Origin: Arsenophonus sp. NC-TX2-MAG3
GTDB taxonomy: Bacteria; Pseudomonadota; Gammaproteobacteria; Enterobacterales; Enterobacteriaceae
Direction: 5' to 3'
Assembly (NCBI GenBank): GCA_052174495.1
Contig: JBQMRR010000044.1
Span: 56,425 to 120,424 of the forward strand
DNA length: 64,000 nucleotides
The notes under the pieces: generated by a model
Databases searched by the model: none
What the model saw: only the letters and a program-made list of their open reading frames with translations
Told to the model about the DNA's origin: nothing
Program-made: the position numbers and the translations under genes
Part shown: positions 1-64,000 of the stretch, one piece after another
Numbering within the stretch: the stretch's first letter is position 1
Layout: each line of letters opens with the position of its first letter

Positions 1-1184
1 TGAGCTAATGGATTAATAGGACGATCATTACCTTTTAGTCGTTTAGTTGAAGCATCGCTATTTACAGCAACAATCAAGCGATCACCTAACTTGCGGGCAT
101 TGGCTAAATAGATAACGTGACCAGCATGTAGGATATCAAAACAACCATTAGTTATCACAATCTTCTCGCCACGGCTACGAGCAGCAATAATTGCATGTTT
201 TAGTTGCTGCTCATTCATTACACCAAAACCATTATCAGTTCGGTTATGAATAGCATTCTCCAGCTCAACAGATGATACAGTTGAAGCACCCAGTTTTCCA
301 ACTACAACTCCAGCAGCAGCATTAGCTAAAATAGAAGCTTGATAAAAATCGACTTGAGTTGCTAAAGCTGTTGCAAAAACAGCAATAACTGTATCACCGG
401 CTCCGGTAACATCATAAACTTCCTGTGATTGAGTTAGTAAATGTAAAGGTGGTTTTTCGCGCTGCAGTAGGGTCATCCCTCTTTCTGAACGAGTGATCAG
501 CAATCCCTTGAGATTAAGGGAATAAATTAATTTCATTCCTTTTTGTTTAATTTCACTATTGCTACTACATTTGCCAACAATAGCTTCAAATTCAGACATA
601 TTTGGGGTTAATAAAGTAGCTCCGCGATAACGTTCAAAATCATTACCTTTTGGATCAATAAGTACTGGCACTTGAGCAGCATTTGCTAATGCAATGATCT
701 GCGAAATTTTTGCTAATGCACCTTTACTATAATCAGACAATATCAATACATCAACACTTGGTAAGGATTTCCCCATACGATCTAATAACGGCTTTATATC
801 AACACTATCAAATTTTTCTTCAAAATCTAGTCGAATAAGTTGTTGATTATGAGATATAATTCTTAGTTTAGAAATAGTGGGATGAGTTGATAATGAAATA
901 AAATCACAACATACATTGGCTTGAGTGAGTTTTTTAGTTAAAACTTTAGCATCATCATCAATACCAGTCAACCCTATCAGACGAACATTAGCGCCTAAAG
1001 TAGCAATATTCATAGCAACGTTAGCCGCACCACCAGGCCGTTCTTCTTTTATATCTACTTTAACGACTGGAACGGGCGCTTCTGGCGAAATTCGGTTAGT
1101 TAACCCATACCAATAACGATCTAACATAACATCGCCAATTACCAAAATACTAGCTTGTTTAAAATCAGGAAGAATAATTTTCAT
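1..1184 (-). CDS. hldE: Bifunctional heptose 7-phosphate kinase / heptose 1-phosphate adenylyltransferase HldE (5' part; runs off the window start)
   Basis: Not in the ORF track because its stop lies outside the window. Minus-strand ATG at 1184 with GGAG RBS reads [35 protein letters not shown], then PfkB-type [10 protein letters not shown] and cytidylyltransferase-type [31 protein letters not shown]. Confidence 0.95.
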
Positions 1185-1259
1185 CCAGACTCCAATTATA
1201 AATAAATTACTAATTAACGATTACTAGCAATAGTAATACAGCTAACTCTCTCAAAAGGT

Positions 1260-2624
1260 GAATTATTAGAAATATGGTATATGATAGTTAAACTATTCTC
1301 CGTTCTGATACTTCGTGAACCCCCCTATTTCTATTTTTAACTTGAGGTTGTTTACCACCAGGATCAGCAGGAAAATTTCCTTACTAGTTTTAGATTTTTT
1401 GGGTAGATGAAATAGCTTAAATACCATTCAAAAGGTTCTTTTTGAACTAAATTACTTCGAGAAGTAGTTTCATAGCCTCATATTGTCGAGCAAAAGCTGA
1501 TATTGAAATTAGATTTATTGTTCTTATTGATACCCAGTGCGCTGATGGGAAACATGGAATGCCAGCCATTCTTCTCAATCTTTATCCAAGTTCTTCATCT
1601 CTGCAGGAGATATTCTCGCTGAAACTCCCTTCCAATAAAACATCAATGAGTTTATTAGCGGAATCGCAATTTTCTACTAGCTAAATTTTCTCTTAGAGAT
1701 TTTTATAGGATAAAAATAGCACATTAGTTATTTTATATCAAATAATATTGGTATTACGTACTCAGGAATATCTTTATTTTTATATTCAAAACAAAGCACT
1801 ATCTTCTCTAGCAAATATGGGAGATATGATTAAGCAACGTGCTCATCAGCTATTGAGAAGTTTTATCCAACTTACTTCTAACTCTCAATAACCATCTTCT
1901 AGCGAACGAACTTCTTAATATCCATGCGCAGTTCCGCCAATAATGAGCAGTGGTAAAAGCGATCAGTTTATCTGTAATCAGCACAAATATATATGAATCA
2001 GCCTAGAAATAAATATAGCTTCGTGTATCACTTAAATCATGGAAAGATCCATTGCCTATACTGTTAAAAGCATTTTTATTTCAGTTTGCTGATTGGGGTA
2101 TTAGCAGATAAACCATGTGATTTCATCGAGAAAAGGCCTATGACTTTTATTAAATCACCTGTGTATAAATGCTTCGCATATACAGGCTATGAGAGCAACT
2201 TTTTGCACTTTTTAGCTAAGACAAATAGCAACCGAGTTATTAAAGGATATTCCGTTGCCGCTACGATTCTTTTATCTTAGATACTTTCATCTCAACATTG
2301 GCAATACCAGTCTTTCTAGGTTGGGATATAGCAAATAACCGTTATAAAATGACGGATTCCTGCCAGTTAAGCAAGTCAGTGTTTACATGTTATCACAGCA
2401 ATGACTTCCAGCTCCGTCTCAATAGCAGTATCTATTAGCTACCCGTCCACTATTATGGATACATTCATTCAAGGGATAAGAAGTAATATCTGGTTTCTCA
2501 GATTAACCTATAGGCAGACTTTTCATAGCATATCATCTCTCTGTTGCTAAAATCATTCACAAAATCAATTAACGACATACGCCACTTATCTTAAAACTAC
2601 ATATATTAAAAATGAGCATAATTC
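1260..2624 (-). mobile_element. Degenerate IS256-family element (copy 1)
   Basis: Colinear with the other IS256 copies; terminal motifs GAATTATTAGAAATATGGTATATG at 1260 and CATATATT..GCATAATTC ending 2624; transposase frame broken by many stops. Confidence 0.8.
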
Positions 2625-3245
2625 CAAAAAGATACGTTGACGATAAAGGCTGATAAATAACTCTATACTGAATAGTATTTCAGTAAACTAGACGATATAG
2701 GAACGTAAAGGTTAAGGAAGTTGATAACAGTAATAATAGTTATCAGTTATTAGACTAGTTTTCTATTCAATAATCTAATTTGATTGATAAGAGAGAACTT
2801 TTAAGAAGTTACTATATATAAATAGTATATTAATTATTCGCTTTCATATAAGATATTAATATTTTACATAACTGATAAAATATCAAACAGGAAATGTTTT
2901 AATGTTGTAACCCATAATGGGGTTGGCGTTAGTTTTTATATTTGCTTGCTAAAATTAATGAAGCCACTGATTGTAAAAATGTTGAAGTAATTCTAGATTT
3001 TTAAAAAAAATCTTCAGGTATTTTAATATCTTTAACTCGATGTTATTCCTATAAACTATCTATTATTCAAAAAGTATGAATTCAGACTTAGTAGAAATTC
3101 CAGCACTTATTTTAACACGACAATTTTTTATTTTCATTTTATCAATTAACTGTTTGTCTTGGTAAAAAAGACAGCAACGAAATCTTTGTCGGTGTAAATT
3201 TTTCTTTTTACGTAATTTTCTAAGACGACAATAAAACAGTACCAT
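2625..3245 (-). pseudogene. cobB: Sirtuin NAD-dependent deacylase CobB pseudogene, truncated by IS256
   Basis: ORF 3063-3245 (..RLRKLRKKK..FYQDK..ISAGISTKS) resembles the CobB N-terminus. Downstream frames give DSL*E*HRVKDIKIPEDF, QHFYNQ and CYQLP*PLRSYIV*F, matching DGLWEEHRVEDVATPEGF / QAFYN / CCQFPAPLRPHVVWF. Expected position after lolE. Confidence 0.85.
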
Positions 3246-3330
3246 TGTAAGAATATCCTTTTCATCTTAGCTAACTCATTTTTAATTAAACAATCGTTAC
3301 TTTTAGATAATTATAACAAAATAATAATTA

Positions 3331-4593
3331 TTATTTCCCAGTTAAAATTCGCGCCGGATCTATTTTTGTTGCCCGTTTAGCTGGATACCAACTAGCAAGT
3401 AAACTTAAAATTAATGTTGTTAATATGACACAAAATACATCGATAATCTGGAGCTCAGAGGGTAAAAAATCAATAAAATAAATATCACCTGATAAAATAG
3501 GATGATTAATAATATTTTCTATATATTTAATAATAGTCGTTAAATTTAGTGATATAAAAATCCCAACTAACATACCAATAAAACATCCAATCATCCCCGT
3601 TATTAATCCATACCATAAAAAAATAGCTCGAATAAAACTATCTTTAGCACCAAGTGTTCTCAACACTGCAATATCGGTTTTTTTATCTTTTACTGCCATC
3701 ACCAGCGTAGAGACAATATTAAAACAGGCAACACCAATTACTAAAATCATGGTAAGATACATTATGCCACGCACCATTTGAATATCGCTATACATGTAAC
3801 CATAATCTGTTATCCAACTTTTAATAGTGACATAATGGCCAGTATTTATGCCGGCATCATAAACTACTTTATTAGCAGCAAAAATATCATTCACGCTGAT
3901 CTGAAAACCGGTAACACTATCACCATAGGATAAGTATTGTTGTGCATCTTGCAGTGGTACTATTGCTAAATGATGATCTAACATACCATTTAATTTTAAT
4001 ATGCCAATAACTGTAACACTAATTCGATTTAGTTGTTGAATACCTAATTTATCATCATGATTAGAGATCATAATGGTAATATGATCTCCAGGTGAAACTT
4101 TTAATATTTTTGCGATGCCTTGACCTAAAATAATTTCGTTATTACCTAGTTTTAATTTTCTCCATGCATCATTTAAGATAAAATCAGGTAACGAACTAAC
4201 TGAGCGCTCTGACGATAAATCAACACCGGCTACTTGTATTGCTTTCAATGTACCCCCTTTTTCTATCAACCCAGTAAAATTAATATAAGGTGATACACCA
4301 ACAACCCCTGGAGTTTGTCGAACCTTAGCTAAATCAGCTTGCCAATTTAAATAAGGCTGATTAACTACCGCAATTTGTCCATGAGGGACAACTGAAAGTA
4401 TGCGATTTTTTAATTCACGTTCAAAACCATTCATTGCACTTAAACCGATAATTAACACTGCAACACCAAGCGCAATACCTAATATAGAAATAATCGATAT
4501 CAATGAAACTAAGCTTACTCTTTTTTTGCCTTGGCTAAAACGAATAGCAATCTTTAAAGCACGAAGTAATTCCGCCATAATTATGCTGTTCAC
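3331..4593 (-). CDS. lolE: Lipoprotein-releasing ABC transporter permease LolE
   Basis: 420 aa; [25 protein letters not shown] and [16 protein letters not shown]; third gene of lolCDE. True start may be the ATG at 4578. Confidence 0.95.
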
Positions 4594-5285
4594 ATTAATA
4601 TTGAATCATCTTGTAAGTAACCATCCCGTATTTCCAGTTGACGAGTTAAACGACAGGCAAGTCGCAAATCATGAGTTACAACTAAAAATGCTGTCCCTTT
4701 TTGTCTATTAAGATCCATTAATAAATCAAAAATAATATCTACATTTTGTAAGTCTAAATTACCTGTCGGTTCATCTGCTAACACTAAAGCAGGTTCGTTA
4801 ACAATTGCACGAGCAATTGCAACTCGCTGACGTTCACCGCCAGATAATTCAGCCGAGCGATGATTAACTTGATGCGATAAAGCTACTGCTGCTAACATTT
4901 CATTAGCTTTATGCTGAGCTTTAACACGTGTCATTCCGCCAATTAATAATGGCATCATCACATTTTCTAATGCAGTAAAATCCGGTAATAAATGATGAAA
5001 TTGATAAATAAATCCCAATTTTTTATTCCGTAGTTCAGCTCTATCATTGGTAGAAAGTAAGGTAATTTTTTTACCATCAAAAATAATATTACCGCTACTT
5101 GGCGTATCTAATCCGCCTAATAAATGCAGAAGTGTACTCTTTCCAGAACCTGAGCTACCTAGAATTGCCGTCATTTCACTTTTATTAATTGATAATGAAA
5201 TATTTTTAAGAACATTAGTTAAAATTTTGCCATCTTGATAAGATTTACAGAGGTCTTGGCAAACTAATAGTGGGGAATTATTCAT
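4590..5285 (-). CDS. lolD: Lipoprotein-releasing ABC transporter ATPase LolD
   Basis: Walker [36 protein letters not shown] at 5285 (MNNSPLL) overlaps the lolC stop; the ORF-track start at 5321 is probably too long. Confidence 0.96.
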
Positions 5286-6480
5286 AACGCAAAGCTTCTG
5301 CAGGTTGAATGGTAGCTGCACGCCAAGATGGATAAAGGGTGGCTAATAATGAGATAGCGATTGAAGATAACACAATTAATATAATACGGGAAGGATCAAT
5401 AGATATTGGTAATTCGATACCTTTAGCTAATAAACCAAGCATAGGCATTATTATATTAAGCTGGCTTGTAATAAATAGACCTAATACTGTTCCAATGATG
5501 CTACCAATGATTCCTGTCGCTGCTCCTTGAAGGATAAAAATAGCCATAATCTGGCTTCGTTTTAAACCTAAAGTCTGTAAAATCCCCCCTTCAGACTCCT
5601 TTTCCATAACTAAAAATGAAAGTGAAGTAACAATATTAAATGCTGCTACGGCAATAATGAGACTCAATAATAATCCCATCATATTTTTTTCCATTTTTAC
5701 TGCCTGAAAAAATTCACCTTTTCGTTCACGCCAATCCTGCCATATCATACCTGCCGGTAACGCTTGTTGACACAAGCTATCAACAGTTAATGGTGCGTTA
5801 AGATAAAGACGCCAACCAGTAATATTACCGATCGGATAACGCATTAATCGTGCTGCATCTAGCTGATTAACTAATAATTCATTATTGTCGGCTTCACCTT
5901 GGGTAGCAAAAAATCCAGCTACTGTAAATAAATGTTGACTTGGTATTCTGCCAATTGGCGTAAGCTCACTAACAGCAGGGATAATTAATCTCAATTGATC
6001 CCCTCTCCTTAGATTTAGTTGTTCAGCTAGTTTTAAGCCTAAAATAACATGATAACTACCAGCAGTTAGCACTGAAGAATCAACATCTTGCAGATGATTT
6101 AATAAAGGCTCACTCGATGTTTCATCAACACCAATCATGACCGCAATCCCTATATTTTGCCTACTTTGCAATATAACATCACTTTCCACAATTGGAGCAA
6201 TGTTTTCGATTCCTTGCAGATAGGTTATATTTTTTGCAGGATACTGACTTGGGTTGAGATTACCTTCATGTGTCGTTAAAATAACCTGTGGCATATATGT
6301 TAAAATACTCTGTTGCAATGAATGTTCAAAACCATTCATAACAGCGGTGACGGTAATTAATGCCATAATGCCTAATGTAATGCCAATTGTAGATAAACTC
6401 GATACGAACCGACCAAATCGGTCGCCTGTTTGTCCACGCATATAACGTAGACCAATATAAAAGATAACAGATTGAGACAT
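5278..6480 (-). CDS. lolC: Lipoprotein-releasing ABC transporter permease LolC
   Basis: 400 aa; [47 protein letters not shown]; divergent from mfd. Confidence 0.96.
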
Positions 6481-6672
6481 TAAATCTAATATACCTCTGT
6501 TGCCAAAGCAAAATATTTGGCGATAATAAATGGTAGCTTACTGAATAAAATTATTTTAAGTCAACGTTTTATGATTTTTTATATCTATCTTAACAGATTA
6601 GACTATTTTCTTTTGTTTTAGTATTAATAAAATAAGTATTACAATTTTAATAATGAGAATTAATTAATCCTT

Positions 6673-9600
6673 ATGTCGGCAAAATATTATTATCAACTAC
6701 CCAAACAGCAAGGTGATATTCGCCATTTGGGGTGTCTAATTGGCGCAGCAGCCTCTATTGAGTGTGCTGATATTGTCAAACGACATCCAGGTCTTGTTGT
6801 ATTAATCACTCAAGATACACATAATGCCTTAAAATTATATAATGAAATACAACAATTTTCACAGAATTCAGTGACAATGTTTTCGGATTGGGAAACGTTA
6901 CCATATGATAATTTTTCACCACATCAAGAAATTATTTCAACGCGTTTAATTAATCTTTATCGACTGCCAACTTTGACAAAGGGTTTATTAATTATTCCGG
7001 TTAATACATTAATGCAAAAAGTTTGCCCTGCTGATTTTTTAATCAGCAATGCACTGGTTATCCATAAGGGAAATAAGCTTTCACCTGAAAAATTACGTAA
7101 TAATCTTGATAAAGCCGGTTATCGATATGTTGAACAAGTACTCGAACATGGTGAGTATACTATTCGTGGATCGTTACTTGATCTTTTTCCAATGGGCAGT
7201 AATGATCCATATCGAATTGACTTTTTTGATAATGAAATTGATAGCTTAAGAACTTTTAATGTTGATAGTCAATTAACTATCAGCGAAATTGAGCAAATAA
7301 ATTTACTACCCGCTCATGAATTCCCAATAGATGATAAAGCTATTGAATTATTCCGTAGGCAATGGCGTAAATATTTCGATATACGACGTGACCCTGAACA
7401 TATCTATCAACAAATTAGTAAAAAAATAGTGCCACTAGGAATTGAATATTGGCAACCTCTTTTTTTCAATCAGCCACTATCTTCTTTATTTGATTACTTC
7501 CCTCCTGATACTTTATTGATAACGCAAGATTTAGTAGCAATGGCTAATAGATTTTGGACTGATACTTATCAGCGCTATGAAAGTCGAAATGTTGATCCAA
7601 TGCGTCCGCTACTACCGCCTGATATGCTTTGGTTAAATAGCGAACAGCTCAATCAAACCCTTAAGACATGGCCATGTATTAAAATTTCAATTGAACCGGT
7701 TGCTCAAAAATTAGGTAATACTAATCTACCCTATTCAGCTTTACCCGATTTAAGTATCAGTCAGAAAAATAAAGCCCCGCTTCATAAGCTAGATGAGTTT
7801 AGCAGAAATTTTGCTGGTCGAATTATTTTTTCTGTAGAAAGCCCAGGACGACGTGAAATAGTACAGGAGCTACTAGCACAGATAAAAATTAACCCTATTA
7901 AGATTAAAACTCTGAATAAAACTAATAATGCAGGTTTTTATATCACAGTAGGTGCTGCTGAACAAGGTTTTGCTAATCAGGATCAACAAATAGCCCTCAT
8001 TTGTGAAAGCGATATTTTAGGTAAGCGGGTTATTCAACGTCATACTAAACAATATAAAACAATTAATATTGACCTATTAATCCGTAACTTGGCTGAATTG
8101 CGACCAGGACAACTTGTTGTTCACCTTGAACATGGGGTTGGACGTTATGAAGGTTTAACCACTTTAGTCGTAAGCGGTATTCAAGCTGAATATTTGATGC
8201 TCACTTATGCTGGCAACGATAAACTTTACGCTCCGGTTTCATCGCTGAATTTAATTAGTCGTTATAGTGGAAGCAGTGATGAAAGTGCACCATTACATAA
8301 ATTAGGTAGTGATGTTTGGGCTAAAGCAAAACAAAAAGCAGCTGAAAAAATTCGCGATGTTGCAGTAGAGCTATTAGATTTTCATGCTCAGCGAAGCATA
8401 AAGCCAGGTTTTGCTTTCAAGCATGATAAAATGCAATATCAGCTTTTTTGCCAAGATTTCCCCTTCGAAACAACAGTTGATCAAGAACAGGCAATTAATT
8501 CTGTTTTAAATGATATGTGCCAACCCATTACTATGGATCGTTTAGTTTGCGGTGATGTGGGTTTTGGTAAAACTGAAGTGGCTATGCGAGCAGCATTTTT
8601 AGCAATAACTAATAACCAACAAGTTGCTGTATTAATACCAACAACCCTACTAGCACAACAACACTTCGATAATTTTCTTGACCGTTTTGCTAATTGGCCA
8701 GTACGGATTGAAATGCTATCACGTTTTCGTAGTAATAAAGAACAGCAACAAATTATTAACGCAGTAGCTGAAGGTAAAGTGGATATCTTAATTGGTACTC
8801 ATAAATTACTACAAAGTGATTTCCGTTGGAAATCACTTGGATTATTAATTGTTGATGAAGAGCACCGTTTTGGTGTTCGCCAGAAAGAGTTAATTAAATC
8901 GATACGAGCTAATGTTGATATTCTAACATTAACGGCAACACCTATTCCTAGAACGCTTAATATGGCAATGAGTGGGATGCGTGATCTATCGATTATTGCT
9001 ACTCCGCCTTCTCGTCGATTATCCATTAAGACCTTTGTTCGTCAATATGATGATTTAATTGTACGGGAAGCAATTTTGCGGGAAATATTACGTGGTGGGC
9101 AAGTTTATTATCTATTTAATGATGTAAAACATATTGAAAAAGCCAAAGAACGTTTGGTATCACTAGTATCTGAAGCGCGTTTTGTTATTGCTCATGGAAA
9201 AATGCGTGAAAGAGATTTGGAACGTGTTATGACTGATTTTCATCATCAGCGTTTCAATGTATTAATTTGTACCACTATTATTGAAACGGGAATCGATATC
9301 CCTACTGCTAATACTATTATTATTGAACGTGCAGATCATTTTGGTTTAGCACAATTGCATCAATTGCGTGGTAGGGTTGGTCGCTCTTATCATCAAGCTT
9401 ATGCTTATCTCTTAACACCACACCCGAAAGCTATGACGGATGACGCACAAAAACGACTTGAAGTGATCGGAGCCTTAGAAAATCTTGGTGCGGGCTTTGC
9501 ATTGGCTACCCATGATTTAGAAATTCGTGGTGCTGGAGAGTTGCTTGGTAAAAAACAAAGCGGACAGATAAATACCATCGGATTTGCACTTTATATGCAA

Positions 9601-10113
9601 CTTCTTGAAAACGCTATTGAGGCTTTAAAGCAAGGCAAGGAACCTTCTTTAAAAGAGCTCACCAGTCAACAGACTGAAATTGAATTAAGAATGCCTGTAC
9701 TATTGCCGGATGACTATATTACCGATGTGAATCTCAGATTATCTTTTTATAAAAGAATAGCTAGTGCCAAAAATAGCAATGAATTAGATGAGTTAAAAAT
9801 TGAACTTATTAATCGTTTTGGTAAGTTGCCTGATTCTTGTAAGCAATTACTGCAAACTACTGATATCCAGATGCATGGACAAACATTAGGTATTAAACGA
9901 ATAGAAGCTAATGAAAAGGGGGGATTTATTGAATTTAGTAATCAAAATAAAGTAAATCCAACTTTTCTTATTGAGTTATTACAAAACTCAGCTGATATCT
10001 ATCGACTAGATGGGCCTAATAAATTAAAATTTATTAAACCACTAATTAATTATGCTGAAAGGCTTGCTTTTATTAGGAAGTTAATAACTAATTTTCAGTT
10101 ACATCAAGTATAA
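6673..10113 (+). CDS. mfd: Transcription-repair coupling factor Mfd
   Basis: 1146 aa; DWETLPYD, CGDVGFGKT, DEEH, TATPIPRT, QLRGRVGR, TRCF C-terminal domain. Confidence 0.98.
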   Translation: MSAKYYYQLPKQQGDIRHLGCLIGAAASIECADIVKRHPGLVVLITQDTHNALKLYNEIQQFSQNSVTMFSDWETLPYDNFSPHQEIISTRLINLYRLPTLTKGLLIIPVNTLMQKVCPADFLISNALVIHKGNKLSPEKLRNNLDKAGYRYVEQVLEHGEYTIRGSLLDLFPMGSNDPYRIDFFDNEIDSLRTFNVDSQLTISEIEQINLLPAHEFPIDDKAIELFRRQWRKYFDIRRDPEHIYQQISKKIVPLGIEYWQPLFFNQPLSSLFDYFPPDTLLITQDLVAMANRFWTDTYQRYESRNVDPMRPLLPPDMLWLNSEQLNQTLKTWPCIKISIEPVAQKLGNTNLPYSALPDLSISQKNKAPLHKLDEFSRNFAGRIIFSVESPGRREIVQELLAQIKINPIKIKTLNKTNNAGFYITVGAAEQGFANQDQQIALICESDILGKRVIQRHTKQYKTINIDLLIRNLAELRPGQLVVHLEHGVGRYEGLTTLVVSGIQAEYLMLTYAGNDKLYAPVSSLNLISRYSGSSDESAPLHKLGSDVWAKAKQKAAEKIRDVAVELLDFHAQRSIKPGFAFKHDKMQYQLFCQDFPFETTVDQEQAINSVLNDMCQPITMDRLVCGDVGFGKTEVAMRAAFLAITNNQQVAVLIPTTLLAQQHFDNFLDRFANWPVRIEMLSRFRSNKEQQQIINAVAEGKVDILIGTHKLLQSDFRWKSLGLLIVDEEHRFGVRQKELIKSIRANVDILTLTATPIPRTLNMAMSGMRDLSIIATPPSRRLSIKTFVRQYDDLIVREAILREILRGGQVYYLFNDVKHIEKAKERLVSLVSEARFVIAHGKMRERDLERVMTDFHHQRFNVLICTTIIETGIDIPTANTIIIERADHFGLAQLHQLRGRVGRSYHQAYAYLLTPHPKAMTDDAQKRLEVIGALENLGAGFALATHDLEIRGAGELLGKKQSGQINTIGFALYMQLLENAIEALKQGKEPSLKELTSQQTEIELRMPVLLPDDYITDVNLRLSFYKRIASAKNSNELDELKIELINRFGKLPDSCKQLLQTTDIQMHGQTLGIKRIEANEKGGFIEFSNQNKVNPTFLIELLQNSADIYRLDGPNKLKFIKPLINYAERLAFIRKLITNFQLHQV

Positions 10114-10199
10114 ATTAATTTATCGCTTCTTATTTTGGTTACAACGAAAAGCCGATGGTTAATATCAAATCTAGTATTATTAATGATGATCGATATAAA

Positions 10200-10727
10200 T
10201 TAGTTATTCTTTCTAGAAATAATATGATATATTATTGAATAATTCAGGTTTAACTTTGAAGCAATTTTTGTAGATTGCAATGGAATTTTATTAATCAATA
10301 CTGATTTGCTAATTTCTAAATTGTATAACTAATTATATCGATGCAGAGTGATCTAAGATCTTAACAAAAATTAAAATGATAGTTTTAGTCTATTTTCCAT
10401 GCAACATTGAATCGATAAATCAGATCATTCGTTTTAGTATCTATCGGCAGATTAAGTCTGTGAGCTATATCAAGCTTTGCATAGAATAGTTAAATTTCTT
10501 TTTCCGGTGATTAACTTTTTTCTTAATCTAAGAAAAGATCTTTAAATTCATTACATTGTTTTTAAATTTTTAATGAAAAGCCATGAATATATTCGGTTAA
10601 GATCATCTAAAAGCATTGAGCATTAATCACGGTCTTATAAGACGAATAAGAAACTACTGAATAGTTCGATCTGTATCTACAAAAAGATAATGTCGTAAAG
10701 TTTTGATCGATATTTTATAAATATATT
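10200..10727 (-). mobile_element. IS481-family transposase remnant, 3' half (split by IS256 copy 2)
   Basis: Minus frames give ..HYLFVDTDR.. (cf. RYLFVAIDR) and a tail matching the KDWxKVKPELF family end. Confidence 0.8.
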
Positions 10728-12131
10728 AAATTTTAGAAATTTGTGTATCACTATCAGGCTAGATTTCACTCTGATATTTTGTAAATCTGTTTTATCCTTA
10801 GAAAAGACGCTGTTGACTACCAGCGTCAACCAGGTCAAATTCTCTTAGCCTTGGTTCTAACTTTTTTTGAATAGACTGTGGAAACTTAAATAGTATTGAA
10901 ATAGTTAATTTTTGAACTACAACGCTTCGAGATCGGCTCCGCATTCTCACTGTCAAAAAGCAGATTCAATTGGATTTGTTATTTTTATTAATGTGTGCCT
11001 AGTACACTGACAGACAGTCGTAAGGTGTCAGTCGTTTTTTTTTATTTTCTCCAATATTCTCATCGCTTCAGAATACCGCTGAAAACCTTTCCAACAAAGC
11101 ATTAAACGATTTATTAGCGACAAACGGATTTCTCTGCTAACCGGAATTTCCGGCAAGAGTTCTATCTTGATTTTTGATGCTGCATGCTTTTAGAGAGTGA
11201 AACTAACATATTAGATGCTTTATGTACCACTAAACAGCATTTACTCTGTATCCCAAGGTTTATATCTTGATCATTGGCATTTTAAAAATCAAGAGGATAC
11301 CGTCTTCCGTAGGAAACATGGAAGTACAGTTTTAACCACGTGTTCGCGGTTATCTAGAAGATCAGACAAACGCACTTCTAACACTCGATAAGCATTTTTA
11401 ATCGCAATTCCCTTTTTCATATCTATATGCAGTGCTACCAATATTAATTAGAAGGCGAAGGCGATCAGCTTACCTAACAGAATGACATATGCTTTCAGCT
11501 AAGAAATAAATGTAACACATATCCCTTAAGCCCATGCAGTTAATATTATAAATGCTCCTTAAGGCATTGCTGTTTCAGTTTGCTGATGATATTGACAGAG
11601 AAGATCATGTGCTTTTCATCGATAAGCACTTCAAGGGGCTTTGTAAAAATCACTAGTTGAGATACCTCTCATATACACAGCTTATGGTAAAACAACTCTT
11701 CGTCTATTTTTATGCAATTCAGATAGGGCAGCAGCAAGATCTTGAAGGATATTCTATCGCCACTGCTACCCCCTAAATCTTAGGCACTTAATCTTAATAT
11801 CCTCACAATACTAATTTTATAGGTTCGCTACGACAAATAACCGTTACGCTCGACGAGTATAGACATGCCCGTCTACAAGTTGCGTTCATGATGTTATCGC
11901 AGGATTGTTTTAGAGCTCATCTTTAAAAAGAGTGCCTATCAGCTCCCAGTAGTATTACAAATAAATGCATGCAATGGATCACAGGTAATATCTAATTTTG
12001 TGGATACCTATAGAGTAGGTTTTCATAGCATATCATCGCATATCATCTCTCTGTTGTTAAAGTATTTAATAAAATAATAAGCAGGATACGCATCATCTCC
12101 GAAATTCTATGCACTAGAATTATCATAACTT
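10728..12131 (-). mobile_element. Degenerate IS256-family element (copy 2), full length with 8-bp target duplication
   Basis: Decayed RNGYL, TNPIESAF and KD(G) motifs; flanked by AATATATT (10720-10727) and AAGATATT (12132-12139). Confidence 0.9.
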
Positions 12132-12620
12132 AAGATATTTATATCTAGGGTGCAGATAACTAAGTTTTTAGTTTTTAAACGATTTATGGCACGGCTTTGC
12201 AGGATTCTTTCTTCATTTCACGGAAACCTTTCCTAGTAAACGTAAACAGCAATCCAGATCAGATAGAGATAGAATGGAGTTTAGGAATTCGCATACGACT
12301 GCTAGCAGATTCGTCGAGAGAGAAAAATTTTTCACAGAAAATAACTACGACCTTTAATCTTGTTAAAGAGTCGTAGGCAAATGATAAGGAATATAGCTAT
12401 GTTTATCAAACATTATCTCGTTTTCTCTTTATGAAAAGAAAATTCGGAGATATCTCATAATACTTAGTCAAAGTAGATAGAGGCTCTTTGCTAGTTTAAA
12501 GAGCAACACTGATTTTAGGTGTTGTAGTTATTTGAAGATAGAGTCTTCTTATGAAGTTTCTCTTAATCACACCCTCTTAGTAGTTATCTATTCTATGAAT
12601 AGAAGTGCAACGAGGGTCTA
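12132..12620 (-). mobile_element. IS481-family transposase remnant, 5' half
   Basis: Contains CTCTCGACGAATCTGCTAGCAGTC..GCGAATTCC (LPLDDLLAVVREFL region), shared with the copies near 51140, 58690 and 63910. Confidence 0.85.
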
Positions 12621-12644
12621 TTATAATTAATCGGAACTAAACAG

Positions 12645-13946
12645 TTAGTGTAATTTTAGTCTAGGTCGAATGATTCGATTAATACTACCCACTAACATCA
12701 TCAATCCAGTTTTAATATAACCGTGTAACGCTACTTGATGCATGCGATAAAGTGAAATATAGACGATACGAGCGATTTTTCCTTCAACCATCATATTCCT
12801 GCACACTAAATTTCCCATTAGACTGCCAACCGTACTAAAACGAGACAATGAGACTAAAGAACCATAATCTTTATAGACGTATTCTTGCAATTCTTTATGT
12901 TCAAGTAATGCGAGGATATTTTTATAACATAAAGTGGCCATTTGATGTGCAGCTTGAGCGCGTGGAGGCACAAATCCACCCTCTTTTTTAGGGCAAGAGG
13001 CACAATCACCAATCGCAAAAATGGAACTATCTAACGTCGTTTGCAGTGTTGCATTAACCACTAATTGATTAATTTGATTTGTTTCTAAGCCACCAATTTG
13101 ATGCATAAAATCAGGTACTTTAATACCCGCTACCCAAACCATCAGATCGACATTAATTTTTTCTGCTGATTTAATGTTAATACCATCGCTATCCGTACTA
13201 GTTACTATAGTTTGTGTTAAAATACGAACACCTAATTTAATTAATTTATGATGTACAGCTGTTGAGACTCGTATAGGCAGTGCCGGTAAGATACGTTCTT
13301 TAGCCTCAATTAGGGTTACATGAAATGCTTCTTTATCCAAGCCTTCAAAACCATAACTGGTTAATTGCTCGATAACATTATAGAGTTCAGCAGATAGCTC
13401 CACTCCAGTTGCGCCACCACCAATAATTGCAATATTAATTTTATCATTCGTTTTATGGTGTACTGAGTATCTAAGAAATAGATTCAGCATCTTTTCATGA
13501 AAACGAAAAGCTTGCTGAGAATTATCCAGAAAAATACAATGCTCTTTTACACCGGTGATACCAAAGTCATTAGATACACTACCTAGTGCCATCACTAAAA
13601 GATCAAAATTTAATTCTCGCTCTGGAACTAAAAGTTGACCTTCTTTATCATGTATTGCTGAGAGTGTAATAGTTTTATTATCACGATTAATATTGGTTAA
13701 TTGACCTAATTGAAAATGAAAATAGTGATTACGGGCATGCGCTAAATAACTTAGAGCATCAACACCGTCATCTAAAGAGCCTGTTGCAACTTCATGCAGT
13801 AGAGGTTTCCATAAATGGCTTTTATTGCAATCAACTAATATAATCTCAGCTTTATTCTTGTTCCTTAATTTATTCCCTAATTTGGTTGCAAGTTCTAAGC
13901 CTCCTGCCCCACCACCGACAATAATAATTTTAGTTTTTGAGGTCAT
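12645..13946 (-). CDS. ndh: Type II NADH:quinone oxidoreductase
   Basis: 433 aa; [43 protein letters not shown]. Confidence 0.97.
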
Positions 13947-14189
13947 TATAACTACCTTATCATAAATAATTTTTTTGTTATTTAATTAAATTAATAATTA
14001 TTTTATTATAGTATATCATAGATGATTATTTTCTCATATTTAAATTAATTAAAATCAATTTAGCTAGTTATTTTTAGCTATATTGGCAAAGGTTATTGCT
14101 TTGTTCGTAGAGCAATTTGTAGTCATGTCTGCATTTTAATTATTATCGTTTTAAACAATCTTCTCTATGCTAAATAATTCGATAAATAA

Positions 14190-15020
14190 ATATTCCTTCA
14201 TTAATGAAATCTACTAAACTATCTTTTAGACGGCTAATATAACTATTCACATTTTAAATATGAAATTATTTATCAATAAATCTCTAGTTACCAACCTTAT
14301 TTAGCCTATTGTGCCTAATTTTACGCTTGTTGGGAAAGATTTCGTATGATTTTTCTCCATCCAAGTAAAAGATGGATTCTTTACTAATAATTATCTCAAG
14401 AAAATGGCTAATACACTTTACTCTACATTAAACTATTCAAGAATATAATTCCTCATATGACCCTATCAATCTCAAGCAATTAAGATCCCGATTCGTTATT
14501 TTCTTTTATCTCCTCCCCTCCCGCATTATCTACTTTTCCTATGTAGAAAATAACGTTTTCCTTTAAAAAATTTAGGAAAAATATTTAATCTATTTCAATA
14601 ATACTATTTAGTATACTTAAGTTAACTGTTTCTGTTAAAGTAAGAAAGTAGTAACACCATATAAACACTGTTTTTAAATTAAAACTTATTTGTTTTACTG
14701 ACTCCCGTAAAGTCAAGCTATTTAATTAACATATATCGAAGATAACTAAACTTTCATCTTTGTGATGTAGTTTTAAAAGAGGACTTCTAGTACGATTGTT
14801 AAAAGTTTTTCTATAATCAAGGATTTTATAACGATATCGCTATAACCCTAATTAATGTGTAGTTTTGGGTGGGTTATCTTGCTACTAGCGGATAATATTT
14901 TCACTGTGATAGTATAGGCAAGATAAAGTAGAATAAGTTGATTAAATGCATGAATTGATATTATCTAATAAATTGTCTCTGAGTTAACTAATGAGATCCA
15001 GATTTATCTTGGGATGGAGT
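14190..15020 (-). mobile_element. Degenerate IS1595-family transposase remnant
   Basis: Colinear with 55345-55915 and inverse to 46560-47400; minus frame ESIFYLDGEKSYEIF..IRHNRLN resembles the IS1595 TDG..Y..F...H segment. Confidence 0.7.
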
Positions 15021-15029
15021 AAGTAAAAA

Positions 15030-16200
15030 ATCGCTTTGATCTATATGAGTATTTACTTTTCATGGCAAGTTCTGTAACAAAAACCTTTCATGCAGTATAA
15101 GGATTTACCAACAACCTTTCTCAACATAGAGAAAGGTCACCGATTCTTTTCTGCTAAATCTATAAAATAAAATCTTTTAGTTCATGTGAAGTTAAAGTTA
15201 CTGAGTGGTAAATTAGCAGAATAAATTTATATTACTTAACTGCAACTAGCAGTACATTACTTTCACTATCCTATATCCTTCTTTAATCTTTTCAATAATA
15301 ACTGGTTGTTATTTTCTATTCAATGCTCTGTTTTACGTCATCAAACAACTTGTGCTATGCTGTAGCAGTAGTCACGCAAAACAGGATAGTCGAAACTGCT
15401 ATTTTATGCTTTATATACTTATGGTCGATAATTCAATCAATATTCGCATGTTCATCTCTCAATCTCTTATAGGATCTAGATGTTAACATGTTATATAAGA
15501 TAAGCTATTCTCAAAAAAAGAGAAGTCGAAAAATCTAGTGAGGTTGCCCCATGATCTGCTTGCTGTATGACACAGCTGTAACCTAATAAATCCAAATAGC
15601 CTTCTTTTTTAGGTACATCTGCACCAGGAAGTAGTAGCAGGGTTACTTAAAAGTGCAATACAGAAATATTACTGGAAAGTATACTTTTCTAAAAAGACGG
15701 AATAGGTGGATGGGATAGTGTGAAATACTTCATACCCTATCTTAAACGGCCTCAGGTATCTATGTAAAAACTACGAAATTATCAATGGGAGAAGTGCTTT
15801 GCATCATTATTACATCCATACTCAATAATACCAACATCAGCCATTGACGCAGGAAAAATGATCAGGTGCTATATTGGCCATATTTAAGTGAGTTATGTTA
15901 AGATAATCTGTTATTATAGTTTCTTATCGAAATATTAACTAGAAAACACTATTACCGAGATGTATTATACAAGTTTCTAAAGATGATAACTCGTAAAAAC
16001 CGAAAAAACCGAAGTTCGCTGTTTTAATGAAAGATTCCTGCGCACAGATCTATATGAATGCATGCTATATGGAAATAGGTTGCTTTTATCGATCCTTCCA
16101 GCTTGGGAGATAGAAAACAGAATTATTGTCAAAAAGAATGTATAGGATAGAAAAGGAGGGCTCATTAAGATAATCCTAGGATTAATATTTCTAAAATTGA
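15030..16200 (+). mobile_element. Degenerate IS91-family (rolling-circle HUH) transposase remnant
   Basis: Frames give SVKYFIPYLKRPQV, MIRCYIGHI..KIICYYSFL and NNWLL, matching IS91 SVKYLARYLKRPPV / MVRYYGFL / NNNWPLL. Confidence 0.8.
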
Positions 16201-16299
16201 TGTATTAGATTAAGTAACATTTACTTCGATAAAATTTACTTTATAAATAAATCCAATAAATTGATTCTATCTCCTTTTAGGAAGGAGATATGACTTTTA

Positions 16300-16544
16300 G
16301 TTTTTTTAAGAGTGATTAAATTTTTAACCTGAACACCGACTTAGCTGATGATGCATCCTAAAAGTAATGCTTATGAGGTATGATCTAGCAATCTAATGAG
16401 TGCAAGAAGATAGACTTGTAAAGCTAAAATTTTAATTCTGCTCAATAGCTTGAAATCACTCTGTATAAATATGTTTAACTGTATAATCAGAAATTGCTCC
16501 AATCAGTATTGGATAGTACAATTCCATTATAGTCTATGAAAGAT
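16300..16544 (+). mobile_element. IS481-family 3' remnant, continued at 17982-18040 after the IS256 insertion
   Basis: LEITLYKYV*LYNQKLLQSVLDSTIPL*SMKD, then (after IS256) DWFKVKPELFK; cf. LETTLHRYVWLYNQQLPQSALGSKTPLQAMKDWHKLKPELFK. Confidence 0.85.
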
Positions 16545-17981
16545 AAGTTATATTTATTTTTGTGTTATGAATTTCAAAGATGGTAGCATATCCTGCTTAT
16601 GATTTTATCAAATATTTCAATAACAGAGAGACGATATGATATGAAAGCGCCTACCATACAGGGATCTGTAAATGAGATATTATTCTGATTCTTTGCATGA
16701 ACGCATCCCTAATGGTGTTAGGGCATAGATGATAGCTATCTGCTGTTGAATTGGAGCCTCAACGGCATCCTGCAACAATATGCTCAATCATCTCTTATCA
16801 ACGAATTCGTATGCCGTCGAGTATAACGATTATTTGCCGAAGCAAACTTAATATAGACAAGTATTGATGATGTTGAAATTTGAAGTGCCTAAGATCAGGA
16901 ATTGCAGCGGAAATGGAATATTAGCTTAACAGCTTTATTGGCTGTCCTATCTGAAGTGTCTAAAAATCGGATAAGATTTGCTACCATGACTTTGTTACCT
17001 GTAAGGAAGGAGATATTATCCACTGGTTATATTTATGAAGCCATGAGCTGCTTTTAAGCAAAAAGCACATGGGGTCTCTATTGCTAAGTACTATCAGCAT
17101 ACTGATACAGCAATGGCTTAAAGAGTGCAAGAAATGGTAGCTCTGTGATTTAAGCGATACTGTTATGTTTACTTCTTGACTGAAGGTATATACTGTTTTA
17201 TTAGAAAAGCGGTTCTTTTTGGTTACTAGCAATTATTGGGATTACTATATGGACGTAAGGAGATCATTGTGATCGAAAATAGTTATTTATAATCAGAAGC
17301 AAATTGAGTCATGTTTCTTTAATGACCTGCGAGCATGTTCTTAATCGTATTTTCTATGATTAGTACGGTATGATGCTTGATTTTTTTTGGAATGTATATA
17401 GAAAGATATTCCCAGTGGCCAGCACTGACAAGGTTATTGGCTATATAAAACAGCATTGGTACTAAATTACTCTCAAAAGGTATCCAGCAGAAAGTTAAGG
17501 CTAAGCTCTTCTGTTCTGAGATGAGATTAGCAGAGAAATCCGTAATGTCACTAATAAAGTTTCATGATTTCTTAGAAAGGTTTTTATAGGTCTATACATC
17601 GCTTGTAGCGATGAAGAAGCCATAGAAGGAGTGAGAAAAGAGCTGCTGCATTCTACGACTTCCCATCAGTGCACTCTGTATGAGGGTTCAGTAAAAGATC
17701 CTAATTTCGTCAATAAGAATAAACTCAATCTAATTAAATCGAATTTTGTAATAGTAAGCCTACGAAGCTGATGTGTGAAGCACTGTAATTTAAGAAAGAC
17801 AACCCTTTTAATGGCATCTAAGTTACTCTCGTTTTCTCCAAAAAATTGAAACTGGCTAATAGGATTAGTCCTGCTAACTTTTATGGTAGTAATGAAATTC
17901 AATTTAAGAATGGAGATAGATTCATAAAGCATCAAAATGGAGCTTACCCTAACCGCCTACACTTAGATTTTCTAATAACTT
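16545..17981 (+). mobile_element. Degenerate IS256-family element (copy 3), full length
   Basis: Left end AAGTTATATTTATTTTTGTGTTATG, right end ACACTTAGATTTTCTAATAACTT; imperfect flank repeat ATGAAAGAT / ATCAAGAT. Confidence 0.88.
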
Positions 17982-18099
17982 ATCAAGATTGGTTTAAAGT
18001 TAAACCTGAATTATTCAAAAACTATACTATCTTTCAAGATCTCTGGAAATTAATTCCAGAGGAACTGGCACAATATAATTTTTTGTTTTAATTTATAAA

Positions 18100-18790
18100 A
18101 ATTATCATAACTATTCAATTACTAAAAAATAGTTTTGCAAAAATTCACTTTATATATTTTTATCTTAACTATTTATTGCAAATAACGTTATCAGAGAAAA
18201 TATGATATTGCAATCAGGTAGTATATATTCCCTAAATTAAGAATTTTTAACATTTCATTATCAGTAATAAAAAATTTATTTGATGAAAATCAAGATGAAC
18301 AAATGCTTTTTTACTAGTTTAGATTATTGTGGATATTGAAAGAATTGATGTAAACTTATCTGAGTAGGTGATAAATTGCCTGAGTTAATGATGCTATTAG
18401 TAATTAACTAAATACTATTGAATTAAAGTAAGTAACCAGATAATGGATATGAATCTAATAATGGAAGTATGCAATTTAATGGTTGATATAATTCAGGGAA
18501 TAAATAGAGTTTCTCAGTAGCTGATTTACCTTTCATTTATTCTAAGAGTCACTCAATGATTATTTAGTCCAAATATCTTTTTAAGCAGAAACAAGCTAAG
18601 AAAGCTAGAACCATATTTTTATCCTTATTTTTCTACAAAACGGACAATAAATTTAATATTTTCGGTTACTTCAACAAAAAAGCTTCTACCAAAAGGATCT
18701 TGATAATGCTTTAAATCCAAATTTATTGCGTATTATTTTCTAAACATTTTTGTAAAATTACCACAATAAGTCTTTCTTTTTATTCAATGC
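18100..18790 (-). pseudogene. thiK: Thiamine kinase ThiK (YcfN) remnant
   Basis: Directly after lpoB as in the conserved operon; FGRSFFVEVTENIKFIVRF resembles ThiK LSGGSFLIEHQGQRFVVRQ. The rest is heavily AT-eroded. Confidence 0.5.
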
Positions 18791-19349
18791 GATTCGATCC
18801 TGACCAGAGGATCTCACCCGTTTGTGCTGCCATTAATTGCATTTTAATTTCACTTTGTTGTTGATTACCAGAAATCACTGAATATAAGACATAATCAGCT
18901 TGCACATAACGTGCTAATCCAATGGATTTACTTCGCGTAACTAAACTATCTTCTTGGGATAAGCCCAGCGCTTTACGTGCATTTACTACTACATCTTGCG
19001 GAACTAATTTAAATACATGTTGGTTATTAACTGCATCAATAATAGCATCGATTGATTGAATTGATATATTGGTATTATTTTTGATTGAATCAATCAATAA
19101 AACCTTACCTGATTCAACCCCCTTCGCTTGCACCAATTGATTGGCTAAAGGAATAATTGCTGTTAACCAATTAATTGTTTTTATTTTTGGTAATTGCGGC
19201 ACAGTATTATCTGGAGATGTTGATATTATTGATTGCTCGCTAGGTTCAGCGGGCTTAATTATAACAACGGGTACGTGTTTTTTACTTGTTATCGATGAGC
19301 AGCCAACTAATGTAAATATTACAACCATAAGTTGAAAAATACGTCTCAT
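18780..19349 (-). CDS. lpoB: Penicillin-binding protein activator lipoprotein LpoB
   Basis: Lipobox LVGC; LGLSQEDSLVTRSKSIGLARYVQADYVLYS; QTGEILWSG. Confidence 0.93.
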   Translation of the reverse strand: MRRIFQLMVVIFTLVGCSSITSKKHVPVVIIKPAEPSEQSIISTSPDNTVPQLPKIKTINWLTAIIPLANQLVQAKGVESGKVLLIDSIKNNTNISIQSIDAIIDAVNNQHVFKLVPQDVVVNARKALGLSQEDSLVTRSKSIGLARYVQADYVLYSVISGNQQQSEIKMQLMAAQTGEILWSGSNRIE

Positions 19350-19502
19350 TTACTCTTCTCCTTTATACCTCAAATTGAAAGGTAAACTGAATAATAAAAA
19401 TCTGCGCTAAATACTAATTTAGATTATTTAATAAATAAATATTAAGCAAAAAATGATTTTTATTTTTTAATATCAAATTTATGAATAGCAGTTTAAATTT
19501 AT

Positions 19503-19862
19503 CTATTCTTTATTTGTTGTTAGTAACGCCCCTAAAGGATGACCTCCCAATAAATGCATATGAATATAGAAAACTTCCTGACCAGAATGTTGGTTACAAT
19601 TCATAATTAAACGGTAACCATCATCAGCAATGTTTTCTTGTTTTGCTATTTTTGCTGCGACTGTAATCATATGACCTAACGTTTGTTCATGCTCAGGTTT
19701 TGCGTCATTTATGGTTGGAATAAAAATATTAGGAATAATTAAAATATGGACGGGTGCTTGTGGTTCTTTATCTCTAAATGCTGTTACTAAATTGTCCTGA
19801 TAAACAATATCAGCGGAAATTTCGCCTTGTATAATTTTACTAAAAATCGTTTCTGTTTCCAT
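19503..19862 (-). CDS. hinT: Purine nucleoside phosphoramidase HinT (HIT family)
   Basis: [36 protein letters not shown]. Confidence 0.95.
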
Positions 19863-19901
19863 AATTTTATAAGTTAAATCTAATTTTAATATGCAAGTTA
19901 T

Positions 19902-20687
19902 TTAATTAACTTCAATGGTTAAATGAAAAAGATCGCAAAAATTCTGCGTGGTAACTTGCGCAATTTCTTCAAGATCGACACCTTTTACTTTAGCTAAAAA
20001 TTGTGCAATATAGCTTAGATAAGCGGGTTGATTTTCTTGACCACGATGGGGAACAGGAGCTAGATAAGGAGCATCAGTTTCAATCAAAATACGATCCAAG
20101 GGTACTATACGTGCAGCCTGACGAATCTGTTCAGCATTTTGAAATGTCAGTATACCAGAAAATGAGATATAAAGCCCTAAATCTAATAATGTTTTAACCA
20201 TCTGTTCATCTTCCGTAAAACAGTGTAAAACTCCACCGCAATCACCAATCTGCTCTTCTTTTAATATGGCTAAAGTGTCTTGCCGAGCTTCTCGGGTATG
20301 AATAATAATAGGTTTATTTAATTGACAACCTATACGAATATGTTGGCGAAAAGATGTTTTTTGTAATTTAACATTCTCAATTTGGTAATGAGAATCTAAA
20401 CCAGTTTCACCTAATGCAATAACTTCGCTGCCTGAGGCTAAGTATAGAAGTTCATCAAAATCGTAACTTTCATTAAGGTTAAGCGGATGAACACCACATG
20501 AAAAGGCTACATTTTTGCGTAGACCAATCTGCTTTTTTATACTAAAAAAGTCTGATAGCGCTGTTGCAACAGCCAGCATATATTTTACCTCATTATTCGC
20601 CGCTTTTGCGATAACATCATCGATATCTTTATGTTTATTCTTATAATCTAAACAATTAAGATGACAGTGTGAATCAATTAAAAACAT
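19902..20687 (-). CDS. ycfH: TatD-family metal-dependent hydrolase YcfH
   Basis: DSHCHL, GETGLD, IIIHTR, VLHCFT, ETDAPYLAP; follows holB. Confidence 0.94.
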   Translation of the reverse strand: MFLIDSHCHLNCLDYKNKHKDIDDVIAKAANNEVKYMLAVATALSDFFSIKKQIGLRKNVAFSCGVHPLNLNESYDFDELLYLASGSEVIALGETGLDSHYQIENVKLQKTSFRQHIRIGCQLNKPIIIHTREARQDTLAILKEEQIGDCGGVLHCFTEDEQMVKTLLDLGLYISFSGILTFQNAEQIRQAARIVPLDRILIETDAPYLAPVPHRGQENQPAYLSYIAQFLAKVKGVDLEEIAQVTTQNFCDLFHLTIEVN

Positions 20688-20698
20688 AATAAACTCTT

Positions 20699-21688
20699 TT
20701 AATTATTGTAATTAAGTACGTTTTGCCATTTAATTAACTGAGATGTCAATCGTAATTCCTGATTCAGCCCCATGACTGACATTAATTGATAACGGCAATT
20801 TTTCCATTCAGTAGCGCTTTTTAATATGCTATCAACAGAGTTGATAGCGGCTAATTTAGTAATTAATGATAGTTGATCCTGATTAATACAATAACTACCT
20901 GCTTGCTGTTGATATTTTACAGCATCCAGCAATAGGCTTATTAGCCAGCTAATCCGATAGGCAGCGTCTGGTTGATCCAATTCAGGTAACCAACTTAAAA
21001 TTGTCTTGGTTGATAAATATTGCATTAATGATTGGCAAAATTGCTTTCTTTTTAGCCAATTATCTGACTTTAATAGTGTTAAAGCGGCAAGAGGGGCCCC
21101 CGCATTCAATTTTATTGCTGTTTTAATATCAACTAATGCTAGCGATATTTTTTGTTTTTGTAACCAAGAAATTACGTTCTTTTCCTCTGGCACTGAAAGG
21201 TAATAATAAAAACATCTACTACGTAACGTAGCTAGCAATGCAGCTGGATCGCAGCATTCTAAAAAAAAATAGGTATTGTCTGTTGGTTCTTCTAAAATCT
21301 TTAGTAAAGCGTTGCTAGCCGCTTCTGTTAGTGCTTCAACTTCAGAAAACCAAATAACTTTCGGCCAACTTTGCTGTGTATGATTAACTAAAATCTCAGT
21401 TAAGCAACGAATATTTTCAATACGTATTGTATTTTTACCCTTCTCAGCGCTAATTTTATGCCAGTCTGGATGTGTTCCAGCTATCATCAGCTGACAGCTA
21501 CGACAAACCCCACAACTTTTTATATCTACTGGCTGTTGACACATTAGCCAACGGCTAATAGCATAAATAAGTGAATCACTTCCCATTCCAATATTGGCAT
21601 GCAATAGTAATGCATGGTGTCCTTGATTCTTCTGATGAAGAGCAATTATCTGTCTATATGCATAATTTAACCATGGATACCAGTTCAT
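20699..21688 (-). CDS. holB: DNA polymerase III subunit delta'
   Basis: MNWYPWL, CGVCRSC zinc module, AASNALLKILEEP, LRSRC. Confidence 0.96.
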   Translation of the reverse strand: MNWYPWLNYAYRQIIALHQKNQGHHALLLHANIGMGSDSLIYAISRWLMCQQPVDIKSCGVCRSCQLMIAGTHPDWHKISAEKGKNTIRIENIRCLTEILVNHTQQSWPKVIWFSEVEALTEAASNALLKILEEPTDNTYFFLECCDPAALLATLRSRCFYYYLSVPEEKNVISWLQKQKISLALVDIKTAIKLNAGAPLAALTLLKSDNWLKRKQFCQSLMQYLSTKTILSWLPELDQPDAAYRISWLISLLLDAVKYQQQAGSYCINQDQLSLITKLAAINSVDSILKSATEWKNCRYQLMSVMGLNQELRLTSQLIKWQNVLNYNN

Positions 21689-21689
21689 T

Positions 21690-22325
21690 CTACTTGCCTT
21701 TAGCTGCTAACCAATTTGATAATGTTTGGCAAATGATTTTTTGCATCTCTTTTAGAGATTGGTTGGCATCAATTGTGATAATTGTGTCATCTTCTGTTGC
21801 TAATTCAAGATAGCGCTGGCGAGTTCGTTTAAAAAAATCCAATGACTCTTTTTCAATCCGATCTAGTTTACTACGATCACGTGCTCGCTGCAAGCCAAGA
21901 CTAGGTTCTATATCAAGATATAGTGTTAGATCAGGTCGAAAATCATCTAATATAGTATTGCGTAATACTTGCATTAATTCAGCGGAAAGGCCACGTCCTC
22001 CGCCTTGATATGCTTGCGATGAGAGATCATGTCGATCACCAATGACCCATCTTCCCTTTGCAATAGCGGGTTTGATAACATTTTCAATTAATTGAATACG
22101 GGCAGCATAAAGCATTAATAATTCTGCTTTATCGGTGATTTTTTCCTCGGAAATACCATTCTTAATTAATTGACGCAATTTTTCTGCTAATGGGGTTCCG
22201 CCTGGTTCACGGGTGAAATCAATCTCAGTTATTCCTACTTTAGTGAGTGTTTCTGCAATTGTTTTTATTGCAGTAGTTTTTCCTGCACCTTCAAGACCTT
22301 CAATAACTATATAACAACTTTTCAT
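21690..22325 (-). CDS. tmk: Thymidylate kinase
   Basis: [32 protein letters not shown]. Confidence 0.97.
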
Positions 22326-23332
22326 TCATTTTTATCTTTTATCTGACGATAGTTTTTAACTGCCTGATTATGATCATTAAAATTGGTAGTAAAAGTATGC
22401 CCACCATTACCTGTTGCAACAAAATAAAAATAGTTAGTTTTATCAGGATGAGCCGCGGCTTTAATTGAAGCTCTACTAGGCATAGCAATTGGGGAAGGTG
22501 GCAAACCAACAATCAAATAAGTGTTATAAGGGCTTAGCTTATCTATATCATTACGATATAGAATACCACGGTATTTATCACCTAAACCATATATAACAGT
22601 AGGATCTGTTTGCAACCGCATTTTTTTCTTTAATCGATTAATAAATACTGATGCTACTTTAGGTCTCTCTATATCAATGGCAGTTTCTTTTTCAATAATT
22701 GAAGCCATAATTAACATTTCATATGGTGTTTTATATGGTAAATTTGATGCCCGTTCTTCCCATTCATATTTAAGAGTCGTTATCATTCTCTGATGAGCAC
22801 GTTTTAATATGTCAATATCTCTTACTTTTGCTGTATAATAGTAAGTATCTGGATAAAACCATCCTTCTAGTGATTGACCACAAGGTAACCCTATTTGCTG
22901 TGCTAGTTTATCGGTAGTTTGCCTTAAATAAGGTGCTTTATATAATACTTTTTTCCAATCTTCGAAACGAGAGCCTTCAATAAACAGTAAGCTAAATTGT
23001 GCTTCTTTACCAGTAAAAAACATTTTTAACATTGCCCTCAATGTTATACCAGGATTTAATCGATATGTACCTATCTTAAATTGCGCTAATGATGGTTCTA
23101 ATCTCAGTAACCATTGAAATTTATTAGGCGATTTTATTATTTCCTGCTCTGTTAACAATGATTCTAATTCTGCTCGCCCTGTTCCTGCAGGTAAAGTAAA
23201 AATCGTTGTTTCATGAATATTAATAGTCGTATCAGCGTAATTTTGTATTTGACAGTAAAATATATAGATAATACAAGCACTTAATATTAATAAAAAAATA
23301 ATTAACCATAATATGCGTCTTGCATACTTCAT
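22322..23332 (-). CDS. mltG: Endolytic transglycosylase MltG (YceG)
   Basis: N-terminal TM helix; [40 protein letters not shown]. Confidence 0.96.
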
Positions 23333-23377
23333 TTAATACTGATATTCCTAATATTTACTATAAAAATTAATTTAATA

Positions 23378-24214
23378 TTAATTTAACCTAAAACAATATG
23401 GTAAAAGAAAATTGAATAATTCACGTGAATAATAATGCAATATGGATTGCTTTGACTGAGTTAAAATACGATTAATTGATAATATAGGCATTAAAGAATT
23501 AGTAATGATCACCTCATCGCTATACGCTAATATGTTAAGATTAGCGCTGATATAAAAAAGTTCATAATCAGTATTAAATAAACTCGCAATAACCTGTTTG
23601 CGCATTACACCTTCAACACCAGCATGATTTAGATTTGGTGTATAAATTTCTTTTCCTTTACGTAAAAAAATATTCCCTGCACAGCATCCAATCAATATGC
23701 CATTAGTATCCGTCACAATAGCTTCATCAACATTCAATAATTTAATTTGCTGTTTTATCAATATTTGCTCTAAGCGATTTAAATGTTTAATGCCAGCCAA
23801 ATAACAGTTGTTATTTACAGGTATCTTACTTATTATTAAATCAATACCTGTTTGCTGTTGTTTTAAATAAATAACTGGATAATCAGTTAATAAAATAATA
23901 ACAGTTGCTTTGTTGAGGCCATCTATATTATACCCTTGTCCACCTTCGCCTCGACTAATAATAACTTTAATAACCGCTAAATCTTTTTTATTAAATTGCG
24001 CTATCTGATTTACATCAGTAGCCAATTTTTCCCAATCTGGGGTAGGTAAAAGTAATTGTTTAACCCCTTTTTGTAAGCGAGAAATATGATGGCACAATAA
24101 GGCTGGCTGATGTCCAACCACACGAATTGTTGTAAAACAGCCATCACCAAATTGAACAGCTCTATCCATTACAGAAATATTAGCTCGATGTTCACCATTA
24201 ATCCAACATATCAT
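23378..24214 (-). CDS. pabC: 4-amino-4-deoxychorismate lyase
   Basis: DRAVQFGDGCFTT, GIKHLNRLEQ, GVEGVMR; position upstream of mltG. Confidence 0.95.
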   Translation of the reverse strand: MICWINGEHRANISVMDRAVQFGDGCFTTIRVVGHQPALLCHHISRLQKGVKQLLLPTPDWEKLATDVNQIAQFNKKDLAVIKVIISRGEGGQGYNIDGLNKATVIILLTDYPVIYLKQQQTGIDLIISKIPVNNNCYLAGIKHLNRLEQILIKQQIKLLNVDEAIVTDTNGILIGCCAGNIFLRKGKEIYTPNLNHAGVEGVMRKQVIASLFNTDYELFYISANLNILAYSDEVIITNSLMPILSINRILTQSKQSILHYYSRELFNFLLPYCFRLN

Positions 24215-24229
24215 AGTATTAACTTTTTA

Positions 24230-26511
24230 TTCAAATTGAATACCTACAATTTATTTCAAAAGTTTATTGGAAATTCACTACTTTTATCAATAAAAACCTC
24301 ATCTTAAAATTATTTTCATTTATTTTATATTGGGTTTTAGAAATGAGATGATATCTTACTGATTAATTTCGTGAATTATTTCAACAATATAGCTATGATG
24401 TTCCATAAAAAGTCTATCTAGATTTAATCTGCTAAATCAGATATTACCATAATGTATTTCATAAATTATCCATAATTCTACTAGGAAGCTGATAGCACCT
24501 CTGTTGAGAGGTAGCTCAAAACTATGATGCTATAACAAGATACTCAACACCGATTCATCAACAAGGTCTTATGCCGTCGATCGTAATTGTTATTTGCCAT
24601 AATGGACAATATAAACTGCTATTGGCGATATTAAGATTAAAGTTTTCTAATATTAGGAAATCATAGCGGAAACAATACTCTTCAATAGGTTGTTTCATCA
24701 CATTATCTAAAACGTACAAAATTACCGAAGAGTTGCTCTCATGGCTGGGTAGCTGTTAAGGATATCATCCACCTCTGATTTTTACGAAGCTCTAGAGAGA
24801 ATCCTGGTAAAAAGCACATGTTCTTTCTGGAAGCACCTATTAACAGACTAAAACAAAAATGGCTTAAAGAACGTAAGCAATGAGTGCCTGCGTGATTTAA
24901 GCAATACACGCTACTTTTATTTATATTGGCTAAAAGCATAATGCGTTCTGTATCAGGTAAGCTGATACCCTTTGCTTTCGCTAATTATCGATGGCACTGT
25001 ATGAGGGTAGGAGCTCGTTTCGATCGAAGATGGTTATCAAGAGTCAGCAGCGGACTGGGTTTAATTTCTAATAGCTATCTGACAGATAGCTTAATCATAT
25101 CTCTCAAGATTGGTACGAGAAACGGTCCCCTTAGTTTTGAATACAATGATAAAAAATATTTCCAGGAGCATAGCACCAATGTTTTGGGTGCATAAATAGC
25201 TTATGTGCTGATTCCATTCCCAAAAAGTATTCAAGCGAAAATTAAGGTTAAGCTACAGGAAGTCTCTTTAACCAGAGAGCTGTAATGCCTTTGATAAAGC
25301 CCTTGATGTCTTATTGGAAAGGTTTTTATAGAAGTATTCTGCAGCTATGAAGATGTTGAAAAATCAAGAAGAATTACTAGCAGTCTACGACTTCTTATGA
25401 GCGCACTGGACATCATAAGAACGCCGAATCTGATTAAAAACGACTTTTGCAATAATAAAGCTATGAAGCTGACGCATAAAAGCGTTGTGCTTTTGAAAAC
25501 AATCATTTAATGGTATTGAAGCTAAGTTTTTGTCTTCTCAGAAAAGCTAGAACCTTCTAAGTGGATTTTATTTGTTGACCGATTTGATGTAAACAAGGTT
25601 TAATTTAAGGATGGAGAGCAGATTTACGAAGGATTAAAGTGGAGCGTATCTTGCTCCATATATCAGATTTACTAATAATTCTTCTATCTATATTCATTAT
25701 GTCTATCGATCAAGTTATCTTTGTGTTTATTCTATGGGCGAATTAGGGGGTTATCCATAGTTCTCTATAAGTATTGAATTTATCAGCATGCATACTTTTA
25801 GTTATTAACTATTCAATGCAGTTGCATCCAGCGTTATTAGCTTACTTGCTCAGTTTATTATTACAATTTTTATGAGGCTTTGAGGGAGTTAAAATCCAGT
25901 AATACCTAAAAAGGTGTACTTGCTTTCTACCCCCTCAGCTAGCATGATATTTATGTAGCATAAGGAATAATATGTGCTGCATGAGCAATGGTATACTTCT
26001 CTAAAGTATAAGCAGTATTAATGGAAATAACTAGATTTTAAAACTATAGATAATACATAAGTGCTAAACTATCATATTGATGATAGTTGAATGAACAAAA
26101 AAGGACTTATCTGACACTTAACCATTACTCAGTAATGCATCACAGTTTTTTTAGATTAAGCCTAATCTGTTAATGCTAGAAATAAATTATTGTGCAACAC
26201 AATCTATATTTTTTCTGTAATTTATGCCTTAATCTTTAATAGCTTATTTACCAAAAGCAAGCTATTTTGGATAAAAATTCATCTTACGATATTGTTTTTA
26301 ACAGAAATACGATAATAATCATGATTAAAGTTTTTAATTGAATTAGTGAATTTATTTATATAGTTTTCAGTATTTAAATCAGTATTAAAATGCTTAACAA
26401 GGCTGATCCGATTCTATCAAGAACACATCTAATATTTTAAGTTGATTGAACTTAAAATGTTCACAGGAAATAATATTTAAGTCCAATTATAATTACTCGA
26501 CGTCTAGACAT
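24230..26511 (-). pseudogene. fabF: Beta-ketoacyl-ACP synthase II FabF pseudogene, interrupted by IS256 copy 4
   Basis: RBS GAGGA with ATG at 26511 reading MSRRRVIIIGL (cf. MSKRRVVVTGL); later fragments QISPF..STIINM and ISINTAYT..IAHAAHII (cf. KISPFFVPSTIVNM, ISIATACT..IGHAARII); many stops; located between acpP and pabC. Confidence 0.9.
24421..25681 (+). mobile_element. Degenerate IS256-family element (copy 4) inside fabF
   Basis: Right end CATATATCAGATTTACTAATAATTC; perfect flanking repeat TCTATCTA at 24413-24420 and 25683-25690; FKDGE tail. Confidence 0.9.
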
Positions 26512-26541
26512 TTATATCCTCAAGAAAAAAATAATTTTCAG

Positions 26542-26572
26542 TAAAAATATAGACGGTCGATCGAGACCGCCT
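26542..26572 (-). terminator. Probable intrinsic terminator after acpP
   Basis: Minus strand AGGCGGTC-TCGATC-GACCGTCT hairpin followed by ATATTTTT, about 40 nt after the acpP stop. Confidence 0.7.
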
Positions 26573-26612
26573 GAATATGTGCATAAAAGCTTTCTATGAT
26601 TAAATTTGCGTC

Positions 26613-26876
26613 TTATGATCTGTGGCTATGAATATAATCAATAGCTGCTTTAACTGTTGTGATTTTTTCCGCTTCTTCATCAGGAATTTCGGTATCAAAC
26701 TCTTCTTCTAATGCCATTACTAATTCAACAGTATCAAGAGAATCGGCACCTAAATCTTCAACAAATGAAGCATTATTTATAACTTCATCTTCTTTAACAC
26801 CTAACTGTTCCGCAATTATTTTCTTAATACGGTCTTCAATATTGTTGCTCTCAACACCTTGGTCTTTAGTGTTCAT
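26613..26876 (-). CDS. acpP: Acyl carrier protein with a 9-residue N-terminal insertion
   Basis: [19 protein letters not shown] phosphopantetheine site; RBS AGGAA before the ATG at 26876. Confidence 0.98.
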
Positions 26877-26945
26877 ACTATTTAATTCCTATTAAAACTC
26901 GCTTTCACGATGGTTTTCGTAGTTTAGATACAGGAAAGCACAACC
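26877..26945 (-). promoter_or_regulatory. acpP leader and probable promoter
   Basis: Minus strand TAAACT (candidate -10) followed by ACGAAAACCATCGTGAAAGCGAGTTTTAATAGGAA, similar to the enterobacterial acpP 5' region as I recall it; no clear -35. Confidence 0.45.
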
Positions 26946-27023
26946 GGAATCCTGGCTATTCGAACCTAATTTCGCATTATTAATGCTATTTTAGCATTAA
27001 CTATGCAAATGATTCATTAGTTT

Positions 27024-27758
27024 TTAACTCATATACATGCCACCATTGACATGTAATGTTTCACCTGTGATGTAAGATGCTTTATCAGAAGCTAAAAATG
27101 CTACAGCACTGGCAATTTCTTTTACATCACCGAGCCGCCCCATAGGAACACTGGCTAAAATGCCTGCTTGCTGTTCATCTGTCAACGCTCTAGTCATATC
27201 GGTTTCTATGAAACCAGGTGAAACAACATTTACCGTAATACCACGGGTAGCTACTTCACGCGCTAAGGATTTACTAAAAGCGACAATACCTGCTTTAGCT
27301 GCTGCATAATTCGCCTGTCCAGCATTACCTAATGTACCGGCCACTGAACCAATAGAAATAATGCGACCATAACGTTTTTTTATCATTGAACGCATTATAG
27401 CTTTGGATAGACTAAAGATCGAAGTTAAGTTCGTATCAATAACCCTGTTCCAGTTTTCTTTTTTCATTCGCAGCAATAGATTATCACTGGTAATACCTGC
27501 ATTATTAACTAAAATATCAATTTCACCAAATTCTTCACGAACTTTAGATATAGTACTATTAATAGATTCAGTGTCTGTTACATTCAAGATATAACCTTTT
27601 CCTTTATCACCAAGGTAGTTACTAATCGTCTCGGTAGCTTCTTTGTTTGTAGCAGTAGCAATTACTTTTGCACCATGTTCAGCCAGTAGTTCAGCTATTG
27701 ATCGCCCGATACCACGGCTTCCCCCAGTCACTAAGGCTATTTTTCCATCAAAACTCAT
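27024..27758 (-). CDS. fabG: 3-oxoacyl-ACP reductase
   Basis: TGGSRGIG, NNAGIT, YAAAK; likely start is the ATG at 27758. Confidence 0.97.
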   Translation of the reverse strand: MSFDGKIALVTGGSRGIGRSIAELLAEHGAKVIATATNKEATETISNYLGDKGKGYILNVTDTESINSTISKVREEFGEIDILVNNAGITSDNLLLRMKKENWNRVIDTNLTSIFSLSKAIMRSMIKKRYGRIISIGSVAGTLGNAGQANYAAAKAGIVAFSKSLAREVATRGITVNVVSPGFIETDMTRALTDEQQAGILASVPMGRLGDVKEIASAVAFLASDKASYITGETLHVNGGMYMS

Positions 27759-27766
27759 GTTTCCCC

Positions 27767-28699
27767 TCAATTATTTATAAACGCAGCGTTTAATGATGCT
27801 GTATCATTAATTGCCACTGAATTAATCGTGCTTACAATATGCTTAGTTAAACCAGTTAATATTTTACCTGGCCCTATTTCTAATACTTGCACGATTCCGT
27901 GTTCAGCCATGAATTCAATAGTTTCAAGCCAGCGTACAGGATTATACAGCTGCCTAACTAAAGCATGACGAATGCCTTCTACCGAATTTTCAATTTTAAC
28001 ATCAACATTATTTACAATAGGGATGTTAGGTTTATTAAATACAATTTCTTCTAATGCTTCTGCTAGTTTTTTTGCTGTGGGTTGCATTAATACGCAATGT
28101 GAAGGTGCACTGATAGCTAACGGTAAAGTACGTTTTGCACCAGCAGCCTTACATAAGGCTACCGCTCTTTTAACAGCGCTTTTTTCACCTGCAATAACAA
28201 TCTGCCCAGGCGAATTAAAATTAACTGCAGAAACTACTTGGTCTTGACTAGCTTGTTGACATGATGCTAATATTGATTCATTATCTAAACCAATAATTAC
28301 ATACATAGCACCCATTCCTATCGGCACAGCTTCTTGCATTAATCGCCCACGTAGCTCTACTAATTTAACAGCGGATTTAAAATCAATGACATCAGCACAG
28401 ACTAATGCAGAATATTCACCTAAGCTATGGCCTGCCATTAGTGTAGGCATTTTGCCTTTTTTTTTCTGCCATACTCGAAAAATTGCTACAGATGCGGATA
28501 AAAGTGCTGGCTGTGTTTTCCAAGTTTTATTTAATTCTTCTTCTGAGCCATTTTGTATTAAATCCCATAAATCATATTCTAAGATATTAGAAGATTCAGC
28601 AAATGTTTCCTCTACTACTGTAAACTCTTTTGCTAGATTAGCTAACATGCCCAGAGATTGAGAACCTTGGCCAGGAAAGATCATTGCAAAATTAGACAT
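27767..28699 (-). CDS. fabD: Malonyl-CoA:ACP transacylase
   Basis: FPGQGSQ, GHSLGEY, SAPSHC; likely start is the ATG at 28699 (MSNFAMIF). Confidence 0.97.
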   Translation of the reverse strand: MSNFAMIFPGQGSQSLGMLANLAKEFTVVEETFAESSNILEYDLWDLIQNGSEEELNKTWKTQPALLSASVAIFRVWQKKKGKMPTLMAGHSLGEYSALVCADVIDFKSAVKLVELRGRLMQEAVPIGMGAMYVIIGLDNESILASCQQASQDQVVSAVNFNSPGQIVIAGEKSAVKRAVALCKAAGAKRTLPLAISAPSHCVLMQPTAKKLAEALEEIVFNKPNIPIVNNVDVKIENSVEGIRHALVRQLYNPVRWLETIEFMAEHGIVQVLEIGPGKILTGLTKHIVSTINSVAINDTASLNAAFINN

Positions 28700-28718
28700 T
28701 TTATTTTCCTTTTTTAAT

Positions 28719-29672
28719 TTAAAAACGCAGGAGGGCTGAACCCCAAGTAAAACCGCCACCAAACGCCTCAAGCAATACTATTTGCCCCCTCTGTATACGG
28801 CCATCTCTGACTGCTTCATCAAACGCTGTTGGCACTGAAGCTGCTGAAGTATTACCGTGTCTATCTAGAGTAATGATAACTTTATGCATTGGCATATCCA
28901 GTTTCTTTGCAGTTGCTTGAATAATTCGTAAATTAGCTTGATGAGGGACTAACCAATCTAATTCTGATTTATTTAGTGCATTTTTTTCTAATGTTTCATC
29001 TACAATATTAGCTAATTCTTTCACTGCGATCTTAAAAACCTCATTACCTGCCATTATTACATAAGTTGGCTCTGAGAATTTACTATGTTCTTGATGCCGT
29101 AAAGTTAATAAATCACTATAATTGCCATTGGCATGTAAATGGGTTGACAAAATCCCTGGTTCTTGTGAACAACCGACAACGATTGCACCTGCTGCATCAC
29201 CAAATAAAATAAGTGTACTACGATCATTAGGATCTAATACTTTAGATAATACATCAGAACCAATAATTAATGCCTTCTTCGCCATCCCTGTTCTAATAAA
29301 CTGATCACTAATACTTATTGCATAAGTGAAGCCAGCACATGCAGCAGCAATATCAAATGCAGCACAGTTTTCAATGCCTAATAATTGCTGAATTTGGCAT
29401 GCTGCACTAGGAAAAGCATGAGTCGAAGAAGTCGTTGCTACAACGATTAAATGAATCTCATTAGCTGCGATACCAGCCATTGCTAATGCTTTTTCCGCAG
29501 CGTTAGCACCCATTGTAGATACGTTATCTTCTCCTGTTGCAATGCGACGTTCTTTAATTCCTGTTCGAGTGGTTATCCATTCATCAGAAGTATCTACCAT
29601 TTTTTCTAAATCAGCATTCGTACGAATCTGTAGAGGCAAATAACTGCCAGTACCTAAGATTTTTGTATACAT
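28719..29672 (-). CDS. fabH: Beta-ketoacyl-ACP synthase III
   Basis: Cys-His-Asn triad in [21 protein letters not shown]. Confidence 0.98.
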
Positions 29673-29678
29673 TTTGCT

Positions 29679-30716
29679 TTAATCACTCTTTGGTAGTAAA
29701 GTATTCAAGCGATTTGCAATTCTATCAGGAATTTGCTTTTCTATTGCCTGAATTGCCTGTTCAATTGCAGCTTTAAATGCTTTTTGATTTGCCGCTCCAT
29801 GACTTTTAATTACAATACCTTGTAATCCTAAAAGTGAAGCACCATTATATTGATCTGGATCCAGGTGGCCAAAACGTTTTAAAATACGGTTCTGTAACCA
29901 CGGTTTAATTAACTTCATTATCCAGTATGAGATCTTATTTTCTGTAATTGAAGGGTTCATTAAAGATAGAATAACGCGTATCACACCTTCCATTGTTTTC
30001 AATGTTACATTACCGGTAAAGCCGTCACAAACAAATACGTCAGTTTTACCAGTCAATAACTCATTACTTTCTATGTAACCAATATAATTAATAGAAGATG
30101 TTTCTTTTAATATTGAGGCGGCTTCGCGGATATTATCTAACCCTTTACTTTCTTCTTCCCCAATATTCAATAAAGCTACTCGTGGATTGCTTATATTAAT
30201 AAGTTCTTCAGCCATTACTGCTCCCATTAGGGCAAATTGTACTAGCATTTGACTATCGCAGTTAACATTAGCACCTAAATCAAGTACAATGGTTTTACCA
30301 TGTTTTTGATTTGGCAAAATCGCTGTCAATGCTGGTCTTTCAATACCATTTATTGTTTTTAATATGAGTTTTGCTAATCCCATAAGTACACCAGTATTTC
30401 CAGCGCTAATACATGCTTGAGCCTGACCAGATTTCACTAATTCTAAAGCAATTCGCATGGATGAGCCTTTACTTTGCCTAATTCCTTCTAATGGCTTGAT
30501 ATTATCAGCAATAGCATACTCAGCAGGAATAATTTGTAAATGATTACGTAGTTCAGTACGCTGAACTGAAAGCAATGGGTTTAAAATTTCGGGAATACCA
30601 ACAAGCAATAATCTTAATTGTGGATTAGAAATTAGTACTTGCAATGCAGCAGGCACAATAATACGAGGACCATTATCCCCACACATTGCATCTAATGCTA
30701 AGATTAAATTAGCCAA
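29679..30716 (-). CDS. plsX: Phosphate acyltransferase PlsX
   Basis: [36 protein letters not shown]. Confidence 0.97.
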
Positions 30717-30748
30717 GGCATTAATTTATTTAATAATTAAAAGGATAA

Positions 30749-30919
30749 CTATTTATTAATAACCTTACGGCCACAATAATAACCATTAGTAGTCACATGA
30801 TGACGCAAATGGGTTTCACCAGAGGTTTTATCTACTGAGACTTCGGAAATTTTTAATGCATCATGTAAGCGACGCATACCTCGTTTAGAACGAGTGGGTT
30901 TATTTTGTTGTACAGCCAT
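30749..30919 (-). CDS. rpmF: 50S ribosomal protein L32
   Basis: 56 aa, below the ORF-track cutoff: [56 protein letters not shown]. Confidence 0.97.
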
Positions 30920-30934
30920 TGACCTTACTCCTTA

Positions 30935-31470
30935 AAGTACCTTTTAAACTAGCTAATTTGGAAAATAGATTTGATTTTCTGCTTTCGTTAGGCAACTTAT
31001 AAAAAAGCATATCTGATTAGAACACACTTTACAGTGTTAAAAGTTATTAACCGTAATGATCGACAAAAAGAGAATTATTTCATTTTCAATTATTACTAGC
31101 AAATCTATTTTGCAAATTGATCATTTAGTTATTTAGTTATATTCTTCAGATAACAAGGGAATCTTCTCATCATTAATAACAGAATTAAAATAATAGGTTA
31201 TATGAACCTGGTGATTAAATTTTTTATAACGTTCATATTTTAATATGACATCGACATCAGAATTACCTTTTAATTAGTAAATGTTGATTATCTATTTAAA
31301 TGATAATTAAATAGTTATATCAGTAACTATACTTACTACTTACTACTGAACTACTGATTTTATGATAGGCAAATCCTTTTCAAGTAAAAAGCATCCTAAA
31401 TAATTTATTTTTCACTAAGATACGCATCTTATCTTTATAATGATAAATAGCCAAAAGAAAGGCTCATTTA
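30935..31470 (-). pseudogene. yceD: YceD (DUF177, 23S rRNA accumulation protein) pseudogene
   Basis: Frameshifted fragments IDNQHL, KFNHQVHITY, IDLLVIIENEIIL, HCKV and KLPNESRKSNLFSKLASLK match YceD IDNQRL / HQVYTTY / IDLLAMVEDEIIL / HCEV / KPNPFAVLASLK; directly upstream of rpmF. Confidence 0.88.
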
Positions 31471-31554
31471 ATTATTATTCACCAATATTCGTTATTTAAT
31501 TTCTATTTAGTTTTAAATGTTTCAGCATATTTCTATATTCCTTTTAAGTATTTT

Positions 31555-32143
31555 ATGAAATCAATTATTTATATTGATATCAATCTTATTTTTACGCTAT
31601 AGCTACTACAAAACCTAAGCTTACCTTTTATTACTAATGTACTGAATAATAGATGAAACTTCTATTAATTAATGGATCTGCAAGTTATCTTGTTATTCGA
31701 TTAGTAATTGAAAATAAAATCATTAGTGACTAAGTATCCTACTTATTTAATAAAAGGTATAGATCAAGTCTGGATCTCTGGCAAATCAAATAATAGAAAG
31801 ACCACTGATTCATGGAAAGGCAACCAAACAATTGAAATAAGCTTTTAACAAAAATATCTTTTATATAGATTACACTTATTTGATAGTAAAACTAAAAATA
31901 CAATGATAAATATAAACTTTTCACTGCTTATTTTGGCATCTAACAATGCAAAAAGTTAAAACTATCTTATTAAAATATCCATATATTAATGTGAATTTCC
32001 TTTATCTTAGAAGAAGTTAGCCATCATGTTATTTGAAAAACTTATTTAAGGGAGGGTCCTCTCTAATTACTTTAATTAGCTTACCTTTAATTAGTTTAAT
32101 TAGTATGTTGTTACGCATTCACGGTAATAACTTTCTCAATTGA
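31555..32143 (+). pseudogene. yceF: Maf-family nucleotide pyrophosphatase YceF pseudogene
   Basis: Fragments IDETS, YPTYLIKGIDQVW, RPLIHGKATKQLK* and TLISLPLISLISML match VDETP / YPDHLIIGSDQVC / KPLTEENARLQL / TLVGLPLIALCQML; located between yceD and rluC. Confidence 0.85.
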
Positions 32144-32213
32144 TTATTTCACTGCATACAAAAAGCAAAGTGTTTTATAATTTAACCTATTTTAATAACT
32201 TATTAGCGATAAA

Positions 32214-33161
32214 TTATTGTTTACGTAATTTTTCCAAACAGCTTTTAAGCTGTTTATCTAAAGGAGCGTTGAAAGTTAATTTTCCCCCACTGGCTGGATG
32301 GGTGAACATTAATGAACTAGCATGCAAAAAAAGCCGTTTTAAACCAGTAATCGTTAACTGTTGATCAAAATTGCGATCGCCATAATAACTATCATACGCA
32401 ATAGGATGCTTTGCATATTGTGCATGTACTCTGATTTGATGTGTTCGTCCTGTTATTGGATTGGCATTAATTAGTGTAGTATTAGAAAAAGATTCTTCAA
32501 TTTTAAAATGGGTTTCTGAATATTTACCATCTATGCTGACTTTAACTATTCGTTTACCACTTTGTAAAACATTTTTTAATAAAAATGACTGAATAACTTT
32601 TATATGGGACGGCCATTGTCCCATTACTAATGCAAGGTACTGTTTTTGCATTTGTTTTAAACGTAACTGTTTATGTAATGCTCTAAGAGTTGAACTTTTT
32701 TTTGCTATCAGTAAAATACCTGATGTTTCGCGATCTAACCTATGGACAAGTTCTAAAAACCGTGCTTTAGGACGTAATGTGCGTAAAGCTTCAATAACGC
32801 CAAAATTTATTCCACTACCACCATGAACAGCCATACCGGAAGGTTTATTCAAAACTAGCAAATGGTTATCTTCGTAAAGTATATAATCTATAAGTTCGGC
32901 TATCTTATTCAATTTAGCCGAAATAATATACTGTTGTTTTTTTGCTAGTCTAACGGGTGGGATCCTAATTAAATCGCTTGTTTGAATTTTATATTCAGGT
33001 TTGATTCTATTACTATTTATTCTTACTTCGCCCTTACGAAGTAACCGATAAATCCTACTCTTAGGAACATCTTTTAAACGTCTCAATAAAAAATTATCAA
33101 TACGTTGGCCTGCTGCATCATTATCGATAGTAATAAACTGAACCTGATTATGTATTTTCAT
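32214..33161 (-). CDS. rluC: 23S rRNA pseudouridine synthase RluC
   Basis: S4 domain GQRIDNFL, NKPSGMAVHGGSG, catalytic HRLDRETSG, TGRTHQIRVH. Confidence 0.97.
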   Translation of the reverse strand: MKIHNQVQFITIDNDAAGQRIDNFLLRRLKDVPKSRIYRLLRKGEVRINSNRIKPEYKIQTSDLIRIPPVRLAKKQQYIISAKLNKIAELIDYILYEDNHLLVLNKPSGMAVHGGSGINFGVIEALRTLRPKARFLELVHRLDRETSGILLIAKKSSTLRALHKQLRLKQMQKQYLALVMGQWPSHIKVIQSFLLKNVLQSGKRIVKVSIDGKYSETHFKIEESFSNTTLINANPITGRTHQIRVHAQYAKHPIAYDSYYGDRNFDQQLTITGLKRLFLHASSLMFTHPASGGKLTFNAPLDKQLKSCLEKLRKQ

Positions 33162-33319
33162 TATATAATTATAATATGTTGTTAATATTTAAATTTGTTA
33201 ACGATTTTAATCGAATATTTATGATATCTTGTTTTAACTTTTTACCTTTATCAATTCCTATCTTAAATGCATTTTTCATATTTTTCCCTATAAAAACGCA
33301 ATAAACAGTAAAAGTTATC

Positions 33320-33713
33320 TTGATATCTGCCCATAAGCAATGGAATAATGAATAGTTAGCATAATGCTTATTAAAATAAGCGTTACTATAATTTAAGATT
33401 GATCTATTTGTGAAGAGACAAAAACGCAGAAATAGTGTAAGACGAGACGGTGTGTAAAATTAAAAATAAATTATTTAATTGTGAAAAAGTTTACTGGATT
33501 AGCTAATCTTATACATTGAAAAAATAAATTTAGAAACAATTCTAATTTAAGAATGCAGTGTTTTATTTAAACATAGCTTAACAAAAATTGCCTTTTAATA
33601 CAAACCGACAACTGTGAAGTTGTCGATTATGTAAAAAGTTATGAAACCATCCGGTTAACAGTAACTATTTTTAGTCGCAACTTTTCTGACTTAGTAGAAA
33701 ATGAGTATTTATA
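33320..33713 (+). promoter_or_regulatory. rne promoter and long structured 5' UTR
   Basis: TTGATA (33320) / 18 nt / TGG-AATAAT extended -10 (33341-33349) implies a leader of about 360 nt, as in E. coli rne; perfect hairpin CGACAACT-GTGA-AGTTGTCG at 33606-33625. Confidence 0.6.
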
Positions 33714-36700
33714 ATGAAAAGAATGTTAATTAACGCAACTCAACAAGAAGAGTTGCGTGTTGCTCTTGTTGATGGGCAACGTCTTTATGACCTAGATATT
33801 GAAAATCTCGGACACGAACAAAAAAAAGCAAATATTTACAAAGGCAAAATTACCCGTATAGAACCTAGTCTGGAAGCAGCATTTGTTGACTATGGATCAG
33901 AAAGACACGGCTTTCTTCCAATTAAAGAAATTGCACGTGAATACTTCCCTAGTTATTATCAACCACACGGTCGCCCAAACATAAAGGATATTTTAAAAGA
34001 AGACCAGGAAGTTATTATCCAAATTGACAAAGAGGAACGAGGAAATAAAGGTGCCGCGCTAACGACTTTTATAAGTTTAGCTGGCAGCTATCTTGTTTTA
34101 ATGCCTAATAACCCTCGCGCAGGTGGGATATCGCGACGTATTGAGAGAGAAGATCGTATAGAACTAAAAGAGGTATTATCTTCATTAGAAATACCTAATG
34201 GTATGGGATTAATTGTCCGTACTGCTGGTGTAGGTAAATCTGCAGAAACGCTTAAACATGATTTACAATATCGTCTTAAGCATTGGCAAGCAATAAAAAA
34301 AGCAGCGGAAAATCGAGCAGCACCTTTTCTTATTCATCAAGAAAGTAACGTAATTGTGAGGGCATTTCGTGATTACTTGCGCCCTGACATTGGTGAAATT
34401 CTAATTGATAATGCGAAAATTGTCAAAATGGCTCGTCTTCATATTGAAGCGATTGGTCGTGAAGATTTTGCAAGTAAAATTAAATACTACACTGGAGATG
34501 TTCCACTATTTAGTCATTATCAAATTGAGTCACAAATTGAGTCTGCTTTTCAACGTGAGGTTCGTTTACCATCAGGTGGTGCACTAGTTATTGATACAAC
34601 TGAAGCATTAACTGCTATCGATATTAATTCATCACGTTCAACCCGTGGGGGTGATATTGAAGAAACTGCATTAAATACCAATTTGGAAGCCGCTGATGAA
34701 ATTGCCCGTCAATTACGGTTACGGGATTTGGGTGGATTGATTGTTATTGATTTTATTGATATGACACCCGTTCGCCATCAGCGTGAAGTTGAAAATCGCC
34801 TGCGTGAAGCCGTATGCCAAGATAGAGCACGTATTCAAATCGCTCGGATATCTCGATTTGGTTTACTTGAAATGTCACGACAACGTTTAAGTCCATCACT
34901 TGGTGAATCTAGCCATCATGTTTGTCCCCGTTGTAGCGGTACAGGAACAATCCGTGATAATGAATCACTTTCACTTTCTATTTTACGTTTGATCGAAGAA
35001 GAAGTGTTAAAAGAAAATACCCATGAAGTACATGCAATTGTACCGGTACCAATTGCTTCTTATTTATTGAATGAAAAACGGCAATCAGTAAACGAAATTG
35101 AACGTCGCCAATATAATATACGTGTTATTATTGTTCCTAACGATCAGATGCAATCACCGCATTATAATGTAATCCGTATTCGTAAAGGTGAAGAAGTTTC
35201 AGCATTAAGTTACTATCTCGCGCAATACCATGAAGCTGAAATCAATAATCTAACAGATGATGCTGTTAATGATAAAAAGTTACCTGAACAACCTGCTATT
35301 TTTGCTTTTACTCTTCAATCTCAAGCATATACAAAAAATGCTATGGTTGGTAAGAACAAATCAAGTAAACAGAATAAATCAACCAATAAGCAAGATTTTC
35401 GAACTCTGTTTAATCGAATTAGTTATTTCTTAAAAAGATTATTTATTAAATTACGGAAACTAATTAAAGTAATTGAGAAAAAATTTAAAAATAATAATGA
35501 TAAGCAACATGATAATGATCATAGGCCAACTCAACGGCATGAACAGAATATTAATATTGATAACCATCAATATTGTAGGTATATCGATGAGTCTAAATCG
35601 TATAATAGCCGTAATCATAGAAGTCATTTTAATGATATTCAAGAGAGTGTTGCGCGTGAAATTCAACAGCAACCTCGCGAACAGCGAGCTGAAAATCGCT
35701 GTCGTCAGGAAGAAAAAAAAGAGCTGCAACTTAAAACTAAAACTCAACCACTAGAAAAGAAAGAGGATGAAACAGAAAGAACAGTTATTGTTTCTCATTA
35801 TTATCAACAGCCTCAACTGATTCAATCTGTGCGGGTCGCAAATAGCGTAACTGAAGAAAAAAAACTCTCTATTGATGATAGAGAGTATCAAAATATTAAG
35901 CTTCCTGTTATTAGTGGCGCAGAGGTAGTGCCTGCTTTGTTAATTCCAGAATCTATTCTGCCAACTGAATTAACAGCGAAGCAGAAAAATATAGATCTAC
36001 CGCTTATTACAGAACAGGATGAAGCTCAAAAAGTATTCAGAAATTGTACTAATGAACAACAAGAAACGATTATTCCACGAAGATCAAGACGATCTCCCCG
36101 GCACCTACGCGTTAGCGCGCAACGACGACGACGTTATCGTGATGAACATCAAAACAAATCATTGATATCATTAAAAATACCAGTTGCTTCACCTAAATTA
36201 CCTTCAGGTAAAGTCTGGATCCAGCACCCTGTCAAATTCAATGAATTAAACCAAATATCATCAGATAGTAAAAATAAGATGATAATCAATAAAAAGATAG
36301 TATTTTCTAGAACTCCAATTGATTGTGATAACGTCATTGGTAAAATTAAACTAGAAGAAAAAATAGCACCAATTAGTAAAACGATTCAATTAACAATATC
36401 GGAAAACTTACAACTTTTTCCTAAGGTATCGCTTATCCCCGTAAATATTCAAGATATAGAACAAAATGAAAAACTTTGTCAATCACATCTTGAAGCAAAA
36501 GTCATGGCTGAAAACAGCATTAATGTCGTTGTAAAAACGCAAGTACAGAATGAATCACAAAATCAGCTACAAAATGCTCAATTAGTTAATGATGAATTTT
36601 TTATAATCAATGAGATTAAAAAAGCTAAATATTCAGTGCATGAAATCAGTCAGGAAAAAATAACAAACCTATCAGATAAAAATTATAACTATGCTAAGTC

Positions 36701-36968
36701 AAATATATCTTCTGTGAACGCTGTTATTGCAAAAAAAGCAAGTAATCAAAAAGAAAAAATTGCTGCAATAAAATTGGGCAAAAAATCAGGGTATTCTCAT
36801 TCTCCGACTACGAAAGCACCAGGGCCGGAAATTACTGAAAATTATATGGAAATTAAAGCTTATGTGCGGCGACCTGTAATAACTTTTTATGGTAAAAATG
36901 GTGCAGGTGGTCATGTTGCAACAAGCATAGCGACATCCAATATATTTAAACCAAATAATAATAAATAA
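33714..36968 (+). CDS. rne: Ribonuclease E
   Basis: [21 protein letters not shown], catalytic AIDINS and [16 protein letters not shown] zinc link, [12 protein letters not shown] / SGKVWI enolase-binding region. Confidence 0.98.
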
Positions 36969-37275
36969 AATGCCCTAATTTGACAATTTTATTCTGAATT
37001 TTAATTCACTACTTATTGCCGTTTTAATAGAAAAATCTTTTTGTAAAAAATATATTTTTAATTAAATTAGGAATAAAGATATCTCAATTGATTACTTTAG
37101 TGCAGATAAAGGGTGTGATGGTTATCATCTTGTGCAATATGCTCTTTAGAAAATTATCAAAGTTATCGCTTTAATTCATAATATAAAACACGATTAACAC
37201 AAATAGGCGCGCAAGTTATTGAAGAAAATCTTTGCTATGATAACCGGCAAAAAAATATATTAGCTGATATTCCTA

Positions 37276-38603
37276 GAGTTATCAGTAAAAATCTGGTATA
37301 TGATGTTCAGGTTCCGCTCCATTCTGATCTTTCGTGAATCTGTTCTTCATTCTTAAATTACATGGTTATTTACTAGCAGCAGAGTAAAAGGAAGTAAAAT
37401 CCCCTTAGTAGCGATTCCAGTTTTTTTTGAGCAGACAGAAGCAACTTAAATAGCATTAAAGAATCGTTTTTGAACTACAGCGTTTCGCACGTCAGTTTTA
37501 TATCTTCTTACACAATCGCAAAATTCGATTCAATTAGATTTATTGTTCTTAATTGATACTAAGTGTACTGACGGGAAGGATAGAGTGGCAGTTATTTCTT
37601 CTTGATTATTCTCCACCTTCTTCATCGCTGAGGAATACTTCCCTGAAAACCTTGCCAATAAAAATATCAAGGACTTTATTAATGGCATAATAACTCTCTG
37701 CTACCTAGAACTTCTTCACTTCACCCTTAAGCTTTCGATTGTATGGACTTATGAAGTGAAGGAGCACATTAGCTATTTTTATACCCAACAGCGTTATTGG
37801 TATATTCAGGAATATCTTCGTTATTGTATTCCAAAGCTAAGGATATCGTTTCCCGTAGAAAAACTCTAGTAGATATAGTTAAGTCAGGCGCTCACCAACC
37901 ATAATACAGTGAGTCCGATAACAAGAAACAAGAAAAGGTGATCAGTTTGCCTAATAAAATAACAATATGCCTTCAGCCAAGAAATAAACGTTAGGCGTAT
38001 TGCTAAATCAAGCAAGTACCACATTCCCTGTACTCTTTAAGTTATTGCTGTTTCAATCTGTTCATGATGGTGGTACTGCAGAGAGACTATGTTCTTTTCA
38101 CCGATAAGCGGCTTTAAAAATTTCATGAAAATCACGATAAATAATCTCTTGCATATACAGGATGCAAGTTAGAAATTCTTCGTCGATTTTTATACACTTT
38201 AGATAAAGGCTAAAAACGAGCTTTAGAAGTATATTTTGTTACTACTGCTATTCCACTGATCTTAAGTACTTTAATCTCAATATCGCCAATATCAGTTTGT
38301 ATAGTTAGGTGTAGCAGATAACTGTTGCGGTCGATGGTAAAGCGGTGTTGAGCATATTATTGCAACATGGTTTTGAGATCAACCTCAACAGCGGTGCTAT
38401 TAGCTACTCGCCACTATTACAGATGCATTCATGCAAGAGAATGACAGGTAATATCCAGTTTTCGCGAATAGATGTAGAATAAATTTTCATGGCATATCAT
38501 CTTTCTATTGTTGACATCCATTCATAAAAATCAATAAGCAGAATATATCAGAATCTTCCAAAACTCCATTACAGAAAAAATGAGGAGAGAATAAGCATAA
38601 CTT
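37276..38603 (-). mobile_element. Degenerate IS256-family element (copy 5)
   Basis: End motif GAGTTATCAGTAAAAATCTGGTATATGATG at 37276; colinear with the other copies; flanks do not match each other. Confidence 0.85.
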
Positions 38604-39120
38604 TAAGAGGATATCTTAGTAGATTTCATTGTATATGCTTGTTTTATTTATGAAATATTTTTCATGGAGAGGAGATTATTTTAAAATCACAAGAATTAAA
38701 TATAGATGTGTTATAAATTGCTTTGGAAGCAGAAAAGTAATAAATGTTTACAGTATAGCCAATTTTACTTATATTTAATAAGCTTGCGCTGATAAATAAA
38801 ACAAGCCATCCTTTTGTTTTTATTAATTTGTGTTATTAATAACCTAAATTAAGTTAATCAAATAATGATAATAAGTAAATTTTTAAAATTATCACCAAAT
38901 ATAGCATGCTAGCTTCAACATCTAATGGTGATATTCAATTCAATTATCCATAATAACTTATTATTACAGATAATTTAAAATGCAGAATTTATTTCTGGTT
39001 GGATTCCCATTTGAGTCACTAAAAATAAATTAATAAAAAGAGTAAAAATATTTATTGTTAGATTAGAATAGTTCAAGAGTGTTAATAACATGTTGTGCAC
39101 CTAAAAATTAGAAAACTATA

Positions 39121-40560
39121 TTGGATAGTAAATATAGATTCTCATTTTAGTTTTACTGTTATAAAATATTTTGGCAGCATATCCTGCGCTTGATCAAATT
39201 GTACAATTTACCGAAATCTGAATTGACTAAAATTCAGGATTATCAAAGAGTCTTAAATTTTTTTTATGCTATATGGATCCTTAGCTTTCCTGAGCTAAAG
39301 CCAGTTATAGTTACAGATATTAAACCCAAATAACCAATAGATTATTGCTATAAATAAAGTTGAATTTGTTAAATGTATTTATGGGATATTTAGTATATTT
39401 AATAGTTGTATTCTTGATTACAACAATATTCAATTTGATTTAAAGTTATTTGTTATATTTTACCATAGCTTTTATAAGCTTTATTGTTATAGTTATCAGC
39501 AAGATAACTCACGTTAGAATTTACCAAATATCTTACGCGCTTGCTATACGGATACGTCCTGATGACATTAACTGATGTAACAATTATAAAGAACTACTAG
39601 CATTAAATTAGAACATTTGACAATTAAAACGCTATTGAGCATGCAAATACTCATGATGTATTTTAGCCGACGTTTTGCTGCAATTGAAATAGCAAAATTA
39701 ATTAAGCAAGTACAGCTAAACATGCTCAAGTATTTTTTTGAATTTAAAAAGAAAATAAAGTTCGTTTATTGATTAATATTATTACTATAACTCTGTTAGT
39801 CCATCTTTTCAGAATGTTTTGCGCAATATAAGCTAACAATACTCTAATTTCGCTACTTACCTTCTATCTAGAAAATTGTATACGATTATTACTTATGATT
39901 TTGCAGCAGATATTATATCTTATTGTTAATATTAAATAGTAATATACTAAAGAAATATTTATATACACCTAAAGACGAGTTAATAAGTGAGTTAGTATCT
40001 CTATTAAACTGATTCATTTTAATAAATACCAAATTCTGGTATCGTAATTCATTACACTGCAAAACAGATAATGTAATAATATTACAGCACTTAATTTCGA
40101 TATATAGCTAAATAATTTAGCTATGATGTTGTAATAAAATAGTGAAATGTGTGATAAAATTATTCAGCTATTTACGAATAAAAATCTTTTCTTACAGTAA
40201 CTGGTGTACATGCTAAGTTTTATTGCAGTTTTTTGCTTATAATGATTATTAATAATGGTCATTATTTATTAAACTTTATTATAAAATATACTTACATTAG
40301 ATTTTTAAATTTTACGATCTGCGCATGAAGCAACTATTTTCATTATTCTGTAACTGGGGATTACTCAACCAGACTGACAGAACAAGAATACCTTGCCTGG
40401 TTAGAGTATCGGCACGATAGATTAACCAGTAAGAAGATAATCGAATAGTTTCAAACTATCGAATAATTTTTTCTAAAAAATTAATAAGATAAAAATAAGT
40501 GCCAGTAACTAAAATGCTGCAGATGATTCCAATCAGATAGAAGTTAATTTAGTTTTTATC
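39121..40560 (+). pseudogene. sbcB: Exonuclease I (SbcB/XonA) pseudogene
   Basis: Fragments YPALDQIVQF, LRACY..IRPDDIN*, LEHLT..IEHANTHD and EQEYLAWLEYR match HPALDRPAQF / MRACYALRPEGINW / LEHLTKANGIEHSNAHD / AEQQRWLEHR; convergent with plaP as in enterobacteria. Confidence 0.9.
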
Positions 40561-40654
40561 ATACTACATAAAAATAGATTACCTAATATATAGCTAAAGG
40601 TAAAATGATTAGCTTTTGATCTGGAAAACTGTCAATAGTGTTAAAATTTAATCA

Positions 40655-42034
40655 CTAAACATCATTCATTTGTGGTAATGGTCGGCGAAAACGGCTGGTG
40701 ATAATTGCCATATAAAAAATTCCAATTGCCGCCCATATCATTCCTAATAACATGGAAGTTTTCTCTAAATTGATCCAAAGCACTGATACAGTTAAAGCCC
40801 CTATAATAGGTAAAATTAAGTAATTAAACTTGTCTCGCCAAGTATGGCAATGACGCTCTTTAAAGTAAAATTGTGAAATAACTGAAAGATTAACAAAGGT
40901 AAAGGCAATTAATGCACCAAAATTAATCAACGCTGTGGCAATTTCCATGTCAAACCAAATTGCTGTTAATGCTAACATACCAACTAGAATGACGTTAAAA
41001 GCAGGAGTTCGCCATGTTGGATGAACATAACCAAAAAAACGCTCAGGAAAAACACCATCTCTTCCCATAACATACATAAGACGAGAAACTCCTGCATGCG
41101 CTGCCATACCTGATGCTAATACGGTTGCACAAGAAAAAACTAAAATAATAGACTGAAAAATGGCACCAGCAACATATAATATAATTTCAGGTTGTGATTC
41201 GTCAGGTTTTTTAAAATATGAAATATCAGGAAAATACAGCTGTAAAAAATAAGAAACACCAATAAAAATCAGACCACCAATTAAGGCCGTTAAAAAAATC
41301 GCTTTTGATATCACTATTCCTGCATTTGGTGTTTCTTCTGATAATGAACTGATACCATCAAAGCCAAGAAATGAAAAACATAAAATCGTTGCTCCGGTAA
41401 TTATTGGAATTAAATGCGCCTGTTTGGAAGTAAAAGGTTGCCATGACCAAATTTGCCCAGAACCTTCACCTTTAGATAATCCATGGATCAAAACAGTTAA
41501 AAAAACTAGCATGACAGCAATTTGAATAACCACAATAATGGTATTTAAGTTAGCGACAAAATTGATACCGCGTAGATTAAAAATAGTCATCAATAAAACT
41601 AATCCAACAACAAAAATCCATGTCGCAACACCTGGGAAAATAGCTTCTAGATAAATTTTTGCTAACAGTATATTAATCATCGGCATAAATAAGTAATCAA
41701 GCAAAGATGACCACCCCACCATGAAACCGATATGTGGGCTCATAGATTTTTGTGCATAGGTATAAGCTGATCCCGCCGAAGGGAATCGTTTTACCAATTT
41801 ACCATAACTCAATGCAGTAAAAAGAATAGCAATCAAAGCAATTATATAAGAAGAGGGAACATGTCCATCAGTTTTTAATGACACTAAACCAAATGTGTCA
41901 AAAACCGTCATTGGCTGCAAATAAGCCAGTCCCATCATAATAACCTGGATTAAAGTTAATGTTTCAACTAGTTGAACGCGATTATTTATTTCGATAGGTT
42001 CTTTATTGAGAGCTAATGTAGTATTATGTGACAT
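40655..42034 (-). CDS. plaP: Putrescine/proton symporter PlaP (YeeF, APC family)
   Basis: [61 protein letters not shown]; 12-TM-type APC permease. Confidence 0.92.
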
Positions 42035-42239
42035 AGATAAAAACCCCTACAACTTTCAATTTTGCCTTAATGTTCTGATTAAACTGATAGTTATAAGGAA
42101 GACTTCGTTCACGCGAATAGGCTGAGAAAAAATAGAAATGAGAAAATAAGGCTTCTTTGAAGCTGAGCGGTCTGTAGTTATCATTAATGTAGCAACGATG
42201 ACCGATTAGCATAGATGCAAAAATAGATAATTGCGCCAT
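42024..42239 (-). CDS. Putative leader/uORF peptide (71 aa) overlapping the plaP start
   Basis: GAGGA RBS 8 nt before the ATG at 42239; open for 71 codons in AT-rich DNA; stop overlaps the plaP ATG (ATGTCACATAA). Confidence 0.6.
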
Positions 42240-42568
42240 AATAACATTCCTCACTTACAGTAGTCTGCTTCAGTTAGCTTTTAACTAAATCTTTTTTCTA
42301 AAAGATAGTGTTAACTTCGGCTAGATTTCCATGTTTCATATAAATTAAAGAAATCAGCTTATAAATAAAAAAATAACTGATGCAATTAATGACCATCAGT
42401 TATTTCTGATTGCGCATTTTGCACTTCATCTTCTGATATAGCAATATTTTTTTTAATTTTTTAATAAAGAAAATTTTCAGTGTTTAATTCATTTCAAGAT
42501 CAAGAAAGATAAAGATATAGAAGATAATTGATTTCCATTAATAAATGAGAAAATATTGATTCTTTTTA

Positions 42569-43899
42569 GAGTTATTGACAAATCTAGTGTATCTAGTTTT
42601 GGTCCATATCACTCTGATACTTCATAAATCTATTCTCCATCATTAAAATTTAATATTGTTTACTACTAGTGTCAGTAGGTTAACTAGTCACGGGAATTCA
42701 GCCAAGATTTTCTTAACAGACAGGAGCAACTTCAATACCATTGAAAAGGTTATTTTGCAAAGCGCAGTGTTTGCGTATTGACTTCATAGTTTTACTGTCA
42801 TAAAACCCGACTCAATCAGATTCGTCATTCTTATTGACGTCCAGTTCACTGATGGGAAGCCGTAGAGTACTAGCGTCCTTCTCGTTCTTTCTCCAACTTC
42901 TTCATCGCTGCAGAATATTCGCTGAAACCCTTGCCCCAATAAAAATACCAAGGGTTTTATTAGTGACATCGCGGCTTTCTGCTAGCAAGCCTATCAATTA
43001 TTTTATGTAGCTAATGGCATTAGTGCTGCGCACTTAGGAATATCTTTATTATTTTTTTAAAAATTAATGACATCCTTCCCGTAGCAAACCTGAAAATACG
43101 ATTAAGTCACGCACTCTCAGAGTATTGAGAAGTTATACTAAGTTTTCTTCTGACTCTTGATGAGAATTTTTTTTAACCCTAATCAACTTTTTACGTTTAT
43201 ACGGTGCTGCCAATGGTAACTAGTAGGCAAAGGCGATCATCTTTCCTGATAAAACGGTTATCCAATCTACAAGAAATATGCATAGCGCATATATTGCTTA
43301 GATCATTCAGCTACTATTGTCTATGTTTTTCAAACCATTGCTGTTTTAGTCTCTTGATGTGATTTCTGGCAGAAGGAGATCCAGATGTGATTTTTCATCA
43401 AGAAACCCACAGAGCTTCGTAAAAATCACCAGTAGATATGTTTTGCTAGGTTATACGTCCCACATAGTAGCAAGTCTTTGGCATTTTACACGCTCCAGAT
43501 AAGACAGCAAGCTGTTAAGGTATATTTCTGTTACCGCTGCAATCTCTAACCTTATGCACCTTAGTCTTAAGATCACCAATACTAGTCTATATTAAATTAG
43601 CTGTGGCAAATAACCCTTACGAATAACGGTATGACATCGTTTATCGATAACGCGGCATTCAGTATGTTCTACAAGATAGATTCGAGTCCGCCTCAACAAC
43701 AGTGCTATCAGCTCCCCGCTACTATTACGAATGCATTCATGCAAGGGAATAATAGGTAATACCTGGTTTTACGGATACCTAATAGACTAAACTTCTTATG
43801 GCATATTATCTCTCTGTTGTTGAAATCATCCAGGGAATCAATCAATAGAGATTACGCTATCATCTTAGAAATATCATACACCAGAAATAAGTATAGCTC
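42569..43899 (-). mobile_element. Degenerate IS256-family element (copy 6)
   Basis: Ends GAGTTATTGACAAATCTAGTGTAT and CATACACCAGAAATAAGTATAGCTC; abuts an IS481 5'-end fragment at about 43900-44000. Confidence 0.85.
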
Positions 43900-46559
43900 G
43901 ATCATAGGCACCTTAATAGTAATTCTCGAACTATATTCTCAAATACCAATAATACGACAGGAGAGGGATTGATGTGGTGTATATTGTAGTTTCAAGTGAT
44001 AAATTATCAGTTATTAAACTGATGATAGATAATTCTCACTGATAAGTTGTGCAGATGCAACACGTTATGTCGTTCTGGTGCTTATAAATTGATTTAAGTA
44101 CTAATTTTTATATGAAAATGGAAGGTTTATAATTCAGTGAAATTTTTACTATCCAGTACTAATTTAGTTCTATATTATTGAAATTAATGTTTGGTTATTA
44201 GCAAATATAGGAAGTAATTTACTTAAAACTAATGTTAAAAAACAAATAATTTTTCCTTTAAAAAATATTTTATTTCACTATAAACAAGGTTTAATGACCT
44301 TTAAATTTTTTAGTATTTTACTAGGAAATCTTATTCAAGCTCTATCTGATATTACTATCAGAATGGGTTGCTTTTAAAGTGCTTTCTTCAGTATTAATTT
44401 TTAATTTTGATTAAAATTTTTCTAAATTAGTTTTTAACAGAGTGGGAGAATTCCAGCCGTAAAACTCCTTGTTTTATCTTCTCTTATTTTAAGAAAAGCT
44501 TGATTTTTAGGATCAAGAAAGGTAGGAAATCTTCCTCTATCCATCTTATGAGTTAACATAATTATTGACTGTAGTTGTACTTTTTAGTTAGAAATGATAA
44601 TATTTCAACTAAAATTAATCAGGATATTTAATATTTTTTGGATTTTTTAGTATTTTACTGCTTTTTTAACTTAAGTTATTCTGAGTCATACTTTCACTTT
44701 ATGTGATTCAAAAAAGAAGATTTTCACCTAATATTGCTGGAGTTAATATTCTTCTTATAATAACTATTGAGTGTATTGATGTTTATATCACCAGACCTCT
44801 AGCTGTTGCATTTCGAGAAAGTATTATGCTAACTGTGTAATTCTGTTAATCACAAGTGGTTTAGCATGTGTCTAAAAATAGCAATGGTTTTTGATAAAGG
44901 TTTTTTATAAAAAAATAAAAATAATTAATTATAATAAAAATATCTTAATTTTATGTTTTTAGTGTTAGATTTTCATCTAAAGATAACTATGCAATTGCTT
45001 ATATAGATAACTTTTTAGGATAAACGAATGGTTACTAAAAAAGAAATATGTGTGATTTGATTAGCACTAATAGAGATTATTAAAGTAGGGTGGTCCCGTA
45101 AGCGAGATACGAGGTTTGTCCTCTTGCTTACTGGTCTTGCAAGTCAATTAAAAGCAGGAATTTATTTAAAATAGTTTTACTGGATGCATGCATCCCTCTA
45201 CTCTGTAAAACTTATCAAAGATAATTTCTGAAGATTTTAGAAGTTGAACTGAAAACTATTTTGTTTAGTTGTTATAAAATAAAAAGTTGCATACCTAAGG
45301 TCTTATAATTAAGTTTATTTTTGTTAAATAATTCATTAGAATAGCGTTTTTCACAAAACTACCAAGGTATGAAAAAATATTATCGTTTTACTAAAAATAC
45401 ATTTAAATCTTGTGCACCTAATCGTTAAGAGATTAACGATTAAAAGTACCATATTGATTATTTAGGCATTGAAGCCAGTGAATAATCTATAAATATGATC
45501 TTTAACAACTTATAATCGCAGCGTTGATCGCTGATGTCGTCAAACAATCTATCCTATTAAAGGTTAGCACAGATAGGAGAAAGCTTAGAAAACTAAATAT
45601 TTGCCGCCGTTTCTAGGCGGCAGCTAGAAATAAATTATCCGATCTAATCGATAGATAGCACAAAACTGCCGATGTGCAAATGTTATTAGTGCAGTATATC
45701 CTAAATCATAGGGATATATCTGCTATATTATAACTGCGAACAGGCTATCTGTTTTATTTATCTAACAGGTGAAAACCACTCAAGTGAACTGAAGGACATT
45801 ACCAAGAAGGCATGGATGTTAATGTTAAGAAATAGAAAAGATATTGACTCAGTAAATTATCTCCGATACTTATATCGGCCGGCTATAAAAAGTGGCTATA
45901 CTATCTGCACATCTTATAGAGCTGATATTAAATAATCGGAGGTTTAATTAAATCGGATTAAATCATCTGGCTACATGATTAGCTAACACACTATCAAAAA
46001 CTAAAACTTGTGTAATATAAAATGGCGTATACGTATTTTGCGCTGCATGATAACAAAACTATGCAGATGAGCCTTCCTATGATGTCGTGCTGTATTCGAT
46101 GTAGAAATTACCTAAAACCATTAAGTAGCGTTGACGCAAAACTAGTAGCAATATCGCTAGTTATAAGGGGCTTCTCCTACCTCGTATCAGATCAGCCTGT
46201 TAGTGTGAACTACATTTGCATTGGGAGACGGGATTACGGGATAAATTTTAAAATCTTCCATCCAGATAAGAATGGAAAATCTCTTTTTGCCAAAACTGAC
46301 TTTTATTATCGATAGCAACTGCGCTATATTACCGGCAGAAGCCCATAGTTTTTAAGAACTTACTGCCGTTATTTCATGTACAGTATTGGATTGTTTTCAC
46401 CCATAGCAAGTTGTTTCTCTACTATTCAAATAGTGGCGGCGGGAAATAAATGATACGCTCTATGCATATATTACTGTTATTTTAACCTGCCTGGATATTA
46501 AACAGTTGACTAGCATTCCTAAGGAAATGGATAAAATTTATAAATAACTCTTGCTCGAT

Positions 46560-47400
46560 ATCTCCAAACTTTAATGCATTTTATCGGTTGTCTTAGCGAA
46601 AAAAGTTGCTAAAGATCATATCTTCTATATGAAGAATTTTCATTATAGAGTTTGTCATGAAAACAAATAGTTATATAGATAAAGAAACTTCTCTTTATCT
46701 CTATAAGGTAAAGCTGTATCTCATTAATTGCTCGGCGAAAATCTATTGGATAATATTAATTCATACATTGAAAGAATTCATTTTACTTTTATCTTGGCCA
46801 TATTATCACACTGAACATCCTATCTACTATAGGAGAGAAACCAACTTATTTAGGGTTACAGTGATATCATTATAAAATCTCCTATTGCAAAAAAACATTT
46901 AACAATCTTATTTGCAAGTTCTCTGACAAAACTACATCACAAGAATAAATATTTTAGTTATCTGCAATGCATATTGCACAGCTTGACTTTACAAGAGTTA
47001 CCGAAACAAACAGACGTTAATTTTAAAACAGCATTTAGATTGCGCTACTGCTTTCTTTTATTAATTGGATAACCCAAAATAAGAAAGATATAAATCTGGA
47101 GATGGAGGAGATAAAAGGAAATAATAAATCCTAGTCTTAATCGCCTGAGATCGATAGAGTGTAATATAATTGATGAGATTCTTCTTAATGATTAGGAAAT
47201 TAAATCACTCTTTAAATAAAAAGTAAAGGCATCCAATTTTGCTAAATTAGATAGAAAATTGGTTTACTTTGTTTTTATAAATCAAAATTTTATCGGAGCG
47301 TGTATTAATTAACTTAATGCACTAATTTTAGTGATATTAACTCTAAATTTAGCTTAATAACTCTTATTTTTATTTTTATGAGTTCTTTCTGATAATAATT
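46560..47400 (+). mobile_element. Degenerate IS1595-family transposase remnant
   Basis: Frame ..LTKLHHKNKYFSYLQCILHSLTLQELPKQTDVNFKTAFRLRYCFL resembles the IS1595 LARLRHKEKW..Y..CM..SLT.RK.AK..GV...TAFRWRHRFL HTH region. Confidence 0.75.
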
Positions 47401-48440
47401 TCGTTGTCTGCTTCCCAAGTTGATCGTTGGTAAAAAGTACTTCTCGTTCACACAGAGCGCATTTGTATAAATTTATGTTCAGAATCCCTTCTTAATATAG
47501 GAAGGGTGAACATAGGAAGGGTGAATATATCCCCGTTTCCAGTTTTATAAGTCATCTACAACGTCTTTATACCTTTGGTAATAACGTGCTTCGTTTCCGA
47601 TTTAAAAGAAATGATAGTAACGTACAATTTTAAAATGCTTCGCCTGGAATATTATTAATATAGTTCTAGATAATCTTTTCCTACGTCAGAGTTTGCTTAC
47701 GGTATATTCCTTACTTTTATAATCATAAAAATGATGTACAACCACTTTTTACCTCAAAAATGCGCAGTTTTAAATGCGAATGCCAGTGAGATGTTTAAGT
47801 TAGCTTCCAGAGGTAATTTTATGCTATCACGCCCATTTTATCTTTTTAGTGAAGTACACTTTCAGTAATCCTCGTACTTGTACCTTCAAATATTATGTTT
47901 TTAGTGCTTTCTAGCATGGATATTCCTACAAGTCTTAAAAAGGCACCAGGATTTATCAGCTCGTCACTATAATGAATTAATCGGATGATAAAATCTCTAC
48001 CAGATTTTTTCAACCGATCTTCTTTTAAAAAATATCTTCAACCTATACAGCATGTTTAATATCTAGCCCGTCATAAGTGACGGAGAGATGAAAATGTGAA
48101 TGTTGATTGAGTTATCGAGCATAAATATATAAGGCACAGAATATAATTTTAATACTTTGTTTTGTGATCACTACAATATAGAACTAGGGATACACCTGGC
48201 ACAAAACAGAGTATTAAGTAGCGATAAATTATTTTAAAAAGGCTAAAGAAGATGAGAATAGTAAAAGTAATATGTTGCTAGTTACAGTCTGCTAAGATAC
48301 GAATTTTCTGTGTGGGGTGTAATCATACTGCTCGGTAGCTTTAAACCCGTCTTAACTGTAGATTTTTAACTTTATAACTACGGCAAAATAATAGTGGTAA
48401 TATTCAGGATAGGCGTAGTAGTAAAACTGTATACTTACAT
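47400..48440 (-). mobile_element. Degenerate IS91-family transposase remnant
   Basis: FKATEQ, TFTI(S)HLL*PF*NN, INPGAF, VVHHFYDYK, AKHFKIVRYY match IS91 TnpA motifs. Confidence 0.82.
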
Positions 48441-48449
48441 AGTTATAAG

Positions 48450-49135
48450 TGCTTCAGATAAATATTCCCTTGATATATAGACTGATTTATAAGTTAACGC
48501 TTTCAGCGTATTTTTAAGAAAGTTATTTTAGATATCATCAATAGTAAAAGTAGTTTAATTTTACAGAAGATATACATCTTGAACTCTTGCCAGAAAAATA
48601 GAAATTCTCATACACTGTTCATGGATTTATCAGGTTTATTGGCCCAGGTATCTTTAATGTTTCTCCCAGATGACAAAAAAGATTAAAATTATATCTAGTT
48701 TCCCTATAAGTAATGAATTCATCAACAAGCATGCTTTAATCATTATCATCAATGCAGTTTTGTATCCAGGATCATAGCCTTAGATTGTGGGTCCGTTTTG
48801 CTCAAAAATCCTGATAATTGTGATTTATAGGCGAGATAATACTTGCGTATAGAAAAATAAAAAGCAGAATCGAATACATTGCATAGATCTTTTTGGTGTC
48901 TAAAAAAAATTAGTTGGTCTAACCCTCATTCATTTTGAGATGGAATTTAAAAAGCGCTTTAAATAAGCAGGCAGTGTATAAATACGTAAATTGCATGTTA
49001 TCTTCTGGATTTACCTAGTTTACGATTTCTAGGAGATTTATCCTGAGTCATCTGGATGAGAATTCCTTTAAGTCAACGTATTACGAGTATAAAATAATAC
49101 TTAGCTAATAAATATCCGCAAAGCGGCTTCTAGCT
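48450..49135 (-). mobile_element. IS91-family remnant of a second, IS1294-like subtype (5' half)
   Basis: RFADIY (cf. MLPRFADIFQ), HPDDS (cf. QPEGS), NFYFSGK (cf. NLHFYARK); not colinear at DNA level with the other IS91 copies. Confidence 0.6.
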
Positions 49136-49179
49136 GAGCGCTGTTCATATCATAAATGTGTTAAGGTTCATTGAAGAGG

Positions 49180-49994
49180 ATAGGTAATTTATATCTGTAT
49201 GATTTAAGCGATATCGCTACATTTATTTCTTGTCCGATGAGATATATCGTTTTGTTAAGCAAAATGATCGCTTTTATCCGCTACTCATTATCGGTAGCAC
49301 TGCGCATTGACATAAGAGGATAATTGGAGTCAAAATGCTTATCAAAAGTTAGAAGTAAACTGAGCGTAACTTTTCAATGGTTGATGAACCCTGAGCTTAA
49401 ACGTATCTTTCATGGTTGGAAAGATAGTCGATGCTTTTAGTTTTTTGAATGTAATGGCAAAGATATTTCCAGATATATAGCACGAATCTTGCTGTGTCCA
49501 TAAATAGCTAATATTCTAGCTTCATTCCCCTAAAGAAATGCAAGCGAAAGTTAAGAGTAAACTGCGGAGAGCTCTGGCTATCAGCCCGGCGCCGATGCTA
49601 TCAACAAAGCCTTTAATGCTTTCTGAAAATGTTATTATCGAAGTGTATTCTACAGCGATGAAGAAGCTAGAAAAGATCAAGAAAAACTGTTGGTATTCTA
49701 TGACTTCCAATTAGCGCACTAGGCATCATAAGAACTAGAAATATAATTGAATCGTTTTTTTGTGACAGTGAGTCTAGGAAGCTGAGACACGCGAAGCACT
49801 GTGGTTTAAGAAAAGAACTCTTTTAATGCTATTTTAGTTTCTATCCTCTGTTCAAAAAAGTGAAAACCGGCTAAATGGAATTGAGCTGCTAACCCTGATG
49901 TGGTAACCAAAATTTAATTTAAAGATGGAGAACAAATTTATGAAGCATCAGAGTGGATCGTAGTCTGCGTCATACATTAGATTTACTAAAATTC
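49180..49994 (+). mobile_element. IS256-family element, 3' part only (copy 7)
   Basis: FKDGEQ tail and right end CATACATTAGATTTACTAAAATTC. Confidence 0.8.
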
Positions 49995-50915
49995 TCAAGC
50001 AACTACAACCCCCTAAAATTAGCGCTCCTCTTCCGATCAACAAAGAGTTTGTATTTACTTTAGCTCAGCGTTATGAGATATCTAAATTTACTTTTATTAA
50101 ATGGCAGAAATAAGATGATGTTGATGATTACATCCATATTCTCCATTATTTGCTGATGACGCTATTCCCAAATAAAGGGTTCGTAGTTATTTTTTTGCGA
50201 AAAAGAGTTTTTTCTCTCGCCGATATTCTAGCGGTCAGCCGATTTCCTAAACTTCGTACTACTTGATCTGATCTGAATCTCTCTTTAATACAGGTATAGG
50301 AGGATGGAGAATTTGCATAAAATAAGGGGGGAAAGCCTCAAAGTCGAAACTATAAAGTATTTTAGGATACTAAGATGCTTATTTGCGCGTAGATGTGAAA
50401 TATCTTATGTAAATGCTAAATAAAACTTCAAGATGTTATCTTTTCGTAGGGATAATAGATCACATCATTTAATAGATTTTATTTATTTTTATAAAACTAA
50501 GACCGTAGCTAATTTGTAATTTTAATCGAATATGTCCATAGCTATTCATCGGATATTTATAGATAATAGGAAAAATTTACAGACTAATTTTTGCTCTGCA
50601 AAAACGTTCAGTCAGCAGAAAATAGGAATTCAACCGTTTATGTGCAAATCTTGGTATAGAATATTGATTTAGCATGTTAATTCGTTCTTCAAACGAATGG
50701 TATGTGGTTAAGCGATTTTATAAGCGAAGGAAAAGATACGTTGCAAAATCCATTACTTCAATTTTGTTCAAGAATTTGAGATCACTTTCCATTAATATGT
50801 TTAGTTATATAAAATCAGGAATTATTTTAATTAATTAATCAATATATAGTAATTAAACTCCATTGCAGTCTATAAAAGATTGCTTCAAAGTTAAATCTAA
50901 ATTATTCAAAATAAT
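49995..50915 (+). mobile_element. Near full-length degenerate IS481-family element
   Basis: TTTP..I, YLFVGI, QTNGM..RF and KDCFKVKSKLF fragments in order. Confidence 0.82.
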
Positions 50916-50919
50916 TATA

Positions 50920-51490
50920 CTATTTCCTGGAAATTATATCTATAAAAGATAACATTGTGAAGTTTTGATTGGCATTTGCAGAAGATATTCACATTTATGT
51001 GCAGATAAGGCAGGCTGTACTCGTAGCTTTAAAGCGTTTTATGTTCGGGTTCGGTGCACTTCCCTTTTATTTCACACAAATTTCTCCTCTGTTCCTGCAT
51101 AAACATAAATCTAGATCAGATTGAAATATAACAGGATTCAGGAATTCGCGTACGGACTGCTAGCAGATTCGTCGAGAGAGAAATATTTTCGTAAAAAATA
51201 ACTACGACTTTTAAGCTGGTGAAAGGGTTATCAGAAAAGTATGGAGAATATGGGTGTAATCATTAATATTATTTTATTTTTTCTATTTTAGTAACGGTAA
51301 ATTCGCAGATATCTCATAATATTTAGTAAAAGTAAACGCAAGCTATTTATTGGCCTGAAGAGCAGTACTAAATTTTAGATATTGGAGTTCCCTAATAATT
51401 AAGACTCATGATTATGACATCTTCTGTCAACTATATTTATAAGTAACTATCTTACAATAAATAGGGATGTGTGACTAGAAGCTAATAATG
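50920..51490 (-). mobile_element. IS481-family element, 5' part, inverted relative to its neighbour
   Basis: Close match to 12132-12620 (GGAATTCGCGTACGGACTGCTAGCAGATTCGTCGAGAGAG). Confidence 0.85.
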
Positions 51491-51499
51491 ATCCTAGAT

Positions 51500-52400
51500 T
51501 AATTACCTAATACTAGGTTCTCAATTAGTATAATACAAGGATTAATTAATCTACTAAAAATATTATTGATATTGACAAATAAAATTTAATTAAAACAATA
51601 CTGTTGATGATAAATCTTATTATATATTTAATAATTTTAAAAAAATTAAAAATATAATTTTAATATATTTATATAAATAAAGCCCTATTTTAGAATAGGG
51701 AGCATTAAGGCAAAAAGTTTTTTATATTATTACTCAGATGTATATAATTTATTAATTATTATTTATTAAATACTTAAATAAAAATAGAAGAGACTAAAAA
51801 TAGGTGATCAAATTTTTACAATAAATTTTAATATAAAGTGAATAAATTAAAATTTAATTTATAAAAAGTTTAATATTAAATTAGTAATTAATATATTGAA
51901 CAGTAATATTTCTGTTTTTATATAAAATTGATTTTCTTATTTTGTTTATTATATGCTAGTACTGTTTTAATAGGATTTTATCAATAATCGTTTATATATT
52001 TTAATATATATTATTTATTTTTTATTAATTAATTTATTGTTGGTTATTTATTTTATAAAGATAGTATCTTTATTGGATATAATTTTATCTTATCTTGTTT
52101 ATGATATTTAAAAATAATAATTATAACTAGATATTTTATTATCTTTAATATTTTTAATAATAAAAATATATTGTAATTTTTATTACATTTACTTGGTCGA
52201 ATATTAGACATTCATTTTTCTATCGTAATTTGATGTGTTTTATTATTACTTAATGATATTTTTTATGTAATCTATTATTTACGTTATTTTAACCAATAAT
52301 CTTTTTATTATAGATAGTAAAAGTTGGCTAAAATAGCCTTATTCTTAATATAACGTTTAATATAAATCAACGGGATACAATAATGCTAAGGATATTGCTA
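51500..52400 (+). pseudogene. truD: Highly eroded tRNA pseudouridine synthase TruD remnant
   Basis: Very AT-rich; retains L-R-I-G-A-L..G-K-K-F-I-L-L-L-R across frameshifts (cf. LRLGALKGNAFTLVLR) and a frame ending STG..A..IA* over the surE start, where truD overlaps surE in enterobacteria. Confidence 0.5.
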
Positions 52401-53144
52401 AGTAATGATGATGGTGTAACAGCAACTGGCATCCAAACCCTTTCTACTGCGTTACGCAAATATTATTTCGTTCAGGTTGTTGCGCCTGATAGAAACCGAA
52501 GTGGGGCATCAAATGCATTAACACTTCATAAACCATTACGAATAGCTAAGTTAGCTAATGGAGATATCTCAGTACAAGGAACACCAACGGATTGTGTATA
52601 TTTAGGTGTTAATCAGCTAATTCAACCTTCTCCTGAAATCGTCGTTTCGGGTATTAATCATGGTCCCAATTTGGGGGATGATGTTATTTATTCAGGTACC
52701 GTTGCTGCGGCAACAGAAGGTCGTCATCTTGGGTTACCTGCACTTGCGGTTTCATTAAATGGTGAAACATACTATCAAACAGCAGCAGAGATAACTTGCC
52801 ATTTATTAAAATTATTACAGAAAACGCCATTAAAAGCAGGTAATATTCTTAATATTAATGTTCCTGGTATTCCTTTATCGGAAATTAAAGGTTACAAAGT
52901 AACACGGTGTGGTAGCCGCCATGCTGCTCAACAAGTTTATTCATCTGAAGATCCACGGGGTGATATGGTCTATTGGTTAGGGCCTGTAGGAAAAATATGT
53001 GATGGCGGTCCAGATACTGATTTTGCTGCAGTAGCAGCGGGATATGTTTCTATCACACCGTTACAAGTGGATTTAACCGCTTATAAAGATCATCAAGTTG
53101 TTAAAGATTGGTTATCAATAGCAGAGGCAAGTGAGGAATGCTAA
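52383..53144 (+). CDS. surE: 5'/3'-nucleotidase SurE
   Basis: [42 protein letters not shown]. Confidence 0.97.
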
Positions 53145-53764
53145 AACGATCAATTAGAGATTTATTGATACAACTACGCTATCAAGGAATTAAAGATGAA
53201 GGTCTATTGGCAGCTATTGCAAAAGTTCCTCGTGAGCGTTTTGTAGATGAAGCACTTTCACATAAAGCTTATGAAAATATTCCTTTACCTATAGGTTTTT
53301 CTCAGACTATTTCGCAACCTTATATTGTTGCTCGTATGACAGAATTACTTGCTCTTTCTCCATCAGATCATGTTTTAGAAATTGGCACTGGGTCGGGTTA
53401 TCAAACAGCTATTTTAGCTCATCTTGTCGCGCGGGTTTTTTCAGTAGAACGTATTAAGGGACTGCAATGGAATGCTAAACGTAGATTAAAACAACTTGAT
53501 CTTCATAATATTTCAACACGTCATGGCGATGGCTGGATGGGATGGTCCTCTAATGGGCCTTTTGATGGAATTATTGTAACAGCAGCGCCAGCAGAACTTC
53601 CACTTGTATTGCTTGAACAATTAAAAGATGGTGGCCTAATGGTATTACCTCTCGGTGATAAAAAACAGATATTAAAAATCATTAAACGTCAAGGTAATGA
53701 TTTTTATGCTACAACGGTAGAGTCAGTGCGATTTGTTCCTTTAATCCCTGGAAGTTTGGCATGA
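53138..53764 (+). CDS. pcm: Protein-L-isoaspartate O-methyltransferase
   Basis: [34 protein letters not shown]. Confidence 0.97.
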
Positions 53765-53909
53765 AATAAATAATATTTAGAGATAGATAATTTAAGGCTT
53801 TATTAACCTTTATTTTTATAAAAATTTGTTTTAACTATTCCAATAAGTTCTCGAGCAATAGTTAGATTATTGATTCTTATTCAAGATTTATCTTCATGAG
53901 GGAAGAAGT

Positions 53910-54971
53910 ATGAATTTTAACAGCGCAAAATTTGCGATTCGATGGTCTATTATTTGTCTAATAATAGACCCAACATTATTAGGGTGCTCAACACCATATC
54001 ATCTAGTAGCACCAATTAATAGTGTTCATGATAATATCCATCCGATTAATACTTATCCTGCTATAAATACAGAATCAAAAAGTATGCCAATACCCTCTTC
54101 TCCTAAAAATATTTTTGTTAATAATCAAAATAGTAATATAAATAAACCAATATATCAACCTGTGATGCTATCATCTAAGACTAATACTGATGGTCGAATA
54201 GTTTATAACCGAAATTATAGTAATATCAAAAAAGGAAGCTATAGTGGTAAAACCTATACTATTAAAGGTGGTGATACGCTGTTTTATATTGCTTGGATAA
54301 CAGGTAATGATTATTCTGATCTAGCGAAACGTAATAAAATTGTAGATCCTTATAGTTTAAGGATTGGACAAATACTTAATATTTCTAATAGCTCTAGTAA
54401 TTCAGAAATAATAGTTGCTAATGATACTCAGAATACAAACAATACAATTGTTAATTCTCAATCAACTAATGCGTACCCTTTATTAGATGAGAAAAATTCA
54501 AGAAAGACGTTACCAAGAGTATCCAAACCAATAACATCTTATATACCGCCTGCAACAACAGTATCTCCGGGCTTAAATAATAACAGGATACTGAATACAG
54601 TAGATAAGTGGCGCTGGCCAATTGAACAAAAAGTAATTGAATCTTTCTCTGGTATTCAAGGTGGAGATAAAGGCGTTGATATTGCCGGATTGCGAGGTCA
54701 ACCTATTTTTGCAGCTGCAGCAGGAAAAGTGGTTTATTCTGGAAACGCATTGCGTGGATATGGAAATCTTATAATAATAAGACATAACGATGACTATTTG
54801 AGTGCTTATGCTCACAATGATACTATATTAGTTCGTGATCAACAGTCGATTCATGCAGGGCAAAAAATTGCTACTATGGGTAGCACTGGTACAAATTCAG
54901 TAAAATTACATTTTGAGATTCGTTACAAGGGAAAATCAGTAAATCCATTGCGCTACCTTTCGCAGCGATAA
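53910..54971 (+). CDS. nlpD: Murein hydrolase activator lipoprotein NlpD (LysM + M23)
   Basis: LLGC lipobox, LysM GDTLFYIAW, M23-like GVDIAG..YGNLIIIRH..SAYAHN..LHFEIR. Confidence 0.96.
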   Translation: MNFNSAKFAIRWSIICLIIDPTLLGCSTPYHLVAPINSVHDNIHPINTYPAINTESKSMPIPSSPKNIFVNNQNSNINKPIYQPVMLSSKTNTDGRIVYNRNYSNIKKGSYSGKTYTIKGGDTLFYIAWITGNDYSDLAKRNKIVDPYSLRIGQILNISNSSSNSEIIVANDTQNTNNTIVNSQSTNAYPLLDEKNSRKTLPRVSKPITSYIPPATTVSPGLNNNRILNTVDKWRWPIEQKVIESFSGIQGGDKGVDIAGLRGQPIFAAAAGKVVYSGNALRGYGNLIIIRHNDDYLSAYAHNDTILVRDQQSIHAGQKIATMGSTGTNSVKLHFEIRYKGKSVNPLRYLSQR

Positions 54972-55029
54972 CTTGGATGTATTACTTATTAATGCTATAT
55001 GCATTTAGGGTTAATGTTAGCAAAGATTA

Positions 55030-56488
55030 TTCCTTTCGCTTCCAAAGTAATTTTATAGCCATATGTGTATATTAAATTCTTATGGTTTTAAATAATCTAC
55101 TTCAGGCTAGACAATTTAATAAATAAAATAATTCCATACCATGGAAGCTACTCAGCAATCCCTTTAATCGTCTAAAATAACTATTAACATTTTAAATGTA
55201 AAATTACTTACAAATAAATTTTTGATTATCCAAGATTATTAGATGATAGTAACTAATTTCATGTTCGTTAGTAAATATTTCATATCATTTACCTTTATCT
55301 AAATAAAGGTAAACCTCTGTTCGATAATCAGCTTAAGAGAACATCTAACTACAACACTCTGCATTAAGCTCTTCAAGAATCTTATCGGTCACATAACCCT
55401 TTTAATCCCTGCAATTAAAAGCGTGATTTATTTTTTTCTTTTATCCTCATGCTCTTGCATATTTTTTACCTTTCCTATATGTGATATAATCTTTTATTTT
55501 AAAGAGTTAGTGAAAATATTTTATCAACTTAAGCAATATCACTTAGTACATTTAAGTTGGTTATCCTCACTACTTCACTAAAGGAAGAGGATAATGATGC
55601 ACTCTAAACATTGTTTTTAAAATTAATGCCTATTTGTTTTACTGATTCTGTAAAGTTAAGCTCTTTAACATACATTGAAGATAGCTAAATCATTTATCCT
55701 TGTGATGTAATTTTCCAAAAGATTTTCATTAAGATCGTTAAATTTTCCTACAATCAAGAATTTGCAAGGATATCGCTGCAACTTATTGATCTCACCCAGC
55801 AGATGATATGTTTACTATAACAGTATGGATAGGATAAAGTAGAGTGAGTTTATTTTAATGCATGAATTGACATTACCAATAGACTGTCTAGTGAAGCCAA
55901 CTAATTAGATGTAGCTTATGTTAGCAGAAAGCAAGAAAAGAGTTTTCTTTAATTTGTATGACTGTTTTTCTATGATAACCGTTATAGCGAAAATTTTTAT
56001 ACAGTATAAGAAATTTCTACCAATAAGCGCTGTCAAGATAGCTTAATTTGTCTATTCTGAGAGGAATTTTGTCTTAGAAACTTGATCAAGATTTAAATAC
56101 TGAAAAAATTGCAGAACGCTTATAGACAATCCGGTAGATGATGTTAGACAGATGTATTGCTGCTAAATAAGCAGATTTATTCTGTTAATACTTCAATCGC
56201 TGCTAATTTAAATAAAGCGTTATTTGATATATTATATAAAAATAACGGTTCAAGAGCAAAAGGAACTATCTAAGTTAACAATATGAAAGAAAAAATTATT
56301 AAATGCCTGGTTGAACTTTATAGAAATAACGTGAAGTATTAGTTCGCTGCTTCACTTTATTAGGCTATAAATCAGAAACATTTAGAGAAGGCTAGAGTGA
56401 GAAATTGCCATTACTGGGAGAGAATTCGTTAGATATAGCTTGAAGGCCGTCGCCAATTAAAAGTTATTTTCATAATCAAGGTCTTAGT
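55030..56488 (+). pseudogene. rpoS: RpoS sigma factor pseudogene, split by IS1595 and clipped by IS256
   Basis: MEATQ (55141) and YLNKGKPLFD, then after the insert KLDQDLNTEKIAERL, NPVDDVRQM, KALFDIL, KCLVEL and RIR*I*LEGRRQLK; cf. LDATQ / YGNRGLALLD / KLDHEPSAEEIAEQL / KPVDDVSRM / KALLDIL / KWLFEL / RVRQIQVEGLRRLR. Follows nlpD. Confidence 0.9.
55345..55915 (-). mobile_element. IS1595-family remnant inside rpoS
   Basis: About 570 bp colinear with 14420-15000. Confidence 0.75.
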
Positions 56489-57894
56489 GAGTTATTAGTA
56501 AATCTGATATAGAAGATTAGAGGGGGGTGCTATGCTACTCTTTGATAATTAATAAATATGTTCTTCAATTTTGAATTCGATGTTGTTTACCAGCGTGATT
56601 AAAAGCTCAAATCTCCTTAGCAGGTTTCAGCTTTTTTAGTAGATGGTATCAGGTTCAATACCATAAAAGGATTGTTGTTCTTAAGCCACAATTTTTCACG
56701 TCTCAGCTTTGTAGGCTGAGTGTCAGAAAAGTCGATTTAATCGGATTCGTTGTTCTTATTGATGGCAAGTACTACTTCCTAACGGGAAGGCATAGGAAGT
56801 CAGCAGCTCTTCTCGCTTTTTTCTAGCTTTTTAATCGCTGCAGGATAGGACTTCGCTAAAAATTTTACCAACAAAATATTAAGCGCTTTATCAATGGCAT
56901 CACAGATCTCTCCTAATCAATCTCCATTCCCTTTAAGCTTACCTTAACTTTTTGTTGCGCCTTTTGGGAGCAAAACCAACACATCAGCTATTTTATCTAC
57001 TCAACAATATTGGTGTTGTGTGCCTAGGGAGTATTTTAATATTGCATTCCAAAAACCCAAGCACCGCGTCTCCTATAACAAGGCTGAGAAATACAGTTAA
57101 ACTACGTGCGCTTGAAAACTATTGAGAAATTTAGCTAGTTCTCTTTTAACTCTTGATAAATATCATATAGCAAACGAGATTTTTACATTCATGATCAGTA
57201 ATCCTAATAATAACTAGTAGGGGAAGGCGATGGGTTTTCCTGGCAGGACAGTTATGCATCAGCATAAAAATAAACGTAGGTGTATCAATTAAATCACGCA
57301 GGGGATTAACACCCTGCTTACACACTTTAAGTCATCGCTATTTTAATCTATTGATAGTACTGAAGTTAAAGACTATGTGCTTTTCACCGTGAGTGCGCTT
57401 AGAGCTTTGTGAAATTACCGTTGGATATACTTTATAGGTATACACAGCTATGAGATCAACTCTTCGCTGCTTTTATATGATTAAGATAAGAAAGTAATGA
57501 TAACCTCTTAAGCATATTCATTTCTGGTCTGTCATCTACACACCTCTCTATCTTAAGCCACTTTAATCTCAATATTGCTAATAGCAGTTTATATAGTTCA
57601 TTATGGCAAATAACCGTTACGCTTGACGGCATGAACTACCCCGTCTATAAGATTGACATTTTATATCTTCCGCAGTATGGCTTTTAGCTCTCATCTTCAA
57701 CAGTGGTGTCTATTATTTACTTATTACCATTGCGGATGAATTTATCCAAGAGATTATAGGTATATCTAGTTTTGTGAATACCTTTAAGGTAGACTATATG
57801 GCATATAATCTCCTTGTTTTTGATATCATATAACAAATCAATCAAAAATATGCCATCATCTCAAAAACTCATAAATCAGAAATAAGCATAACTC
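56489..57894 (-). mobile_element. Degenerate IS256-family element (copy 8), full length
   Basis: Ends GAGTTATTAGTAAATCTGATATAG and CATAAATCAGAAATAAGCATAACTC; GFWNAI..QHQYC* segment (cf. GFWAAL..RQQRCW). Confidence 0.88.
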
Positions 57895-57904
57895 CATTTT
57901 TGGC

Positions 57905-58681
57905 CGACGGCATATGCTGCTCTGTGAGGTAAGTTTATCGCTTTTACCTGCTGTAATTATGTTTAGGTCATTGTTACATCATGAACATAAGGAGTTCATT
58001 ATAGTTGAAGATGCTTATCAAGAGTTAGAATCGGTACTGTTGGCGAACTTCTCAATGGCTGATGAGCGCGTGGCTTAACCGTATTTCAGGCTTACTACAG
58101 GAATGATTATTAGTTTTTGTAATGTAATAGCAAAGATATTTCTGAGCATGCGGCACCAACGCTTCTAGTATACAAAAAGCTAATCTAGTGACTTCACTTC
58201 CCAAAAGCATACAATCAAAAGTTAAGGCTGAATTGCGAGAGCTCTTGTTAACAGAGAGTCACGATGTCGCTAATAAAGTCATTAATGTTTTGTTGGTAAA
58301 GTTTTTAGCGAAGTGCTATCCTGCAGCGATTAAATAAGGTGGAGAAAAAGCAAGAAGAACGGCTGCCATTCTATAGCTTCCTGTCAGTCAAACACACTGG
58401 GGATTAATAAGATCCAGAATCCGATTCAATCGACTTTTGTGACGTGATCCCTATAGATCTTCCGCGCAAAGCATTATGGTTTGAGAAAACAATCTCTTAA
58501 ATTGTATTTAAGCTTATTCTTATCCTGCTCAGAAAAGCTAAAACAGGCTAAAGGGGGGATTTAATCTGTTGGGATAACTTATGGAATAAACAACACCTAA
58601 TTTAAGGATGAAGAATAGATTTATTAAACATCAAAGGCTAGCATAGCTTGATTGTCATACACTAAATTTTACTAATAACTC
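57905..58681 (+). mobile_element. IS256-family element, 3' part (copy 9)
   Basis: NPIQSTF and FKDE fragments; right end CATACACTAAATTTTACTAATAACTC. Confidence 0.82.
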
Positions 58682-59040
58682 AGGAATTTTTATACGGTTT
58701 ACTAGTAGATCATTAAGAGGAAAAACATTTTTGCAGGGAAATCACTGTAGCTTTCTAAGCTGGCGACAGCGTAATCGGCAGAGGATAGGAAATAATAGCT
58801 ATAATCATCAACATCATCTCGTTTTTACCATTTAGCGACGATAAGTTTAGATATATTATAATGCTTAACTAAAGGAAGCACAGTCTGTTTGATTGCCTGA
58901 AGAGTATTTTAATTTTATGTATTGTAATAGTTGTTTGATAATGGTGCTTCATTATTATGATATTTGCATTCAACTATAATTGTACCCTCAGTATCTATCT
59001 TGCCATGAATAAGGTTATACAACAAGAATCTAGATAACAA
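58682..59040 (-). mobile_element. IS481-family 5' fragment
   Basis: Colinear with 12290-12620 and 51140-51480. Confidence 0.75.
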
Positions 59041-59197
59041 TCTTGGACTAAATATCTAATTAATAAAATTTAAATAAAAACACCAATAAATAATAAATAG
59101 TTAATCATCTATCATACAAAAATAAAATGTGTAAAATATTTAACCGTTTTTTATCTATTTTTTGCTAAAAACCTTATTTTTTTTAAAAAGGTGCATA

Positions 59198-60538
59198 ATG
59201 CATTCATCTGATGTTATTAAGCGTTCACTTTATTCGCTAAGTTGGCCCATTTTTATTGATATATTGTTACATTTTTTAACATTATTTATCAATACTTATA
59301 TGGTTAGTCACGTCTCAACTGCTTATTTAGCCGCAATGGGAGTAGGCAACCAAGTTTTTGATCTTTTTATTACTATTTTTAACTTTATCAGTGTAGGATG
59401 CAGTGTTGTTATTGCTCAATATTTAGGAGTAGGTAAAAAAGAAAAGGCTAGTCAAGCCATTCATATCTCTATCGCTTTTAATTTTTTATTAGGCTTTATC
59501 AGTGCTACAATTATTCTACTCTTTAGCTATAAGATACTTGGTATCATGAATATACCAATACATTTGCTGGATTATGGATATGCTTACTTACATATTCTTG
59601 GTTTATGTTTAATACCAGAAGCAATTTCAATTATATTAGCGGCTTGTTTACGTGTTTATGGTAAATCACAACCGGCAATGTGGGTAACATTTATTGCCAA
59701 TTTAATTACTATCTTTGGTAATATTATTGTTTTATATGGTTTTTTTGGTTTACCCCAATATGGATTAATTGGTGTTGCTTGGTCTACAGCAGTTGGTCGT
59801 ATAGTTGCTATTATATTACTTTTCTTTCTGCTATTTAGTGGATTGAAGATCAAATTTGTTCTCACTTTACTATTCCAATGGTCAAAAAGTATCTTGAATA
59901 AAATATTACATATCGGACTTCCTTCTGCAGGTGAAAATTTAGTTTGGATTTTACATTATATGGTTGCTTCTACTTTTATTGGTTTAATGGGAGAAACTTC
60001 TTTAGCTGCTCAAACCCTCTATTTCCAACTTTCCTTATTTATTATGCTATTTGGTATTTCCATTAGTATTGGTAACGAAATTATGGTAGGTCATTTAGTT
60101 GGTGCTAAGCGCTTTGAAGATGCATATCAACGAGGGTTAAAAAGTTTAAAATGGGGATTTTTTATTACCATTGGTATAGTATTTTGCTTTTGGTTATTAC
60201 GTGTACCTCTATTGGAAATGATTACTGAAGATCGCAATATAATAAAATTATTACTTCCCCTTTTCTTACTCTCTGTTTTTCTTGAGCCTGGAAGAACATT
60301 AAATATTGTTATGGTAAATGCCTTACGTGCTGCTGGCGATGCCAGCTTTCCCTTCTGCGCCGCGCTTATTTCTATGTGGGGTATTGCGATACCAATTAGC
60401 TATTTTTTAGGTTTAAAAATGGAAATGGGATTATTGGGAATTTGGTTTGGATTTTTATGTGATGAATGGTTACGGGGTTTAACTAATGCCTGGCGTTGGT
60501 ATTCTAAACGTTGGCAAATCAAGCGTATTGATATGTAA
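59198..60538 (+). CDS. MATE-family efflux transporter
   Basis: LSWPIFI..NTYMVSH..LAAMGVGNQ..VIAQYLG; internal two-fold repeat (IMVGHLVGAKRF; NALRAAGD); about 12 TM. Likely start is the ATG at 59198. Confidence 0.92.
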   Translation: MHSSDVIKRSLYSLSWPIFIDILLHFLTLFINTYMVSHVSTAYLAAMGVGNQVFDLFITIFNFISVGCSVVIAQYLGVGKKEKASQAIHISIAFNFLLGFISATIILLFSYKILGIMNIPIHLLDYGYAYLHILGLCLIPEAISIILAACLRVYGKSQPAMWVTFIANLITIFGNIIVLYGFFGLPQYGLIGVAWSTAVGRIVAIILLFFLLFSGLKIKFVLTLLFQWSKSILNKILHIGLPSAGENLVWILHYMVASTFIGLMGETSLAAQTLYFQLSLFIMLFGISISIGNEIMVGHLVGAKRFEDAYQRGLKSLKWGFFITIGIVFCFWLLRVPLLEMITEDRNIIKLLLPLFLLSVFLEPGRTLNIVMVNALRAAGDASFPFCAALISMWGIAIPISYFLGLKMEMGLLGIWFGFLCDEWLRGLTNAWRWYSKRWQIKRIDM

Positions 60539-60959
60539 TATTATTTTATTTTTTATTGTCTTTAAGTAATTCAGGTATCCATAAACAATCGTTAAATTAA
60601 CGCTTTCAGTTAATAATACAAATTATTTATAATTTTTTTTAGATAAACATAAATCAATAAAGACGATTGCTCATTAACATCTTAATGTATCTTACTATCT
60701 TGCTATTCACGATGCCAATAGCATTAATACAAACATTGTATGTTTTATACATTCATCTATAAGGCTGATGAATGTATAATAGCTAATATTTTTTATAAGA
60801 TAAAGAAATATCAGTATGTCGACATAATAATCTTTTTCTATTACTTTTGATAGTTTTGCCAATTTAACTGTTTAATCAAAATAAAACAATTGTCAATTGA
60901 ATACTATTTTATGTGCTAGATATAAACCGAGAAAAACAGATTTTGAAATAGTTAACTTA

Positions 60960-62342
60960 AAGTTATTAGCAAATCGTCTGTATATGACGCAGGCTAAGTT
61001 TCATTCTGATGTTTCATAAATCTATTCTCCATTTTTAAGTTAGACGTTATTTATCATTAAGATCAGCAATGAAATCCTACTTAACCGCTCTCCTAGATTT
61101 CTAATTATACGGAAGCAGTTAAAATAAGATCGAAAGTCTTTTTTTTAAATTACAAAGCTTCGCGTATGTTAAGCTTAGTAGCTTTACTCCTATAAAAGCC
61201 AATTAAATTAAATCGTTATTCTTATTGAGACTTAGTAAACTGACAGGAAGCCATAGAATGCTCAGTCGTTCTTCTTAATCTTTTGAGCTTCTTCATTCCT
61301 GCAGGATATTTTCTAAATCCTATTTTTAATAAAACATCAATGATTTTATTAGCGACATTACGGATTTCTGCTAGATAAATCTCCCGCAGATCACCTTAAC
61401 TTTCGGTTGCATGGACTTAATGGAGTGAAGGCAGTACATTAGTTATTTTGCATACCCAATAACATTAATGTTTCGTGCACAGAAATATCTTTATTATTAG
61501 CTTCTAAAAGCTAATGGGACAGTCTCTTCTAGTAAGCTAAGGAAATATAGTTTTAAAGCACAATGCTAGCAGCTATCCAGAAATTAAGCTCAATACGCTT
61601 CTGACTCTTAATAACCATCTTCGGTCGTAACGAGCTGCTTACACATTCATGATCAGCAACGTCAATAATGGCTAATAGGTAAAGGCAATTAGCTTGCCTG
61701 ATAGGGGAGTTATATTATTAGCATAAAAACAAGCGTAGGTGTATTATTTAAATCATGCAGCTATCATCATTGATTATAATTTTTAATCCATTACTGTTTC
61801 AGCTGTGATGGTACTTGAAGGAGATCATGTTCTTTTTACCATGAGCGTTCTTAGAGCTTCGTGAAATTATCGCTAGATATGAATCGCATATACAGGAATG
61901 GCTAGAATTTCTTGATATTTTTGTTCCCTTCAGATAGATAAAAAGGTAACATACAAGTTATTGAAGTATATCCCATTTTTCTGTGATTCCTGACCTTAAG
62001 CAGTTTAGTCTCAGCATCGCCAATAGGCGTCGTCTTCTTTGCCTTTCTGAGCAAATAACCGTTATGAATAACAACATGATAACACTTGTCAACAAAAATA
62101 GACGTTGAAGATATTGTTTATAATCATGGTTTCGATTCTGCCTAAACAGCGATGCTATGAACTACCTAATGGAATTATAGATGAATTCATGGAAAGGAAT
62201 AACGGTAATATCTAGTTTGCAGATACCTCTAGGCAGATTTTTCATAGAATATTATCTAAATATGATTGAAATTATCCACGAAACAATCAGGAAGGATACG
62301 CTGCTATCTTCAAAACTCTATACATTAGAATAGATATAATTC
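60960..62342 (-). mobile_element. Degenerate IS256-family element (copy 10), full length
   Basis: Ends AAGTTATTAGCAAATCGTCTGTATATGACG and TATACATTAGAATAGATATAATTC. Confidence 0.87.
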
Positions 62343-62457
62343 AATTTCTTATATTAAAATATAAAAATAATCATATTAGTATGAAAATTTGATAAATGGT
62401 TTAACCGAAAGATATGCTTTTACTAAGAAGTGAGTAATAGCATAAATTAGATTGGAT

Positions 62458-63126
62458 TTAAGGATTACGACGATTAAATTTTTTCTTTAGTACTACGGCT
62501 ATACTGCCTATTAGGCCAATAAAAAGCAAAATAATCGGTATTAGAATTAAAATACTCATAATCTGGTGTTCGTAATATTGAAAGAGAGGACTCTTACCGA
62601 AGATATAACCAATAGTGGATAAAATCAATACCCAAAGTAATCCACTAAGCCAATTAAAAAACTGGAAGCGTCCATTAGGTAAACCGGATAGACCGGCTAT
62701 GATAGGTAGTATTGTTCTTATAAAAGCAAGAAAACGGCCTATAAGTAGTGCCGTCAAGCCGTGGCGATGAAAAAGACTATAAGCACGTTGTTGATAATGT
62801 TCAGGTAGATGAGAGAGCCAACTTTGTGCGATTTTATTGTTTACTAGCCATTTACCTTGGAGATATCCAACCCAGCAACCCAAACTAGCACCAAGAGTTA
62901 AGATAATAATTGTTAATGGATAATTAACAGTACCTTTAGCTATTAGAACGCCTACTAGGATAAGTAGGCTGTCACCAGGTAAAAAAGCAGCAGGTAATAT
63001 TCCATTTTCCAAAAATAATATTATAAATAATATAATATAGATAGCCCATACTAATGAAGGATTCATTATCATATTGTAATCTTGATGCCAGAGTGCAAAA
63101 AAAAGTTCTTTAACTAATTCCATCAA
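62458..63126 (-). CDS. yqjA: DedA-family inner membrane protein YqjA/YghB
   Basis: FLENGILPAAFLPGDSLL, WLSHLPEHYQQRA, GRFLAFIRT, FQFFNWLSG. Cannot distinguish yqjA from its paralogue yghB by eye. Confidence 0.88.
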   Translation of the reverse strand: MMELVKELFFALWHQDYNMIMNPSLVWAIYIILFIILFLENGILPAAFLPGDSLLILVGVLIAKGTVNYPLTIIILTLGASLGCWVGYLQGKWLVNNKIAQSWLSHLPEHYQQRAYSLFHRHGLTALLIGRFLAFIRTILPIIAGLSGLPNGRFQFFNWLSGLLWVLILSTIGYIFGKSPLFQYYEHQIMSILILIPIILLFIGLIGSIAVVLKKKFNRRNP

Positions 63127-63209
63127 GTGTTTCCTAAATACCGTTATCTTTAAACCTAATTGGCAGTTCTTACCTATTATCTCTTATTATAGATAATGCG
63201 ATCCTGGTT

Positions 63210-64000
63210 AAAAACGTTGTAATATAAGTATTATATTCTGGAAGATAGTATGTTTTTATAATTTAAGTTTAACTTTGAACCAATCTTTCATAGACTGCAA
63301 TGCAGTTTTACTATCCAATACTGATTTGGGTAATTCTTGATTGTAAAATAAAACATATTGATGCAGGGTGATATCAAAAGCTTTTGAATAGAATTGAAAT
63401 GATGGGATTTCCAGTCTATCTCTCCCATACGAACATTAAATCCATCTACCATACCATTCGTTTAAGGATGAATCGGTGGTTTTTAAATTCCTGCTCTATA
63501 CTAAGCTCTGTACATAAACTGGCAAATTTCTGTTTTGATGCTAAACGTTTTTTAGAGTAAAAGGCAGTTTCTGTAAATTCTTTGCTATTGTCTGTAAGTA
63601 CTCAATGGATCTCAAGGAACATGCTCGATTAAAATCATATAAAAAGGCGTCTACCATTGGCCATGGTTTTTGGATTTTAAAGACGAATAAAACCCATTGA
63701 GTGATGTGATTTGTGCTTATAAAAAGATAACGTTGTGAAGTTTTGTTTGATATTTGTGGATACATTTCAGATCTACCGTGTAGATAAGTAGGCTTATAGC
63801 TTTTAAATGCTTTATGTTTTGACTTCGTAGTTTTCTGCCTTATTTCACGAAAATTCCACCTCCCTTTCTCCATAAACGGCGATGCAATCTAAGTTAAGAT
63901 ACAACAGAATCAGGAATTCACATACAACTACCAGTAGATCGGCGAGAGGAAGAAAGCGGTTTTCGCAAGAAAGCAATTACATCTGCTTGATCGTGCCAAC
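63210..64000 (-). mobile_element. Degenerate IS481-family element (runs off the window end)
   Basis: ORF 63541-63873 KHKAFKSYKPTYLH..QRYLFIS..FNRACSLR is a frameshifted IS481 core (HKTFKAYEPGYLH..RRYLFVAIDR..LERACPIR). Confidence 0.88.

Follow-up and report, generated by a model that had tools for sequence, protein, structure and literature searches.

Organization of the plaP leader region

We studied the region upstream of plaP in a window of 64,000 nucleotides (the whole stretch of DNA analysed) from an Arsenophonus symbiont. The PlaP protein of the window was 68% identical to E. coli PlaP over its full length and is its orthologue, and the E. coli matches of the gene carry the annotation plaP. 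Upstream of it, on the same strand, a leader ORF ends within the first codons of plaP. The features of both, all on the minus strand, are the following:

40655..42034 (-): plaP (putrescine/proton symporter), 459 aa, intact, ATG at 42034-42032
42024..42034 (-): 11-nt overlap ATGTCACATAA, with the plaP start and the leader stop codon
42024..42239 (-): leader ORF, putative long-form yoeI orthologue on a comparative basis, 71 codons plus TAA
42044..42107 (-): predicted hairpin sequestering the plaP SD, 5' arm 42099-42081, 3' arm 42062-42044
42120..42164 (-): variable pyrimidine-rich, G-poor spacer, containing the FYFFSA of a motif (FYFFSAYSR) singled out in the first-pass annotation
42165..42239 (-): N-terminal block, codons 1-25, degenerate relative to the family consensus
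42247..42252 (-): SD of the leader ORF, GAGGAA, 7 nt 5' of its ATG

Direct inspection confirmed the coordinates and sequence of the ORF as given in the first-pass annotation, i.e., a minus-strand frame with its ATG at 42239 (42239-42237), its stop at 42024 (TAA, 42026-42024) and a GAGGA ribosome-binding site; the reported overlap of this stop with the plaP start was also seen and measured 11 nt. The program-made ORF listing opens the frame at GTG 42254; that GTG sits within the SD, and the homologous ATG was the start codon in every relative of the leader ORF. Judged on the window alone, the ORF was unusual, not decisive: the chance of 73 codons staying open at the local base composition was about 0.2%, and stop-to-stop runs of at least 76 codons made up 0.19% of the runs in gene-poor stretches of the window. 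Its reality was decided by comparison, the same frame being open in 68 distinct sequences of four families (see below). In the window the leader ORF of ~70 codons is present in partly decayed form: the parts of the coupling device, namely its SD and AUG, the open frame, the hairpin and the overlap, are retained, and the N-terminal motif and the plaP SD are decayed, as expected for a reductive symbiont genome.

Conservation of the leader ORF and of its overlap with plaP

A same-frame ORF of 66-80 codons was open upstream of plaP in the 68 distinct sequences, which belong to the Morganellaceae, Hafniaceae, Yersiniaceae and Pectobacteriaceae. The genera with the long form were Arsenophonus, Moellerella, Photorhabdus, Proteus, Morganella, Edwardsiella, Hafnia, Enterobacillus, Yersinia, Serratia, Pectobacterium, Brenneria and Lonsdalea. 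The long forms share a start, M-G/A-Q, after a GAGGAA-type SD, and GAGGA lay 7-8 nt 5' of the ATG in 68/68 distinct relatives (in Moellerella alone as GAGGG). The frame stayed open despite many indels, with means of 2.2 and 4.2 stops in the two other same-strand frames. Its dN/dS was 0.47, versus 0.89 and 1.00 in the two shifted frames, and the variable sites within clades numbered 125, 103 and 188 at codon positions 1, 2 and 3, the third position being the highest in nine of nine clades. All three antisense frames contained stops, which excluded an opposite-strand gene as the source of this conservation. These comparisons point to a leader ORF that is real, conserved and very probably translated; reading-frame conservation in relatives, the check proposed in the first-pass annotation, was borne out by the 68 open frames and the in-frame dN/dS.

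The position of the ORF relative to plaP was nearly invariant. The leader stop codon lies 9-11 nt within plaP. The search for plaP gave 487 loci; of the 80 loci in which the overlap was scored, 78 had 11 nt, and the two others were Brenneria populi L061, with 8 nt, and Brenneria corticis L044, which has a deletion of the leader ORF body. The third base of plaP codon 3 was T in 80/80 loci, across eight different codons, and codon 4 was AAY or GAY, so that the leader frame retains TAA or TGA and its stop is preserved. Through this deletion the MGQ of the B. corticis leader ORF is joined to plaP in frame, with the same upstream leader preceding it, and the initiation site of the leader ORF is therefore located on the plaP mRNA. 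The earlier claim of a real leader ORF tied to plaP by an overlapping stop and start thus agrees with the conserved open frame, the dN/dS values and the fixed overlap.

Rfam scans of the window and eight relatives gave no family over the leader ORF, with only STnc240 upstream (see below), and Pfam and NCBIfam scans of the long forms gave no match. A search of 5.8 billion proteins yielded 70 relatives of the leader peptide, none with a Pfam domain, and all the named ones were hypothetical or uncharacterised. A leader mechanism for plaP or yoeI was not described in the literature searched, and maps of E. coli 3' ends (PMC7815308) had no entry for either gene. The long form of yoeI is previously undescribed.

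A hairpin over the plaP ribosome-binding site

In every species the minimum-free-energy fold paired a conserved block, in the window CGAAGTCTTCCT at 42107-42096 (-), with the plaP SD and often also with the AUG, at a dG of -25 to -50 kcal/mol; the window hairpin reached -20 kcal/mol, and its 3' arm terminates in the plaP SD remnant GGGG (42047-42044). RNAalifold recovered the core pairing CUUCCC:GGGAGG with compensatory changes. With a codon-guided alignment of the whole ORF RNAalifold missed the hairpin, and its recovery required that the 3' half be aligned as nucleotides. In the alignment of 32 sequences 76% of the cells were paired, versus at most 55% with the partners slid, and the covariation score was 0.30 versus 0.09-0.15. 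Changes on both sides occurred in 80 cells versus 38 in shuffles, a value reached by none of 500 shuffles, statistics that overstate the significance because the structure tested came from these very sequences, which share common descent. The codons CGA, AGT and CTT were conserved at the nucleotide level. By these patterns a covarying hairpin makes up the 3' half of the ORF and is predicted to bury the plaP SD and AUG. Note that Arsenophonus lineages without the leader start, SD or frame had weak hairpins (-8 to -14 kcal/mol) and an intact plaP.

A covarying structure in the 3' half, with more hairpins upstream, could also belong to a purely RNA-level element, i.e., a structured 5' UTR or polyamine-responsive RNA whose open frame is an untranslated by-product. 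An action of polyamines on RNA structure is known, e.g., for oppA (cited in PMC7815308), and the pS of the leader ORF seems to fall below that of plaP, as crudely estimated without alignment. This explanation is very improbable in view of the 66-80 codons kept open in 68 distinct sequences despite indels, with stops in the other five frames, the conserved and correctly spaced SD and AUG, the codon periodicity and dN/dS below 1 in the leader frame alone, and the selection on plaP codon 3 that maintains the leader stop; the ORF also lies outside any Rfam family.

The spacer and the resemblance to SpeFL

The segment between the N-terminal block and the hairpin was variable (dN/dS 0.72) and biased in composition. 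In the window it had 24% C, 9% G and 69% pyrimidines, and in seven other representatives of the Morganellaceae, Hafniaceae and Yersiniaceae 27-48% C, 6-15% G and 62-77% pyrimidines, a composition that by itself does not define a rut site; the spacers of the Pectobacterium and Lonsdalea representatives were less G-poor (21-24% G). The residues YSR of the motif FYFFSAYSR lie just 3' of the spacer, at 42119-42111.

This motif had been compared in the first-pass annotation with the end of SpeFL, the ornithine-sensing arrest peptide of speF-potE, whose leader ORF has an associated rut site and which serves as a general model of nascent-chain metabolite sensing (bioRxiv 10.1101/604074). According to that proposal an ancestral SpeFL-like arrest peptide of 43 aa had lost its stop and now runs into plaP. 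Both peptides stand ahead of polyamine genes in the same bacteria, and SpeFL controls such genes by stalling at its stop codon (bioRxiv 10.1101/604074). A local match of FYFFSA to FHFFNA does exist; as a single pair it had a BLASTP E value of 0.12, which is not significant, and hhalign of the family profile against SpeFL found no similarity (probability 0.06%). The F-rich stretch was confined to Arsenophonus, its counterparts being STVYSAYRQ in Photorhabdus, SPLTYPRQ in Yersinia and LLLELSRS in Serratia. The supposed lost stop did not survive the comparison: in the window SAYSR is followed by the codon GAA, and the 68 intact relatives, without exception, lack a stop at this point and continue for ~28 more codons to the same stop within plaP. 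Around codon 44 the conserved sequence (AGG CAG ATG CGA AGT CTT CCC) forms the 5' arm of the hairpin, i.e., an RNA stem.

Several features further distinguish the leader ORF from SpeFL, which stalls at its own stop codon upstream of speF and measures ~34 aa, its stop following directly after the effector domain; the leader ORF lies before plaP and does not end in this way. The conserved Phe-rich effector core of SpeFL (F20, F26, F28, F30 and F31) is not present in the leader peptide, and the HIRRxxH motif, already reported as missing, occurred neither in the window peptide nor in any of the aligned relatives. On this comparison FYFFSAYSR reads as the translation of the U/C-rich, G-poor spacer plus the beginning of the RNA stem, its resemblance to SpeFL is taken as a chance match, and a SpeFL-like origin of the leader is scarcely credible.

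The N-terminal block

The family consensus of the N-terminus was M-G/A-Q-x-F-x-F-A-P-V-P-x-G-x-x-C-x-x-x-D-Y-G-A. In this block (the first 24 residues, with the motif APVPxG..C..DYGA) the dN/dS was 0.29 and the pS equalled that of the spacer. Synonymous codons varied freely at the conserved residues: Pro11 used all four codons, Gly23 and Ala24 four each, and Tyr22 was TAT in 44 cases and TAC in 24. We infer from these values that residues 1-24 of the leader peptide are under selection at the amino-acid level across the family; conservation of the peptide itself appears limited to them, elsewhere than the FYFFSAYSR motif. An attenuator-style pairing of the block with the anti-SD arm was rejected, the duplex energies being equal to those of shuffles (mean z -0.04), so that RNA pairing with this arm (CUUCCC) does not explain the N-terminal conservation. 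Part of the block also folds into small local RNA hairpins.

In the clade of the window the picture was different from that of the family, with a dN/dS of the block of 0.89 within the clade and 1.46 versus the A. nasoniae clade. By these values the block evolves neutrally in the window, and any sensor function there has therefore probably been lost. Comparison of the block with known arrest motifs gave no match; conservation at the N-terminus rather than the C-terminus is atypical of arrest peptides.

Relation to E. coli yoeI

The first-pass annotation was also correct in that E. coli has a small ORF, yoeI, overlapping the plaP start; the overlap is likewise 11 nt. With 20 codons, yoeI resembles the long form in its position before plaP, its overlap, its GAGGAA SD and its MGQFF start. 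The long form has ~50 more codons, which comprise the motif APVPxG..C..DYGA, the C-rich spacer and the 5' arm of the hairpin. E. coli yoeI looks like an internally deleted form in which the first eight and the last eight codons were kept, and the leader ORF is its counterpart, with the long form probably ancestral. The NCBIfam model NF033439, a 20-aa equivalog named 'membrane protein YoeI', gave 60.8 bits with the E. coli peptide and no match at E <= 1 with the window peptide and four long forms, so that it covers the short form alone.

That name would fit a free-standing small protein YoeI that works in trans, e.g., by associating with PlaP or regulating it, with the overlap serving merely for co-expression. 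The 24 N-terminal residues kept at the amino-acid level would fit it too, and in E. coli a yoeI-plaP construct outperforms plaP alone in complementation (PMC11630599). The peptide itself has few traits of such a protein: AlphaFold2 with a 39-sequence alignment gave a mean pLDDT of 51.6, a pTM of 0.12 and no secondary structure; no hydrophobic stretch had the length of a membrane span (maximum Kyte-Doolittle 19-residue averages of 0.2-1.5); two thirds of the peptide are unconstrained (the 0.72 of the spacer) or set by the RNA hairpin; and the length varies from 66 to 80 residues. We consider a role in trans unlikely.

Another use of the same residues would be membrane targeting, in which the hydrophobic N-terminus (MGQFFTLAPVPAGF) directs the mRNA under translation to the membrane ahead of the synthesis of the 12-helix permease, with no sensing. 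The plaP product is a polytopic membrane protein, the coupling geometry would pass ribosomes straight to plaP, and the moderately hydrophobic start is the sole part kept by E. coli YoeI (MGQFFAYATVITV). The hydrophobic stretch is short and broken by prolines, the most conserved residues (Cys and Asp-Tyr-Gly-Ala) are non-hydrophobic, and to our knowledge a leader device of this type has no precedent in these bacteria. This explanation is distinctly improbable.

A model for the control of plaP

The properties expected of a coupled leader were found together, namely an SD and start of its own, a coding-conserved frame, and a conserved pairing of the plaP SD and AUG within the ORF. Our preferred reading, with a probability of roughly 0.7, is that of a conserved leader ORF of ~70 codons, the long, probably ancestral form of yoeI, translationally coupled to plaP. 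Ribosomes translating the leader ORF would open the hairpin and then terminate over the plaP AUG, allowing initiation or re-initiation there, and plaP would be translated mainly in this way. The better complementation by the yoeI-plaP construct in E. coli (PMC11630599) lends this dependence indirect support.

Known systems offer parallels. In secM-secA and in coupled gene pairs the downstream SD lies in a stem within or near the upstream ORF, and translation or stalling upstream exposes it; the plaP SD would similarly be sequestered in a stem within the leader ORF. SecM carries an arrest motif at its C-terminus and a signal peptide at its N-terminus, and secM does not overlap secA, whereas the leader ORF overlaps plaP and an arrest motif was not identified in its peptide. 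The closer likeness in function is to mdtU, the uORF of the E. coli spermidine exporter genes mdtJI (Adams et al. 2021, PMC7815308): each is a uORF ahead of a polyamine transporter, with RNA predicted to pair with the ribosome-binding site of the transporter. The control by mdtU involves Rho and polyamine, and several genera share its peptide (PMC7815308); the leader peptide is likewise conserved across genera. The two share no sequence similarity. The 34 codons of mdtU stop 106 nt short of mdtJ, and the conserved part of its peptide is the C-terminus, whereas the leader ORF, with ~70 codons, overlaps plaP and has its conserved part at the N-terminus; mdtU serves to induce an exporter, and for the importer plaP the expected logic is repression.

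Control by the nascent peptide could be added to the coupled leader. As a best guess, the 24 N-terminal residues would act in cis as a nascent chain that tunes elongation to a signal, intracellular polyamine being the candidate. If ribosomes stopped early or failed to load, the hairpin would remain shut and the C-rich, G-poor spacer would lie bare, possibly for transcription termination by Rho; with hairpin closure and this step together, high substrate would turn the importer off. An N-terminal control step of this kind is possible; the sensor, stalling and Rho steps are purely conjectural. The strongest version, in which the long YoeI peptide represents a new class of nascent-chain sensor, ancestral in the Enterobacterales, whose polyamine-dependent pause shuts the hairpin and exposes a Rho site, is in our opinion rather doubtful. 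If true, it would amount to feedback repression of putrescine import, and it would have been overlooked because E. coli and its close relatives keep only the 20-codon remnant. E. coli copes with a 20-codon form without the motif, the spacer or the long hairpin, which counts against the model.

In the papers of Kurihara, PlaP is reported as the principal importer of putrescine for surface motility and swarming, both in E. coli and in Proteus. It is also an entry route of contact-dependent inhibition (CDI) toxins (PMC11630599). Beyond the model organisms its gene is preceded by a far larger, strongly conserved leader ORF with a peptide motif that appears selected, a predicted hairpin over the plaP ribosome-binding site and a near-invariant stop/start overlap (11 nt in 78/80). 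Such a leader offers a concrete, testable mechanism for the control of polyamine uptake, and the comparison would account for E. coli yoeI as a truncated leader ORF. With speFL (bioRxiv 10.1101/604074) and mdtU (PMC7815308) as precedents of polyamine genes controlled by a uORF, plaP would be the third. The value of the window copy is that of a pointer to this family of leader ORFs.

Elements upstream of the leader ORF

Two further features were found 5' of the leader SD, both on the minus strand:

42365..42444 (-): promoter-like element and intrinsic terminator, equivalent to STnc240, sub-threshold match to Rfam RF02074
42270..42288 (-): small hairpin just 5' of the leader SD, conserved in position, not in sequence

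The first has promoter-like hexamers, a -35 TTGCTA at 42444-42439 and a -10 CAAAAT at 42421-42416 (-) separated by 17 nt, followed by a hairpin AATAACTGATG..CATCAGTTATT at 42404-42372 (-) and a T-run ending at 42365. RF02074 matched the window at 42432-42365 with 47.4 bits (E = 7e-5), under the gathering score of 55, and the window copy is by this match regarded as a diverged homologue of STnc240. The element was found upstream in all the genera checked: over the gathering score in Yersinia, E. coli and Pectobacterium (67.6-71.9 bits, upstream of the leader ORF), and under it in Edwardsiella, Morganella, Serratia, Photorhabdus and Proteus. The promoter-like hexamers were conserved and the spacer between them varied; we infer that transcription starts at this promoter-like site.

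A tiny ORF of the window, MKCKMRNQK, that runs into the terminator stem was rejected, being not conserved and overlapping the promoter-like hexamers. The upstream leader likewise showed no consistent long-range pairing with the ORF, the minimum-free-energy folds differing between species.

The small hairpin before the SD occupied the same position in nearly all the lineages with unrelated sequences. Among 38 distinct sequences its mean dG was -8.8 kcal/mol and its mean z relative to shuffles -2.3, with z below -1 in 33. A GGCCGG hairpin was common to E. coli and the long-form leaders and was degenerate in the window. The upstream leader of E. coli yoeI is like that of the long form, with STnc240, the GGCCGG hairpin followed by GATAGATA, and the pre-SD hairpin. 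An efficient-looking STnc240 terminator separates the best promoter-like site from the leader ORF.

A leader ORF overlapping the start of plaP

Upstream of the putrescine importer gene plaP, the minus strand of the window (GTGAGGAATGTTATTATGGCG) presented a long open frame with its own Shine-Dalgarno (SD) site, which we read as a putative regulatory leader ORF with translational coupling; its family matters more than the decayed copy found here. The features were:

42252-42247, minus strand: SD of the leader ORF, GAGGAA
42239 (ATG) to 42026-42024 (TAA), minus strand: leader ORF, 71 codons open
40655-42034, minus strand: plaP, 459 aa, full-length orthologue of E. coli PlaP (68% identity)

The TAA of the leader ORF sits 11 nt within plaP, whose ATG is at 42034 (ATGTCACATAA). 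The frame is unusual within the window, since a 73-codon open stretch has a chance expectation of about 0.2% at the local composition (30% G+C) and equally long stop-to-stop runs were 0.19% of all those in the gene-poor stretches. The deciding evidence is comparative, rather than the window alone. Two long stretches of the window (37000-40650 and 42450-52000), beside the intact genes rne (33714-36968) and plaP, had no ORF longer than 120 aa and carried abundant stops on either strand, as is typical of a reductive symbiont genome rich in pseudogenes.

Relatives were found by a PlaP protein scan with one genome per species, and the best 80 of 487 loci were taken. Among these, Arsenophonus genomes were closest (PlaP identity 98-82%), followed by Moellerella, Photorhabdus, Proteus, Morganella, Edwardsiella, Hafnia, Enterobacillus, Lonsdalea, Pectobacterium, Brenneria, Symbiopectobacterium, Serratia and Yersinia. 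The frame overlapping the plaP start was open for 66-80 codons and stopped 11 nt within plaP in almost every free-living species. It began there with M-G/A/E/V-Q, preceded 7-8 nt upstream by a GAGGA SD (GAGGG in one sequence, from Moellerella). There were 68 distinct intact leader sequences; mean stop numbers were 2.2 and 4.2 in the other two sense frames and 2.7-4.0 in the antisense frames.

The leader frame carries the signatures of a translated frame, as judged from substitution patterns. Within nine clades, variable sites at codon positions 1, 2 and 3 numbered 125, 103 and 188 of 612 each, position 3 being the most variable in 9/9 clades; the plaP control gave 66, 27 and 289. Summed Nei-Gojobori dN/dS was 0.47 in the leader frame versus 0.89 and 1.00 for the other two frames. 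The leader stop is also under selection: plaP codon 3 ended in T in 80/80 loci, through eight different codons (CAT, GAT, TAT, AAT, CTT, GCT, ATT and GTT), and codon 4 was AAY or GAY, so that the leader frame reads TAA or TGA there; no bias of this kind was seen at codon 5 in the loci scored.

Relation to E. coli yoeI and to SpeFL

E. coli yoeI (MGQFFAYATVITVKENDHVA, annotated as 'membrane protein YoeI') shares its position, overlap, SD and first residues with the long leader ORF. Its 8 codons at either end align with the long forms, so it looks as if about 50 codons between them had been deleted. Other short forms were one of 28 codons in Symbiopectobacterium (L049 and L051) and that of Brenneria corticis (L044, 2700-3030), where deletion of the ORF body joined MGQ in frame to PlaP in an otherwise intact leader. 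In the Arsenophonus MAG locus L004, a frameshift joins the leader ORF to plaP. In public databases the long forms were named no more than hypothetical or uncharacterised and had no Pfam domain, NCBIfam recognised the 20-aa YoeI form alone, and the literature searchable without subscription yielded no description of the long ORF, of its hairpin or of any leader mechanism for plaP.

The first-pass annotation had proposed a regulatory leader peptide linked to plaP and related to yoeI, and this general idea was supported. Its more specific likeness to SpeFL, placed in the segment FYFFSAYSR, came down to a 6-residue match (E = 0.12) that disappeared at the family level and was unconserved among relatives; the segment is mostly the translation of a pyrimidine-rich spacer tract. 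SpeFL is 34 aa long, has an HIRRXXH motif and a Phe core, and stalls at the stop after Arg34; none of these defining features occurs in the leader ORF. The suggested ancestral 43-aa peptide with a lost stop was refuted, as 0 relatives stop at that point.

Organization of the leader ORF and the hairpin over the plaP SD

Codons 1-25 form an N-terminal block with the consensus M-G-Q-x-F-x-F-A-P-V-P-x-G-x-x-C-x-x-x-D-Y-G-A, in which residues are conserved and third positions free to vary: all four codons occur at Pro11, Tyr22 is encoded by TAT in 44 and by TAC in 24, and Gly23 and Ala24 use four codons each. The N-terminal peptide itself thus appears to be under selection, because dN/dS was 0.29 at a synonymous divergence equal to that of the spacer. 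An RNA-pairing cause for this conservation was counted against by the pairing of the block with the anti-SD arm (CUUCCC), which was not better than random. The variable spacer (dN/dS 0.72) is in most lineages pyrimidine-rich and G-poor (C 24-48%, G 6-15%, pyrimidines 62-77%), less so in Pectobacterium and Lonsdalea. A third block, ..AGG CAG ATG CGA AGT CTT CCC.., is conserved at the nucleotide level (CGA in 53/53 Arg codons, AGT in 53/62 Ser, CTT in 39/40 Leu), and the last codons of the ORF contain the plaP SD (GGGAGG).

All species folded gave a predicted pairing of the nucleotide-level block with the plaP SD, and usually with the AUG as well; the long stem spans about 95 nt at -25 to -50 kcal/mol. 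RNAalifold found the core pairing CUUCCC:GGGAGG with compensatory changes. For a 29-pair consensus in 32 sequences, which share descent and from which the structure itself came, 76% of cells were paired versus 34-55% with slid partners, 80 cells were changed on both sides versus 38 in shuffles (0/500 as high), and the covariation score was 0.30 versus 0.09-0.15. The leader ORF passes through both arms and ends just beyond the 3' arm, over the plaP AUG.

These comparisons establish a coding-conserved frame with its own SD, a predicted hairpin over the plaP SD and AUG, a fixed stop/start overlap and a peptide motif apparently under selection. We infer classical translational coupling: ribosomes translating the leader ORF would open the hairpin and, on terminating in the overlap, allow plaP to be translated. 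In line with this, a yoeI-plaP construct is reported to bring back the PlaP-dependent sensitivity to toxin in E. coli better than plaP on its own does (PMC11630599). More speculatively, a polyamine might cause the nascent N-terminal block to slow the ribosome or to arrest it, which would leave the hairpin closed and the C-rich spacer bare for Rho, with feedback repression of the importer. Precedents for such a sensor step are SpeFL, with ornithine and Rho (bioRxiv 10.1101/604074), and MdtU, with spermidine, Rho and a uORF RNA that pairs with the mdtJ ribosome-binding site (PMC7815308). A folded protein working in trans would be an alternative product of the leader ORF; however, AlphaFold2 gave a pLDDT of 51.6, a pTM of 0.12 and no secondary structure, and no hydrophobic stretch of transmembrane length was found in the peptide.

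Elements upstream of the leader ORF

Three further elements precede the leader ORF:

42365-42444, minus strand: promoter-like pair TTGCTA-17 nt-CAAAAT, then a strong intrinsic terminator; matches Rfam STnc240 below the gathering threshold
about 42300-42335, minus strand: conserved hairpin GAGGCCGGAC..TCCGGATAGATAA (AAGAGGCCGGAC-loop-TCCGGATAGATAA) between terminator and leader ORF, degenerate in the window
42270-42288, minus strand: hairpin 2-5 nt before the leader SD, at the equivalent position in 38 distinct relatives

In the STnc240 element the terminator begins almost directly after the promoter-like pair. All genera checked, from E. coli to Arsenophonus, had it at this place ahead of the leader ORF, among them the relatives' loci L059 (2627-2690), L081 (1234-1308) and L062 (Pectobacterium, 2515-2581). 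STnc240 has been viewed as a Salmonella-specific remnant of gabT (bioRxiv 10.1101/2021.10.18.464853); because of its breadth across genera, an integral part of the plaP leader, either an attenuator or an sRNA with a common promoter, seems a better fit. The second element was clear in L059, L081, L062, L017 (Photorhabdus) and L032, with compensatory changes in the Proteus copy (GGTCAGAC..GTCTGA), and may serve either as an RNA stem or as a palindrome bound by a protein. The hairpin ahead of the SD was constant in position and unrelated in sequence between lineages (mean z -2.3 versus shuffles). Lineage-specific structured insertions of about 100 nt lay between terminator and leader ORF in Photorhabdus (L017, 2586-2709) and Pectobacterium (L062), the former with a weak, sub-threshold Rfam match to V_AS5.

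Decay of the leader in Arsenophonus

By their sequences, the Arsenophonus leaders form a decay series. A. nasoniae and its close relatives kept the canonical motif (..FAPVPIGHGCC..DYGA..) and a plaP SD of GGGAGG or GGAGG, and their hairpins reached -30 to -40 kcal/mol. The window's clade (the window, L001, L003 and L011) kept the leader SD, ATG, open frame and overlap, with the plaP SD cut down to GGGG and the hairpin at -20 to -27 kcal/mol; in the window the N-terminal motif has degenerated, and the N-terminal block had a dN/dS of 0.89 among members of the clade and of 1.46 in comparison with the A. nasoniae clade. Given these retained features and ratios, the coupling device of the window is probably still functional while its peptide motif is decaying. 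A close relative, L002, had a CAG to TAG change inside the leader ORF, and more reduced lineages had lost the start or the frame, with hairpins of -8 to -14 kcal/mol and plaP intact. The opposite of this usual order was seen in the Arsenophonus endosymbiont of Aleurodicus floccissimus (L008), whose leader ORF is intact and has the canonical motif, and whose plaP frame ends after 263 codons.
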